This document shows, in pieces, positions 1 to 64,000 of a stretch of DNA of 64,000 nt; positions within the stretch are counted from its first letter, which is position 1, and every line of letters starts with the position of its first letter. Source of the stretch: Azolla caroliniana (taxonomy: Eukaryota; Plantae; Polypodiophyta). The notes beneath the pieces are model-generated. The model was not told where the DNA came from, ran no database searches, and worked only from the letters and a program-made list of their open reading frames with translations. The translations under genes and the position numbers were made by a program. Location of the stretch: NCBI GenBank assembly GCA_043228905.1, contig JBHGNT010000014.1, positions 4,402,001-4,466,000 of the forward strand, read 5' to 3'.

Positions 1-326
1 GCCGTGCAGACGCAACAACAGGGCACCGGCAGCCAATGGCTCTGGTGGATAGGAGGACAAATTGCCGGGGTAGTCGGATACATAGAGGCGGAAGAAAGAG
101 CGCAGACAGAACGGTTGCTTGTCACAACCGATGAACTGGAGACGGCCTGGTCAAGGATCCGGTGCCTCGAACAAGACTTGGATCGGGTCACTGAAGACAT
201 GGCCAAAATGGCCTTAACCGCAACACAGATCCAAGCACCGGTGACTCCGGTGGATGTACATACGAATAAGACCCCGGAGACAGAAACTGTTCCAAAGAAA
301 GATGTGGCATAAGCCCAAGAGCTTGC

Positions 327-1352
327 TGACGGGAACTAAACGCTCCGTATGCGCAATGCTCAGCCACAACTGAGCTTAGAATCATACACAGAAAACGGGA
401 AAGGTGAAGACACAACACAGAGGAGAGAAAAGTATACAGGATGTTTAACGTGGAAAACCCTGAGAGGGAAAAAACCACGGGAGTCCACAGACTCCAAACT
501 ATCACTATATCACAATGATTACAACAGTGAGCCCACGGAGGCAACGACCTCGCGCTCATGACCTTCGCCACAGGCAGCGGTTACAACAGAGGCAACGACG
601 TCTTCCTCTCTCTCTCACTCTCTGTACACTGTTACACACACTCTCTTCTTACGCCAACAAGAATGACAACGACTACTACATAAAAGTTTGCCCTAAGTCA
701 TATTTATACTAATATGACTTTTCGGCTATTTACAAATATAGCCTCGATGGACTCTCAGAAACATATTTATGAATATGTCTCTTCATCCGGTGAGCACTCC
801 TCACCGGGTCTTCACCATCCGGCTCTCCGTAGCCAGGTACTCCTCATCCGGTTCTCACCGGGTCTGCACCATCTAGCTCTCCGTAGCCAGGTACTCCTCA
901 TCCATTTCTCACCGGGTCTACACCATCCGGCTCTTCGTAGCCGGGTACTCCTCATCCGGTTCTCACCGGGTCTTCACCATCCGGCTCTCCGTAGCCGGGT
1001 ACTCCTCATCCGGTTCTCATCGGGTCTGCACCATCCGGCTCTCCGTAGCCGGGTACTCCTCATCCGGTTCTCACCGGGTCTGCACCATTCGGCTCTCCGT
1101 AATCGGGTACTCCTCATCCGGTTCTCACCGGGTCTGCACCATCCGGCTCTCCGTAGCCGGGTACTCCTCATCCGGTTCTCACTGGGTCTTCACCATCCGG
1201 CTCTCCGTAGCCGGGTACTCCTCATCCGGTTCTCACCGGGTTTGCACCATCCGGCCGGTTCTCACCGGGTCTGCACCATCCGGCTCTCCGTAGCCGGGTA
1301 CTCCTCATCCGGTTCTTCTCCCTTCCCATCTGGAGGGACCTGTCTCCCAACA
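327..1352 (-). mobile_element. Solo LTR (probably Copia)
   Basis: TG...CA ends with perfect 5-bp TSD CTTGC (322-326, 1353-1357). A near-identical inverted copy lies at 9387-10347. Confidence 0.9.
800..1315. repeat. 54-bp CCGG-rich tandem repeat inside the solo LTR (~9 units)
   Basis: Unit TCACCGGGTCTGCACCATCCGGCTCTCCGTAGCCGGGTACTCCTCATCCGGTTC; it reads as the 18-aa repeat in the ORF track. Confidence 0.9.
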
Positions 1353-2682
1353 CTTGCCGACTTAAGAGACGAACTTGCCGCACAAGAAGCATTATGGAGC
1401 CGTGAATGCGACTTGAAGAAGGCGACTGAAGAAGATTTAAAGAAAACTACTGAGAACCTCCGCCGGGCAGAGGAAAACCTGCGTAAAGGACATCAAGCTT
1501 ATGACCGGCTAAAGGAGGAAAAAGAGAAATTGCTGCAGGAGAAAGACAAGCTGTGACGGATGGCAGAGACGGAAATCGAAAGGCTGAAGGAAGAACTCCA
1601 TCAACAGAAGGATCAGGAGGACCGCGCGCGCCGGCAGATCAACCAGAGGCTGAAGCAGAAGACCGATGATTTTGATCATCTACACCGGGACTACAAGCAG
1701 CTGGAGACGGAGTATAAGCAACAACAGGATAGGATGGCTGAGCTCCGGCAAGAAGTTGATAGGGCCACAACGGCACTCGCCGACGAACGAGCTGAGAATT
1801 CAAAGCTATTGGAGGAAGCGGCGATGGACCGGATGGAGCTCCACAAGCAGAACCATGAAGAAAAGGAAAGGGTGACAATGGTGTTACAGAGGTTGCAAAC
1901 AACCTATCAAAGTCAATTGTCGCATTATAGGGAGCAGGAGGCGGACATGGTCAGAATCATCAAGCAATTGAAAGAGGAGTGACAAGCCACGGAGAACAAA
2001 TCACGGATGGGAACCGAACGGATCCAGTGCATCCTCCGGGCATGGCTCACCAAGACCAAACGCTTGATTGACGAGGATGGTGGACGAAATGGGCGCAGAA
2101 TATGGCAGAACTCCAATTGCTCAAGGCAGACGTGGAAAACCTGCGGAAGGAGGGTGACGACTGTTATACGCTGACATTGGAGGACTTCACCGCCATAAGG
2201 GATGAGCTAGCCAAAGATTTCACAGCCCTGGCGGATGAACAATTGGTGCAGGTCCGGAAGCTCATAGCTCAATTGGACGACGATCGGCTGGAGGCTCAAA
2301 TCCAGTTTGAGAGCTATGAGCGGTCCCGGCTTCGGGAAGAAAAAGCAAGGGAAGCGGCAACGGTCAATCTTAGTGATGAGTAACCGTCGCCAGTACAAGG
2401 ACTAGATGGGGACCAAGCCGGGGTCGGTCAGCCAGCGACAACTCCGACAGAGGAAACAACGAAGGAAACGCCGGTGCCAGAGTGACAAACGGAGCAGCAA
2501 CCCCAAATGGAGAAGGCACAAACGGAGCAGCCACCGCAGCAGCCACAAACGGAACAACAACCACAGCCACATCAGCAACAACAAATTCCCGACGAACCAT
2601 TGGTAATTCTGGAGCAAAGCATTCTGGACATTTTGGACGAAGAGTAACAGGGCCGGATAATGAGTTCGTCGTACAAGGTACT

Positions 2683-2699
2683 GTCCCACGGGCGTGCCA
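2683..2699 (-). promoter_or_regulatory. Primer binding site, tRNA-Arg(UCU)-like
   Basis: TGGCACGCCCGTGGGAC starts 2 nt from the LTR end. It resembles the complement of the plant tRNA-Arg 3' end with a 1-nt gap. Confidence 0.65.
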
Positions 2700-3136
2700 T
2701 GTGTTACCCGGCCGGCAAGAAGGCTTAAGGATGTCCAGACCAGAGTGTGAAAGGAATAGTTTATTCGGGAACTGTTGTAATTATTTTATTAATATGGATG
2801 GACGGACCGAAATCGGTATGCCGATCCGGATCCGGACTGATTCCGAATAGGTACCGGTTGGCACCGTTTTGTACTTCGCACGGAGACCTATATAAAGGCC
2901 CGGTTACAATGTAATTGATAGTGGATAATTAATAGAACTTATTGCCTTAACCTTTCAGTATTGATTACCGTTCTGTGCTTATTGTATATCTTACGCATGT
3001 TAATGATGTATTGCTAAGTAACCGATTAAGGTCTAATTAAGCGTTGTGTCGTAAGTCATCTCGCCGTAACACCCTTTGGTGAAGTGTCTTAAGTGGACAC
3101 CCTGTGTTAGGCTGTTGTCCGGCCCTAGGATTAACA

Positions 3137-4289
3137 AGAAGTTATGGCCGCACTGGATGCCGAAACATGGCTACAAGCCATGAAATCCGAAATGGACTCG
3201 ATTCACAAGAATCAGACATGGGAGCTGGTCGAACTACCCGTTAGAAGAAAGCCACTACCCTACAAATGGGTTTTCCGATACCAATATGTATCTTACTCAA
3301 AGAAACCCAAGTACAAAGCTCGGCTTGTCGTGAAAGGGTTCAAACAAGAACATGGGGTTGACTATGACGAGATATTCTCACCAATAGTCAAGATGACCAC
3401 CCTCCGACTCTTACTAGGAGTTGTGGCGACAAAAGATCTAGAGCTTGAGAAGATGGACGTAAAGACGACATTTCTACATGGAGATCTAGAAGAAGACACT
3501 TGTATGTCTCAATCGGTAGGCTTCACGGCGATGGGGGAGGAAAGTCACCTTGTATGCCGCTTGAAGAAAAGTCTCTATGGCTTGAAACAAGCATCAAGGA
3601 TGTGGTACCAGAAGTTCGACTCCTACATCAAGCAGCTTGGATACTACCGATCAGACTCCGATTCATGCATGTACATTCGGCAACTGTCCGACAAGTCTAG
3701 GATTTATCTGATCCTATATGTTGACGACATGATGATTGCAGGTAGCAATCAAGCAAAGATCGGAAAGCTAAAGCAAAGCCTTCATGACAAGTTTGCAATG
3801 AAGGAACTCAGACAAGCTTGTCACATACTAGGCATGAGGATTGAGCGAAATCGGATGACCAAGACCCTCTGACTCTCCTAGTTTGACTATATCCGGAAGG
3901 TGTTGAAGCGCTTCAACATGGAGAATGTGACGCCACCACCAACACCGCTTCTAATGTCGATTCGACTATTGGACTGAGACTCTCCTTCAATGGACAAGGA
4001 AAGAGATCTTAATGGAAAGATTCCCTACACAACGGAATCAGAACCGGACCTAGCCTATGCCATAGGGGTGGTCAACCGATACATGTCAAATCCAGGACGG
4101 AAGCATTGGGAGACCGTCAAGCACATCTTCAAGTACCTGAGGGGGACCGAAGATACACAACTGACTTTCAGTTTCACAACCTTAGTTGAAGTCGAAGGCT
4201 ACACTATCTCTGACTATGCTAGAAATACGGACAATTGGAAGTCAACATTAGGCTATATTTTCACCTATGGTGGCGGTGCCAAATCATGA
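3137..4289 (+). pseudogene. Copia reverse transcriptase fragment (host Copia 1)
   Basis: KARLVVKGFKQ, MDVKTTFLHG, LKKSLYGLKQ and LYVDDM motifs, followed by the start of RNase H; internal stops. Confidence 0.9.
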
Positions 4290-6261
4290 AGGCGACTGAC
4301 ACTGACTCCCGAAAATATGCCTACGTCCTAGGCTAGATACGTAGGCCTCTAACGGCCTAACAGTTTCAATCTGATCCGCCTCTCCAATCTGGCTCCTGAT
4401 TCCGGATACCATCTGGACACCGATCCAGCTCTCCATTCCGGATACCAGCACGGCTCTGGCTTATTCAGCTGATCCAGATCCGGTTGAGCTTGCTCGCTCA
4501 ACGCTCCCCCTCAAGCTCAACTTGAGGTCGGATCGTGGTGTCAGTGTCTAAAATAGCCGGTCCTTTCCTCCGGCTCCTTCTAGCGTACTCCCGCCTTGCT
4601 CGCACTCCTCGTCCGGTCCGGTTCCGCTTCCCGCGACCCATCTGGTTTTGCGCACCTCGACCTCCTTGGTCGGCTTGTCTACTCATCAGGCCCATCTAAG
4701 CTCCTTCATTGGTATGACTCCGACGCTTGTAGACCCATCGGTTCCTTCGTGTTGGTGTCGAGTTCCATTGCCTTCTCATCCACTTGGCCTTTAGTTGATC
4801 TGGCCCCTTCGAATCAAATTGTTGAACCGAATCGGCTTCCTCCAATTCGTTCCAGCTCTTGTCGGAATCAGTTGCTTCCAATTCGTTCCGGCTCTTGTCC
4901 GAGTTGGTAGTCTCCAACTCGTCTTCCGTTTTTCAAGCCTTTCACCACATCGGACCACATCTGGGTCTTGGCCTTCTTGAGTTTGTCGCCATTGCCACTT
5001 GCTCCGACTTGTTCGGATGTGTTGATCCCTTCGGTCGGCTCAACTTCCTTTTTCTGCTTATCTCCCCCCTTTGTTCTTTCTTCCTCTCCGGCTCCTTGTC
5101 TAGTGCCATTAACCATTTCCGTTTCCGTTCTCCCTTTCAAGTGCGGCACGTCAAAATGCTGAATGCTGAGCATCTCTGAAAAGTGTTGCAACTTGTCTAA
5201 TCCGAACGGCTTGATGAAGATGTCGGCAACCTGCCGATCTGTATGAACATTACCGAAGTTCAACTTCACCTCTCAGGACCTGCTCACGGACAAAGTGATA
5301 ATGCACTTCTATGTGCTTTGTCTGAGCATGGAATACAGTGTTCTTGGCGAGTTGTATGATGCTTACATTGTCACAATAAATCAGGATCAGGGTCGGCACC
5401 TCGATCTGGAGGTCTTGCAGTAGTCACCGAAGCCAAATGGCTTCACAGGTGGCAATAGTAGCGCCTTGCTATTCAGCCTCAATGCTCGATAGAGCCACTG
5501 TTGGCTGCGAATACAGTGTTCTTGGCGAGTTGTATGCTGCTTACATCATCACAATAAATTAGGATCAGGGTCGGCACCTCGATCTAGAGGTCTTGTAGTA
5601 GTCGCCGAAGCCAGATGGCTTCACAAGTGGCAATAGTAGCACCCTGCTATTTAGCCTCAATGCTCGATAGAGCCACTGTTGGCGACTTTTTGTTGCTCCA
5701 CGCAAAAACCATGCTACCAATAGAAAATAGGTAACCGGAGGTGGATCGGCGATACGATGCATCACTAGCCTATTCAGCATCAGTATATCCGACTAACTTC
5801 TCGGCTATACCATGTCGGTATAATAGTCCCCGATCCTTCGTGCCACTCACATATCTCAATAGTCGATGCGTGCACTGAAGGTGCTCCACGGTGGGCTTCT
5901 GCATAAATTGGCTGATCACTACGACCGGATAGATGATGTCGGGTTGGGTGATTCTCAAGTACGAACCGTCGTCATCTTCGCTACCGGAGTGAAGGTCTTG
6001 TCGTAGTCGATTCCATGGATCTATGTGTATCCCTTCTCCACTAACCAGGCCTTGTATTGGTCGACCGAACCGTCGGCATTGTACTTTACCTTATATACCC
6101 ACTTACAACCGATCAATTTACAATGACGGGGAGTGTCAACTTGGTCCCATGTGTTGTTAGCATCGAGTACCCGCATTTCTTCCTCCATAGCAGCACGCCA
6201 ATTTGCGTCTTTCACTGCTTCTACATAGCTCTCCGGCTCACACACTTCTACCACCTTGGTT

Positions 6262-9200
6262 TGTTATAGGTTTTAGGGTTAGGGTTAAGGACGATGATAA
6301 TCATGATAAAGATAGACATGGTGGTTATGATGATGATGGAGAGTATGGGATTGATGGCGAGAGAGATCATGTGCATTGAGAAGCATTGCGGGGTGGGGGG
6401 TGGTGCCTAGAATGGCTCCACCCCCCTCCCAAGGGGATTCAACGTTGAGGGGGAGAGAGAGAGAAAGAGAGATGACAAGAGAGAGAGAGATTGAGAGAGA
6501 AAAATGATTATTCATGTTTCATTCATTCCCCATAAGGGGTTAAATAGTACAAGAGGGGGTAGATACATAGGGGTGTAAGCCCCCTCGAGCATTCATACTG
6601 GACACTCACTCACACCTCCTCGTATCCATCCACATGCACACACGCGTGCATGTGTTCACATATGTATAGACTCACAATTACATTTATGCCCCCTACACAT
6701 ACACAACAACATCATGATAACATTCGACCCTCGCTCATCACACTTGACTCTTCGTACATCTCGTACGGGGTAACACAATATGGCACGCCTGTGGGAGAGT
6801 GCCTTGCACGTCGATCCCACATGCCTTGATGATGATATTTCTTCGACCGGAACTTCCATCGATCCTTTCATTGATTGACTCCCTCGATCGGAGTGCTTGA
6901 CTCGAACATCTTTGTCGGTCAGCAACTCTTCTGCGACATGAACATTCTCGTTCTGTCGACTTACGAACTTTGGTAACATCATTTGGGTCGTCAAAAAACA
7001 TTGTATGTATGTGTGTTCTTCTTTGTATCTTGTGAGTCACGTGTGGATCACATCTATTTCTTTTAGGTTGATGAATTTTTGAAATTCCGTTGGTGCCTTT
7101 CGGTTTTGAAAATTCTAGAATTTTGCACATGCCCTTAGGTTTTTTTCGAAATTCCTTGAATGCTTTTTATCCTTCTCTTTTTCTCCCACTCTTTTTCTGT
7201 TTTCTCTTCCTGTATGCGGATCTCGTCTTGTCTCTGTCAGAGACAGTTCTTGTTTCTCTCTTTCTTCCGTAGCTTCTTATTGATTTTCTCTTCTTCCTTT
7301 CTCTCTCTGTTCTTCTTCTTCTTCTATACCCCTCTTCTTTCCTTCTTGTGTTCCATTTTCCTCATCTCAACTATTTCTTCACCTTCTTTGTCACTCTGAG
7401 TTGGTGTGGTTGGGTTTGTCTTTCTTGTTGTCTCTTCATTGGCCGTCGTCTGACCAACACCATTGATGTCCGTCGTCATTCTTCTTGGCCATTGTTCGGC
7501 GGCCACCTCTCTGTCGTCGTCTACTTCTGTGTCTCTTGTCTGGCTCGTTGTTTCAGTGTCATCGCTGATCCGTTCGTCGATTTTACAGCCACCGCCGTCG
7601 CTCCGGCCGGTGTCCAGCCATTATTTTGACCTTCCAGCCCTTCTGGTCATTCAACTGTTGTCCATCCATCTTCGTCACCATCTCTGTGGGTTCGGCATCG
7701 ACTGCGACTGTTGTCTCGGCTTGCGGTCCGTTCTAGCCGTCCGGCCATTTTGTCTGGTTCTATTGTCCCGATCGTCACCTTTGTTGTCCAGCCCGTCTCT
7801 TGTCCGCCTTTGTCCAACATGTCTCTGTCCAGCCCGTCTGGTCATCTTCATCTCCATTTATCGTTGTTGTCAGCCCTATCCGGCCAGTCCGCAGTCGGCC
7901 ATCTGTTTTGGCCGAGGTTCGTCGCTTGGTCGCTCTGTTCAGTCGTCATCCGGTTGTCGTTCGGCCGTTGATGTCTGACGGTTGTCTCTCCGTCAGTTGC
8001 TTTTCGGCGTCACTGTCTTTGTCCAACATGTCTCTATTTCCGTCTCTGGCTCCATTGCCGTTGCCGTCTCCATCTATTGTCGTTGGCTGACTTCTCTATC
8101 GTTGTCAACGGCCTTGTTGGCCGAGGTTCATTGCTTGGCTGCCCTATTCGGTCTTCATACGGATGACGTTAGACTGCCATTGTGGCCGTTGTTGTCCGGC
8201 CATTCAGGCTCTTCGGCTCCTGTCCGGCCACTCCCGACCATTCTGTGCGCTCCGATTGTTGTTCGGTCAGTTTGGCCGCTCCAACTGTTATCCGGCCAGT
8301 TTGGCTGCTCTTCGTTTTCCGATCCGGTAGTCTTATTTGGCCCATTTCGACGTGTCTATAGCCGTTGCTCATCCGTCTCTGTTCGGGCCTGTCTGGACAT
8401 TCTGGCTGCTTCTTCATCTCTGTGTGTTCTTCATGACACTCTGTCCCGTGTCACCATTCGGGTTGTTATCAACCATTCTTCCGCTCCTATCCGGCCACAC
8501 CGACTTCTCTTTTGCCGCACAGGGCCACTTTTGTGCATTCCAGCCGCTCATCCGGATGTCTGTCCGTTGTCTTTTGGTTGTGCGTCTGGTCCATCTTCTC
8601 GGTCATCTTTTGGCTGTGCGTCTGGTCCGTCTTCTCGGTCATTTGTCCGGTTCTTTCCTACCCGTTTTCGGTTGTGTCGCTTGAGTCTGTATGCTTCCTT
8701 TTCGCCCATCCATTCGTCTCTGTCTGTGCTTGTGCAGTCTAGCTTGTCCGGTTGCCTCGTTTTGTTTTGATATTGTGTAGTCAGTCGTCCATGTCTTTTG
8801 GGCGTTGTCAGTTTTTCTAGCCGTCAATGTCTCGTCAAGGACAGCGTCTCCTGCTCTGTCTACGTTGGCCCTTCTATGTTAACCAACTTTGGGTCTGCTT
8901 CCGATTCCGGTTCCGACTCTCTCTGTGTTGCTTTGTTTGGAACCATCTCTCGTGCATTCTCAGCACATTTTGCCGGCCTCCGCTCCACACACTGCGTCTT
9001 CCATTGCAGTCTCCGGGTGGGCTTCTCTTTACGGTTGTGCTGGCATTGGTTCCCTCTGCGTCGCTATTTGTCCAGCCGTGCATCTTGCACCACGCATTTG
9101 AAACACACACATTGTCACTAACCGCTTTCAGAACCATGCACATTGACACATTGACTCGCACAAAACGTTGTTTCCATTTCTGCATTCCTCCATAGACTTC

Positions 9201-10779
9201 CTCCAACATCTTCACCGTCATTTTCACGTTTCGCCATTTCTTGCACTTAGTCGCTATGGCTTGCACATCCGCATATCATTCTTCGACTTCGTCTCCAAAG
9301 GGGGTCGCCTTAGTGGTCGCCGAAAGGTGTTATAGGTTTTAGGGTTAGGGTTAAGGACGATGATAATCATGATAAAGATAGACATGTGTTGGGAGACAGG
9401 TCCCTCTGGATTGGAAGGGAGAAGAACAATGTTGATGAGCAAACTCGGCCGAGGCCGAAACCGAATGAGGAGTACCCGGCTACGGAGAGCCGGATGGTGC
9501 AGACCCGGTGAGAACCGGATGAGGAGTACCCGGCTACGGAGAGCCGGATGGTGCAGACCCGGTGAGAACCGGATGAGGAGTACCCGGCTACGGAGAGCCG
9601 GATGGTGCAGACCCGGTGAGCACCAGAGGAGGAGTACCCGGCTACGGAGAGCCGAATGGTGCAGACCCGGTGAGAACCGGATGAGGAGTACCCGGCTACG
9701 GAGAGCCAGATGGTGCAGACCTGGTGAGCACCGGATGAGGAGTACCCGGCTACGGAGAGCCGGATGGTGCAAACCCGGTGAGAACCGGATGAGGAGTACC
9801 TGGCTATGGAGAGCCGGATAGTGCAGACCCGGTGAGAACCGGATGAGGAGTACCCGGCTACGGAGAGCCGAATGGTGGAGACCCGGTGAGGAGTGCTCAC
9901 CGGATGAAGAGACATATTCGTAAATATGTTTCGGAGAGTCCATCGAGGCTATATTTGTAAATAGTATAAATATGACTTAGGGCAAACTTTTATGTAGTAG
10001 TCGTTGTCATTCTTGTTGGCGTAAGAAGAGAGTGTGTGTAACAGTGTACAGAGAGTGAGAGAGAGAGAGGAAGAGGTCGTTGCCTCTGTTGTAACCACCG
10101 CCTGTGGCGAAGGTCATGAGCGCGAGGTCGTTCCCTCCGTGGGCTCACTGTTGTAATCATTGTGATATAGTGATGGTTTGGAGTCTGTGGACTCCCGTGG
10201 TTTTTCCCTCTCAGGGTTTTCCACGTTAAACATCCTGTATACTTTTCTCTCCTCTGTGTTGTGTCTTCACCTTTCCCGTTTTCTGTGTATGATTCTAAGC
10301 TCGGTTGTGGCTGAGCGTTGCGCATAAGGAGCATTTAGTTCCTGTCAACATGGTGGTTATGATGATGATGGAGAGTATGGGATTGATGGCGAGAGAGATC
10401 ATGTGCATTGAGAAGCATTGCGGGGTGGGGGGTGGTGCCTAGAATGGCTCCACCCCCCTCCCAAGGGGATTCAACGTTAAGGGGGAGAGAGAGATTGAGA
10501 GAGAAAAATGATTATTCATGTTTCATTCATTCCCCATAAGGGGTTAAATAGTACAAGGAGGGGTAGATACATAGGGGTGTAAGCCCCCTCGAGCATTCAT
10601 ACTGGACACTCACTCACACCTCCTCATGTCCATCCACATGCACACACGCGTGCATGTGTTCACATACGTATAGACTCACAATTACATTTATGCCCCCTAC
10701 ACATACACAACAATATCATGATAACATTTGACCCTCGCTCATCACACTTGACTCTTCGTACATCTCGTACGGGGTAACA
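6262..10779 (+). mobile_element. Non-autonomous two-LTR element with Arg-type PBS (LARD-like)
   Basis: LTRs at 6262-6775 and 9328-10779 (the latter split by a solo LTR). TSD TGGTT/TGGTC inside Copia A. PBS TGGCACGCCTGTGGGA at 6781. No gag or pol motifs in the 2.55-kb interior. Confidence 0.85.
9387..10347 (+). mobile_element. Solo LTR, same family as 327-1352
   Basis: TG...CA ends with perfect TSD ACATG (9382-9386, 10348-10352), a 54-bp repeat array and a TATAAATA box. Confidence 0.9.
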
Positions 10780-13700
10780 TGGTCATTTACGAATAGTGAT
10801 GCGCCATGTAGTCATTGTATCCATACCATTTTATGGGGATCTTTTGGCGGGTTGACTGGCGCAATTTTTCGGCAGCCGGTTTGAGGCCCTTCTTGGCCGG
10901 TTTAGACTTCGTTTCTAAAGTTCCGCCTTCATCCTTTCCGGAGTCAGATTCACTCCGATCTAACCTTTCACTGCCAGTAACGTATGCTGGCATCTTCTTC
11001 TTTCCCTTCTCTTTGTACATGAACCGTCTCCTCAATTCCTTGCACGGGAAGAGCATGACAGAGTCTCCCCAACTCGCCGGTTCTTCATCCGACTGGTCAT
11101 TCCGACTAAGTCCATCGTTTGGCTCGCTCAGCCAAAATGAGATTGGACTCTCTTCTATAGTACATAATTCCTCATCTTCTTCGTGAACCTCTCTAGGTTC
11201 ACTAGCCTCATCCTCTAGAATTGGGTCTTTGTCGGGAGTTGGAGTCGGTAGAGAATATCATGATGCCGACTCATCAAACTCGACATCTTGACTTACTCGA
11301 ACTTGTTTAGTCTGGGAGTTATAACACTTATACCCCTTCTGTTCATGTGAGTTAGTCGACGAGTAGGCACTTCTCCGACTTCGGATCCAACTTCCTCTGC
11401 TTCTCATCCGGTATATGCACATATGCTATGCTATCGAATATCCGAAGGTGTCTCAAATTCGGCTTCCACCCGAAATACAACTCATGTGTTGTTACCTTAT
11501 CTCTGATCCAGATTTGGATCTAGACGGCTACCCAGACTACCTCAACCTAGTAGAACCATGGCATATTTTTCTCCTCCAACATTGCCCTTGCAGCGTCGAC
11601 AATCAATCGATTCTTTCTCTTAGCCACACCGTTTTGTTCCGGTGTGTATCGGCAGCTGAATTCTCTCCGAATTCCTTTTTGCTACAAATAACTTTTGAAT
11701 TGGCCGGAAAAGTATTCCTCTCCGCCATCTGACCGTAGGCACTTGATTTTTCTTTCTCTTTTCCTCTCGAGTAGGCTTTGTAGATTCCGAAAATAGTCGA
11801 AGACTTAACTTTTCCTCTCAAAGAGGTAGATCCATGTGTGCCGACTGTAGTCGTCGATGAAGGAGACAAAATACCAACTCCCGCCAAGACTAATGTTCTC
11901 TGATGGTCCCCATACATCCGAATGGATTAAGTTGAGCTTGTTATGGCTCCAGTTTGGTTCGGTGGGGAATGGAAGCCGGTGTTGTTTCCCTAGTTCGCAT
12001 GGTTCACATATTTGGGCCTTTTGGCCTCTGAATTTCGTCAATCCGAGAACAACTTGTTTCGAATGTAGGTCTTGAAACCTCTGGTAGTTGATGTGGCCAA
12101 TCCACTTGTGCCAAAGATCGATGTTCGATTCAGTCTTCTGTCCTTTGGCAAACAAGGCGGTGCCAACGTTGTTGGTGTCAAGGATGAACATCCTCCCATC
12201 TCTGTGCCCTTGCACAATTATCCGGCCTTCTTCCTCGATGAAGCACTCGAGGTGCGTAAACCGCACCTGCATTCCCTGGTCGACGATTTATCCGACTGAC
12301 ACTAGGTTCTTTGTGATTGTCGGAACATGTAGTACGTTCATCAACATTCCCTTTTGTCCAACATGGCTTACGGGGACTTCTCCGACATGCACAATCGGGT
12401 GACGGGTGTCGTCTTCGGTTTTGATGATTCCCGGTTGTTCCGGTTTCTCTAAAAACGAGAACCACTCTTCATGGCTCATCATATGGTTTGAGGCTCTGGA
12501 ATCAACATACCATACTTCCGCTGCTTTGGAAGTAGTCTTCTTCATCGAGTTAGCCTTGTGCTTCATCACAAAGGTTGGCCCCTTTCCAGTTTTCCCGGTT
12601 CCGGATCCTTCCAATCCTTCTACATAGTTCAAGCTTTGCCAGTTTCCCTGTCCGGCCTTGCTAGATCCGGATTTGTCTGAATCGGCGCACTTCTTCCAGC
12701 ACTCGCTTTCTCTGTGGCCTTCCTTGCCACAATACCGGCATTCCATGTCGGCCTTCCCTTGTCGGTTTTCGGCGCCATTTTGACTCCCCCTCCTCGTGAA
12801 GGATCCAGAACTGCTGTTGACATTGTCTCGGTGCCTTTGATTCTGCTCTTGCTGGATGTCTCCATTACGTGCCGACCCACCTCGTCCTCCACGCCCACGG
12901 GGCCGGTTCGCCTTCGTGTACAACATCCGGTTGTCTGGTTGAGTGATCCTCAACCCACTCGCGTTGTTTTCTTCGACCATCAACATCGATAGCAGGTCGA
13001 AGAAGGACAGTGGCTTCTCCCGGGTGCATATCACCGTCCGGATTGGCCCGTACCGTTGTGCTAGACCACCAAGGTAGATTTGTACTATTTCGTCTTCGTC
13101 CACCGTCACATTGATGGACCCGAGCGCATCACAAATCTCCTTTATTTTGATGGTGTACTCCATAACCGACATATCTCTATGCCGGATGTTGTTTAGCTCT
13201 TGCCAGAGCTGCAACTTACAGGCTGTGGTACTTGCAGCGAAAATCTTCAGAAGATTTTCCCAAGCCTCCTTCGGTGTTTTTGCATCCTTGATGTAGCCAA
13301 GCATCTGATCGTGCACACAGGATGCGAGGAAGTACAACACTCTGCTCGCTCCTTGTTCCCATGTCGGGAAGTCCTTGTGCGTTGGCTCCGGCGCTACATT
13401 GTTCGTTCCTTCCACATAGCTCCAGTAACCATGCCCCAGTAGGTACTGGTGCATTTTATATGACCAAGATGCATACTTTCTCCAGTCGAGCTTTTCTATG
13501 GGGAGCGAACTTGCCATACCTCTGTCCATCTTGGTTCTCTTCTATTCTTCATTGGGTGTTACGGTTTGTCTATGAAAGCGTTGGTTGTCTGTAGAGAAGT
13601 CTCAACCCTCGCGCTCTGATACCATGTGAAGGTTAATATGCGGAAGCATATGACAATCCAGCTCAGCCAGATACCAACAGAATGTAGAGAAGAAGGTTTA

Positions 13701-14754
13701 ATGAAGACTTACACAAAGCATACATGGGAGAGACAAAGAGAGAACAGAACATAAACTCAATTAAAAAATAATAATCCTCTATACATAGAATGTGCGCAGA
13801 GAGCACTTTTATATAAGTCCATAAAGAACTGAAAGAAGTACTGACCGGTACTTCAATGCTCATACGGGCGACTGACACTAACTCCCAAAAATATGCCTAC
13901 ATCCTAGGCTAGATCCGTAGGCCTCTAACGGCCTACCGGTTTCAATCCGATCTAGCTCCTAGTTCCGGACACTGATCCGGATTCGGTTGAGCTTGCTCGC
14001 TCAACAAGTCACATGCTGATTGACTTGTAAATATAAATTTAGATTAATTTTGTAATCTAGGTTTATGGGGGAGATAACCCCAAACACTTGTACATGCAGG
14101 AAAGAGTAGTACTTTTACGGGGGAGTTTGTTGGCATAAAAGGCCAACTCCTTCCACTCTGTATCCGAGTGTGAACTCGTCCAAAGAGTTAGGGCTTAGTA
14201 TATAAGCGATAACCTAATGTTGTAAAGGTGCCTCACCTTCTGGATCATTCTTGTACAGTGTCTCTAAGACAGAGAGAGAGAGAACGTTGTCGTGAAGAAT
14301 TTCGGCCAGAGGCGGAAACCGAGAAACATTGGCTACATCGGGGGGGTGCTGCGTGTGTACGCACCCGTGTACATTTAGTGTGAATATCGAGGGTGCCTTT
14401 ATGGCGCCGAAGAGTAGTCAAGTCGGGGACAGACGATCCCATGTAAGTCGGGATTGTCCCACATTGTAATGCATCCCTCTCCTTGTTCTATAAAAGGGAG
14501 GGAACACCCTTTGTAAAAGGGTTGCCCATTTTGGATTAGAGGGTATACCGGTAGGTTTAGGGTTAGGTTTCTTCTGCTTCTTCTTCTTCCCCTTCATGTT
14601 TGTTTAGGGTTGGCTGCAGCTTATCTCCTGTGCCAGACCCCGCTCGGCGCGACGAGCCCGAGAGCTCCCCGACGACGGCTTGACAGCAGATGACTGTTGT
14701 AAACTATCCTGGTCCCGCCTTTCTCCACGCACGCGCGTAACAACGCGACATATT

Positions 14755-14772
14755 TGGTGAACCCGACGTGAA
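14755..14772 (+). promoter_or_regulatory. Primer binding site, tRNA-Trp
   Basis: TGGTGAACCCGACGTGAA is the complement of the plant tRNA-Trp 3' end; an identical site lies at 60084-60101. Confidence 0.85.
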
Positions 14773-14787
14773 AGGCGGCAAGGGAGG

Positions 14788-16219
14788 ATGGAGTCAGAAG
14801 ATGACGACCTTGCAGAGATGGTGGCCGAAGTGGTGTTGGAGTCGGCACGAGTGGTGATGAGGCGAGAAGCAGTGCAACAAGCGGTTGGGCGAGTGGTCGA
14901 AAGAGTCGGCCGTTTCAACGAGGACAAAGTCCCATCTTACTTGGAAGCCTACAACGAGGAAATGGAGGAGCGTGGCGTTGAGGCTGGAGTTTTTCTGCCG
15001 GGTGGTCTTAGCTGTCCGGATGGATGCGGAAGTAATGGAGCTCCGTGAGGCTCGTGGTTCGTGGGAGGCCTTCGAAGAGGCGCTCCTGAAGGCATACGGA
15101 GGATGGCAGAAGAGCCGGGGATGGCACCACTTTGACCAGTGGGTAGCATCGGCAAAGACCCACCGGGGTGCGACGAAGGCGTTTCGGGAATTCGAGCGAT
15201 GACTTGCTCGGCTCCCAGAGCGGGAACAAGGTTTGGTGGGGGCGGACAAAGTCCTTTTGTTCGTCAGGTCGATCGACCGAGCGGAACGGGAAGCCATCGG
15301 GATTGAGCTCGAAGACGATGATGGAGCGAATGGGCTTACGGAGGACTGGTCGAGGGTCAGAAGGGTGTGCCAAAGGCTAGACAATGAGCGAGCCGAGAAG
15401 GCTAAGAGGAAGGTACGCGACGGCGTGCCATCACAGCGGGAAGAGGCCGAACGGCAGGGAGAGTCGGCAAGGGTCGGCGTTGGGGCCAGGATTGCGGAGG
15501 TGTACGCAACGCTCAAAGTGATGCTCGAGGAAGAGGGAGGATCGAGGCCAGAAGTTGAGACCAAGAATACGGACTTGTCCCATGCGACGGCGGAAGATCG
15601 GTACGACGATACCACAGGAGAGGGTGCGGAACGAAACGCCCTCTCGACTTGCGGAGATAGAACGGCCAAGGATGAGGCCGAGATACAGATCGCGGAACTG
15701 GAACGTTGGGACCAGCGGTTTCGGGCGTGTCAGCCCGAGATCCCGTTCATTGGAGAAGCAAGCCCAGACGGGGCTTGCGCGATCGGTAAGAAGACGACCG
15801 CCGACCACGGAGAGCCGGTGGCTACGGACAAGGGCGTAAAACAGACGGGCGATTCCTTGTGTCTTCCCACACTTCCTCCCGAGACGATGGCAGTCGAGCC
15901 CGAGTGCCCACGTGAGTCCCAAGCGGAGGAAGGCGGCGGCAGAGGGCCAAGAATCACCGGCGAGATAGTACGGGGAAGGAGCGGACGAAAGCCCACGGAC
16001 CCGATTCCGGAGAACTCGGCAATTTGGCCCGTATGCCCGTGTAAGACCAAGGAGATGGATGGCGGTACCGAGGAGTCCTGGCACGATGCCAACGAAGACG
16101 GATGGGAAAAGGCCTGCGAGGAGGTCGAGGACGGACACGACACGTGGAGATCGGGATTCCGATACGGGTGGAGCGTGATCCGGTCGTGGGCCGTTCGATC
16201 GAGGCGGGACTCGGCATAA
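14788..16219 (+). pseudogene. Gag-like ORF (frameshift and stop)
   Basis: VGRFNEDKVPSYLEAYNEEM and VLLFVRSID...GLTEDW align with IGRFSGKDATKYLASYGAEM and VLLFVKSVD...GLTTDW of the gag at 60123. Confidence 0.75.
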
Positions 16220-18765
16220 AGGTGCCGATACGGAAGGGGGTGCGGGACGAGCCGCCCTCTTTTACATGGGGAGAAAGACCGACTGGGCGAAGGTCGAAAT
16301 TACTGACGAGAACTGGGTGGAGCGGACTCCCGGATAACCATTCCGGGAGGGAGGAAGAGAGCAGGCCTACGAAGGGGCCGAGGACACGGTATGTCGGTAC
16401 CACGGGAGAGGGTGCGGAGTAAACCGCCCTCTCGGCATGAGGAAAAGGACGACCCGGGACAGGGTCGGGAAGACAAATCGGGGAGGCCTACGGAGGATCC
16501 TTCACACCGGTTCTAGAGACTTCGGCAGTCGGCAACGCGGTCGACGTAAGCCCAAGATACTGACGGTGGCGGCGAGGTGACGAAGGCAAGGGCTACAGAA
16601 GAGCGGTCTACGGAGGATCCTTCACACCAGTTCTAGAGACTTCGGCAGTCGGCAACGCGGTCGACGTAAGACCAAGATACTGATGGTGGCGGCGAGGTGA
16701 CAAAGACAATGGGCATAAGGAAGTCCGGTCCTACGGGATCCCCACACTTAACCAGAGACTCCGGCAGTTCGGCCAACGTGGAGACATGAGACCGAGAGAG
16801 AAGGTTGGTGGCGGCGGGAAACGGGACCCGGCTACGCGGAAGGCACGAGGAGAGTCCGGGAGTGACTCAAACAAAAGACACCCGACTTTCGGCAAGCATA
16901 GAAACGAAGTCCAACCCTATGGGACCCTCACACTGATCCGGAGACTCCGGCAGTTCGGCCAACATGGCAACGTGAGACCGGGGGAGAAGGACGGTGGCGG
17001 CAGGGAACGGAACCCGACGACATGAGGTATCGGAAGGAGCCGATAGGGGTGAACACGGGGAGGTGTGTCAGGCCGGAAAGGCACACCTTGGACAGAACAA
17101 GAGTCTCGCGAGTGGCCATCACGGGCCGGATCGAAGCGTGACTACGGGACAGTGCTTGGCGCGGGCGAGGCCGAACGAAGGAAGCGGAAGACGGCACAAG
17201 GGAGGTGCCGAGAACGAAGGGACAAGTGCCTAGTGGACTGCACAGGGTCGGAACCAGGACGGCAAGAGAGCCCGGAGGAGGATCCTCCACACTCGCTTCG
17301 TAGATCTCGGTAACTCCGTCGAAGTAACAAAGACTGACACGGCAAGCCGGGGTGACAAGCTAGTGGGAGCGAGGGGACGACGGCAAGCAAAAGACCCAGG
17401 ACCTGTTTCAGCAGCACGACGACGGGAAGGGCCAAGCAGGCTATTACGGGGTGTTCCTCGGATGCAAAGGACACCGGTATGCGGGTGAACAGCGATGGAC
17501 GATCAGGCCGGAAAGGGGCCGACGAGGAGTGCAACACGGGTAGTACTGAACAACAAACGAGGGTAGGTGGCACACGGAGGTGCCGGAGCGGAAAGGCGAG
17601 CGCGGAGAAGGCCGAAAAGGGATCTTCCACACCGTTCCGGAGACCATAGCGGTTCGAGCCGACGCGGCGATGTAAGACCATGGAGAAGGAAGGTGGCGGC
17701 GGAAGGACGAAGGCGACGTGAAACACCATCGGGACATCACGATTCGACAACGGAGGCCAAGCAGGCTGCCACGGGCATTCCTCTAGCGGAGGACATCGGG
17801 CATACGGCGGGAAGCGGGGCGTTCATACGGCCGAACAAGGGCCAACGGAAGAACGCGTGCTACGGAGATCGCGGTAGAGGACCCATCGACGGGTCGAACG
17901 AGCCTACGGGGAGGCGAGCGCGAAGGAAGACTCGAAGCCGCCGGATCAAACCGGCAGCGAGCCGAGATGCGGATCACGGGAGACCGGTTTCTCACCGGCC
18001 GAAATCTCTCACCCTTCAACCAGATTGACACGTACCGGTGGACGTGCAGTTAGGTGGGGGCGGATGTCGTGAAGAATTTCGGCCAGAGGCGAAAACCAGG
18101 AAACATTGGCTACATCGGCGGGGTGTTGCGTGTGTACACACCCGTGTACATTTAGTGTGAATATCGAGGGCGCCTTTATGGCGCCGAAGAGTAGTCAAGT
18201 CGGGGACAGACGATCCCATGTAAGTCGGGATTGTCCCACATTGTAACGCATCCCTCTCCTTGTTCTATAAAAGGGAGGGAACGCCCTTTGTAAAAGGGTT
18301 GCCCATTTTGGATTAGAGGGTATACCGGTAGGTTTAGGGTTAGGTTTCTTCTGCTTCTTCTTCTTCCCCTTCGTGTTTGTTTAGGGTTGGCTGCAGCTTA
18401 TCTCCTGTGCAAGACCCCGCTCGGCGCAACGAGCCCGAGAGCTCCCCGACGGCGGCTTGACAGCAGACGACTGTTGTAAACTATCCTGGTCCCGCCTTTC
18501 TCCACGCACGCGCGTAACAACGCGACAACGTAATAACAAAGCTTCCATTAAAGCTGAAACCGCATATATCTTTTGTTTATTCTCCTGTCTTCCTTCTGTG
18601 TTGTTTGCTGAGCACATACGATTGATCCTCACACATACGTTTCCGCACATATTCGATCTTCACATCATTCCACATAACTCCTTCAAGAGAGTGGTTCTCA
18701 TCTTACACAACCAATGACTATGGCCTTGTGAAGATGGGAGATAATTGAGAATGTAGGATACATGG

Positions 18766-19777
18766 TGTCGTGAAGTGTTAACTTCACGACACGATGTCCA
18801 AAAAACTGTAAAAGGCCAAATAGGTCTTCGTCAACTAGAGTCTCTACCATGAGGAAGCCAAAGCACTTGACAAATCACAAAGTGGAAGTCGGATTGGAAA
18901 GATATAGTCCTACGAAGATGCGAGGCTAATCTGCAAATAACGATGAGAATTGATCCTACAATTGTGGATCTAGTGATTTCTTGTGTAGAGGAGGTGATGA
19001 GGATCGCGTAGGGTTTTACAGTTTGTCAATCAAAGTCTGGAGCCAAAGTTACGCCTCGAACAAGTTTGCAATTTTGCAAAAGTGTAAAAAAAAATGAAAA
19101 AAAAAACGTGAAATTGCTAACCACCCTTTTGAAGGGCAGTTTGAAAGAAGGTGGGGGGCCTTCCCCCACCTATAAAAGGTCCCTCCCCCCATAAGGGAGG
19201 GGCATCGAGGAGTCCGATCCCCTCCCCTCCAAAGAGAAGGAGCCGGTGAGTGGAGGAGATCCAGCATCAAGGAGCCCATCGCCTCCCCCTGTAGAGTAGT
19301 AGAAGGCGAACGGAGGAGGTCACGGCGGATGAAGGAGATCGCGAAGGAGTGAAAGAGGTCGTAAATGGGACTCGACCACCCAACGAAGAGGTCGTAGAAG
19401 GGACTCGGCCACCCGAAAAGAGGTCGTAGACGGGACTCGGCCACCCGAAAAGAGGTCGTAGATGGGACACGGCCACCCGACAAAGAGGTCGTAGATGAGA
19501 CTCGGCCACCTGAGAAGAGGTTGTAGATGGGACTCGGCCACCCGATGAAGAGGTTGTAGACGGGACTCGGCCACCTGATAAAGTGGTTGTAGATGGGATT
19601 CAACCACCTCATAAAGCATAATATAGTACCAAGTTCTCCATTCCCATTCCATTGCTTTGCATCCCAAATCTCCCTGAGTCACAGAACCCCACTGGTTGCA
19701 ACACACGACTCTGCACTTTTATGACAAATTTGGTGAATCTAACGTGAAAGCGTGGGTGAACTAAAAGTTTCACGACA
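18766..19777. mobile_element. Solo LTR of Phygy-like Gypsy
   Basis: TGTCGTGAA...TTCACGACA termini, 4-bp TSD ATGG, and internal 31-33-bp repeats (GGGACTCGGCCACCCGAAAAGAGGTCGTAGA) at ~19355-19610. Confidence 0.8.
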
Positions 19778-20623
19778 ATGGCATAGGAAGTGTGTGCCTA
19801 ACAACGTCGATTGGTTGTCGGTTGACCCTGAGGGATGTTCGACATGTCTTGATATTAGACTCAATCTGATATCAACTGGAAGATTGGAGGATGAAGGCTA
19901 CATTGGTAGTTTTCGAAATGGCAAATGGAAGTTTTATTGAAGGAACCTCATAGTGGCCTGAGCACAGAAATAGGGCACATTGTATATGATGCAAGACAAG
20001 TTCTGCAAGAATGAAGCGAATGTGGTTGCGGATTCGAGCGGAGAGATATGGCATAAGAATCTTGGCCATATGAGCAAAAAGGGTATGCATATCCTAGCCG
20101 ACCAAAAACTTCTTCCAGAAGTAAAAGGAGTGCACTTGGAGAGATGTGTCGAATGCCTAGTCGAAAAGCAAAACAATGCAACATTCCATGCAAGACCACC
20201 AAGGAGGAGAGAACGTGCACTAGAATTGGTCCACATGGATGTATGCTATGTGGATGTTGCATCACATCATGGTGGACAGTACTTTGTGACATTAATCAAT
20301 GACTACAGTAGAATGTTGTGGGCTTTTGCGCTAAAGATCAGGTGTTGTTGGTTTTCAAAGAATTTCAGGCCAGAGCTAAAAGAGAGTTTGGTCGGAAGCT
20401 AAAGGCTGTCTGAATCGACAATGGTGGCGAGTACAAAGGATAGTTCGAGGAGTACTACAAGGCCCAGGGCATAAGATGCGAGTATACAATGCCAAAGACC
20501 CCTGAGTTGAATGGGCTTGCAGGGATGATGAATCGGAAAATCCTGGAAAGAGTGAGAAGCATGTTGTCACATGCAAAGCTACCGAAATCATATTGGGTTG
20601 AGGCGATGTACACGATTGTTTAT

Positions 20624-23600
20624 TGTGAACGTAAGTGTTTGCGGAAGCGTAAAACAGAGAACAACACACAGAGAGAGAGAGAGACAGAGAGACAGAGAGA
20701 GCAGAACACAATTTCAAAATTATATCAAGACTCTGCATTTACACACTGTGCTAAGTAGCACTATTTATACAAGTCCTCTTGGGACTGACAGAAATACCAT
20801 GTACTTCAATGCTCACACGAGCATTTGACACTTACTACGAGACTATAGATACCTACTAGTCTATCCTATTCTAGGCTTCCGATTGGACTACCGGTTACGG
20901 ATTGCACCCGGCCTCCACTGCTTGCCGGTTCGGTTGCTCACCGTCATACCGATCCATTTCGCCCGATCCGTCTCGCTTACCGGCTCCGGCTTATTCAGCC
21001 GATCCGGCTCCGGTTGAGCTTGCCGCTCAACACTCCCCCTCAAGCTCAACCTGAGGTGGGGTCATAGTGTCGACCTCTGTGGCAGTCAGTTCTTTCAACC
21101 GACTTCTCCTGGCGTCACTCCGCCTTGCTCGCGCTCCTCGTCCGGTCCAGTCCCGTTTGCCGCGACCCCTTTGGTTCTGCGCGCCTCGACCCTCTCAGTC
21201 GGTATCTCTGCTCAATAGGCCCATCTCAGCAGTCACGTTGCTGTGACTCCGGCGCTTGCCGATCCGTCGGTTCTCCCACGATGGCATCGACTTCCGCTGT
21301 GTCCGTGTCCCCTTGGCCTTCAGTCGATCCGTCTCATCCGGATCCATCTCTTGATCCGAGTCAGCTGTCTCCGACTCGTTCTAGCTCTTGTCTGAATCGG
21401 TACACTCTGATTCGACTTCCGGCGTCAGGCCTCTCACCACATTGGTCCACTTCCGAGTCTTGGCCTTCTCCATGCTTCCCTCGGCTTCTTCAGCCAGTGA
21501 ACCAAAATCGAATTCTTCATTCGACTCTGTATCATGGTCAATACCGTCGTGATGACCTCCGCATAGCATGCGCTTCTCTTCCTGAGTGCACAACTCTTCT
21601 TCACAGCCGCTTGCTCCGACCTGTTCGGATGTGTCGCCTTCCTTCGTCGACTCGGCTTCCTTCAGCTTCTTGTCTCCTCTTCTTCCGGCTCTCCTCTTAC
21701 CGACGGGTTCAACAGGTTTTTGGCCTTTGCCCATTTCGGTAGAGACTTTGCCCTTGCTTCTCCCCCTCAAGTGCGGCACGTCGAGATGCTGAATACCAAG
21801 CATGTCGGTAAAGTGCTGCAACTTGTCCGATCCGAGCGGCTTGGTAAAGATGTCGGCAACTTGCCGATCCGTATGAACATACCGTAGGTCAACTTCACCG
21901 CTCAGGACCCACTCACGCACGAAGTGGTAGTGCACCTCGATGTGCTTTGTGCGAGCATGGAACACAGGGTTCCTGGCGAGCTGCAGGCTGCTCATGTTAT
22001 CGCAGTAAATCGGAATCGGGGTCGGTACCTCGATCCGCAAGTCTCGCAGCAGTCGCCGAAGCCAGATGGCTTCACAAGTGGCAATGGTAGCGGCCCAATA
22101 CTCAACCTCAGTGCTTGACAAAGCCACTGTGGGCTGCTTCTTGCTGCTCCACGCAACGGCAGCGCTACCTATGGAGAACATGTATCCCGAAGTGGAGCGG
22201 CGATCAGACGCATCGCCGGCCCAGTCAGCATCTGTGTAACCGACAAGCTCTTCGGGTATACCTCGTTGGTATAGTAGTCCCCGGTCCTTAGTGCCGCTGA
22301 CATACCATAATATTCGTTGCGCGCACTGAAGGTGCTCCACGGTCGGCTTTTGCATGAACTGACTTACCATCCCGACCGGATAGCTGATGTCGGGTCAGGT
22401 GATGGTTAAGTAGATCAGGCTTCCAACAACCTGTCGGAACCGTTTCTCATTGCAGGCCAGTCCAGAGTTGGGACGGAGCTTCTGGTTTCGGTCCAGGGGT
22501 GTGGAGACAGGTCGGCAATCCGTCATGCCGAACTTATACAGCATATTCAACACGTAATGTCGTTGTGAGAGCAATATGCCGTCGGGGGTCCGGATCACTT
22601 CGATCCCAAGAAAATAATGAAGGTCCCCCAGGTCCTTCATTTCGAATGCGTCCGACAACTGGGACTTGACACGGTTGATTTCGGGAAGACCGGGTCCGGT
22701 GATGACTAAATCATCCACATACAAGAGTATACATATCGGACCGTCAGAGCCTTGCCGGATGAATAACGAAGAGTCCGACTTAGAGACAACAAACCCCAGC
22801 TTACGCAACCGGTGCGTGATCTTCGCGTTCCAAGCTCGGGGGGCTTGCTTCAAGCCGTAAAGCGACTTCTTCAGTCGGCATACCGCCGACTTGTTCATCT
22901 CCGAGTGAAATCCGAGGGGCTGAGTCATAAAGACTTCTTCTTCAAGCTCTCCTTGAAGGAAGGCGTTCTTCACATCCATCTGGTGAAGATGCCACCCCCT
23001 TGCCGCAGCAACCGCCAGTACCACACGAACCGTCGTCATCTTCGCCACAGGAGCGAAGGTCTCATCGTAGTTGATTCCGTGGGTCTGCGCGTATCCCTTT
23101 GCCACTAACCGGGCTTTGTACCGGTTAACAGAACCGTCGGCGTTGTACTTGACCTTGTACACCCACTTGCATCCGATCGGTTTACAGTGACGGGGAGGAT
23201 CAACTAGGTCCCAAGTTTCATTGGCATCGAGTGCCCGCATTTGTTCGTCCATAGCGGCACGCCAATTTGCATCCTTTGCCGCTTCTGCGTAGCTCTCCGG
23301 CTCGCGCACTTCTGTCACCTTAGTCATGTACGCATAATGATGCGCCATGTATTCATTGTACCCGTACTGCACGATGGGATCCTTCGGACGGGTTGATTGG
23401 CGCAACACACCGTCACCTGATTTGAGGCCCTTCTTGGCCAGTTCGGTCTTCGTTGCTGAAGATCTGCCTTTCTCCTTTCCGGAGTCGGATATGCACCGAT
23501 CCGACTCATCGATGCCGGTTTCGAATTCCGGCATCTTCCTTTTCCCTTTCTCTTTGCGCGTGAACCGTTTCCTCGACTCCTTGCGCAGGGAGAGCACGGC

Positions 23601-26567
23601 AGAGTCTCCACCACTTGCCGTCTCTTCATCCGACTAGTCCAACCGACTCAATCGCTCGTTCGGTCCACTCAACCGTAACGATTCCGGACTCTCATCTTGA
23701 GTCCTTGCATCATCATCCTCTGCCAGGGCTGATTCAGGCTCACTGGCCTGATCTTCCGACATTGGGTCGGGATCGGAAGTTGGAGTGGGTGCGGAATACC
23801 AGGATGCCGATTCATCGAACTCGACATCCCGGCTAACTCGGACTTCCTTCGTCCGGGGGTTATAGCACTTATACCCCTTTTGCTCTTCAGCATAGCCGAC
23901 TAGGATGCATTTTTCTGATTTTGCATCCAGCTTTCTCCGCTTCTGATCCGGCACATGCACATACGCTATGCTGCCGAATATCCGAAGGTGTCTCAAGTTC
24001 GGCTTGCGCCCGAAATACAGCTCATGAGCTGACACCTTGTCACCAATGCGGTTTTGTATGTAGACGGCCGTCCGGACCGCCTCCGCCCAGTAGAACCGGG
24101 GCATGCTCTTCTCCTCCAGCATTGTCCTTGCCGCTTCGACGAGTGTCCGGTTCTTCCTTTTCGGCCACACCGTTTTTCTCCGGTGTGTACCTGCAGCTGA
24201 ACTCTCGCCGTATTCCCTTCTGGTGCAGATAACTAGTGAATTGGCCGGAAAAATATTCCTTTCCGCCATCCGACCGAAGGCATTTGATCTTCCTCTCCGA
24301 TTCCCGTTCCACCATCTTCTGGAGGCTCCGGAAACAGTCGAAGACTTCACTCTTCCGCTCAATGAGGTAGATCCAAGTATGCCGAGTATAGTCGTCGATG
24401 AAGGAGACGAAGTATCGGCTCCCGCCAAGGCTTACACTTTGTGCCGGTCCCCACACATCCGAATGGATGAGATCGAGCTTGTTACGGCTCCGGTTCCGTT
24501 CGGTGGGGAATGGAAGCCGGTGTTGCTTCCCAAGTTGGCAGGCTTCACAAATTTCGGCTCTCCGGCCGCTGAACTTCGGCAAACCGAAAACGACTTGTTT
24601 CGTTTGCAGATCTTGAAGCCTCCGGTAGTTGACGTGGCCTATCCGCTTGTGCCACAGGTCGATGTCTGACTCGACCTTCTGTCGTTTCGCGAACAGAGTG
24701 GTGCCAAAGTCATTGGTGTCGAGGATAAACATCCTCCCGTCTCTGCGCCCTTGCGCAATGACTTCGCCCTCATCCTCAATGAAGCACCCGAGGTGCGTAA
24801 ACCGCACCTGCATCCCCTGGTCGACAATTTGATCAACAGACACCAGGTTCTTCGTGATCGTCGGAACGTGTAACACGTTCATCAGCTTCCCTTTCTGTCC
24901 GACGTGACTTAGAGGGACTTCTCCGACGTGCACGATTGGGTGAGGAGTGTCGTCTCTGGTTTCGACTACTCCTGGTTGAACCGGTCTCTCCAGAAAGGAG
25001 AACCACTCTTTGTGGCTCGTCATGTGGTTCGACGCGCCGGAATCAACATACCACACTTCCTCCGTTTTGGAAGTGGTCTTCTTCATTGAGTTTGCCTTGT
25101 GATTCATCACCAAGGCTGGCCCCTTGCCGGCCTTTCCGGTTCCGGATCTTTCTGAACCGTTTGCGTAGTGCGAGTTTTGCCGGCCATCCTTACTGGTCTT
25201 GCCGGATCCGGATTTGTCCGAATCGGCACGCTTTCTCCAGCACTCACTTTCCCTGTGGCCCTTTTTGCCACAGTACCAGCATTCCGTAGCGGATTTGTCT
25301 TGCCGGCTTCCGGCACCGCCTTGACTCCCCCTGCTTGTGGAAGTCCCGGAATTGCTGTCGGCACGCTCATAGTGCCTCCGTTCCTGCTCTTGCCGGCCGC
25401 CTCCATTGCGTGCCGACCCACCTCTTCCACCACGCCCACGGAGCCGATCTGTTCCCGTGTACAGCATTCGGTTGTCCGGGGATGCACTGGTAGATGCACC
25501 GGCGTGGTTCTCCTCTACAAGGAGCATCGACTATAAGTCGAAGAATGAGGGGGTATTCTCCCTTGTACACACCGCAGTCCGGAACGCTCCGAACTTGGAC
25601 GCCAAGCCTCCGAGACATACCTGCACCATCTCGTCTTCCTCTACAGTAACATTGATAGAGGCGAGCGAGTCGCAGATCTCCTTTATCCGGCCCGTGTAGT
25701 CTGCCACAGACATGTTCTTCTGTCGAACATTGCTCAACTCCTGTCTGAGTTGCAGCTTCCGGGCAGTGGTGCTTGCGGCGAAAACCTTTTTCAGGTTCCC
25801 CCAAGCATCCTTCGGTGTCTTGGCGTCACGGATGTGGCTGAGCAGCTGATCGCCGACACTGGACGCGAAGCAGTACATCACCCTGCTTGCCGCCTGTTCC
25901 CATACCGGGAAGTCCTTGTGTGCCGAGTCTGGCGCCGCATCATTCGCTCCTTCGACATAACTCCAGTACCCGTGTCCAAGCAGGTACTGGTGCATCTTGT
26001 AAGACCAAGATGCGTAGTTGCTCCTGTCGAGCTTCTCCACCGGGAGCGACGTAGCCATGCCTCTATCCATGTCTTCTACTGTGTCTGTTTTCGACCTGTT
26101 AGGGTTTTCTTCTCAAGAGTAAATGTCTGCAGCAGAGGTTCTCAACCCTCGCACTCTGATACCATGTGAACGTAAGTGTTTGCGGAAGCGTAAAACAGAG
26201 AACAACACAGAGAGAGAGAGACAGAGACAGAGAGAGCAGAACACAATTTCAAAATTATATCAAGACTCTGCATTTACACACTGTGCTAAGTAGCACTATT
26301 TATACTAGTCCTCTTGGGACTGATAGAAATACCATGTACTTCAATGCTCACACGAACATCTGACACTTACTACGAGACTATAGATACCTAGTAGTCTATC
26401 CTATTCTAGGCTTCCGATTGGACTGCCGGTTACGGATTGCACCCGGCCTCCACTGCTTGCCGGTTCGGTTGCTCACCGTCATACCGATCCGTTTCGCCCG
26501 ATCCGTCTCGCTTACCGGCTCCGGCTTATTCAGCCGATCCGGCTCCGGTTGAGCTTGCCGCTCAACA
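20624..26567 (-). mobile_element. Structurally complete Copia C
   Basis: LTRs at 20624-21032 and 26165-26567 differ at only a handful of sites. Perfect TSD TTTAT, iMet PBS (TGGTATCAGAG) and PPT GAGGGGGAG. Confidence 0.97.
21381..26070 (-). pseudogene. Copia C gag-PR-INT-RT-RH polyprotein, recently inactivated
   Basis: All domains present (CWYCGKKGHRESEC, YVDSGAS, HSDVWGP, LYVDDL, YTDADWAG, ARTKHIEVHYHF). Interrupted by stops near 25531, 23634 and 22395 and a frameshift near 24160. Confidence 0.92.
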
Positions 26568-26789
26568 TTTATCTAATCAACAAGTCTCCTTTTGTGCCTC
26601 TGAAAGGTGATGTTTCACAAAGGGTGTGGTTAGGTATAGATGTCTCCTACCAACACCCGGGGGTGTTCGGATGCCTAGTATATATGCATGTAACTAAGGA
26701 TAAGAGGTCGAAGCTCGATAGCAAGTAGAAACCATGCATATTTCTGGGGTATTCGGAGGATGAATTAGGCTATAGGCTATCCGAGAACC

Positions 26790-27495
26790 ATAGTTGAGTA
26801 AAGTAGCTAATTAGCTATCCTACTAGCTAATTAGCTACTACCATAGTTGAGTAACGTACCTAATTAGCTATCCTACTAGCTAATTAGCTACTGGCAACTA
26901 ATTAGCTATCCTAGTAGCTAATTAGCTGCTGGCAACTAATTAGCTATCCTACTAGCGAATTAGCTATCCTAGTAGCTACTGCCATAGTTGTGTAAAGTAG
27001 CTAATAAGCTATCCTAGTAGCTAATTAGCTACTGGCAGCTAATTATGTATCCTAGTAGCTAATTAGCTACTGGCAGCTAATTAGCTATCCTAGTAGCTAA
27101 TTAGCTGATGGCAACTAATTAGCTATCCTACTAGCGAATTAGCTATCCTAGTAGCTACTGCCATAGTTGTGTAAAGTAGCTAATAAGCTATCCTAGTAGC
27201 TAATTAGCTACTGGCAGCTAATTATGTATCCTAGTAGCTAATTAGCTACTGGCAGCTAATTAGCTATCCTAGTAGCTAATTAGCTACTGGCAGCTAATTA
27301 GCTGTCCTAGTAGCTAATAAGCTATCCTAACTACTACCATAGTTGAGTAAAGTACCTAATTAGCTATCCTAACTACTACCATAGTTGAGTAAAGTACCTA
27401 ATTAGCTATCATACTAGCTAATTAGCTATCGTACTAGCTAATTAGCTATCCTAGCTTCTACCATAGTTTAGTAAAGTAGCTAATTAGCTATCCTA
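26790..27495. repeat. TAGCTAATTAGCTA palindrome array (left)
   Basis: Dozens of copies of the 14-bp palindrome with short spacers and higher-order repetition; the array ends just before an AG splice acceptor at 27516-27517. Confidence 0.95.
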
Positions 27496-27517
27496 AATAA
27501 CTGTCATGTTATTGTAG

Positions 27518-29396
27518 AATCTTGTGGATTAAGGACGGCACATGATGTGTCTGGTGCTGATGATGCTGCAACAGATGAGGATACTACTGCCAATGTGGCT
27601 GAAAGTAAGAGTCCTGCTATCACATCTCCTTCAGATCAGCTGCACCCTATTCTTTTGGAACAGTGTACTGAATTAGGCAACGATGTGAAATGCCATGAAA
27701 TAGTGGAAACAACATGTAAAACTGAGGTTCACAACAACAGTGTTTATGAACACTTGATGCAACATTTCTTCGAGTCTCAAGACCTTGATTCCACCCCACC
27801 GAGCCCAACTACTGAAAATGTCCAAACAGATCCCTCTGTACTTGAAAAGCTAGTTCAAGAAACGGCTGATGTGCAATTAGCTGCTGAGGCGATGGGAAGG
27901 TTGTCGGAGGAGGACACACTTGCGCATTGGGTCCTAGAAGCAAGGCTAAATGGGGAACCAACCAGAAAAAGGCTGAAGAAGGGGCCACGATCGGGAACAA
28001 GACCAGTTACTCGGTCAAGGGGCCCAGACGTAGTGGAGCGAAATACTGTTTAGTTGGATATGATTGTTAGCTTAGGGATTTTGCTAGGGTTTTATGAAGT
28101 TTTACTATCCTGTTGGACAAGTAAAACCTCAGATTGGTTGTTGCTTGATCCACATTATGTAATGGAACTCTATGATGTTTTTCCAAGATAATTTGAAGAG
28201 TGTTGTTCTATGACTGAAACTCTTTGATGTTCAGGATATTGTTTTGTGAGACTAGTAGTTACTTTGTGAGTGTGAATATGTTGGTGTTTTCTGATGTTGC
28301 AGAGTCTAAAGGGTTTGATTCTATTGCTCGTAAGGCCAATGGCAGTGTGGATACTGTTGATGTTGCGGCATGTTTAAAGGGCCCCATCTTGAAAGTAGAT
28401 GTAGCAACTGACACAAGTGATCTGGTCACACAAGTTGATCAAGCATGTAGCACGGATGACTTGGTGTTGCAGGTAGATGCAGCATGTAGCACGGATGACT
28501 TGGTGTTGCAGGTAGATGCAGCATGTAGCACGGATGACTTGGTGTTGCAGGTAGATGCAGCATGTAGCACGGATGACTTGGTGTTGCAGGTAGATGCAGC
28601 ATGTGATACCAGTGGATTGATATCGAGCAGAACAGTAGCTACATGCACTGAGGTAATCCAAGGATTGATAACTAAGTCGACAAAACAAGAGCACCAGAAT
28701 GTGAAGCTAGGCCCAACACAGTCGACTAGGGGTTTAAAGAGGAAAAGGACACCAGTTGTGTCAGCCGAACCTGAGCTGATTGAGATTGATCGTATCCTAC
28801 CAGAAAATGGTGTAACAGCGGCTCAGTTTCAGGAATGGAAACCTAAACCACTAGAAGTCGAGCGAAGAGCCTTGATCTTGGAGCTGGATAAAGTCTTGAT
28901 GAGTGTGAGATATATGCAGCCAAGGAGGGACGCAAATCAGTTTCTAGAGTGGGCTGCGGAGTACTTCGATTTGTTTATTTGGAGTGAGAAACCAAAATCA
29001 GATGTGTGGAAGTGTTTGGCAAGATTCTTCCCAAAATGGCGAAGTCGTTTTAAAGGTCAATGGGCACGAGAAAATTGTGAGCAGATGGAAGCTGCAAGAT
29101 TCAAGAGGCTTTCTGATTTTTGGGCTACTTGGCCTGAATATAATGCTGACAATACATTGATTTTGGATACAGAACATTTCCGACACTACTTCAATATTCG
29201 GAGATGCTGTCTCATTCTACCCGAGGAAATGCCTGAACAGTACCTGGTGCAAACAGTGAGCTGCCAACTAGGTGCATGGTTGTGGACTCCATACCGAGCT
29301 CAATATGCGGATAATATATGTAGACTCGTTCCACTGACTAGCAAGAGCTTAGCTGTTTATAGGAGATTTGTAGACATTTCCAATGGTAATTTATAA
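27518..29396 (+). CDS. Transposon accessory protein, 5'-truncated: 13-aa repeats, KRKR NLS and C-terminal FCP1/NIF-like (HAD-fold) domain
   Basis: Predicted exons 27518-27604 and 28303-29396 (phase-1 GT/AG). Motifs LILELDKVL...RRDANQFLEW..YFDLFIWS...WARENC...KRLSDFW...NTLILD follow the NIF/SCP pattern. No start exon is visible. Confidence 0.6.
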
Positions 29397-29579
29397 ATAT
29401 GTAAAGAGATGACATTATTCAATGAAGAATTTTGTTCCCACTGTACTTATCTACTATGTAATTTGAGGAATATGTTGCAGATTGTTGATTTCATTCTATT
29501 GATGACTATTTAGCTATTGACAGCTAATTAGCTACATTTGTACAGCTAATTAGCTGCATTTGTACAGCTAATTAGCTGC

Positions 29580-30055
29580 ATTTGTACAGCTAATTAGCTA
29601 CTGATGAGTCTGTCGCTATAACTTATAACTTAAAACTTAACAAAAAAGACATGATTTTATTGAGAAAGAAGCACAGAAAGCAGACTGTATACAAGAATTT
29701 GATTCCAAACGAATTTATTGATCTGTTTTCGCGAAATACATGTTTGTTTTACAAGAGAACATGGTAAGTGCTACTTGTAGCTACAAATTCCATGGCATAC
29801 TATTGTAAATACATTTGTACAGCTAATTAGCTACTGATGAGTCTGTCGCTATAACTTATAACTTAAAACTTAACAAAAAAGACATGATTTTATTGAGAAA
29901 GAAGCACAGAAAGCAGACTGTATACAAGAAATTGATTCCAAACGAATTTATTGATCTGTTTTCGCGAAATACATGTTTGTTTTACAAGAGAACATGGTAA
30001 GTGCTACTTGTAGCTACAAATTCCATGGCATACTATTGTAAATACATTTGTACAG
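29580..30055. repeat. 233-bp tandem duplication of the transposase stop and 3' UTR
   Basis: CTGATGAGTC recurs at 29601 and 29834; the last codons (CIYNSMPWNL*) are duplicated. Confidence 0.9.
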
Positions 30056-33000
30056 CTTAGCACCAACAGTGTATAAACCGGAGCAGCTATTGTATTCTGA
30101 CATTGGGACGTTGATGCATCTGACCAAATGAGAGTACATATACGCTGCTGGTTTGTCTTCTAACAGCCTGTACACATATTCGTAGTCATCTAGTTTTGCA
30201 TAAAAAATGCCTTCGATGTAGAATGTCCCGGCAGATACAAAATTTCCCCATGCATCTACAATATTCTGCCTTGCACACTGTTTACTAACCGTGCACTTTA
30301 ATATATAGAAATCAACACCCTCTGAATTGCCTTCTTCAGCATTTACAGCGAAGTTATCCCCAACGTTCAGGACATCACTCAAAGTATCTCCAAGTCCCTC
30401 ATATGTGAAGTCAGCATTCTGCCCTGTTTCTCCATCAACTGCTTCCTTATCATTCAGAGTGTGATACTCCCAATTCTGAATGTATGCTTTGTTTAGACAA
30501 TATCTCCAATTTCCCTGCACACAATGGAAGCAAAAACAAGTCAATTCTCTAACCGCAATACAATGACCATCCAACCTGGAATAACCGCGAACAGCATGCA
30601 GAGATCGCAATTCGGGAATTCCTTGGCACTCCCAGGTCTTCTCCCTATTTACTTCATCTATCTTCACTTCCCAAAATTCATGTTTGATATCTCGAACTTG
30701 CGAGGAATAAACACCTGTGGCACTCGTCGACATATTTGTTCTTAAAAATTCAACTACATGTGATGCACAATTCATGTGCACACCATCTGTCTTTAGTTGT
30801 TCATGGGTAAGTGCCCGCTTTATAACAGCCCCTGCACCATCATGTTCACCTTTACCATGGCCAGACCCAAAAAAATTCCATCTCATCTCCAAACCTGTTA
30901 TAGCAGGATACCTCCCCACAAAATAAAATGGACGTCGAGCCTTGAATTGTGACGCAGCTCCGTCAGACCAGACCCAATGTTGAGTAAGCTCCAAACGTTG
31001 AGCTAATAACCACTGCCAATGTAACTTAAAACAGTGTTGGACGAACAAGGTATCATGCTTCTTATCATCGGAAATAAAGAAATGAATTACTTTTTTAACA
31101 TCACCTGAAACTCGAAAATATGTTATGTGCACAAAAATGGTTACCTGAACTGAACACCAATGCATAGATTGAATTTCATTCTGCTGCTTGAAAGTATAAT
31201 TCTCTGCGAAATCTACTACTGAGACTACTACATCATTTGGGAAATCAGATATGCAAGTCTTAAACTGATGGGCCTGCCATGAATAAATGAAGTTGTGTTT
31301 AATGAACTTTCCTAGAGATACTACAAACAGAGACACCAAATCCCTTGGTTTAAGCATCTTCCGAACTAGATCCTTTCTTTTACACACCTTTCCTTCGAAA
31401 TTGGTGTTCACTGACTCAAATAACTTCACAGAGATCAATATTTCACTACTCAATTCTTTTGGACACCACCTAAATCTAGTAGGGCCACAATCTTGACATA
31501 AACCCATGACACATTTATGAATATGGAAGATAGCGTCAGATTCTCTCGGACACAATATTGAATCTAATAAATAACTCATGGAAGAGATAACGTGCTCAGA
31601 TGATTTACACTCCTCTTGCGGGCTTGATCGACAGATTTGGCACCCACATGTGCAAACTGTATTAGTTAGGGATGCGCTATGGTGACGTAGTAGATTAACA
31701 GAGTCCTTCAGAAAACCCATCTGTACATGGTAAATGCAACAACATGTGTATCGATCCTTTAAGCGTCTCACAAAGTGTGGCTTAAGAGACTCGAATGTTC
31801 GTAGTTGAACTTTGATAGTTGGATGCATTCGTTTGAACCTAATAAATAAATCGACCTGCGTAATAAAGGGGAATTAGTTATTCTCGTAACTAGCTAACTA
31901 TCCTAGTAGCTAATTAGCTATTCTAGTAGCTAGTTAGCTATTCTAGTAGCTAGTTAGCTATTCTAGTAGCCAATTAGCTATCATGGTAGCTAATTAGCTA
32001 TTCTAGTAGCTAATTAGCTATCATGGTACCTAATTAGCTGTCGTAGTAGCTAATTAGCTATCATGGTACCTAATTAGCTGTCGTAGTAGCTAATTAGCTA
32101 TCATGGTAGCTAATTAGCTGTCGTAGTAGCTAATTAGCTGTCGTAGTAGCTAATTAGCTATCATGGTAGCTAATTAGCTATTCTAGTAGCTAATTAGCTA
32201 TCATGGTAGCTAGTTAGCTGTCGTAGTAGCTAATTAGCTATCATGGTAGCTAGTTAGCTGTCGTAGTAGCTAATTAGCTATCATGGTAGCTAATTAGCTG
32301 TCGTAGTAGCTAATTAGCTATCATGGTAGCTAATTAGCTGTCGTAGTAGCTAATTAGCTATCATGGTAGCTAATTAGCTGTCGTAGTAGCTAATTAGCTA
32401 TCATGGTAGCTAATTAGCTATTCTAGTAGCTAATTAGCTATTCTAGTAGCTAATTAGCTATCATGGTAGCTAATTAGCTGTCGTAGTAGCTAATTAGCTA
32501 TCATGGTAGCTAATTAGCTGTCCTAGTAGCTAATTAGTTGTCCTAGTAGCTAATTAGCTATCATGGTGGCTAATTAGCTTGTCTACTAGCTAATTAGCTA
32601 TCATGGTGGCTAATTAGCTTTCCTAGTAACTAATTAGCTATCATGGTAGCTAATTAGCTGGTCTAGAAGCTAATTAGCTATCGTGGTAGCTAATTAGCTA
32701 GTCTAGTAGCTAATTAGCTATAATGGTGGCTGATTAGCTTTCCTAGTAACTAATTAGCTATCATGGTAGCTAATTAGCTGGTATAGTAGCTAATTAGCTA
32801 TCATGGTAGCTAATTAGCTATCACGGTGGCTAATTAGCTGTCCTAGTAACTAATTAGCTATCATGGTAGCTAATTAGCTGGTCTAGTAGCTAATTAGCTA
32901 TAATGGTGGCTAATTAGCTATCCTAACTAATTAGCTATCATGGTAGTAGCTATTGAGAGTAGCCAGTTACCTATGTAGTAGCTATCATAGTAGCTAATTA

Positions 33001-34049
33001 GCTATCATGGTAGCTAATTAGCTTTCCTAGTAGCTAATTAGTTGGTAATAACGAAATAGCTAACTAGCTACCATGATAGCTAACTAGCTAGCAGTACAGC
33101 TAATTATCTGGTAGTACCTAAATTAGCTATTGAGAATAGCTAATTAGCTATCATGGTAGTAACTATTGAGAGTAGCTAGTTACCTATGTAGTAGCGATCC
33201 TAGTAGCTAACTGAGGTAAATGTAACTGATAAGCTAATTAGCTTTTCTGCTAACTGAGCTAATTAACTTTCCGAGTAGAGTCAAAACAAATGTTGAGATA
33301 AATGTAAATACCTGAGGTACATCAAGAAGATGAATGGGATGCTCCTCGTATTGATTTCTTCCAACACGTTTCCTGCATAAATCCTTTTTATTGGGTGAAA
33401 CCCTACTCTCATTAGTCCAAAACATTGTGATTACATCCTTGATTTCAAATGTTATGGGTGTCATTGGCTTACATCTTGTAGTTAGCTTTAGTAGACTAGT
33501 TCCTTCACCCGAGGAAATTATACGGTTCATTGTATTGTACACTGTTTTTCTACTAACACCAATTACCTTAGATAGCTCACTGATGTTTATATCGTCAACA
33601 TCACTATTAAGTAACATCATTAGACTAGACCTTTTTAAGACAAGATCATCTTCTGACCTGCTCATGGATACGAAACTATTACGAAGATTATTTACTAAAA
33701 TAGATGATATGTTTGCATTAAGACCATCACAATCAACTAAGTCCTTTATCGATGGATCATTACATATTCCATAAAGTACTACCTTCTTTTCTTCATTGCT
33801 GATGTGCTTGGTTTGAACATTGAAATAGTCTACAACCTTTCTCTCTATGATGGTAGTCGCATTACTTACATTCTCATCTAAACTATCCTTACCTTTACTG
33901 AGTGTGGCTTTCGTATCCTTCAACAATTGACGATGTTTCCTTTTTTTTTCTGCCCAATAGTTTCGTATGGCTTGTTGTGTCCTGATAACATCATCCCTAT
34001 CCTTATGATCATTGAGGGGTAATTCTAAACACCCTTCTTCCCCTTCCAT
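30014..34049 (-). CDS. Sola2-like DDD transposase, two exons (34049-33312, 31855-30014), about 860 aa
   Basis: A phase-0 GT...AG intron joins LLDVPQ|VDLFIRFKRMHP. Motifs RYTCCCIYH, VDFAENY-QNEIQSMHW, SDDKKHD, WSDGAASQFK and FFGSGHGKGEHDGAG. No stops or frameshifts. Confidence 0.8.
31880..33265. repeat. TAGCTAATTAGCTA palindrome array filling the transposase intron
   Basis: 20-bp period (14-bp palindrome plus a 6-bp spacer such as TCATGG, TCGTAG or TTCTAG), roughly 60 units. Confidence 0.95.
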
Positions 34050-34394
34050 TTGGCTAGACATGTTAAAACCCTAAATTTCCAGAAAAAAAAACAAGTATTA
34101 AAGATGGCTATGGGCAACAACAATACACAAAAATATTCCACACAATACACAAGATTAGACACAACAATACACAAGATAATCAATAGACAGAAAAGTTATT
34201 GCAATCCAAGACCGAACAGTAGAGGATTTCACTCTGTTGGATCCAACAGTTGAGGAGGCGATCCAAGACCGACCAATGGCAACAACTGAGTGTAGAATGT
34301 TGCCGTTGGATGAGTGAACTCCGTCAAATCGAAATGTGGAAGCAATCCGGGACTGGACAGTAGTGGCAACTGAGTATAGAATGATGGCAATGGA

Positions 34395-35045
34395 GGAGAG
34401 AACCCCGTCAGATTGAACAGTTACCGATGATGCTTGAAACGCACATAGAAGGCACTTGAGAATAGAGTGGCATAGAGAAGAGAACCCCGTCAGATTGAAC
34501 AGTTACCAATGATGCTTGAAACGCACAGTAGCGGCCCCTGAGTGACAGTGGAAAAGAGAAGAGAACCCCGTCAGATTGAACAGTTACCAATGATGCTTGA
34601 AACGCACAGTAGCGGCCCCTGAGTGAGAGTGGAAAAGAGAAGAGAACCCCGTCAGATTGAACAGTTACCAATGATGCTTGAAACGCACAGTAGCGGCCCC
34701 TGAGTGAGAGTGGAAAAGAGAAGAGAACCCCGTCAGATTGAATAGCTCTTCGATTATGCTTGGAACGCACAGTAGCAACCCCTGAGTGTAGAGTGGCAAA
34801 GAGAAGAGAACCCCGTCAGATTGAACAACTCTTTGATGATGCTTGGAACGCACAGTAATGGCCCCTGAGTGTAGAGTGGCACAGAGAAGAGAACCCCGTC
34901 AGATTGAACAGCTCTTTGATGATGCTTGGAATGCACAATAGTGGCCCCTGAGTGTAGAGTGTCACAGAGAAGAGAACCCCGTCAGATTGAGCAGCTCTTT
35001 GATGATGCTTGGAACGCACAGTAGCAGCCCCTCAGTGTAGAGTGG
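34395..35045. repeat. 81-83-bp tandem repeat x8 upstream of the transposase
   Basis: The CAG of GAGAACCCCGTCAGATTGA recurs at 34409, 34491, 34572, 34653, 34734, 34817, 34900 and 34983. Confidence 0.9.
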
Positions 35046-35891
35046 CGGCAGGTGGACTCGATAGGGTTTAGCAACAGTGGTAGCAACTAACCCACAGTAC
35101 TCAACTAGAGATGGCCTACGTGATGTGGCAAAGGATCATGCATAATGGACCTAGGAATTCGATATATAATTTATGGTACACATTTATGGTGCACACATCA
35201 ATTTATGTTGCACATTTATGGCACTCATTTACATATGTAATTAAAACACTCTAGTATTTTCAATGGTAGTTTTTTGCATACTTAATTTATTAATGATGGC
35301 TTTTTACTAAAATGACTATTTATCAATGGTAGCTTTTTGCATAGCTAATTAGCTATGTCAAGGACATAGCTAATTGTTTCCACTCGCATGCTTTCACCCA
35401 TGGGACCTTCTCAATAAGAAGGTTGTGAGGAGTTGAGACTTTGTGTTTATGGAAGACAAGACAATCGAAGACTGGAAACAACAACATTTGGGGTTGTCTT
35501 GTCAACGGACTCCGAACACATGACTAGTCGACTTGGCACAATCGATTGTTAAGACAACCAATCGAAATAGCCGAATCCGAGTCGGTTGACTCGGAGCAAC
35601 TGACAAACACATATGAGTCGGAGTCAACAGAACTCCAACAACCAACTGACATGCATGAACCCGAGCTGAATGAAGAGCCAACAGAGACATCTGAACCTGA
35701 ACCAACAATGGGAGGCATGAGATATCCACTTAGAGAAAGGAGAGCACCCACACGATACGCCAATCAATACGTCCTCTTGATTGATGACAGTGAGCGAGAA
35801 TGCTATTATATGCGGATGACATGTTAATAGTCGGACAGGACACAAAGAAGATCGTGAGCTTAAAGAAAGCCCTAGACAAATCGTTTGCCAT

Positions 35892-36197
35892 TGTTGAGAA
35901 TCAAGCTCAGCCTAGTCTAATGTGTGAACACCCTTGAGAGTGTATGAACACTCAAAGGTCAAAAGTCACACCACTACTCTCTACACATTAACTATGTGTC
36001 ATAGAATCATATTCTATGACACATAACTAATGATTTTCCACATTCCCCATGACCGATGAGCTTCGGTAGTTAATGAAGAGAGAGGGTGACTATATAAAGC
36101 ACCCTCCTCCTACTTTGTAATGTGTCGGTTAATCAATGATACACAATGTTGTCCCTTCTCTTTTATTGTTTTCTTCTTCTTCTTCTTCTTGTCTCTC

Positions 36198-36269
<72 letters not shown>

Positions 36270-37690
36270 ACATAACACACATCTCTAACCTATTCCGTTG
36301 CACAAGAATCACCATTGATTCTTTACATGGTATCAGACTTAGTAGCTCGATCTAGCCCATCCGCATGTGTTGTGTCTACATAGTTCGTATTCAAGAGAAA
36401 ACCCGATCTACTGTGACAACATGAGCAGCATGCAACTCGCCAAGAACCCTATGTTCCATGCTCGGACAAAGCACATAGAAGTGTACTATCACTTTGTGCG
36501 CGAGCGGGTCCTAAGCGATGAAGTCGAACTCCGGTATGTCTGGATGGATCGACAGGTTACCGACAACTTCACCAAGGCCCTTGGAAATGACAAGTTGCAA
36601 CATTTTTCAGAGATGCTTGGTCTTCAACATCTCGACATGCCACACTTGAGGAGGAGAACCAGAACAAAAACCAGAAAGGCAGGTAATGGCACCAAACAAG
36701 GTGCCAGAGAGAAGGAAACTGAAACAGGGGGAGACAAGGTGAAAAAGGGAGCCGAGTCGACTAAGAAGTCGGCACATCCGAAAAAGTCGGAACAAGTGGC
36801 AACGGCGGCAGAGTCAAGAAGGATAGAACCAACCGGAAGAAGAAGGCCACGACCTAGACATGGTTTGATGTGGTAAAGGGCCCGAAGATTGAGGATGAAT
36901 TGGAGACAACCAATTCAGACAAGAGTTGGAACGAATCGGAAGCACCTGATTTGGAAGAGGCGTTCGATTCGAAGGAGCTGAATCGATTGGCCAAGCAGAT
37001 CGAGAAGCACCAGGACCACGACAGTGAGGGAGCTAACAAGGGCCAAGGGAGCAGACAAACCGACCGAGAAGGTTGAGGTGCGCAGAACCGGACCGGTTGT
37101 GGGAAGAGGGACCGGACCGGACAAGGAGCGCAAGCCACGCGGGAAGATGCCAGGCATAGCCGGATGAAACGGCCGGCAGACACACATATCGATCCGACCT
37201 CAAGTTGAGCTTGAGGGGGAGTGTTGAGCAGACAAGCTCAACCGGATCCGGATTGGCTGAGTAAACCAAAGTCGGATCGGTATCCGAAACGGAGAACCGG
37301 ATAGGTACCCGGATAGATCGGAATCCAAAACCTAGAGCCAGACCAGAGAACCGGATCGTACTCCAGGATAGTGAGAATCGGTAGGCCGTTGGAGCCTATG
37401 GTCCTAGCCTAGTACATAGGCATATGTCTTGGAGTCGGTGTCAGTCGCTCGTATGAGTATTGAAGTACATGTTAGTACTTCTGTCAGTCCTTTAAGGACT
37501 TGTATAAAAGTGCTCACTAAGCACATTGTATGTATAGAGTGTTATTATTTTGAGTTGAGTTCATGCTATTCTGCTCTCTTTATCTCTCTCGTGTACTGTG
37601 TACTCTTATGCTTCCATTAAACCTTCATTTCTGTTTCTATTGTTATCCGGCTGAGCCGGTTTATCTAGCTTCCGCATATTAACTTTTGCA
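35892..37690 (+). mobile_element. Chimeric or deleted Copia remnant
   Basis: LTR 35892-36327 plus iMet PBS jumps directly to an RNase H end (ARTKHIEVYYHF), a PPT and a non-matching Copia A/C-type LTR at 37222-37690. Confidence 0.7.
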
Positions 37691-39274
37691 AACTTGAATA
37701 AATATGTTTGTTCACCTAGATTACAATCAAGCTCAACAACACCAGTTATAGAGTCTTTCAATTCATCAACTCATCCATTTGATTTTCTTCTAGTTTCTTG
37801 TGCGTATTATCTATCCGTGACAGCAGCTGGTGGTGCCTATGACATAGGCAAGGTCAGGTCAAGTGGCCACCATCGCAAACAGGAGACTTCCTATCGCCGA
37901 TGCGTAGGGTATCTTCTTTATCTGCTCAGTCTCAACCTCTATAGAGGGAGACCCCTTGTCGGATAGTCGGATTGACGTCGGGAGTGGAGTCAATGTCAGC
38001 TTCGATTCGTCCATGTTGAACTGCCTCAACACCTTCCGGATATAGTTGGTTTGGGAGAGCAGTAGGATCTTCTTTGTCCGATCTCACTCTATCCTCATAT
38101 CCAAAAATGTTGGGCCTCTCCAAGTTCCTTCATCAAGAATTCAACAAGCTCCCATGTGTCATTTTGTTGGATTGGGTCCATTTTTCATCGCACGGCTTGT
38201 TGCCATGTTTCGGCATACTGTGTGGTTATGTAGCCACATCCGAAGCGGCGAAAGAAGCACTTTGGCTTGGTCGACTAACCTGCACATTTCAACAAGTTGA
38301 CCCGAATTCGGCTCTAGTTGTCTTCAACAATAGTCAGAGTCCTGTCGCATTGTCGAAGAATCATGTACATCACAATGCCTCAAAGCATATCTAAGTTCAA
38401 TATCACTTCGTTTGGGATTGTGTGACAAAGGGAAAGCTTGGCTTGGAGAAAGTCTCTACAACCAGCAATGTTGCAAACGGTTGACTGATTTCGGTCAATT
38501 CGGCATAAAATGGGCATAGGTGTGTTTAGCCCAATCAATTCAGGCGCAACGATGAGTTTGGCCCAATCGATTTGAGTATAGAGATAATTTTGCTTAGTCG
38601 ATCTGGCAACCAACTTCAGTCGATAGTAGTTTATCATCTCTTTGTTGTATGTGTACTTTGTCTATTTCTTTACAAATTCTTTTGTAATACTCCCATTACG
38701 GGGGAGTGTCGAATACGGTAAAATAATTGACATATTCACATTACCCCATTGGACAACCTAGAATAGGCTATTCATGTAAATAGCATTAAGAGAAGTTGCC
38801 CTAGATTGGTTAATACATAATCGACTTGCAACCTAGTTTGTAAAGTTGATTGCATTTTGAATAATAAAGTTACTATTGTGTGCCTCTTAGTTTTTCCTCT
38901 CTCTACCTTCTTGTTTCTTGCACTTTGTCTTAGTTAATTCTATCCATCTTGTTCCATATACATCAACCTATTGTTCTTTCAGTATACAATGTTGTGATTC
39001 AATTTACAATTGACGACCACGTCTCCAACATTTACAAAGTACGTAGAGTCTCTCTTTCACACTAGATTGCCCATTGGGCTACATTGGTCTTTCTTTGGTT
39101 TGTTCTATCCCCTTTTTTTTCCTATGCTTGGTTGAGCTTGATGTCTTTTGTTGGTGTCGCGATCTCTCAAAATTGGTGTATCGAGTGTTGGGTACTTAAC
39201 ACATATGAGAGTCAGATAATGTGTGTGTTTTGTATGGACCCACGTATTCTTTCAGTGCATGTGAAATCTAGCAA

Positions 39275-39597
39275 AGGAGGAGGAGAAGGGTATTGTGGGC
39301 AATTTCTCAAAACCATTCTCTATCTCTCTTATACATGCCCTTTAGAGAGCTCTTTAGCAAACTATAGAGGAGAAGGGTATTGTGGGCAATTTCTCAAAAC
39401 CATTCTTTATCTCTCTCATACATATCCTTTGGAAAGCTCTTAAGCAAACAATAGAGGAGAAGGGTATTGTGGGCAATTTCTCAAAACCCTTCTCTATCTC
39501 ACTCATACGTGTCCTTTAGAGAGCTCTTCATCAAGTTGGAGAGAAGCCTTGGGTATTGTGGGCAATTTCTATAAACCCGTCTTTATCTCTCTCATAG
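39275..39597. repeat. ~90-bp tandem repeat x4, with a fifth copy at ~40660-40745
   Basis: GGGTATTGTGGGCAATTTCTCAAAACC...GAGAGCTCTT recurs. Confidence 0.8.
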
Positions 39598-40630
39598 AAA
39601 TTGGCAATAGTTCGAGAGTCTCAAACTCAATCGAACATAACTGAACCACGAAACTGTTTAAACCAAAATGTTATAAAAAATTCAATCTCAAAGCAAACGG
39701 TTTTAGAGACTTTCAAACCTTTAAACTATAAAAACCATGGTTTTGCGGTTTGGTTTTGGTTTTGAAGTTTGGTCAAAATTCAAAATTTCACATTTTAATT
39801 TTAAAAATTTTCAATTATTTCAAAATTTAAAGATTTTTCTTAAAATATCAAAATTAAGCTTAAAATGTTGAGAAAATTCTTGAAAATGATTGAGTTTCAA
39901 TCCTAAATCATCGAACCATTTTACACTGCAATTTTAAATCGTTTAAACCAAAACCATTAGCAATGGGCTCAGTTTTGTTTCGGTTTCGGTGCCTTGAAAC
40001 CAAACCAAACCCTTTATATAAAACAAAAACCAAACCAAACCGTTTATGAACATTCGAACATTTAAACCAAACCATTTTAAAAAAAGGTAAACTAAACCAT
40101 TTAAGCAAAAACCGTTTAGGGAAAAGTTAAAACCAAACTGAACCATTTAATAAAAGTTTAAACCTAACCACATTTAAGCCAAGCTAATTAAAAAATTAAT
40201 TAAATAAAAATACACAAAATTAAATAAGCATTTATGTTAAAATAAATAAATAAGATTAATTGAGCCATTAGATTAAATAAACAATTAAGTTAAGTGAATT
40301 AAACTAATGAAAAACATTAATTAAACCATTAAATTACATAAACATTTAATGGATAAGAAAAGATAGCCCAAAAACCTATAAACCCTAGTTTCAAAACTAA
40401 ACTGAACTGAAACCGAACCATTTATTATTAATTAAAACCAAACCAAATCATTTAATTATTTTGGAACTTATAAACCTTTAAACCATGGTTTAACGGTTCA
40501 GTTCGGTTTAAGCTGAAACTGGGCCCATTGCTAAAAACCATTAAACTGAGAAAAGGCTCAAACTAAACCGAAGTGAACCGTTTACAAAGACATGAACTTG
40601 AACCGAACCGTTTTAAACCGATACGCCGTT
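39598..40630. mobile_element. Possible AT-rich non-autonomous DNA transposon remnant
   Basis: Dense AAACC(G/A)/GGTTT motifs in both orientations; it interrupts the 90-bp repeat series. No clean TIR or TSD found. Confidence 0.4.
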
Positions 40631-40744
40631 AGAGCTAGAGCTCTTCAGTAAGAAGGAGAGGAGGAGGGTATTGTGGGCAATTTCTTAAAACCCTTCTCCT
40701 TCTCTCTCGCTCTGTCTGTCTGTCTGAGAGCTCTTCAGCAAGCC

Positions 40745-40880
40745 CTTCTGTAGCAGAATAGGCGGCAGAAGGACAACGGGAGGAGATGCAAGAGCAGGAG
40801 CAGCAGGAGGAAAAGCAGCAGCTGCCCAAACCTCATCGATGTAACGACCGTTTAGAAGACTTTGTTCAGGTTTTCTGTTC

Positions 40881-40915
<35 letters not shown>

Positions 40916-41545
40916 GGACCTTAACTGTATGTGGACTTCGTTTCTTTTCTTAATTTGCATCTGTAATTGAAATGAAAGCCAGAAGATTTGAAGAACGCAC
41001 TAAACTGTGTTTTTTGAAGAGAAATCGGCATATCCTCAACTTTCTCATGATTCTAAGAAAAAAGAAAAAACCAAATAAAAGGTTAGTAACTATGTTTTTT
41101 GAAGAGAATCCAGAACCCCTATTGAAGGGCAACATGATCTGTAGGCCAAAAACCTGTGAATTTCTCGGAAAAACAATTTACGTGTTCAGGCTAACATCGA
41201 CACCCTGGTATATTTTGAATTATGTATATCAACTATTTTCAATCCTTAACTCTGATATGATATTGTGGTATCACATTCCATTTAATGATGAGAAAACTAA
41301 TCATGAAAATTGTGCTTGCACCATGTGTTAAAACATACAAGACTTTCATATTACAATAATAGGAAGCGGATCTCCGTCTCCTCTTTTTCACTTTTCATCT
41401 GGCTTTGTTAAAGGCACTCTTCGAAGACAATTTCCAGAAAAATGTTCCTGCGACATGGAAGCTATTTTGGAAATGCTACAAGTCGAAACCCGGGTATTCC
41501 TTCATCCTGTCATCTGTCAATTGTTTCATCTTGTTGAAGTGAGTT
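40745..41545 (+). other. Possible 5' exons of a host transcript
   Basis: GC/purine-rich segment with ATG (MQEQEQQEEK...) followed by GTAACG, a CT-rich intron-like tract, and a second AG...GTGAGT-bounded block at ~41362-41538. No recognisable domain. Confidence 0.25.
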
Positions 41546-44159
41546 TTAAATTGCTTTTAATGTGATTATTGTTTTCTCTCTACTACTTGATCCAGTTTCC
41601 TCTTACTATACCTACAAAAATTAGTTAAGGGCATGGCAGTAAACAGTCATACATAAACAGAAAAGCATTCCTGCTTTTCTGGCATTTTGACACATCCACC
41701 CTATCTCAATCAGAGTATTCTATGTGTTTGTTTTGTCTTATCATTCCTCTCATGCTCATATCTAAACTACATGTGAATATCTCAGGGACGAGCCAACAGA
41801 ACCATTTTATTTCCTAAAGATCGAGCCACCAGTCAGGAAAGAAAATGTTCTAGATTCAGATTAGACACACAAGGGTTTTGAAAATTTGATGAGAATCGCA
41901 TGTGTGTTTTGAGCGCTTAGATCTTGTACTTGTTGGTAAAAGATTAATTAAGATACATGGTGCTTGATAGAAATTTATAATGTAAAATTATGGTGAATGT
42001 TTTGGGCATGTGAAATAATAATAATAATAATCATAATAATAACAGATAGATGGGGTCTTTCTCGAGTTACTAATTGAAGTTATCTTAACTATTTTAGCTT
42101 TGTTGGGTTACCATAGCAAAGCCATATGCTATAATTTACTTATGTTGTAAGTTTTCAAGTGACTATGGATGATAATTTACTGGGATGTCCAGAGTCCTCT
42201 ATACAGTGTATTTAAGGCACGAATCTTTTACGTTGTGGTTTAGCAAGTAATGTTTTGCTCTTCCTTTTTATCTTATTGTGTGCAAATATCTTTACATTTC
42301 AAATGAGTTCATGAACAGAATTGTTTCAAGTATGTTCATTCGAAAGGGTATCATTGGATGAGGACTGATGGGACATCCATAAGATAGAGAGCTAGACAAT
42401 ATGATTTGCATGATATCATAAGATTCACAAGAATATATCAAGAAGGCTTAGCGTTGTGTCTTCGAAAAAAGATCAAACACATAAGGCTACTTCTAATAAA
42501 TCTGTGCAATCATTGTTTTTCAGTTTCAATGCGTAATGAGAATAGTTTTAAAGTCCAATTGTTTAAGAAATCTATATAGAGGGAGATAGGCGAATCAACA
42601 AATTATCGTTGAAGGTCCGCCCTCTGGCATTAGAAATGGGCACATTCACTGATATGAAATGTCTTATTCTTTGGCTTCTTGTATTTATGCATATGCAATC
42701 ATCTCCACTGGGCATATGCAACCACTGTGGTGTATCATGGCAAGTCACATCCCATTTCCTAACTAATTTCGTTGTGTGGTATTCTGGTTGTTCTTTATAG
42801 CTCATGGTGGGATGTCACAGAGGTTGTGACCTTAGAGTTGTAACTAATGGGGGTATAATAACAAAAGAGAGAAATGGAATGAAATCGTATGTTAGATTAA
42901 TGACTTTAGAATGCCAAAATGATCCCTACTGGGGTATAATAAAAAAAGAGAAATGGAATGAAATTGCATGTTAAATGACTTCAGAAAACCAAAATGATCC
43001 ATAAGACTTCTAGTGATTTCTTATAATGACCGTGTTTGTAACCAAGAAAAGCATGTCATTAAAGTCTAAAGCACAATGTTAAAGCATTGCCTTTACACTC
43101 CATGTAAGGCTATCAACTATAACATGATGGCTTTTGGGGAATAATTGCTTAATAAAATTCTTAAATTAAATGACTTGGACCAGTTTAAAGCGACTATCAT
43201 TTTGACTATTCTAAATGAAGCACAAAATTAATTTGTGTTTGTAAAAGTTCTAGTACAAAATTTATAAGGGGATGTGATTCAATGTGGTCCTTGTGCGTAT
43301 GATTTGTCAATTGTGAGATCATTGGTATGGACCTAAAGGAGAGTTATTGCTTGTCTCGCTTTGAATGTTATGGGAATGACAACATGCCATTCAATTCATC
43401 CCATCATTTCCTTGTAGGTGACCCATACTCATGTAATACTTGCAGAATTCAAGTGGGGGCAATATGATTTAGAGTTTGTTGCTCCAAACATATTCCATTT
43501 AGTTTGAAGTGAACCTTCAAGGTGTGATACAATTGGACTCATTGTCCATTGCAAACATACCCATAGGGTATCTGATGTTGTATGTTGTGTGCGCATCTTG
43601 GAAGATTGTTCATTTAGTTATCATATTGACTTTGTTTCTAGGTTGGAGTATAATTTTAGATAACTTCATTTTTGTGTCTCATTTGGGAAGAAAATGTTGA
43701 ATTTGTGGAATGAAACTTCATTCCACTTACACAGTGTTATTCAATGCATTTGGATTGGTTCTTAGCTTTTGCCAACTTAGGTATTGGTGTCTGTAGCCTC
43801 TAAACAAAAAAATATAATTCTTCACATTGATCTACAAGTACATATTCAAAAGATGTTTGCATGATGAATGGTCTATACTTGTGTTGCTCATATTGCTTAC
43901 CTTACCTTCATCATCTTTGCCCACTTGATTGATACATAGACTACAAGCTATTGATCGTATCATGGCCAATCCATATCTTCGTATTGTTGAACTCATTGTG
44001 GGCTTTAGTGCTTTGGGTTATTTTGGTTTGTGTGGAAGATATATAAATTAGTTTCACATAAATGTTACAACTCATGGATTATGAAAGTTGTTTGTGTATA
44101 TTTATGCTTAATGTATGGGTCATTTTGGCTCACTAATTAGGATGTGTAAATTCATTCGT

Positions 44160-45178
44160 TTTTGTTGACCTTCCGACCGGTTCTATGTTGACCATACGGT
44201 CGTGACAAGGAGTGCGGAATGGTAGATCATCGGTGGGTAGAGCCTAGATGTAAGAGAGGTTTAGGGTTTAGGGGTTTAGGAGGGGTGTAGCGTTTAGGGG
44301 CGAAACTAGTTTGCCGATAGCATTAGACCATGCCCCCCCCCCTAACCCCATGTAATTTTTTCTAATGATAATTACATGTTTTAATTATGTGTCTTTCTCT
44401 CTCTCTCTCTCTCTCCCCTTTAATTAGGTTTTAATCTTGTTTTTAATTAGGATGTTAATCCCCTCGTCTCCCCTTACCCCTCTTTTTAATTTTTAACTAT
44501 GTTTTTAATCTCGTTTTTAGTTTTAACCTTAGATTTAATTATGTTTTAATCTCTCTATCACACACACACACACACACAACCCTCCCCTTACCTTGTTTTT
44601 AGGTTTATGTTTCTAGATTTATGATTATGTTTTAGTTTTTGGATTATGGTTATTTTTTTTCTTATTATGTTTATGTGTTAATAGTTTCCATTAGTGTTTA
44701 TGTTTAGGCTTAGTATGTTAATCCTCTCCCCTCCCCTTACGCCTCGTTTTTAAATTTTAATTATGTCTTTAATCTCGTTTTTTTATTTTTAATCCTAAGC
44801 TTAATTATGTGTTAATTGCCCTCCTTCCCTCCCTCTCTCTCTCTTGCACTTTATTTTTATTAGTATATTAATCCCCTCCCTTTACCCCTCTCTTTTATCT
44901 AACCCCATATTTCTAATTATGTCATCTCCCTCCTCTCTTTCTCTACCTTGTCCTCGATTCGGGTGCGCTCAAATCGAGCTTGGTGTTCCTCTTCGCGTAC
45001 CTCTAGCCGCCGATGATCCACCATTCCACACTCCTTGTTACGACCGCAAGGTCATCAACCCTAAACTCTAAACCCTAATCCCTAATCCCCTAAACCCTAA
45101 ACCTCTCTTACATCTAGGCTCTACCCACCGATGATCTACCGTTCTGCATTCCTTGTCACGGTCGTATGGTCAACATAG
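44160..45178. mobile_element. 1-kb fold-back element with ~95-bp inverted ends and telomeric repeats
   Basis: 44183-44280 is the reverse complement of ~45080-45178 and includes TTTAGGG units. Flanked by direct repeats at 43870-44159 and 45178-45471. Confidence 0.7.
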
Positions 45179-46677
45179 GTCTATACTTTGTTGTGTTGCT
45201 CATATTGCTTACCTTACCTTCATCATCTTTGCCCACTTGATTGATACATGGACTACAAGTTATTGATCGTACCATGGCCAATCCATATCTTCATATTGTT
45301 GAACTCATTGTGGGCTTTAGTGCTTTGGGTTATTTTGGTTTGTGTGGAAGATATATAAATTAGTTTCACATAATTGTTACAACTCATGGATTATGAAAGT
45401 TGTTTGTGGATATTTATGCTTAATGTATAGGCCATTTTGGCTCACTAATTAGGATGTGTAAATGCATTCGTACGAAAATAATTGTTATTAGTCTTGGATT
45501 AGTTACCCCGAATATGGATATTTATATTTTTTGTCTCATACTGAGCGTTTTCATTCTAAATCCACAAGACACATGCCATGCTAAATTTGACTATATTTAG
45601 TGTATGTGGGAAGTTTTGGAATTCAATTTAATATATTTCTTATATGTTTTCTTCCTTATTTGTGACAAAACAAATCATGTAATGTAAAAGAAATAATGCG
45701 GAAGCTAAACACAGATCGCAACCGCCTCAATCGGCTTGCAACAGAAACACAGAGTAGGTAGGTGAGAGAGAGACAGAGAGAGCAAGACAACCAAACCTTG
45801 ATTTCAAAATAATGAACGCTCTATACATACAATATACTCAGAGAGCACTTTTATACAAGTCCTTAAAAGGACTGACAGAAGTACTTACAAGTACTTCAAT
45901 GCTCGTACTGAGTGATTAACACTGACTCCCAAAAGTATGCCTATGTACTAGGCTAGGATTGTAGGCCTCTAACGACCTATCGGTTACACTTAGATCCGGA
46001 CACCGATACGGCTCTCCGTTTTGGACACTGATTTGGCTCTTGGCTTATTCAGCTAATCTAGATCATGTTGAGCTTGCTCGCTCAACTCTCCCCCTCAAGC
46101 TCAACTTGAGGTCAGATTGTTGTATCCGTGTGTGCTGGTCCTTCCCTCCGGCTCCTCCTCGTGTCTTCTTGCCTTGCTCGCACTCCTCAACTTGTTTGGT
46201 TCCACTTTCCACGACCCGTTCAGTTCTGCGTACCTTGACTCTTCAGGTCGGCTTGTCTACTCATAAGGCCCATCTCAACTCCTTTGCTATTGTGACTTCG
46301 ACACTTCTCGACCTATCGGTTCCTCCGTGTCGATGTCGACTTCCGTTGCTTTCGTGTCCGTTTGGCCTTTTGTTGCTCCGGCTCCTTCGAGTCAATCACC
46401 TCTTTCGAATCGGGTACCTCCCTAATTCGTTTCAGTTCTTGTCCGAATTGGTTGTCTCCAATTCGTCCTCATCCTCCAGGCCCGTTTGCTTGCCCCTTCG
46501 GCTCCCCCTGTATCTGTTTCTGGGTTCCTTAGCCGACCCAAAGTCGAACTCCTCATCTGACTCGGCTTTCCGGTCTCTTCCACTCCTTTCTCTATTTCTC
46601 CCCCTCAAGTTCGGCACGTCAAGGTGCTGCAAGCCAAGCATGCTCGAAAATTGCCACAACTTGTCCAAGCCAAGGGG

Positions 46678-47416
46678 TGTTAGGATCGTGATCGGCCACA
46701 ACTGGTTCCTCGTTTATATGTTCGGGTACAAAGAATCTATAATGATAGTGCACAGACAAAAAATAGGAAACGAAACAGAGACACAAAATATTTAACGTGG
46801 AAAACCTGAAAAGGTGAAAAACCACGTCGAGTCCAAAAACTCCAAACAGATCACTATATAGTAGGAGGAATATACAATAAGGCACTCAAAGGCAACGATC
46901 TTGAGTTCTTCTTCATCAGATAGACGGGCCACGGTTATAGAATTACTACTCTCTCTCTCTCTCTCACTCTCTCTCACAGTTACAGAGGCAGGAATAGTAC
47001 TGAAATAGAGAAGAAATTAGTACTAAGAGATGAATATTAATACTAAGAGGAATAGAGGGTGTAGAACACATGAGAGAAGGAGAGGGAGAGAGTGAGAGAT
47101 CGAGGGAGAGAAAATGATGATGACAACGATATATTATGTGAGAAGAATATACAAGGAAGGCTAGGAGGCTTATTAAGACTGGCGTTGAACCGATTTAGTT
47201 TGAAATAATGCCTTGTGCCTCCTTTTATAGTGTTCTCAGGAGTAGTCCTGAAGCTTCTAGAATGTTCCAGAGAAATCTGAAATATACATTAGTTTTCTAT
47301 AGTAAAACTTAAATAAAAATAATATCCTATGTATTACAATACATAGTGTAATGGTCAAGAGCTCAACCCATGTAACATAAGGTCATGGGTTCGAGTCTTG
47401 TCATAGCATGACAACA
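46678..47416 (-). mobile_element. Solo LTR without TSD inside Copia F
   Basis: TGTTAG...ACAACA ends, with TATA and TTTTCCACGTTAAA motifs on the minus strand. Host RNase H lacks the CDN...FTK segment at this junction. Confidence 0.65.
47344..47400 (+). promoter_or_regulatory. tRNA-like Pol III A/B box pair inside an LTR
   Basis: TAGTGTAATGG (47344) and GGTTCGAGTCT (47388) are 44 nt apart, as in tRNA genes; no full cloverleaf. Confidence 0.45.
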
Positions 47417-50400
47417 GTAGATCGTCGTTGGATCGGACACCTCCAACTACAGATCCTTCAGTAGCCTCTTGAGCCAGATGGTGCTCGACAGTGTCATTGT
47501 CGATTGCATTTTGCTGCTCCAAGCGATCCCGGCGCTTCCAAGTGAAAACGTGAATCCAGATGTTGACTTGTGATCGCCAACATTTTTGACCCAATCAACA
47601 TCTATATAGCTGAATAACCGTCCGGCTACACCGGCCCGATATAGCAAAACCCTCGGTCCTTGGTGTTGCTGACATACTTGAGTATTCGTTGTGTGCACTG
47701 AAGATGCACCACAGTCGGATGTGCCATGGATTGACTAATCAAGCCGACCGGATAGCTGAGATCCGGCCAGGTGATGCTCAAGTAGATAAGGCTTCCGACT
47801 ATCTATCGGAACAGTTTCGGGGCGCATTCCGTTCCGGAGTCCCGGCGAAGCTTCACATTTCTATCCAGAGGCGTTGAGACAGATTTGCACTCCGTCATTC
47901 CGAACTTGAAAAGCATACTTAGCACATAATGTTGCTGGATGATCAGTATGCCCTCAAGGGTGCGGATCACTTCGATCCCAAGGAAGTATTGAAGGTCCCC
48001 CAAATCTGTCATGTCAAATGATGCCGTTAGTTTGGATGTGACGTGGTCGATTTTTTCGTGGTCGGCCGCGGCGATGACTAAATCATCAACGTAAAGTAAA
48101 ATAGTAACCAGCCCATTCCAACCTTGCCGAATGAACAATGAAGAGGCTGATTTCGACATGGAAAAGCCCATCCGATGCAGTTGTTGCATGATCTTCGTGT
48201 TCCCGAAACGCGACGCTTGCTTTAGTTCGTAGAGGGACTTCTTCAGCCGGCAAAAAACCGACTTGTTCACTTCGGACAAAAATCTAGGGGGTTGTACCAT
48301 GTACACCTAGTCCTCAAACTCACCTTACAGGAATGCATTCTTGATGTAAGTGCCACCCCTTTTGCCACAACTACCGCTAGCAGGACACGTACGGTCGTCA
48401 TCTTCGCGACTAGCGCAAAGGTCTCATTGTAGTTGATGTCGTGTTGTTGCGCATAGCCTTTTGCCACTAACTAGGCCTTGTACCAGTTGACAGAGCCGTT
48501 GGTGTTGTACTTGACCTTGTACACCCACCTACATCCGATCGACTTCACTCCCTTCAAAACGTCAACCAGATCCCATGTGTCATTCTCCGTGAGAGCGTGC
48601 ATCTCTTCCTCCATAGCGGCACACCAATTTGCGTCCTTTGCCACTTCTGCATAGCTCTCTGGTTCACGTACGCATAGTGATGCACCATGTAGTCATTGTA
48701 TTCGTATTGAACTACGGGGTGCTTCTGGCAGATAGATCGGTGCAATTTCTGCTCTACCGATTTGATGGCCCTTTTGGACGACTCCGACCTCTTCTCTAGA
48801 GGTCCGTCTCAATGCTTTCCGGAGTCGGATTCGCTCCAATCTGACTCTTTCCTACCAGTGTTGTATTTCGACATCTTCTTCTTCCCCTTTTCTGTACGGG
48901 TGAATCGTCTCCTCGGTTCCTTACATTGGGAGTGCACAACTAAGTCTCCACTACTCACCGGCTCATCATTCGACCCACTCGCTCATTCGGCCCACTCAGC
49001 CGGAATGAGATCAGACTCTCTTCTTGAGCTCTGATTTGTTCTTTGTCCGGAGGCATTCCGACTTCACTAATGTCATCCTCAGACATCAGAATGGAGTTAT
49101 CGGGCATCAGAGACGAGGGCAAGTACCATGATGCTGACTCATCGAACATGACATCTTGACTAACCCGGACTTGTTTGGTTCAAGGGTTATAACAGTTATA
49201 ACCCTTCTGCTCGTCTGAGTAGCCAACAAGAGTGCACTTCTCGGCTTTTGCGTCCAGCTTCCTCCGTTTCTCCTTCGGCACATGCACATAGGCAATGTTG
49301 CCGACCACCCTCAAGTGTGCCAGATTCGGTTTCTTTCTGAAGTGGAGTTCATGTGGTGACACTCCATTTGCAGATGTCCAATTCTGCAGGTGCATGACTG
49401 TCCAGACCGCTTCGGCCTAGTAAAACTTTGGCATATGCTTCTCCTCAAGCATTGCCCTTGCTGCCTCCTCTATAATCTGATTCTTCCGCTTGGCCACACC
49501 GTTCTACTTCGATGTGTATCTACAAGACAATTCCTTCCTTCTACAGATAACTCGAGAACTGGTCGATTTCCCATTCGGCACTTTATTTTTCTACCGGTTT
49601 CCCGTTCGGCAAGGCTCTTCACCTTCAGGAAGCAGGCAAAGACTTCGCTCTTCTTCGCAATCAAGCATGCCCAAGTGTGCCGAGTGTAATCATCGATGAA
49701 GGTTACAAAGTAACGACGTCCTCCGATGCTCATGTTCTGTGTCGGTCCCCACACATCTGAATGGATCAAATCAAGTTGGTTCCGGCTCCGAGTTTGCTCA
49801 TTGGGGAATGGAAGTCAGTGCCACTTCCCTAACTGGCAGGAGACTTGGCCGTTCTGGCCATGTGTACGATCTATGTATCGATGGAGTTAATTCCTCGATG
49901 TCGTTTGTGGAGTTTGAACCGGTGTATACCCTTTTGATGGCGAACCAAGCGAAGATGGTTGTCGGACACCTCTGAGCCTCACACTCACTTAATGATTAAT
50001 AGATGATTAAGCACGATATCTCTCTCACTCTCTCAAGCTCGCTCTCATAGAAAATAGGGTAATGAATATAGACAATAGGAGTAATGAATATGTTATTAAC
50101 CCTCTTTTCTAAGAGGTCTAGCACCAACAAGGAAGAGAGATTAGTGTTCTTGTTGAGAGATCAAGCTCAACTTAGTTTAGTTAGTCAACAATGTAACTTC
50201 GTAGTTACCTAGATAGAATCTAGTTAGAAGTGTTGACTATAACGCCTTAAATAGGACCTTGTACTTAAGTGGGATATTCTAGATCCTCCACTCCTAAGTA
50301 CATTTAATATAGGACTTACACATTAGTACCTATATTCTACTCACACATGTGCACCTTTGCACATGAGATGTATATATACCTCATTGTGGGTATTTTTGTA

Positions 50401-50709
50401 TTTGATGATGTTGAAGCTAATTTAATATACTTACTCATCCCCCATCTTGTGTTGTTCATAAGTATCTCTCTCTCTCTCTCTCTTCCTCTCACACACATAC
50501 ACACACATATCACATAATCTTCCGCTTAACTTAATCACATAATTAGGCACTAATTAACCAATACTTAATTATTTACCTAATTCTTAACATGGTAATAGAG
50601 CGTGTGGTTTAGAAAATCCACTAAGCCCACCCAACTCCGTGATTGTGTGTTCGAGACGTCGACGACAAAATCCGGCTATTGGCTATCGTAGTGCCGCTAC
50701 GTAGCACGT

Positions 50710-51063
50710 TGTCAAGATTCGAACTCTTGACACGACATAGTTATAATCTAGTATTATGAGTTAACCAAGATATCTAGTACATAGTTATGTATGTAATTGA
50801 TCCTTATTATTTTGCGAGCATCATGTGCATAGTTGCTCCCTTGTAGTATTTACACTTGGTACATGCATGCATACCTACATGCTCTATTGTAGATTCACAT
50901 GCGTGCAACAAGTATGCATGCCATGTAGTATAAATAGAGGAGATCACCTTGAAGGAATTCAAGGTGAACAACACCAGTTATGGAGTCTTTCCTTTAATAC
51001 TATCTTCTTTCTTGTCCATTTGGTTATCTTCTTGCTTATCTCTTGAGCTTATGATCCGTGACA
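50710..51063 (+). mobile_element. Small solo LTR in the Copia E leader
   Basis: TGTCA...TGACA ends with perfect TSD CACGT and TATAAATAG. Confidence 0.8.
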
Positions 51064-51116
51064 CACGTGTACGTGATCGAAGGAAGAAAAGCAAAAGAAG
51101 AGAAGACACAATCAAC

Positions 51117-53880
51117 ATGAACACACAAATGGGTAGCTCGCTCCCTAGTGAAAAGCTAGACCGGAGCAATTATTGGAGCAATTATGGGAGTACAAGATGA
51201 CCCAATACCTTGTCGGCCAAGGGTATTGGAGCTACATCAACGGCACTCAAGAAAATCTACTCGACTCAAAGAACACCGACTACGCAACATCGGAGCAAAC
51301 GACGAGTCGAGTAATGTAAGTCTTGGCAACATGTGTCCACGACCACATGCTTAGCCACATACGAGACACCAAGACGCCTAAAGAAGCGTGGGCGAATTTA
51401 AAGAAAATTTTTCGTTGCCAACACGACCGCCCGGAAGCTTCAACTCTGACAAGAGTTGAACAACATCCGGCAAGAAGATATGTCTGTGTCGGACTACACC
51501 GCCAAGATCAAGAGCATTTGCGACTCACTTGGCTCCATCAACATAAATGTCGACGAAGATGAGATGGTTCAAGTATGCTAGGGCGGCCTTGCACAACGAT
51601 TCGATCCATTACGGACGGCAATCTTGGCGAGAGAAAACCCTCCTTTATTCTTCGACCTCCAATCAATGTTATTAGTCGAAAAGAACCACGTCCGAACAAA
51701 GACCAAGACATCGGAAGGACAAATGTTCTTTTCAAATTCGGACGGTGGCCGAGGAGGAGGTCACGACGGTAGAAGAGGCCAATTCGGCCCATCACACGAA
51801 GGGAACTCAAACCTTCACGGAAGCCATCGAGGAACCTTCGGAAGAAGGGGGGGCTTCCACGCCGAACATGGTCGGCAAATGAGGCCTGCAACTTGCAACT
51901 ATTGCGGCAAAATCGGCCACCACAAGGAGGAATGCCGAAAAAGAAGAAGCGAGTCGACTTCCACAAGTCGACAACACACGAATTACGCCGTCAACTCCGA
52001 ATACGATGATTACGGCGGACTATTCGTAATGAGGCATAGAGCGAACTCTATGACGGCCTCCAACTCTGCAAGCACCTCCAACTTGGAAGACGTGTGGTTC
52101 GTCGATTCCGGCGCCTCACATCACATGACATCTCATGAAGAGTGGTTTCGTGATTTACGAACGCCAGATCGACCCGGCTTCATAGACGACACCACGCACC
52201 CCATTCGGTGCATCGGCAATGTCCCATTCGGGAAAGAAGGCGAGCCAACTTGCATGAAGAATGTCTTGCACGTGCCCACAATAACAAAGAATTTGGTCTC
52301 GGTCGGCCAAATCGTGGAGCAAGGCATGCAAGTCCGCGTCAACAACGAAGGTTGTTTCATTGAGAAAGATGGCCGACTCATAGCAAAGGGGCAGAGAGAC
52401 GACCGAATGTTCATCCTCGATTCAAACGAGGTGAAATCGGCAATGTACGCCAAAGGTCTCAAAATCAAGACAAGCATCGAGTTGTGGCACAAGAGAATTG
52501 GCCACATAAACCTCCAACGGCTTCGAGTGATGCAAACGAAGGGAGTCGTCATCGGACTTCCGACATTCGAGTCGACCGAGTATGCGAAGCATGTCAACTC
52601 AGAAAACAACATCGACTCCCATTCCCGAAGGAGAGCCACACGAGCAAAGGCCTCCGCGACGTCATACACTCGGATGTATGGGGACTGGCTTAAACGCCGA
52701 CGATCGGCAGATGCCGATACAACGTAACCTTCATCGATGACTACTCGCGCTACGCATGGATCTACCCGATGAAGAAGAAGAACGAAGTGTTCTCCCACTT
52801 CCAAAAGCTCAAGCGTCAAGTCGAAAAAGAAACCGGTCGGCACATTCGATGCCTACGATCGGATGGAGGAAAGGAGTACTTCTCCGACGAATTCACCTCC
52901 TACCTCCAAAGTGAAGGAATTCGGAGACAATTCTCATGCCGACACACACCCCAACAAAATGGAGTCGCCGAAAGGAAAAATCGGCAAATCCTCGAGGTAG
53001 CACGCGCCATGATGCATGAGAAGCACATGCCGAATTTCTATTGGGCCGAAGTGGCATCCACAGCCGTATATCTCATGAATTGATGCACCATCAATGGAGT
53101 CCATGAACTAACTCCATATGAGCTCCTCGTTGGAAGGAAGCTGATCCTGTCGCACCTCAAGGTGTTCGGAAGCATTGCGAATGTACACATCCTGAACGAA
53201 CAACGACAGAAGCCCAACGCGAAGTTGGAGGAATGTATCCTCATAGGATACTCGTCCGAGAAGAAGGCATACAAGTGCTATAACCCGTTGACGCGAGAAG
53301 TTCGCATAAGTCTTTGACATAGTCTTCGACGAATACGCATCCTGGTATGCACTAGAGACCTCTTCGACTCCGACTACGCTCGACCCAGAATCCGCCAAAC
53401 AAGAGGTAGAAGATGGAGATCCCTTCGAACACATGTTTGAAGAAAGTCTGATTACGGCAAAGCCTAGTGGGCCACAAGAATTTCCACGCGACCCAAGCAC
53501 GTCGTGGCCAAGTACGAACTTGGACAAAGGGAAAGGTAAGATGCCCGAATACCGAAGTCGACCACCCCGATGACAATGATTCAGATGGATCAGCTCCCTC
53601 ACTAGACAGTGAGTTCAGTGTACCCATCATACGTACACCCGGAGTAAAGAAGGCGCTCACATTGGCGAGCGAAAAACTTCGACGGTCTTCTAGAGAGAAG
53701 AATCCCGTCACTCGGCTCGACTACAACGAGTATATGGCCCATCATTACGTCTTCGCGATGAAGGTAGCGGCCAAACAAAAGCCCAAGAGCTCCACCAAAG
53801 TGGCTCATAACCCACAATGGGTGGAAGTAGCCGACCTTCTCCCACACACTACAAGCCTTCATCACCGGCTTGAGGGGGAA
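51117..53880 (+). pseudogene. Copia E gag-PR-integrase remnants
   Basis: CNYCGKIGHHKEEC, WFVDSGAS and LRSDGGKEY motifs. The sequence jumps from the RT start to the pol end near 53830. Confidence 0.85.
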
Positions 53881-56348
53881 GACCCAAGATTGCCACCGCG
53901 AAGAAAGCTGAAGCCCGGACGAAAGCCACATAGAATCCGACATCGAAAGTCGGACAACGCCGAAAACAACGCTGGATGTCGGACGCCTCACACTTGAACT
54001 GGAGGGGGCCTGTTGAGAGATCAAGCTCAACCTAGTTTAGTTAGTCAACAATGTAACTTCGTAGTTACCTAGATAGAATCTAGTAACGTCTTAAATAGGA
54101 CCTTGTACTTAAGTGGGATATTCTAGATCCTCCACTCCTAAGTACATTTAATATAGGACTTACACATTAGTACCTATATTCTACTCACACATGTGCACCT
54201 TTGCACATGAGATGTATATATACCTCATTGTGGGTATTTTTGTATTTGATGATGTTGAAGCTAATTTAATATACTTACTCATCCCCTATCTTGTGTTGTT
54301 CATAAGTATCTCTCTCTTTCTCTCTCTCTCTTCCTCTCACACACATACACACACATATCACATAATCTTCCACTTAACTTAATCACATAATTAGGCACTA
54401 ATTAACCAATACTTAATTACTTATCTAATTCTTAACAGTTCTCACTTCACTAATCTCTCTTAAGCTTAAAGGTTACATAAGCAGGAGAGAGGAAGCTCTA
54501 GCTCTTAATCAATAGAGAGATCTTTTCAAATGGAAGAACCATTACAAAGCCACCACCATGTGGTTTATATAGCATTTACATTTAGGGCATGGACCTTTCA
54601 CACTTGGATGTCCCTTAGCCCTCTTTCCTCTTGCCATTCCCTCCCGGGTGCATTGTGGGAGGTGTGCTTCAAGCGTCTGGGGTAGGAAGGATAGAGGAGG
54701 TGGGTTCGTCGGGAGGTGGTCGGTGGCGAGTTCGTGGGCCCACTGGATCGGTTGAGGATCATGTGCCCAATTGAGGAACTCACCGGTGATACGGTTCATG
54801 GCGTCAGTGGAGGCAGTGTCATCGATCTGGGCGATGGCGCTGCAACGATTGTGGAGGTGAGGGGGAATTTCGGTGAAATGCCAACCTTCACATCCGGAAT
54901 ACTCAGAGTAGGTGGCAGGGATGACACCAAGGGCCTTCATGGTGCGGGAGGGAAAATGTAGCATAGTGCAAATGTCGATGAAATTGAACTGGAACTCGAC
55001 AACGGTAGCATCCGCGAAGGCGTGGGGTTGTATCTTGTGAGGAACCGGCTAACCAGCTTGGGAAGTACACCCCAAAGGACAATCCCAAGGAAGAACTTGA
55101 GGCCTGGTAGGTACAACGGCTGTTATTGAAGTCGGCTTGAATTACCAAGGAGCCACAACCGGCGTCGGGGTAGTGCACGTGGAGGAGCTTGGTGAATGGG
55201 GTGGACGCCATCGATTATAACTTGCTAGGACAAAGGTTAGTATAACCATATGAGAGTGTACCAATTCTTATACTCCCTGGCCCTTGTCTACAGAGCAATA
55301 CGACCGATGATTAGCGTATTTATCGATTGATATGAATGACTTATTTTGATTAGTTATAATTATTATAATTGAAAGTAGTATGAGGTGTTTGGAGGGATAG
55401 CGATATTTATATTTATATTTATATTTTAAAGGGACGGACGGGTTAGTGTCTAGGTTGTGTTTGGGCGCAGGGGACTCTCGGCAGACCGGGGGTGAGTGGT
55501 TCGAAGTTCCTCAAACCGGGAGTGAGTGGTTCAAAGACTACCGGAAGTTTGCAAAGGAAAAGAGAAAGATAAAACTATGAGATATCCCATATAGACAGGA
55601 CAAATAAGGATCTCACCATATATAAGGCAGAGCAAAAGCTATTATCTTTGTGTCTATGTGTGGAGCATAGACAGGTCAAGGTGACTTGAACTAAGCTAAT
55701 TGGATGAGTGGGTGTGGCCTAGCTACTTGTAAAAGTTTTGGCCAATCGAAGCCGGCGACGACTGCGGAGCCGGTGAGCTGGCGGCGACAGGCAAGCAACG
55801 AGGTGACCCGTGACCGACGATCGGCGACCGGCCGGTGACCGACAAGCGACTCGGGATGCGGATCGAACCAAATCAGGATGCGGACTGGGCCGGACCAAAC
55901 AGATGCAAATCGGACGGATCGGTCGGGTTGGTTGGTCGCGGTGCATGGTGTCTTAAAGATATTTGCTCCAAAAGCCTAATAGTATTTTGTGCATAAAAGA
56001 AAAAGATGTAAGCAAGACTCGAACTTTGCAACTCCAAGATAGGAAGCAATAGGCTTACCATTAAGCCAAGTCATTTCTTTAGGGATTATATTTTTATCAT
56101 TATAGCTTTACATATAAATTCTCATATTAGAGCTTGATTGAGTGACATGAGATGCATGAGCGCCAAATGGCAAACATGCATCACATGCATTCCATGCATT
56201 GGTACCCTCACATGCATCATATGCATGGGAGCATCTATAAAAGGGTGGATGAAAAAGATCAAAGGGGCTTTGTACTTTATATCAAAATTAATATTAAGAA
56301 GAAAATTCGTTATCCAATTGATGTATTAATCAAGAAATTAAAAGTAAG

Positions 56349-59300
56349 TGTTGTCTGCCTGGCCGAACTAGCCTCAACACAGGTGTCTATCCGACACTTC
56401 TCCAAAGGGGTGGTAAGGATTGGATGCTAGGTTACACGCGTAAGATGATTACACTAAGCACAGACGGTAAAACAATACAAAGATAAAGATAAACACGCAA
56501 TAATTATATTTGTATTACTTCCGTAAAGCATTTACAAATCATCGGATCCTTTTATAGGCATCCGGCAAGGTTACAATCGGTGCGCTTAGGCAACCGGCAT
56601 CCGAATCGGTCCGGATCCGGATCGGTACAACTGTACCGGATCCGTCCCTCCGAATAATAATTATACTATTATTTACTTCCTATTATCCGATCCGACTCCG
56701 CCTTCCCACTTGTCCTTGCTCTTCTGACCGGTCAACACATGGCATGCCCGTGGGAAAGTGCCTTGCACTTCGAATCCACTCCAGGCCTCATTCTTCCTCC
56801 AAAATATCGAGCACACTCCACTCGAAGGTGTCAAGTGGTGCTTCTTCCTCCAATTCCTGTTCCTTGCCTGCCTAGTCTCCGACCTCCGGTTGGTTTGGCT
56901 GTTCCGTAAAAATGTGTTGCTCCGGCTCTGCTTGATTCTGTGGTGCCGGTGCTTCCTCACCACTCCGTCCGGGTTCTTCCTGTTCTTCCTCCGTTCCAGG
57001 CTCTGTTCTGTTACCAGTGTCGCTTTCTCTGGTCTCGACTGGTCGGTTCCGTGCGCCTTCTTCCTCTGCTCCGATGTTTTCCGGTCTCAGCTCTTCGTCT
57101 TCCCCGGCATCGGTCTGCACCTGCTCTTCTTGATTTTTTTGGAACGGAAGTTCTTCTTCGGGTATTCCTTCTCGGGGTTGTTCGGTGTCGGTTGGTTCAG
57201 CTTTAGCCGGTCGCTCTCCCTCACTTATAGTGATTGGCGTCGTTCTTCCCTTGGCTTCCTGTCGTAACCGGTCCTGCTCATATTTCTCCAACTCCAACTG
57301 AGTTGCGAGTTGCCCGTCATCCAACCTCTCTACCAACCCTCGGATTTCTTTGAGATGTTCTTCCGCTAAAGCGTAGAAATCCTCCGACAATTCTTCCTGA
57401 ATGGCGACGATACTTTCTTCATCCATCTTGTAGAACTTGTCACCGGTCTTCCTCCGATTCTCGGCATCAGCTCGGAGTGTCTGCAGCTCGGCTGCCTGTT
57501 GTGACCACTCCTTCCATAGCTTTTCCGTACTTTCGTTGATGCTTGCCTGATCTCAGGTACTCCAACATGACATGATGAGCTTGATCCGGTCAACCCCCGC
57601 CTTAGCATGCGCATAAGCTTCTTGCTTTTCCTTCCTTGCCCGTTTTATAATGTCGGCCATTATCTGAGCCTGGGCTTCGTAATCTGCTTTCTGCTTTTCA
57701 TAGGCACTTTGCAATTTGTTGATCGTGAAGGTCGATCTTTCCTTTTCTTCATTCCCGATCTTGGTCAGATCCAGCTTTTCCCGCCTTAGCGCCTCTAATT
57801 CCTTCCTTCTCTCCGTCGCTTGGGTTATTTCCGCCGACAATGCTTCCTTTTTGGCACTGACCTCGTCCATTGTCTTAGCCAGGTCTAATCGGGTCTCTTT
57901 GAGCTGTTCTTTCAGCTTCTCTATTTTCCGGTCGTAGTCTGTTGCCCGTTTCTTGTTGTCCGACTCGGCCTGCTTGTGATCTCGGTAGAGTCGGTCGAAG
58001 TCCTCCGTCTTCTGCTTCAGGCGTCGGCTTACCTGAGCTCTTAACCGGTCGTCCTGGTCCTTCTATTGTCGGAGTTCTTCCTGCAGTCGTTCTATCTCCT
58101 GCTCGGCCTGTCGACGCAGTCAGTCCTTCTCCTTTTGCAGCTTCTCTTTTTCTTCTTGCAATCGGTCATTAGTGGCTCGGCCTTTCCGGAGGCCTTCTTC
58201 CATTTTCCGTCTGTCGTCCTCCACTGCTTTCCGCTGCTCCCTTTCTTTTTCCCTTAATGCCTCCTGAGCTTTTAACTCCTCTCGCAAGGTTTCTATTATT
58301 TTTTCGGTCTCAGGGCCGGTTTGCAAGGCTACCGGTTCCGGTTGCTTCCTTGTTGTCCCGACCGGCTCGGTGACAACTTGTGCTTGTTGAATTCCTTCCC
58401 TCGCCTGCAACAGCTCCCCTTGCAATTCCTGGATCTGTGTTCGGAGCGCGACCAACTCCTGGGTTGTTGTATGCGTCAGGTGTTGCCTACACGTTTCTTC
58501 TTCCTCGAACTGGTCCGCTACTCCCGATACCTGCTCCGAAAGCCATCACACCCATTGTGGCTTTGTGCTTCCTGTGTCGGAGTAGCCTTGCTCACTTCTA
58601 CTCCTTAACTCAGGCTATTTTTCCGGCCTTTTCTCTGGCTCCGGCGCTTGTTCATTCCTCTTCTCTGGAATGACCGGTTCTCTGAAGTCCGGCAAAACCG
58701 GTGTCGGTACTGCTTCCCTCGGTACGGGTTCCGGTACTGCTTCCGCCCCGGCTACTGGAGGTGGTCCTTGCGCCCTCTGCTGAGTTCTGTCAACTGGTGG
58801 AGCCGATCCTCTCGCCCGTCTCTCCCGACCTTGTCTTGCTGGGAGTCTTACCAGTGGTTCGGATGAGTCTTCTGCTTCAGCTTCCTCCTCCGGTGCGGCT
58901 ACCAGATGGACCTTTTGTATAAAGACCTCTGGTTCCGGTTCCGGCCGTCGCAGCGTTATATTGATTGGTTTGAGCGCTACCGGTTCCTCCTCGGCCGGTT
59001 TTCCTTTGCCTTTTCCTGCTGGTTTTGCCTTTGTTGCCGGTTCCTGTTGCTGTTGGGATGGTCCTTCCTCCCGCTGTTCTGCTTCTTCCTGGGTCCATCC
59101 GGGGGTGTGTTTCTCCAGGATATGTCGGCGCTTTGTGACCTTTTTCGGCGTCGTCTCCTGTCGACCTCTTTTCTTTTGTTTGATGGGGAGCACCGGTGGG
59201 ACTAACACCGTTAGCCATTGTGCTATCCCGGCCCATGGCTTTTTTCCTTCCACAAGGTTCTTGATGACCTCCTTCAATCCTTCGGTTATGAAATGGAGCC

Positions 59301-59451
59301 AGTCCACTTGTAATCCTTCGTACGTTGCAATTAGGAACGATGCCCGGTACCTGGCTATGGCCGGGGGACGAGAATTCACGAATCCGTATTCCATCATGGC
59401 GCGGGCCACTTCTCCGAACAACAGGTTCTCTCCGCCCTGTGTTCGGTACGC
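56349..59451 (+). mobile_element. Arg-primed (Tat-like) LTR element, interrupted by a Gypsy insertion
   Basis: LTR 56349-56737 (TGTTG...CAACA) and PBS TGGCATGCCCGTGGGAA at 56740; homologous to 1-3136. Confidence 0.7.
56872..59451 (-). pseudogene. Antisense accessory ORF: globular N-terminal part, basic NLS-like linker, long coiled coil, acidic tail
   Basis: ORF pieces 58615-59451, 58120-58455, 57553-57870 and 56872-57426 are separated by single stops or frameshifts; homologous to 4-2383. Confidence 0.65.
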
Positions 59452-60122
59452 TGTCGTGAAAAAAACCGTCCACAAGTGGAATCGGTGCACAGGAGCATAG
59501 GAACCGGCTCTTCTCGAATGTTGTCCATAGAAGATCCTAGGCAGGTAGATTTAGTGGGTAGGAAGAAAAGGGGAAACGGCTCCTTCCTTGCCTATAAAAG
59601 GAGGGAGACGAGAAAGGGGGAGGGATCGCGGAGAGTCGAGGACGAAGTGATGTCGGTTTGTGCACGAAGGCTTCTCTCTCTCTCTCTGGTTTGCAAACGC
59701 CATAGCTTCCTTCTGTGCAGGTTTCGGGAGGCTCGCGCTGCTCTGAGGAATGCCCGAGTGCTTCCGGCAGCACCTCCAACCTACTCCTTCCTCTCTGTGC
59801 GTTTACGAGCAGGTATCCGCATCTGTTCGCCGGCCTGTTCGGTTGTAACCGACTTCGTGTTTTGTTGTCTTCGTGTTCTTGTTGTTTGTCTTTGTTAATA
59901 CATACATACATTCGTGTCTTTCTGTGTCGATGTCCCGCTTGCGTCTTTGCGTCGAAGGGCCGTGTCCCTGTGGATCTACGCTCGCACGTAGAGGGTCTCT
60001 TCTCCTTCCTCTCTTGCTCTTTGGTACAGGACCCCCGAGGTTCCGCCTCATTCCACGCATCCGCGAGGAATACCTCGACATCTTGGTGAACCCGACGTGA
60101 AGGAGGCGGCAGAAGAGCAGAA

Positions 60123-62250
60123 GATGAAGGGGTCGGATCTTGCAGAGGCCATGGCTTCGGCCGTGGATCGGATATTGAGTGCACGCGAGGGCACCAGCGC
60201 CCTCGACAAAGCCATTGAGGCGGTCGTCGGTACGATCGGCCGGTTCAGCGGAAAGGATGCCACAAAGTATTTGGCGTCCTACGGGGCAGAAATGCTGATG
60301 CGGGACATTCCGGAAGAGAGGCGTCTTGCCGGGTTTCCTCGAGTGGCGATGCCGAGCATCCATGCGGAGGTGCTCGAGGTGCGGGCGGAGAGCCGTACCT
60401 GGGAGGAGTTCGAAGGCCGACTCCTAGAAAAATACGGGCTGGACGACGCGCTCCGGCTTTCGAAACGGGACTTCATGGAATGGGTGGAGTTCCCCGGCAA
60501 GGGAAGAAACGCGTCGGCAGTCCTCCAGGAGTTTGAAGAACACTTTGCGCGCCTTTCGGCGCTTGACCGAACCGTTCTGGATACGAGCCGGGTCCTATTG
60601 TTCGTCAAGTCGGTGGACGAGCGGGACCGGGACCAAGTCGGCTCCTTTCTAGAAACTGAGGACGGGCTGACAACTGACTGGGTTGCGGTTAAGAGAGTCT
60701 ATGGCCGTTTTGATAAACGGTGGGAATGGGCTGACAATGGGGCGGCCGGTGCGGGGTCTGTCACAGCAAGGAGGCTTGAACCGGCACCGCAAGTACGAAG
60801 GGAAGAAACCCGGGAATGGCTCGAAACCGGTCCGGCTTCGACCGGCATGGTCAATGGCTCGTCCGGAGGAGCAGCGCTGGAGGAGTTGACGCGGGCGATA
60901 AAGGATCTCTAGATCGCCCAGACTCGAAGGGAAGGCGGTGAACCGGCTTGTGACCGACGGCCGACAGCGGGGAACAGGTGCATGTGGTGCGACGAGGTCG
61001 GCCACATTCGGAAGGACTGCGGCGATTTCGTAGAGGCGTTGAGGAACCGGGTGGTGTACCTGTGGGAAGGCCGGGTGCACGCCGGCGACACCAGGAGGGC
61101 CCTGAACCGAAACGACGGGCGAGGAGGTATGAAGAGACTAATGGAAGAGGTAGCGGCCCGACACGTAGAGGCCATCCACTACTCGGCGTCGGCCAGAATT
61201 CGGGTCGGGGGCAGCGAGGCCCGAACAGAGGGCAAAGACGGATTCTGGTCGGCAATGCTGGGAGGTCTTGCCGGCGCACGGCTAAGGAATGATGAAACGG
61301 ACCACACTGAGAGACGGGTCCAGGAAATAACCGGGTGGAGCGATCCGGTCGAGGAGAAGACGGGCTTCGTAGAAGCCGCCTGCCGGAACTACGAGGCTCT
61401 GGTAGAAGACAAACGAGTGGGGAAAGTCGGAGCGGCCGGGCCCTCACAACGGTACGAGACCCGATTCGGGCAACGACGGAACAATGCCGGTGGGTCCAGC
61501 TTGCAAGATAACCCCAGGAAGGGCGGATACCGATTGGGGACGCAAATAGAAAGGACTACGGACCTACGAAAGGTCCTAGAAGAACGGATCCTCGACAGCA
61601 AAGTGGAGTTGTCATTGCGGGAGGTGCTAGGGATCGCCAAGAAGGAGTTCCACGACTCCATTGTAGACTTGGTGAAACGGAAGAGGCTGTCGACGGAGAA
61701 GGAACCGGAAAGACCGGTAGAGGTGCGGACGACGCACATCGACGACTCGGCGCTGGCAAATGAGTGGGCGGAGAGCCACTATTCGAGGCCACACTGGGCC
61801 CGAGCGACCACGGAGACCCCGGTAAAGATCGGAGATGTTCAGGAACCGATGGTGGCATTGGTGGACCACGGTTCGGAAATAAACCTGATGTCCATGGACT
61901 TCTATAAGAAGGGGAAGTGGCCGATCAACACCAAGCACGGGTGGAAGATACGGGCGGCGACGCGCGCCACCGAGGAACTGCATGGGGCCTGCCCGAACGT
62001 GCGAGTCAAGATCGGCGACGTCGAGATTGACCAGCACTTCTTCGTACAGGAGACGTCCTCGCACCCGGTCATATTAAGTGAACCATACATCACGGCGGCG
62101 CGGATGGAGACCAAAGTGTTGGACAACGGGTCGGCCTACACGAGGGTCAAAAGCCAGGACGGGCGCCATTCGGTCCAATTTCTGACGGTGCGGCCGAACC
62201 ACGAGAGAAACCGCGAATCCCTCGGTGGCGAGAACCGGGAGGATTTTTAG
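60123..62250 (+). pseudogene. Gag-protease ORF with one in-frame stop (60910)
   Basis: CMWCDEVGHIRKDC zinc knuckle and LVDHGSEINLM aspartic protease in the same frame. Confidence 0.85.
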
Positions 62251-62284
62251 AGAGGGCTGCCAAGGCGTGGGGCCGAGACAGCCC
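62241..62284 (+). promoter_or_regulatory. Putative -1 ribosomal frameshift signal
   Basis: G GAT TTT lies immediately before the gag-PR stop. A stem GGGCTG/CAGCCC starts 6 nt downstream, and the -1 frame is open into pol. Confidence 0.65.
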
Positions 62285-64000
62285 GGACACTCGGAAAGGA
62301 CCCCACGACTGTACGATAAGTAGGAAATTCTGCTTCTCCAACAACGGAGGGTGTATGATAATCGGCATCGTCGGCCGAGAAAAGACAAGGGCGGAAGTGC
62401 GACTTCGAGCGTGCGGAGTTCTCGGCCCAGACGAGGAAATCAGCGGAGCCGTGGAGGCGGTCTCCTTCGACGATACCTTGGGAATGCTGGGGGAGGTAGC
62501 CGGAGAAGACCTTAATGAAGACCGGACGATACCGGTATGTTCCGAAGAGATGTACGGAGTCATTGCGGACTTCAGTCAGGGGCTCGGGTCGGATCGGACA
62601 GCCCGAGTTAGCACGAAGTACAAGACTGTGGACCGGAAGGTAAGGCCAGTCGCGGCACCCTTACCGGAGGGCAGCGAGTCCCGAATTAGAGGGGTTGCGT
62701 CGGATCCCAGTTTACGAGATCCGGCCTGCATAGGACACACCTTCACCGACGGGACGCTCCGGGACGCTCCGGGAGCTCAAAATCGGTGGGGGCGGGTTCC
62801 TACTGCCGGCGGAGGAAGACCGGTTTCGGAGAATGCTCGGACGGCACGGGAAAGCCTTCGCATTCTCGCCGGAAGAGATCGGGTGCGTAGACCCGACAAT
62901 CGTGGAGCCGATGGTGATATTCACGGTACCGCATGTACCGTGGAATCTCAAGCCGATTCCGGTACCAAGAGCTCACATCCCGAAGTTGATGGAGCTATTG
63001 AGGCAAAAAGTCGATATGGGCATTCTCGAACCGTCGAGTGCCCCATACTCGAACCGATGGTTTACCGTACCAAAGAAAAACGGAACAATGCGCTTCATTC
63101 AGGACCTGCAGCCGGTCAACAAAGTGACCATTCGGAACGCAGGAATCAGACCGACCATAGACGAGTTCGCAGAGGCCTTCGCCGGAAGGTCGATTTACTC
63201 GGTCGGTGATCTGTACTCGGGGTACGACCAGTTCCAGCTAGCCGTGGAGAGCAGAGACATTACGACGATGCGGACCCCCCTCGGCCTAGTGCGAATGTGT
63301 ACCCTGCCACAAGGAGGGACCAACTCGGTAGCCCACATGGTGAATGCAATGAACAAGGTATTGAGGGATTGCATCCCGGACATCACCATGCCGTTTCTAG
63401 ACGACATCCCGATCAAGGGGTGCCTGGTGGAGGAGAAGGACGAGACAGTCGGGCCGTACGGATGCCGGCAATTCGTGGCGAAACACATCGACGAATGCGA
63501 GAAGGTGCTACAAAGGCTAGAGGATGCGAGGCTCACCTTCTCCGGGGAGAAATCGGCCTTCGGGCAATCGGAAATCCTGGTGGTCGGACACCTATCTGGA
63601 CCATATGGCCGGAAGCCGTCTCCGGCAAAGGTAGAAGCCATTTCCGCGATGAAGACCGACTGTAGCTCGGTTACGGAAGTTCGGAGGTTCCTGGGGGCAT
63701 GCACATTCTACCACATATGGATCCCGCATTACGCCCACGTTGCGGAGCCGCTATACGGGTTGCTGAAGAAAGGGCGAAAATTCGAGTGGCGAGACGAGCA
63801 CACGGAGTCGGTCCGGAAGCTGAAGGAAGCTCTTGCGGCAGCACCGGCGCTCCGGAAGGCTGTCTACGAGAAGGGTACCCCGGTATACATAATGGTGGAT
63901 ACGAGTCCGACCGGGATCGGATGGGTCGTCAACCAAGAAGACAGGGATGGCATTCGGTTCCCGATCTGATTCGGCGGAAAGGTCCTCAGTGAACGACAGC
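62250..64000 (+). pseudogene. Gypsy pol (RT, start of RNase H)
   Basis: DLYSGYDQF, LPQGGTNS and FLDDIPIK motifs. Frameshifted by a 10-bp duplication (62751-62770), with a TGA at 63967. Confidence 0.9.

Follow-up and report, generated by a model that had tools for sequence, protein, structure and literature searches.

A 64,000-nt stretch of the Azolla caroliniana genome (contig JBHGNT010000014.1, positions 4,402,001 to 4,466,000; the window) contains a spliced transposase gene, part of a second, convergent gene (gene 2) and several repeat arrays. The question was what element these form and what the second gene does with the arrays. Sola2 is a group of the Sola superfamily in Repbase. The favoured reading, given a probability of about one half, is that this copy is truncated on the left and belongs to a young, high-copy Sola2 transposon family with a conserved gene 2, the product of which likely binds family-specific motif arrays and likely aids escape from silencing. 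The features of the copy are listed below, with strand where a feature has one.

26781..35399: left-truncated Sola2 copy, inserted within Copia integrase sequence
26781..26786: 6-bp filler at the deletion breakpoint
26787..27517, plus strand: remainder of gene-2 intron 5, an array of the AGCTAATTAGCT motif (1.5-2.2 kb in whole copies)
27518..27604, plus strand: gene-2 exon 6, with a phase-1 acceptor and the donor AAA/GTAAGA at 27605
27605..28053, plus strand: open read-through of exon 6, an acidic tail with a basic stretch at its end
28303..29396, plus strand: last gene-2 exon, with a NIF/FCP1-like HAD domain (Pfam NIF, about 28908-29198)
28442-28604: in-frame 39-bp repeat within the last gene-2 exon
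29520..29601: small motif array separating the 3' ends of the two genes
29579..30057: tandem duplication of 233 bp that takes in the final transposase codons, its copy number differing among elements
30014..31855, minus strand: transposase exon 2, with the Cys/His region and predicted D-D-D triad
31856..33311, minus strand: transposase intron, a motif array of 20-bp period (0.7-1.8 kb among copies)
33312..34061, minus strand: transposase exon 1, with a weak HTH match
34357..35046: tandem array with an 83-bp unit, free of the motif, on the upstream side of the transposase
35344..35374: subterminal motif copy and ATGTC..GACAT palindrome
35375..35399, minus strand: right terminal inverted repeat (TIR), 25 bp, 24/25 against the left TIR of whole copies
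35400..35403, plus strand: putative right target duplication ATGG, from the 4-bp rule of whole copies

The original prediction of a Sola2-like element had left its TIRs, target site duplications (TSDs) and copy number to be defined. Whole copies elsewhere in the genome are Sola2 DNA transposons of 11.3-12.5 kb, and one deletion copy of this family (family 1) is 9.0 kb. Their TIR is 25 bp long with 24/25 positions matching between left and right (17 copies), and a 4-bp target duplication was present in all 17 family-1 copies with both ends. Exact end matches numbered 286 and 252 genome-wide, against 0 for the reversed-pattern control. The target sites were 76% A+T over 42 sites. A 4-bp rule for Sola2 is given in the accessible text of PMC3627910. 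The unmatched ends of the window copy had hinted at a Helitron-like or Replitron-like mechanism without TIRs; the TIRs and TSDs of whole copies ruled this out. Both Sola2 families of this genome end in GGG..CCC; Sola2 termini are reportedly 5'-GRG..CYC-3'.

The proposed bounds of the element were half right: 35399 is its true right end, whereas 26781 is a deletion breakpoint. The junction at 26781 occurs once in the genome, the left 4-bp target copy is reduced to AT at 26779-26780, and whole copies extend about 3-4 kb further left, up to the TIR. The window copy retains the last gene-2 exons. It is likely immobile because the left TIR and five gene-2 exons are lost. The mean transposase CDS distance was 0.37% over 15 equal-length copies, the analysed copies having been chosen as best matches with a resulting bias to young, intact ones. 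The family is young, has hundreds of copies and was recently active. The recent activity proposed for the locus applies to the family and not to the window copy with its missing end.

The two transposase exons join into 863 aa with no internal stop, as expected from the predicted frame of about 860 aa, and the intron (33311-31856) is 1456 nt long with GT..AG borders. Fourteen homologues align across the exon junction gap-free, which supports the predicted splice. RNA contigs X1, X2, X3 and X5, compared with 27500-31880, had no joint at the predicted introns and were uninformative either way. All the motifs first noticed were found: CCCIYH (aa 288), DFAENY (465), SDGAASQFK (547) and HGKGEHDG (583). 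The predicted triad is D465 (31213-31211), D548 (30964-30962) and D589 (30841-30839); D215, D298 and D339 (exon 2 numbering) are invariant in 45 relatives. Exon 1 has an HTH match below the cut-off (Pfam HTH_11, E 5.8e-5; aa 147-185, about 33623-33507). The transposase dN/dS was 0.20 against 10 older copies. By eye, the motif blocks match the Sola2 alignment of PMC3627910 file S10, and homologues P0112 and P0116 closely resemble its Sola2-2_SP row. A Pfam search of the transposase gave no Sola match; according to the accessible text of PMC5751038, Pfam is without a Sola model. In a tree of database homologues only, the plant clade stood apart from the animal rows (98/94). Searches of the genome for other transposase families with P0002 and P0022 returned family 1 only.

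Membership of Sola2, as first proposed, is supported by the motif order, the TIRs and the AT-rich 4-bp TSD, all of which match. The element shares with the Sola2 group the order Cys/His, DF.ENY, SDG..QFK, HGK..DG, a short TIR, an AT-rich 4-bp TSD and a transposase of about 860-890 aa. It differs in its size of about 12 kb, spliced transposase, array-filled intron, convergent accessory gene and separate plant clade, and in having the exact AWWT target in only 4/42 sites.

Gene 2 is convergent to the transposase, and a six-exon GT-AG model is open in 13/17 copies. The second gene of the original prediction is therefore confirmed, in the window by its last exons and elsewhere in whole copies. The NIF exon is present in 13/17 copies and the exon 6 donor GT is kept in 23/23 aligned copies. 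Isoforms of 618 aa (through exon 6 read-through, in whole copies) and 833 aa (through the NIF exon) are predicted, and 27605..28053 would be the tail of the shorter one or else intronic in the longer one. The multi-exon model, in which the joining of the NIF exon is predicted, replaced a reading of gene 2 as a NIF ORF standing alone. Exons 1-6 had a dN/dS of 0.36 (against 10 older copies). The N domain had 0.22 and the NIF domain 0.25, with shifted-frame controls of 1.07-1.48 for both; the read-through value of 0.60 was not significant. RNA contigs of runs X1, X2 and X4 lack predicted intron 3 to the exact base, and those of X1 and X2 have a loose end that matches exon 2. These spliced contigs come from one study and a relative about 95% identical; they follow the model into exon 4 for 42 nt and then depart from it. 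Gene 2 is real, as purifying selection and splicing in a close relative show.

The product comprises an N domain, a coiled coil, a RING-like finger and the optional NIF phosphatase exon. The homology score of E 1.2e-11 was raised by close relatives and was 1.2e-5 after nine were removed. With a predicted fold of pLDDT 90.6, the N domain represents a new domain family that has no Pfam name and counts 513 clusters at E<=1e-3. No named family for it was found in Pfam, the ESM Atlas, PDB sequences, Foldseek or VIA-align (best Z 3.4), and single-sequence phmmer with the N domain gave no matches; this shows neither absence of relatives nor a new fold. The N-domain motifs may resemble those of DUF1985/PMD; neither the DUF1985 nor the PMD family gave a match in this genome or in controls. 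VANC, the accessory protein of Arabidopsis VANDAL elements, has DUF1985 and DUF287 in the accessible account, and neither was among the matches listed for the N-domain family, including the best 25 of 46 weak families. VANC21 gave no significant fold match (Z 2.2, rmsd 4.2, 108 aligned; Z 2.1, rmsd 4.0, 104 aligned; not above background). The RING-like pattern C-x2-C..C-x-H-x2-H-x2-C..C-x3/4-C is kept across lineages, with Pfam RING scores below the cut-off (E 0.098 here, 2e-4 in L219). The RING is common to 16 of 153 collected proteins, 29 of which are at least 340 aa long.

The pair of genes was predicted to be linked in other copies, and this extends to other lineages. Among 13 distant locus clusters with at least 3.5 kb downstream, a convergent accessory gene lay beside Sola2 in nine and was not found at four. 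A second Sola2 family of the same genome, found blind, has gene 2 inside; its transposase is 46-47% identical to that of family 1, and both genes were present in 5/6 copies. Family 2 has TIRs, and a TSD in 5/5 copies. A TIR/TSD scan of 25 metagenome loci gave no convincing pair, so the position of the accessory gene inside the element ends is demonstrated only for the two families of this genome.

The arrays are specific to the element, as first noticed. All 65 occurrences of GCTAATTAGC in the window lie within 26781-35399, and 17 family-1 copies contain 1564 in 201 kb inside against 0 in 130 kb of flank. Family 1 carries GCTAATTAGC (70 versus 0) and family 2 carries AGTACTAA (39 versus 0), each motif being absent from the other family. 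In each family, copies of the motif lie close to either end, and an array of it follows the RING exon. Among 18 loci, only four have the top 8-mer of the transposase intron again further downstream at p<0.01. We infer that these motifs are the cognate sites of the accessory protein.

Under the favoured reading the transposase would cut at the TIRs and insert with a 4-nt stagger, as do known DDD transposases. By analogy with VANC and with TnpA of En/Spm, the N domain would recognise the motif, the protein would oligomerise along the arrays through its coiled coil and the RING-like finger would recruit ubiquitination to chromatin or silencing factors. Gene 2 may have a VANC/TnpA-like regulatory role. 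In the VANDAL/VANC system (accessible text of PMC5735166), too, a plant DNA transposon carries an accessory gene, short motifs specific to each family are amplified as tandem repeats within introns and elsewhere in non-coding DNA, and the variable region of the protein contains tandem peptide repeats. It differs in its Mutator-like host, against a Sola2 transposase with a 4-bp TSD here. Anti-silencing has been shown for VANC, and for gene 2 it would be so by analogy. TnpA, in the accessible text of 10.64898/2026.08.24.746577, is also a sequence-specific accessory regulator of a plant DNA transposon. It is derived from a transposase HTH pair, unlike gene 2, which is separate and convergent with an N domain lacking a significant fold match. 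A wider reading is rather unlikely. Land-plant Sola2 would carry an old, independent anti-silencing system from mosses to ferns, in which a DNA-binding domain of undescribed fold, fused to a RING ubiquitin ligase, co-evolves with intronic motif arrays in each family. Such a system, acting through targeted ubiquitination, would be related to VANC by convergence or only very remotely.

The motifs could instead be sites of the transposase's own HTH, for end recognition and self-activation, with the accessory protein confined to protein contacts, such as those of an E3 ligase turning over the transposase or a host factor. This is rather unlikely. In each of the two families the motif keeps a fixed place, 34-83 bp in from either end, and the L146 motif resembles the L146 TIR. 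The HTH could track the motifs because it diverges faster than the core (32-57% versus 53-79% in L142, L143, L146 and L147). The AtMu1 transposase alone activates cognate copies, according to the accessible text of the preprint 10.64898/2026.08.24.746577. However, the ATGTC..GACA palindrome is conserved while the motif changes completely, and the outer 13 bp of the TIR are unchanged in L142 and L146 (59% and 45% transposase identity), where the array motif differs. Most motif copies, moreover, are intronic and lie kilobases from the ends.

Second proteins of Harbinger and En/Spm elements are cofactors of transposition. A similar cofactor here, which would assemble the transpososome by contacting both the transposase and the subterminal motifs, would account for the strict linkage and the subterminal motif copies, and maize TnpA is required for transposition in the accessible account. 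Such a role for gene 2 is improbable, as the transposase has its own HTH-like region, four of 13 loci had no accessory gene found and the kilobase intronic arrays are left unexplained. A captured passenger with arrays as neutral minisatellites, suggested by the captured look of the NIF exon in one subclade and by freely varying array lengths, is very improbable and largely refuted by purifying selection on gene 2 inside the element and by the linkage, with domain order and orientation kept across transposases only 35-47% identical. Against it, too, each family has a single motif that its two ends and its separate arrays share.

The design of helper gene plus motif preferred here was compared with published Sola elements. 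Sola2 had been taken to comprise single-gene elements, mainly of animals and protists; it is not confined to those groups, and Sola elements with a second gene are known. Sola2-Fanzor1 of Dictyostelium and Polysphondylium (PMC3627910, accessible text) also combines Sola2, a second gene and an AT-rich 4-bp TSD; its cargo is the TnpB-like Fanzor1, not an N-domain/coiled-coil/RING protein, and that text does not mention motif arrays. Sola1-1_Ec32 of Ectocarpus (PMC12477816, accessible text) is likewise a large Sola with an opposite-strand accessory gene proposed to act on DNA, and differs in being Sola1 with ParB and a DNA methyltransferase. Sola2 is reported as the main DNA-transposon superfamily of the conifer Cupressus, and unsplit 'Sola' is reported in the ferns Ceratopteris and Azolla. 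These reports agree with the present data on Sola in non-flowering land plants, abundant in some, and differ in being repeat-annotation counts, with no structure or second gene mentioned in their accessible parts. Plant Sola2 and Sola with second genes are thus already in print. The helper-gene-plus-motif design was not found described in the open literature; an entry or description may exist in Repbase, Dfam, subscription papers or the supplements of two 2026 preprints.

In the accessible literature, transposon proteins that counter silencing in a sequence-specific way are documented for the Mutator-like and En/Spm elements of flowering plants. If the favoured reading is true, a structurally different form, found in a further superfamily and outside the flowering plants, would bear on the generality of this arms race. 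Specificity could readily be tested on the two young families, which share a genome and differ in motif, and intact copies open Sola2 to biochemical work. As a chromatin tool, a fusion of a programmable motif-reader with a RING would then be of interest.

The NIF domain of the last gene-2 exon passes the Pfam cut-off (NIF, E 1.2e-7, 32 bits against 21.8), as do those of L145 and L146. The catalytic motif of NIF/FCP1 enzymes is DxDx(T/V). The first NIF motif is ELDKV here and DLNGL/DLNGV in L145 and L146, none matching it, and the phosphatase domain is likely catalytically inactive. The NIF exon is probably a later, optional add-on in one subclade.

The element in the window (26781-35399), a left-truncated copy of family 1, encodes a transposase in two exons:

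34061-33312, minus strand, transposase exon 1 of the two-exon frame
31855-30014, minus strand, transposase exon 2 of the two-exon frame

The exons are separated by a GT..AG intron of 1456 nt. The open two-exon frame of the original prediction was recovered in full, with 863 aa, no internal stops and all four named motifs. Fourteen database homologues span the exon junction with no gap there. The motif blocks agree by eye with part 1 of the Sola2 alignment in PMC3627910 file S10, and the three predicted catalytic Asp residues were invariant in 45 relatives. Named homologues came from a moss, a liverwort, two conifers, ferns, a fish and a sea cucumber. A core tree of 61 rows, with the database homologue P0083 left out, placed the window in a 41-row clade (98/94) that also holds the named plant rows and is separate from the animal rows. 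According to PMC3627910 and its file S11, the target site duplications (TSDs) of Sola2 are 4 bp and AT-rich. The element is a real one and a member of the known Sola2 superfamily.

The genome was searched with a 167-aa piece of the transposase, and the 150 scored matches of 1270 candidates had identities of 97-100%. Twenty of the top copies were fetched, 19 were extended and both ends were located in 17. Sola2 termini follow the rule GRG..CYC. The whole copies measured 11.3-12.5 kb, with one of 9.0 kb due to internal deletion, and had terminal inverted repeats (TIRs) of 25 bp with one mismatch. All 17 were flanked by a 4-bp target duplication. The exact 26-nt end patterns occurred 286 and 252 times in the genome compared to 0 for the reversed control. 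The transposase was intact in 14 of the 17. Mean transposase distance was 0.37% (15 equal-length CDS), which overstates youth somewhat because the compared copies were picked as best matches. From these ends and the established DDD chemistry, the element would move by cut-and-paste with a 4-nt stagger.

The window copy keeps an exact right end. The left end is a one-off break within an array, with the TIR and five exons of the second gene gone, a loss which probably leaves this copy immobile despite its whole transposase frame. Recent activity, as originally proposed, thus fits the family and not the window copy. At the broken end (26775-26790) the target copy ATGG is cut to AT, followed by CC and then GAGA; CC is the complement of the lost GG. 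This could be the hairpin-type footprint of a one-ended cut, a speculative reading of a single case.

The second gene is convergent to the transposase. For whole copies, a model of six exons with GT-AG introns predicts a product of 618 aa; it was open in 13/17, with one stop in three and exons absent in one. The NIF exon, 975-1092 nt long in the fetched copies, was also open in 13/17. The donor at 27605 is GT in all 23 aligned copies and in phase with an acceptor at 28303. This joint is predicted to give an 833-aa isoform ordered as N domain, coiled coil, RING-like finger, linker and NIF domain. Computed against 10 older copies of this genome, dN/dS was 0.36 in exons 1-6, with lower values in the N domain (0.22), the NIF domain (0.25) and the transposase (0.20); shifted-frame controls of the N and NIF domains gave 1.07-1.48. 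The read-through tail had a value of 0.60, which was not significant. RNA contigs from runs X1, X2 and X4 of one study, ~95% identical to family 1, omit exactly the predicted 78-nt intron 3; run X3 yielded no such contigs. A loose contig end matched the end of exon 2 in X1 and X2, not in X4. In all three runs the contigs follow the model for 42 nt into exon 4 and then depart from it, and the transcribed copy is therefore rearranged or otherwise spliced.

An in-frame 39-bp coding repeat at 28442-28604 varies in copy number among elements, and a similar one is present in family 2. In the close relative L143 (7110-7601; 60% transposase identity) the last exon of the convergent gene is acidic with a basic tail, and a NIF frame is absent, as would suit the short read-through isoform. 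Intron 2 of the second gene (~1600-2200 in copy L083) is filled in whole copies by degenerate repeats containing TTAGGGTTT, which resemble plant telomere or telo-box motifs.

The N-domain profile matched 513 protein clusters at E<=1e-3, with annotated members in Ceratodon and Adiantum; none of 35 clusters tested matched Pfam. With nine close relatives removed from the profile, the family-1 exon scored 1.2e-5 among 10,755 segments. A confident fold was predicted (pLDDT 90.6, pTM 0.85), and structure searches returned no significant match to it. VANC21 aligned over 104-108 of 135 residues at Z 2.1-2.2, below significance, and this modelled likeness is treated as a lead, no more.

Eighty related loci were obtained from metagenome contigs, and 48 were clustered into 31 groups. 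The predicted linkage of the two genes in other copies was borne out: 13 groups have 3.5 kb or more of downstream sequence, and a convergent N-domain and/or RING frame was found in 9 of them and was absent in four, some counted loci having seeded the profiles, and the pair occurred in five of six family-2 copies. L145 and L146, with shorter flanks, have a convergent NIF frame.

Family 2 came from a blind test in which the genome was searched with a distant N/RING protein. The search picked up a further repeated RING, with 84 matches. Of six copies fetched, five had the N domain together with a Sola2 transposase in convergent orientation, and the sixth was interrupted. The example copy is:

G000:C4 ~4901860-4914545, family-2 copy, 12.7 kb as measured

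The transposases of the five copies are 46-47% identical to that of the window, and the transposase of this family has an extra intron. Family 2 has a TIR of its own, 4-bp TSDs were present in 5/5, and no NIF match was found in it. It is a further young Sola2 family of this genome.

The window has 65 copies of the motif GCTAATTAGC, all of them within 26781-35399. The family-2 motif AGTACTAA has 39 copies, situated close to either end, in an array 3' of the RING exon and upstream of the transposase. Neither was found in the other family (0 copies each). In many relatives the transposase intron has an array of its own, and an 8-mer of that intron was repeated downstream at p<0.01 in only 4/18 loci, many of these loci being short or decayed. 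L142 and L146 keep the outer TIR and an inner palindrome while the motif changes; in L143 the outer TIR is less conserved at the tip. CG sites account for 8/557 and 10/412 array cytosines (copy L033/L083) compared to ~10% in exons, and methylation context in the arrays is therefore mostly CHH.

VANC, the anti-silencing protein of the Arabidopsis VANDAL transposon, is associated with family-specific motifs amplified in introns and with peptide repeats in its variable region, according to PMC5735166. The layout here is similar, with intronic family-specific motif arrays and coding peptide repeats. By this analogy the favored reading, with a probability of about 0.5, is that the accessory protein would be a regulator which binds the motif arrays and counters host silencing, the RING acting as effector. 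The main rival, that the HTH of the transposase itself reads the motifs, is considered rather unlikely; this HTH also evolves fast, and activation by transposase alone is described in a preprint (10.64898/2026.08.24.746577). A role as transposition cofactor seems improbable, and a mere passenger gene very improbable. The two families, with different motifs in one genome, form a directly testable specificity system.

The initial view of Sola2 as single-gene elements mainly of animals and protists needs qualifying. The literature reports Sola2 in a conifer, Sola in ferns and Sola elements with second genes (PMC3627910; PMC12477816). The literature search, with Repbase and Dfam outside it, turned up neither an accessory gene of the N-domain/RING kind nor motif arrays described for Sola2. 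The window element is a variant within a known superfamily, and its accessory protein is conserved and unnamed.

The window element splits a Copia integrase frame, whose two halves form its flanks and read on across the insertion. This host Copia is adjoined by another Copia element in several pieces at 21384-26169, with a stop and a frameshift. The remaining long frames of the window resemble LTR-retrotransposon remains. Directly left of a family-2 copy, L239:5719-6712 contains pieces of a different transposase-like frame.

Follow-up and report, generated by a model that had tools for sequence, protein, structure and literature searches.

The window analysed here, 64,000 nucleotides of the fern Azolla caroliniana (contig JBHGNT010000014.1, positions 4,402,001 to 4,466,000), raises a question at the open reading frame of positions 28303-29396: How did a transposon come to encode a phosphatase-like domain with altered catalytic residues, and what could the element do with it? 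A sequence-only reading had seen in this frame a captured pseudo-phosphatase of the FCP1/SCP type, which may bind the phosphorylated C-terminal domain (CTD) of RNA polymerase II or other phosphoproteins and so influence transcription or silencing of the element. We find that the frame lies within a young, high-copy Sola2 DNA transposon (table 1), where it probably forms the final exon of an accessory gene.

The transposon-borne setting proposed earlier is borne out by the ends of the element, by its target duplications and by its transposase. The terminal inverted repeats (TIRs) are 24 bp long, have one mismatch and start with GGG; the TIR starts of Sola2 elements follow a GRG rule. Of ten copies retrieved together with 20 kb of flanking context, nine have both ends, and all nine show a 4-bp target site duplication (TSD), the mark of Sola/Sola2 according to the accessible parts of two reports (PMC3627910; PMC10741241). 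The two transposase exons (34061-30014, convergent to the accessory gene) give an open two-exon model of 863 aa that fits the DDD pattern of Sola2 (DFxENY / SDGxxxQFK / HGKG-x2-DG), and its DFAENY, SDGAASQFK and HGKG-x2-DG, when compared by eye, match the Sola2 alignment in the supplement of PMC3627910. Copies with both ends measure 11.1-12.8 kb, plus one of 18 kb. A genome search with the domain, which belongs to the NIF family, returned 607 candidates; all 150 that were scored match at 95-100% over 182 aa and about 124 of them, by hand count, are free of stops. The element is thus present in at least 150 near-identical genomic copies and has recently multiplied; Sola elements have been reported before as abundant in Azolla (PMC6786969, in its accessible text). 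Three other identities were considered and rejected: a host gene, by the position of the frame inside TIRs and its at least 150 copies; a CACTA, Mutator or hAT element, by TSD length and motifs; and a chance open reading frame, by the match to Pfam PF03031 (NIF; E 1.2e-7, 32 bits against a curated cut-off of 21.8).

The copy in the window is incomplete. The left ~3.5 kb of the element, comprising the left TIR and exons 1-5 of the accessory gene, have been deleted, element bases 1-2346 being matched in the window by short repeat motifs only, and the integrase frame of the host Copia element is broken at about 26780 and taken up again at 35400. The full accessory protein cannot come from this decapitated copy. 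The intact frame claimed by the sequence-only reading therefore holds for the NIF exon, open from 28218 to the stop at 29396 with a CAG acceptor just before 28303, but not for the gene. A palindromic 12-mer, AGCTAATTAGCT, occurs 91 times in the 12.2-kb element, mostly within introns, between the genes and near the ends, and all of its 61 occurrences in the window fall inside the element. The rest of the window consists largely of nested LTR retrotransposons (8 of 14 long frames have a Pfam match, 7 of these being of retroelement type or DUF4100).

Some copies depart from the common plan. One (L047/L048) has two right TIRs ~1.1 kb apart (joined positions 12189 and 13282), the outer of which fits the TSD, suggesting that its right end was duplicated; another (L037/L038), of 17,973 bases, exceeds the typical length by ~5.7 kb while TIRs and TSD are still present. 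Beside one old copy (L138:1214-3420) the left-end exons occur once more, in inverted orientation and with greater divergence (about 70%). In the window, a 233-bp near-perfect duplication (29579-30057) lies where the accessory and transposase genes converge, between their 3' ends.

Table 1. Features of the Sola2 copy in the window
Positions	Strand	Feature	Detail
26780..35399	.	Left-truncated copy of ~12.2-kb Sola2 DNA transposon, inserted in old Copia element	Collinear with full copies from about 26784
26787..27496	.	Remnant of tandem array of palindromic AGCTAATTAGCT motif (intron 5 of accessory gene)	
27518..28053	+	Exon 6 of accessory gene: acidic linker ending in basic patch and stop	In-phase internal donor after 27604
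28054..28302	+	T-rich, intron-like spacer with CAG acceptor at end	In-frame ATG at 28278; T 0.42, GC 0.35, like introns 1-4 (measured in L031)
28303..29396	+	NIF exon: low-complexity linker, 13-aa repeats, KRKR, NIF/HAD domain (probable pseudo-phosphatase)	Domain about 28782-29393
28442..28604	+	39-bp (13-aa) coding tandem repeat, 4.2 copies	Four exact STDDLVLQVDAAC units at 28449-28604
28737..28748	+	KRKR, predicted nuclear localisation signal	
28881..28898	+	Motif I ELDKVL, nucleophile Asp replaced by Glu	Glu in 85/86 copies
28980..28985	+	Motif II WS, Ser kept	85/86 copies
29103..29105	+	Conserved Lys at motif III position	85/86 copies; invariant in 25/25 rows of alignment A1
29166..29171	+	Motif IV DT (DD in active enzymes), within LDT(E) 29163-29174	85/86 copies
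30014..31855	-	Sola2 transposase exon 2	DFAENY 31213-31196, SDGAAS 30967-30950, GHGKGEHD 30862-30839
31856..33311	-	Transposase intron filled with 20-bp AGCTAATTAGCT-bearing array	Array 31898-33159
33312..34061	-	Transposase exon 1, weak HTH match	HTH_11 E 6.7e-5, below cut-off
34357..35046	.	83-bp tandem array upstream of transposase gene	
35376..35399	-	Right terminal inverted repeat, 24 bp, begins GGG	

What precedes the NIF exon can be followed in a full copy (L031), where five upstream exons on the same strand splice in phase to encode an N-domain of ~140 aa and of no assigned family, a coiled coil and a RING-H2-like finger; a repeat-filled intron, exon 6 and the NIF exon then follow in this order, and splice dinucleotides are largely conserved across young, middle and old copies. 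The sequence-only reading had passed over these upstream exons, as well as the Sola2 identity of the element and the truncation of the window copy. The stop of exon 6, present in young and old copies, yields a product of 618 aa, while the first of two in-phase donors inside this exon gives an open fusion of 820 aa with the NIF exon; exon 6 remains exon-like beyond the internal donor. The ATG in the spacer could be an alternative start for a separate protein. In contigs from run X2, which are presumed to be RNA of a relative, exon 3 is joined to exon 4 across a predicted GT..AG intron of 78 bases and exon 2 sequence stands directly before exon 3, so the 5' part of the gene is transcribed and spliced in that relative; coverage of exons 3-5 comes from X2 only among the four runs. 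On the NIF side the four runs contributed short pieces from X1, X2 and X3 and none from X4, with the splice joint in none of them; the deepest X2 contig there has small indels and may therefore derive from a defective copy. None of the reads or contigs in the runs examined connects the RING exons with the NIF exon.

The RING-like exon has eight candidate ligands for a C3H2C3 pattern, the last pair being C-x3-C, with Pfam E values of 0.098-0.27 that lie below the cut-off, and it is devoid of the hydrophobic and Trp residues that usually contact the E2 in the canonical pattern. For the N-domain there was no Atlas match, no Pfam family on query and no convincing PDB sequence match; a fold search retrieved generic coiled-coil rows only, from a model too weak (pLDDT 66) to indicate either a new fold or the absence of a known one. 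A protein 52% identical to the N-domain exon (P0166) has no intron at the exon 3/4 border, which suggests that it belongs to a more remote family of elements whose gene is built differently.

Turning to the NIF exon itself, the ELDKVL and LDT motifs, the 13-aa repeats and the KRKR of the sequence-only reading were all recovered where it had seen them; repeat units vary from 1 to 5 among 30 copies, and a basic patch at the place equivalent to KRKR is also present in the relatives from Adiantum and Ceratopteris. The domain was said to lack DxDxT/V, which is accurate for the nucleophile Asp but not for the second Asp of DxDxT, which is kept; the exact loss is the change of the first Asp to Glu and of DD to DT. 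The NIF/HAD fold was confirmed by an AF2 model built from 55 sequences (mean pLDDT 90), the top five structural matches of which are SCP1 (1t9z, Z 16.4, rmsd 2.6 over 147 aligned residues), UBLCP1 (Z 15.8), Tim50 (Z 15.4), CTDNEP1 and Fcp1 (down to Z 14.2), with Foldseek in agreement. A PDB sequence search with the single protein gave nothing useful, but a profile search of solved structures did give matches, with UBLCP1 the best (E 5e-16, vs 3e-9 for SCP1). The active enzymes UBLCP1, SCP1/2/3, CTDNEP1 and Fcp1 share the fold (Z 14-16), and UBLCP1 also the WS motif and a Y-N-x-x-N-T stretch, whereas the domain of the element is without the catalytic Asp, is only 15-19% identical to them and is accompanied by no UBL or BRCT that we could find. 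Tim50 is likewise a NIF pseudo-phosphatase, which in fungi has neither motif nor activity according to the accessible text of PMC13216928, but it is a mitochondrial import receptor that lost its motifs independently and is not transposon-borne. With its fold kept, its catalytic residues replaced in 85 of 86 copies and its codons under purifying selection (see below), the domain is probably a pseudo-phosphatase, as had been supposed.

In evolutionary terms, the captured domain can be traced through other ferns. A representative search with it gave 62 matches, 20 of which were looked up, the named ones being proteins of Ceratopteris richardii and Adiantum. In one model of Adiantum nelumboides (P0032), NIF stands together with matches to the N-domain (38%, E 2e-23) and to the RING-like exon (E 3e-10); its family counts 69 Adiantum models, 31 of which have the N-domain and the start of NIF and 10 all three parts in the order of the element, and a further Adiantum protein (P0050) joins the RING-like core to NIF. 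These fusions are predicted genes whose junction contains an intron-like stretch, and their transposon context is inferred from copy number, since transposase sequence was found in none of the Adiantum models. Motif I is mostly DLNGV in Adiantum (35 of the 38 models read), while Ceratopteris relatives have the Glu/DT state too, P0011 sharing Glu, DT and an 8-residue insert. Other relatives have degenerated differently at this motif (DxN, NxN, DxQ, ExE), and the canonical DxDxT is found in only 1 of 54 homologue rows. When the Azolla genome was queried with the distant homologues P0011, P0022 and P0027, the matches were of the type found in the element's family (L161 checked).

A tree of 53 rows, with 8 short ones omitted, places the Ceratopteris rows as sister to the element (100/99) within a clade of 25 rows that includes the Adiantum proteins (99/98), and this clade is nested among DxNG-type proteins, including one from a host locus (L058) whose long branch makes its placement unsure; five host SCP/CPL exons form a branch of their own, apart (100/100). 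From this placement, together with the profile match to UBLCP1, we infer that the captured gene was a DxNG-type NIF protein already without the general-acid Asp. The lineage shared with Ceratopteris then appears to have degenerated further after capture, losing the insertion after motif I, a segment that is down to 8 residues as against about 26-34 in most relatives. DxNG-type proteins resemble the domain in their clade apart from SCP/CPL, in the WS of motif II and in the lack of canonical DxDxT (53 of 54); in contrast to them, it is transposon-borne, linked to RING-like exons, and has lost the first Asp (now Glu) while the second is present, with DD changed to DT and the insertion deleted. 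A fungal group of 'NIF-domain pseudophosphatases', as presented in the accessible part of PMC13216928, is likely to be the counterpart of the DxNG-type proteins. The nearest host type to the captured domain is represented by two near-identical DxNG-type NIF genes, L058 and L059 (G000:C15:234883 and 261700), which are separated by 27 kb; the 3.5 kb retrieved there contain no motif of the element.

Selection was gauged on 86 copies (93 loci less 7 duplicates), of which 56 are young, 18 middle and 12 old. For the NIF domain, dN/dS between young and old copies is 0.29 (CI 0.19-0.42) at kappa 1 and 0.44 (0.31-0.64) at kappa 4, and between young and middle copies 0.21 and 0.30, all being pairwise values diluted by post-insertion decay, with intervals obtained by resampling codons alone, which disregards the relatedness of the copies. 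The transposase is close (0.23 and 0.34, young-old), and constraint extends to the N-domain (0.21/0.31) and to exon 4 (0.23/0.35), whereas the linker, the pre-repeat stretch and exon 6 have 0.58-0.75 at kappa 1 and 0.80-1.03 at kappa 4, with intervals that include 1. Constraint appears less clear for the RING-like exon, which has 0.49 (0.30-0.79) at kappa 1, 0.73 (0.47-1.18) at kappa 4 and young-middle values above 1. This comparison among copies, which the sequence-only reading had proposed, indicates that the NIF domain is under purifying selection between subfamilies (dN/dS 0.2-0.44). Variants private to single copies are neutral (pN/pS 1.06-1.32), as expected for a gene that is selected only through active elements. 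Neither of the outcomes that would have spoken against the captured domain was thus found, neither the lack of a HAD/NIF fold nor a neutral fragment unique to this copy, since the fold matches, the copies number at least 150 and selection is purifying.

What, then, could such a domain do? Tentatively, we favour for it the role of a non-catalytic arm that grips a partner, within a predicted nuclear helper protein neutralising a host factor. An ancestral fern element would have captured the DxNG-type gene, and the lineage shared with Ceratopteris would have lost, besides the nucleophile, one of the two Asp of motif IV and the segment of the insertion, while retaining Ser and Lys as a phosphate cradle. 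The domain would be expressed either spliced to the RING-like exons, as in the 820-aa model, or as partner of the 618-aa product; it would hold a phosphorylated host nuclear protein, which the RING-like part would ubiquitinate or sequester, thereby favouring expression or transposition of the element. That binding may suffice is plausible because Drosophila Dullard with the equivalent change of the first Asp to Glu (D66E) is inactive and still binds Mad, according to the accessible text of PMC5006046. With the basic patch before the domain and the RING-like and coiled-coil exons upstream, the likeliest of the readings considered is a nuclear adaptor that would grip a phosphorylated host protein and neutralise it, possibly by ubiquitination. 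Weighing against it are the stop of exon 6 and its exon-like stretch past the internal donor, the missing connection between RING and NIF exons in the runs, the intron-like junction of the predicted Adiantum fusions, the RING match below cut-off with its C-x3-C pair and its lack of E2-contact residues, the less clear constraint on that exon, and the indels of the deepest X2 contig. A stronger version, which we regard as rather unlikely, would make the product an element-encoded E3 that reads phosphorylation, with the dead phosphatase as substrate receptor, and that is targeted to the arrays and destroys a host silencing factor in Adiantum, Ceratopteris and this genome alike; if this were true, plants would have an anti-silencing system besides VANC and not related to it.

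The main rival explanation, because the anatomy of the element resembles that of VANDAL, is a DNA-targeted activator after the manner of VANC, possible though somewhat doubtful. The accessory protein would bind the AGCTAATTAGCT arrays, probably by its N-domain, and the dead NIF domain would recruit chromatin or transcription factors, with no transfer of ubiquitin. VANC of the Mutator-like VANDAL elements is also the product of a multi-exon accessory gene, its targets are motif arrays in introns and ends, and its variable regions contain peptide repeats (PMC5735166, in its accessible part), which compares well with the 91 motif copies, the location of all 61 window copies inside the element and the tandem peptide repeats in our variable linker. 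Against this reading, no Pfam match to VANC or the plant mobile domain was obtained in 37 aligned rows, the element belongs to a different superfamily, and the arrays could be binding sites of the transposase, since this has an HTH-like part. The likeness is one of anatomy, with no homology detected, and an anti-silencing role would follow by analogy; it is compatible with the helper-protein reading, the two not being exclusive.

Less probable, and in our opinion unlikely, is a cofactor of the transposase comparable to TnpA of CACTA, which would bind its own transposase or the element's ends and assemble or regulate the transpososome without needing a host target. In the old copies examined, the accessory gene does travel with the transposase (matches to the latter at 12 of the 15 non-host loci L066-L080), and selection on the two genes is of similar strength, but the Sola2 elements described in the accessible part of PMC3627910 carry Fanzor1 instead, so that such a partner is not universal. 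The CTD trap of the sequence-only reading, by which the domain would bind the CTD as SCP/FCP1 do and shield it from host phosphatases, fares worse and is very unlikely. SCP1 is tied for the best fold match, Ser and Lys are kept and KRKR precedes the domain; however, the donor is of the DxNG-type clade and not SCP/CPL, UBLCP1 is closest by profile, and the SCP insertion, which we take to form the CTD-proline pocket of SCP1, has been deleted, so this part of the earlier claim is not supported. It is highly doubtful that the domain is a still-active enzyme of non-standard chemistry, with a Glu nucleophile or a small-molecule substrate: it retains Ser and Lys, the second Asp and one Asp of motif IV, and some motif-degenerate phosphatases keep activity (PMC13216928, accessible part), but the same change inactivates Dullard (PMC5006046, likewise), motif IV is altered too, and motif I varies among relatives, the pattern expected if catalysis is dispensable. 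A neutral passenger without function is hardly credible and, on the codon evidence, already largely refuted, for the neutral decay after insertion and the decapitated window copy are outweighed by a NIF dN/dS significantly below 1 between subfamilies, beside an adjacent linker and exon 6 near 1, and by an architecture conserved in Adiantum.

Captured host domains are already known as transposon accessory proteins, and so are passengers on Sola2 elements (PMC3627910, accessible part). The Fanzor1-carrying elements DFa and PPa share with ours the transposase motifs, short TIRs, 4-bp TSD, a length of about 12 kb and a large passenger gene, which differs in being Fanzor there and N-domain, coiled coil, RING-like finger and NIF here. 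In the open-access literature searched, neither a NIF pseudo-phosphatase nor a RING-like accessory gene was found described for Sola elements, and the main text of an atlas of Arabidopsis transposon products (PMC13547354) has no occurrence of 'phosphatase' or 'RING'. Accessory proteins are the counter of elements to host control and in plants have been characterised mostly from Arabidopsis (VANC, TnpA); here a selected, multi-domain accessory gene is found on a Sola2 family that has expanded recently, and other ferns have relatives of it. Its copies, near-identical and to all appearance intact, lend themselves readily to cloning, to pull-down of partners and to excision tests. Many gene models annotated in ferns as 'FCP1 homology domain' may be transposon genes, as demonstrated for this genome only.

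Outside the element, the window has two 54-bp tandem arrays in opposite orientation (800-1255 and 9459-9890), probably of retrotransposon sequence, one frame of which gives a low-complexity Pfam match to GxHH repeats. An 87-bp tandem array at 39280-39596 is followed at 39650-40620 by an AT-rich stretch full of AAACC/GGTTT motifs, and the two together are possibly another, non-autonomous element.

Follow-up and report, generated by a model that had tools for sequence, protein, structure and literature searches.

In flowering plants, sequence-specific anti-silencing by transposons is documented, in the parts of the literature accessible to us, for elements of the Mutator-like and Spm kinds. The accessible sections of the VANDAL reports describe family-specific short motifs, a fast turnover of spacers and an accessory gene with variable peptide repeats (PMC5735166, PMC10398659). 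According to the same sections, VANC targets form tandem arrays in introns (PMC5735166), and AT9TSD1, an unrelated element, shares the VANC6 motifs (PMC5735166, PMC10398659). For TnpA, the accessible part of a further report states that activation requires dense motif clusters and that a transposase alone can activate (10.64898/2026.08.24.746577).

Here we describe arrays of a 14-bp palindrome in a transposon of the Sola2 type. With a probability of roughly 0.55, we read these arrays as candidate binding sites for an element-encoded activator or anti-silencer, comparable to VANC or TnpA, with a Copia lineage as a hitchhiker on the same sites. The window (the whole 64-kb stretch of DNA analysed) contains the following features of the element.

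26781-35399, unstranded: family A copy of a Sola2-type DNA transposon (~12.2 kb when complete) that has lost its left part, sitting in a Copia pol gene and delimited by copy comparison
26790-27495, plus strand: motif array 1, what is left at the 3' side of a predicted intron that follows the RING exon, with 11 exact motifs and an acceptor AG at 27516-27517 (splice sites predicted)
27518-28050, plus strand: predicted acidic linker exon of the accessory gene
28303-29396, plus strand: predicted last exon of the accessory gene, with 13-aa repeats (39 bp x 4.2) and an FCP1/NIF-like HAD domain (PF03031, E 1.2e-7)
29520-29833, unstranded: copies of the motif between the 3' ends of the two convergent genes, with a 22-bp period and 1-2 mismatches
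30014-31855, minus strand: transposase exon 2, with a CCC-H zinc motif, the Sola2 motifs DFAENY, SDGAASQFK and HGKGEHDG, and an RNase H-like fold
31856-33311, minus strand: transposase intron with the 20-bp-period TAGCTAATTAGCTA array, 26 exact sites and ~63 units (TRF, splice join)
33312-34061, minus strand: transposase exon 1, with a predicted ATG at 34061 and a helix-turn-helix (HTH_11, E 6.7e-5, under the curated cut-off)
34357-35046, unstranded: 83-bp tandem repeat of 8.4 copies in the transposase 5' region, motif-free
35342-35374, unstranded: subterminal motif plus a half site adjoining the TIR
35375-35399, unstranded: right 25-bp TIR, with ATGG (35400-35403) as the presumed 4-bp target duplication

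The window copy lacks the left TIR and the first ~3.5 kb of the element, and the reading frame of the interrupted host Copia resumes on its far side. At the left junction (26775-26790), the host Copia and the array share a GCTAT microhomology, accompanied by a few filler bases. Twenty family A copies were fetched, and both ends are present in 19 of them. All 19 have a 4-bp TSD (18 exact, one with one mismatch), and their lengths are 11.1-12.6 kb in 18 cases and 9.0 kb in the remaining one. The TIR is 25 bp long with one mismatch and ends GGG...CCC; Sola2 termini follow a 5'-GRG rule. Since exact TIR ends number 553 genome-wide, we estimate roughly 280 elements. Judged from its copies, the element is young and numerous. 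The 93 candidates scored from the 1,616 of a transposase search were all 98-100% identical, and the 150 scored from the 605 of a NIF exon search were 95-100% identical. A MITE of family A, ~300 bp long (L165:1802-2098; G000:C1:9195800-9199800), keeps both TIRs and the subterminal sites. The left 5' intron of full copies contains GATTAGGGTTT repeats, which we take to be telo-box-like. Elsewhere in the window, 54-bp tandem arrays of opposite orientation occupy 800-1255 and 9459-9890, probably within LTR retrotransposons, and a similar unit occurs in locus L208.

The transposase intron begins with GT (33311) and ends with AG (31856), is 1,456 bp long and in phase 0, and its removal joins DVPQ to VDLF. 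These limits, already given in the first-pass annotation, proved right: one contig of a run that we guess to be RNA spans the join at a depth of about 4, and no run recorded as RNA contained this stretch. The motifs DF[AS]ENY, SDG.A.Q[FY]K and W.FF..SHGK..CDG.G were matched by eye to the Sola2 alignment in the accessible part of PMC3627910. D303, HGKG and D344 are invariant among 49 relatives. Proteins named from a moss, a liverwort, ferns and gymnosperms count among the relatives of the transposase, which points to a seed-free plant as the likely host. The transposase model (pLDDT 83.7) gave weak matches to integrase/RNase H folds, and exon 2 matched no Pfam family. Judged by the motifs read by eye, the RNase H fold, the short TIRs and the 4-bp TSD, the element is of the Sola2 type.

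Direct checking bears out the earlier description of TAGCTAATTAGCTA as a self-complementary 14-mer with stop codons in all three frames of both strands. The window contains 38 exact sites, of which 11 lie in 26804-27477, 26 in the transposase intron and one at 35342. With up to two mismatches the number rises to 92, all confined to 26,800-35,355. Mapping across the genome retrieved 19,622 exact sites, as against 11 for a reversed control. A full family A copy carries 67 exact motifs, so that ~280 elements would account, as a rough sum, for about 18,600 of these sites. The first-pass annotation had noticed the motif nowhere outside the element, which is true of the window but not of the genome, where Copia LTRs carry it as well; six isolated sites examined on contig 1 comprised one element end, one MITE and four in LTRs. 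The 20-bp period across the transposase intron was recovered by TRF (period 20, 62.6 copies, 31898-33159), and an array in this intron is present in 20 of 20 fetched copies. Array 1 does hold its 11 exact motifs, but in place of a regular period TRF reports periods of 38-179 bp, the sites are mostly 18-53 bp apart, and the stretch is the remnant of a predicted accessory-gene intron. Sites between the genes are likewise present (29521-29820), though none is exact, each having 1-2 mismatches; a 233-bp duplication lies at 29579-30057. At the right subterminus the recurrence is as described, with the exact motif at 35342 and the half site next to the TIR. The motif contains neither CG nor CHG, and the absence of CG claimed earlier thus holds for the word itself but not for the spacers (TCGTAG in 10 of 51 units). 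In the 51 in-register units, core positions 3-12 show 8 changes in 510, while the spacers are varied (11 forms), and an older subfamily of family A has retained the core with new spacers.

When up to two mismatches are allowed, the introns of one full copy contain 79 and 61 sites, the 3' gap five, the left end two and the right end one, and the exon-containing regions have none. Motif copies stand beside both termini in family A, two on the left and one or two on the right, far fewer than in the introns. The left array is complete in 18 of the 20 fetched copies. Repeat regions within a family share words, as measured by 7-mer cosine, in A (0.33-0.87), C (0.46), L084 (0.38) and L087 (0.31), and weakly in B (0.14) and E (0.17); the values are at most 0.13 for A versus unrelated families and at most 0.19 for A versus E, which has a similar word.

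A search for divergent families with P0002 returned family A only, and another pattern search found three places, all family A-like where examined. A codon-variant pattern retrieved 192 further transposase sites, and ten were fetched. Families B, C and D show roughly 35-47% identity and similar TIRs, and a 4-bp TSD was found in five sister-family copies. As the first-pass annotation had considered, related families do carry different motifs: the word is AGCTAATTAGCT in A, TTAGTACTAA in B/C/D, in short (TTA)GTACTAA(T), GGTAATTAGT in E, AGGTGAAA in L086 and TTGGTACT in L087. The transposase intron that holds the array is one in A and E and another in B/C/D, the latter being absent from family A. 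In A, B and C, arrays also occupy the accessory-gene intron that follows the RING exon, at a homologous position. Single word sites flank the TIRs in B-D. In family B the word points in the same direction along the element in both genes. Among 80 metagenome loci, five close relatives were viewed in detail or by k-mer count. L081 carries the family A word; in L082, L084 and L087 a word particular to the locus occurs in intron 1 and reappears 3' of the gene; a word particular to L086 is present in intron 1 and beside the TIR. Most of the 80 loci, especially those with 27-46% transposase identity, showed no clear array among their top 8-mers, and many of the contigs are short.

Full copies have a second gene, convergent with the transposase. 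Its protein comprises, in this order, an N-terminal ~135-aa domain, a coiled coil, a RING-like finger with weak Pfam matches only, an acidic linker, 13-aa repeats and a NIF-like domain. The array intron falls between the finger and the linker and is predicted from in-phase splice sites alone. In the 5' part of the gene, contigs from two runs span three introns, each with GT..AG ends, but no contig joined across array 1; the missing cover over the arrays says nothing either way. A DxD motif is the catalytic signature of FCP1/NIF-like HAD domains, and the NIF-like domain here is without the first catalytic Asp (ELD). The 39-bp coding repeat (window 28442-28604) encodes the 13-aa units, and the ORF measures 353-405 aa in most copies, in 13-aa steps.

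The N-terminal domain (L061:1117-1590, ~135 aa) is conserved, with 139 relatives. Among 44 relatives scanned, a NIF match was also present in two and a RING match in three. The fusions to other domains that some database relatives show are probably mis-predicted gene models. Searches with the domain gave no Pfam match, no Atlas match, no longer homologue by word search, and only coiled-coil matches among PDB sequences. Its model has a pLDDT of 94.6, and the best structural match among PDB representatives reached a Z of 2.5; this counts as no match among solved structures and does not establish a new fold. No known DNA-binding motif was recognisable in the domain, and the domain was not detected in an 8.9-kb array-bearing contig of family E.

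The word also occurs in a young Copia lineage, as a cluster in U3 just upstream of a TATA-like box. A U3 pattern finds at least 424 such LTRs. In the elements fetched, which were chosen by a neighbouring U3 pattern, the cluster is present in 19 of 19. All are Copia-type, with TG..CA LTRs, PBS/PPT and the order gag-protease-integrase-RT; their LTR pairs are 93.7-100% identical, and several have an intact frame of ~1,450 aa. The LTR clusters mostly contain 5-7 motif-like sites (range 2-8) with a spacing of ~18 bp, against a background of 2 sites in the 55,381 bp of the window outside the Sola2 element, and one more site lies ~0.9 kb downstream (word-bearing loci L176-L199, L211 and L213, e.g. 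G000:C5:5614500-5620600). A 31-bp string is common to the Copia cluster and the array in the accessory intron. LTRs with an identical 21-bp start number 707, and 20 of them, chosen for the absence of the U3 pattern, were fetched: a variant cluster occurs in seven, and the U3 of the other 13 is unrelated, GC-rich and free of sites. Because other Sola2 families have related words and sister LTRs are without the cluster, transfer from Sola2 to Copia would be the simpler direction. Most of the loci L200-L210, L212 and L214 show, ~170-230 bp from the LTR start, AGTACT-type sites just before TATA, e.g. a pair AAGTACT..CAGTACTT. These sites resemble the family B word, which may reflect chance or a host site.

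We favour docking sites because related families use different words and because an unrelated retrotransposon carries the same word in its likely promoter. The comparison with VANC target arrays made by the first-pass annotation is supported circumstantially, by the presence of the array in 20 of 20 copies, the restriction of the sites to non-coding parts, the family-specific words, the return of a word in different repeat units and the sites at both TIRs and in the Copia U3; the binding itself is a prediction from sequence. In the proposed mechanism, a dimeric element protein would bind the palindrome. Dense clusters would be needed, and slippage would expand the word where coding permits, mainly in introns. 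Binding would then open or demethylate the element and activate the promoters at both ends, including those of its own silenced copies. The word and its binder would co-diverge between families, and one Copia lineage would have gained the word in its U3 and hence be co-activated. As to the binder, the accessory protein is slightly favoured over the helix-turn-helix of the transposase. Several results weigh against the mechanism: the accessory domain has neither a Pfam or fold match nor a recognisable DNA-binding motif and went undetected in the family E contig, most of the metagenome loci gave no clear array, and the copies lack a lasting footprint of demethylation. A more ambitious proposal, which we hold tentatively and think rather doubtful, is that plant Sola2 elements have a third, independently evolved system of sequence-specific self-activation. 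Here the accessory protein, with its domain without a fold match, its RING-like finger and its dead CTD-phosphatase-like domain, would bind the intron words, and Copia would have captured the word and be switched on by the protein of the transposon.

The main rival, unlikely though conceivable, is that the word is instead a host transcription-factor site, amplified separately by the Sola2 family and the Copia lineage as an enhancer. The TAATTA core of the word is presumably of the homeodomain type, and tandem U3 boxes of plant LTRs are usually host-factor sites. The position of the word upstream of the TATA-like box in the Copia U3, the AGTACT pairs of sister Copia LTRs, like the family B word, and the likewise promoter-proximal position of the end motifs would all suit such a site. 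On the other hand, the words differ among Sola2 families, which fits a co-evolving binder, all six isolated sites examined on contig 1 are inside transposons, and the word adjoins both TIRs and is kept in the MITE.

Neutral minisatellites offer a less probable account. An AT-rich palindrome would expand by slippage and template switching, be copied within the element and into the LTR, and survive without CG or CHG to decay. Array length in the transposase intron does vary freely (41-64 sites among the 20 fetched copies), copy L020 is without array 1 although its two TIRs are present and its TSD is exact, palindromic variants with two mismatches are common (96 of 468), and CG/CHG decay is strong. 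This last point comes from the private mutations in 33 sequences, where transitions per 1,000 site-copies amount to 10.7 at CG, 9.9 at CHG, 2.9 at CHH and 1.0 at A/T, the CG/CHG rate being about 10 times the A/T rate throughout the copies. However, unrelated and partly non-palindromic words recur at equivalent places in several families, and the core of the Copia cluster has survived several different spacers. One result from the same 33 sequences speaks against the favoured reading of an activator or anti-silencer: CG/CHG transitions showed no dip within 300 bp of the arrays (12.3 versus 9.95 per 1,000, p=0.21), and this mutation-based test revealed no lasting footprint of demethylation near them. 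Since CG/CHG transitions are high without a dip near the arrays, the mutation record indicates that the copies are methylated for most of their history; any anti-silencing by the predicted binder would be episodic.

We give still less credence to the idea that the array acts as RNA, its intron hairpins yielding siRNA or tuning splicing as a self-limiting control. The self-pairing RNA proposed earlier is borne out for family A, whose intron folds at -443.6 kcal/mol compared with -229.7 for shuffles (z -31), and folding is modest in families C and D (z -2.7 to -5.6); the property is not conserved, however, as the family B transposase intron folds no better than shuffles (z about +1). The polarity of the word also tracks the DNA strand rather than the transcript, and the end and U3 sites are badly placed for splicing. 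As the family A intron is strongly self-pairing, siRNA is plausible as a by-product. A role of the word as a branch point, suggested by its CTAAT, was rejected because the family B word GTACTAAT is 27:5 antisense in the accessory intron. Selection of the word as a six-frame stop cassette, to keep unspliced RNA from being translated, is very improbable and was likewise rejected. Such words are rare (29 of 2,688 composition-matched 14-bp palindromes), and the longest stop-free run in the array intron is 25 codons, the mean for shuffles being 80. But the property was noticed post hoc, the word of the sister families B/C/D stops a single frame, and one stop is enough: in shuffled introns all three frames are stopped within a median of 25 codons, and in the real intron the reading frame ends after 25. 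The stop codons of the word are likely incidental.

If binding of an element-encoded protein is the right explanation, anti-silencing would be extended to seed-free plants and to a superfamily that is unrelated to the known cases and uses unrelated protein parts, and this would suggest that intron motif arrays are a convergent solution. If the Copia reading is also true, one mobile element would parasitise the anti-silencing signal of another. If a host-factor site is involved instead, two transposon classes would share one enhancer, a more ordinary case. The genome itself provides natural test material: several families differ in their words, intact copies are nearly identical, and some Copia LTRs have the word while others lack it. 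Targeted epigenome editing could also make use of a dimeric protein that binds a 14-bp palindrome free of CG and CHG.

Among the known systems, the available sections of the open literature hold no report of this motif, of accessory genes in plant Sola2 elements or of an LTR using the sites of a DNA transposon. The element resembles the Sola2 elements in the accessible part of PMC3627910 in its transposase motifs, short TIRs, 4-bp TSD and room for a second gene (Fanzor there), and differs in that its TSDs are not restricted to AWWT; neither a RING/NIF accessory gene nor intron arrays were found in that part of the Sola literature. Sola1-1_Ec32 of Ectocarpus is, in the accessible text of PMC12477816, likewise a large Sola element; its accessory gene lies on the opposite strand, and the product is proposed to bind and modify the element that encodes it. 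It is, however, a Sola1 element with a ParB-methyltransferase cargo, and the string 'palindrom' is absent from the accessible main text (PMC12477816). As in Spm/CACTA TnpA and the AtMu1 transposase, the motifs are family-specific and clustered near the termini; unlike in those systems, where the sites are terminal, most sites here lie deep inside the introns, and the search for a TnpA-like domain in this element found none. The likeness to VANDAL/VANC is broader and includes family-specific arrays in introns and non-coding parts, spacer turnover, an accessory gene with peptide repeats, which are variable in VANC proteins as are the 13-aa units here, and a word shared with an unrelated element. 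In contrast to the Mu-like VANDAL elements, the present one is Sola2, with intact TIRs, a 4-bp TSD and no Mutator-type transposase. Neither its exons nor the top families for 71 aligned relatives gave a DUF1985 or DUF287 Pfam match as would a VANC protein, and RING-like and NIF-like parts are found instead. Its motif is a long palindrome, unlike those of VANC, the sharer is a Copia LTR, and binding and demethylation are predictions. By these comparisons, the system is one that would work like VANC and TnpA but is a member of neither, since its transposase and accessory domains differ.
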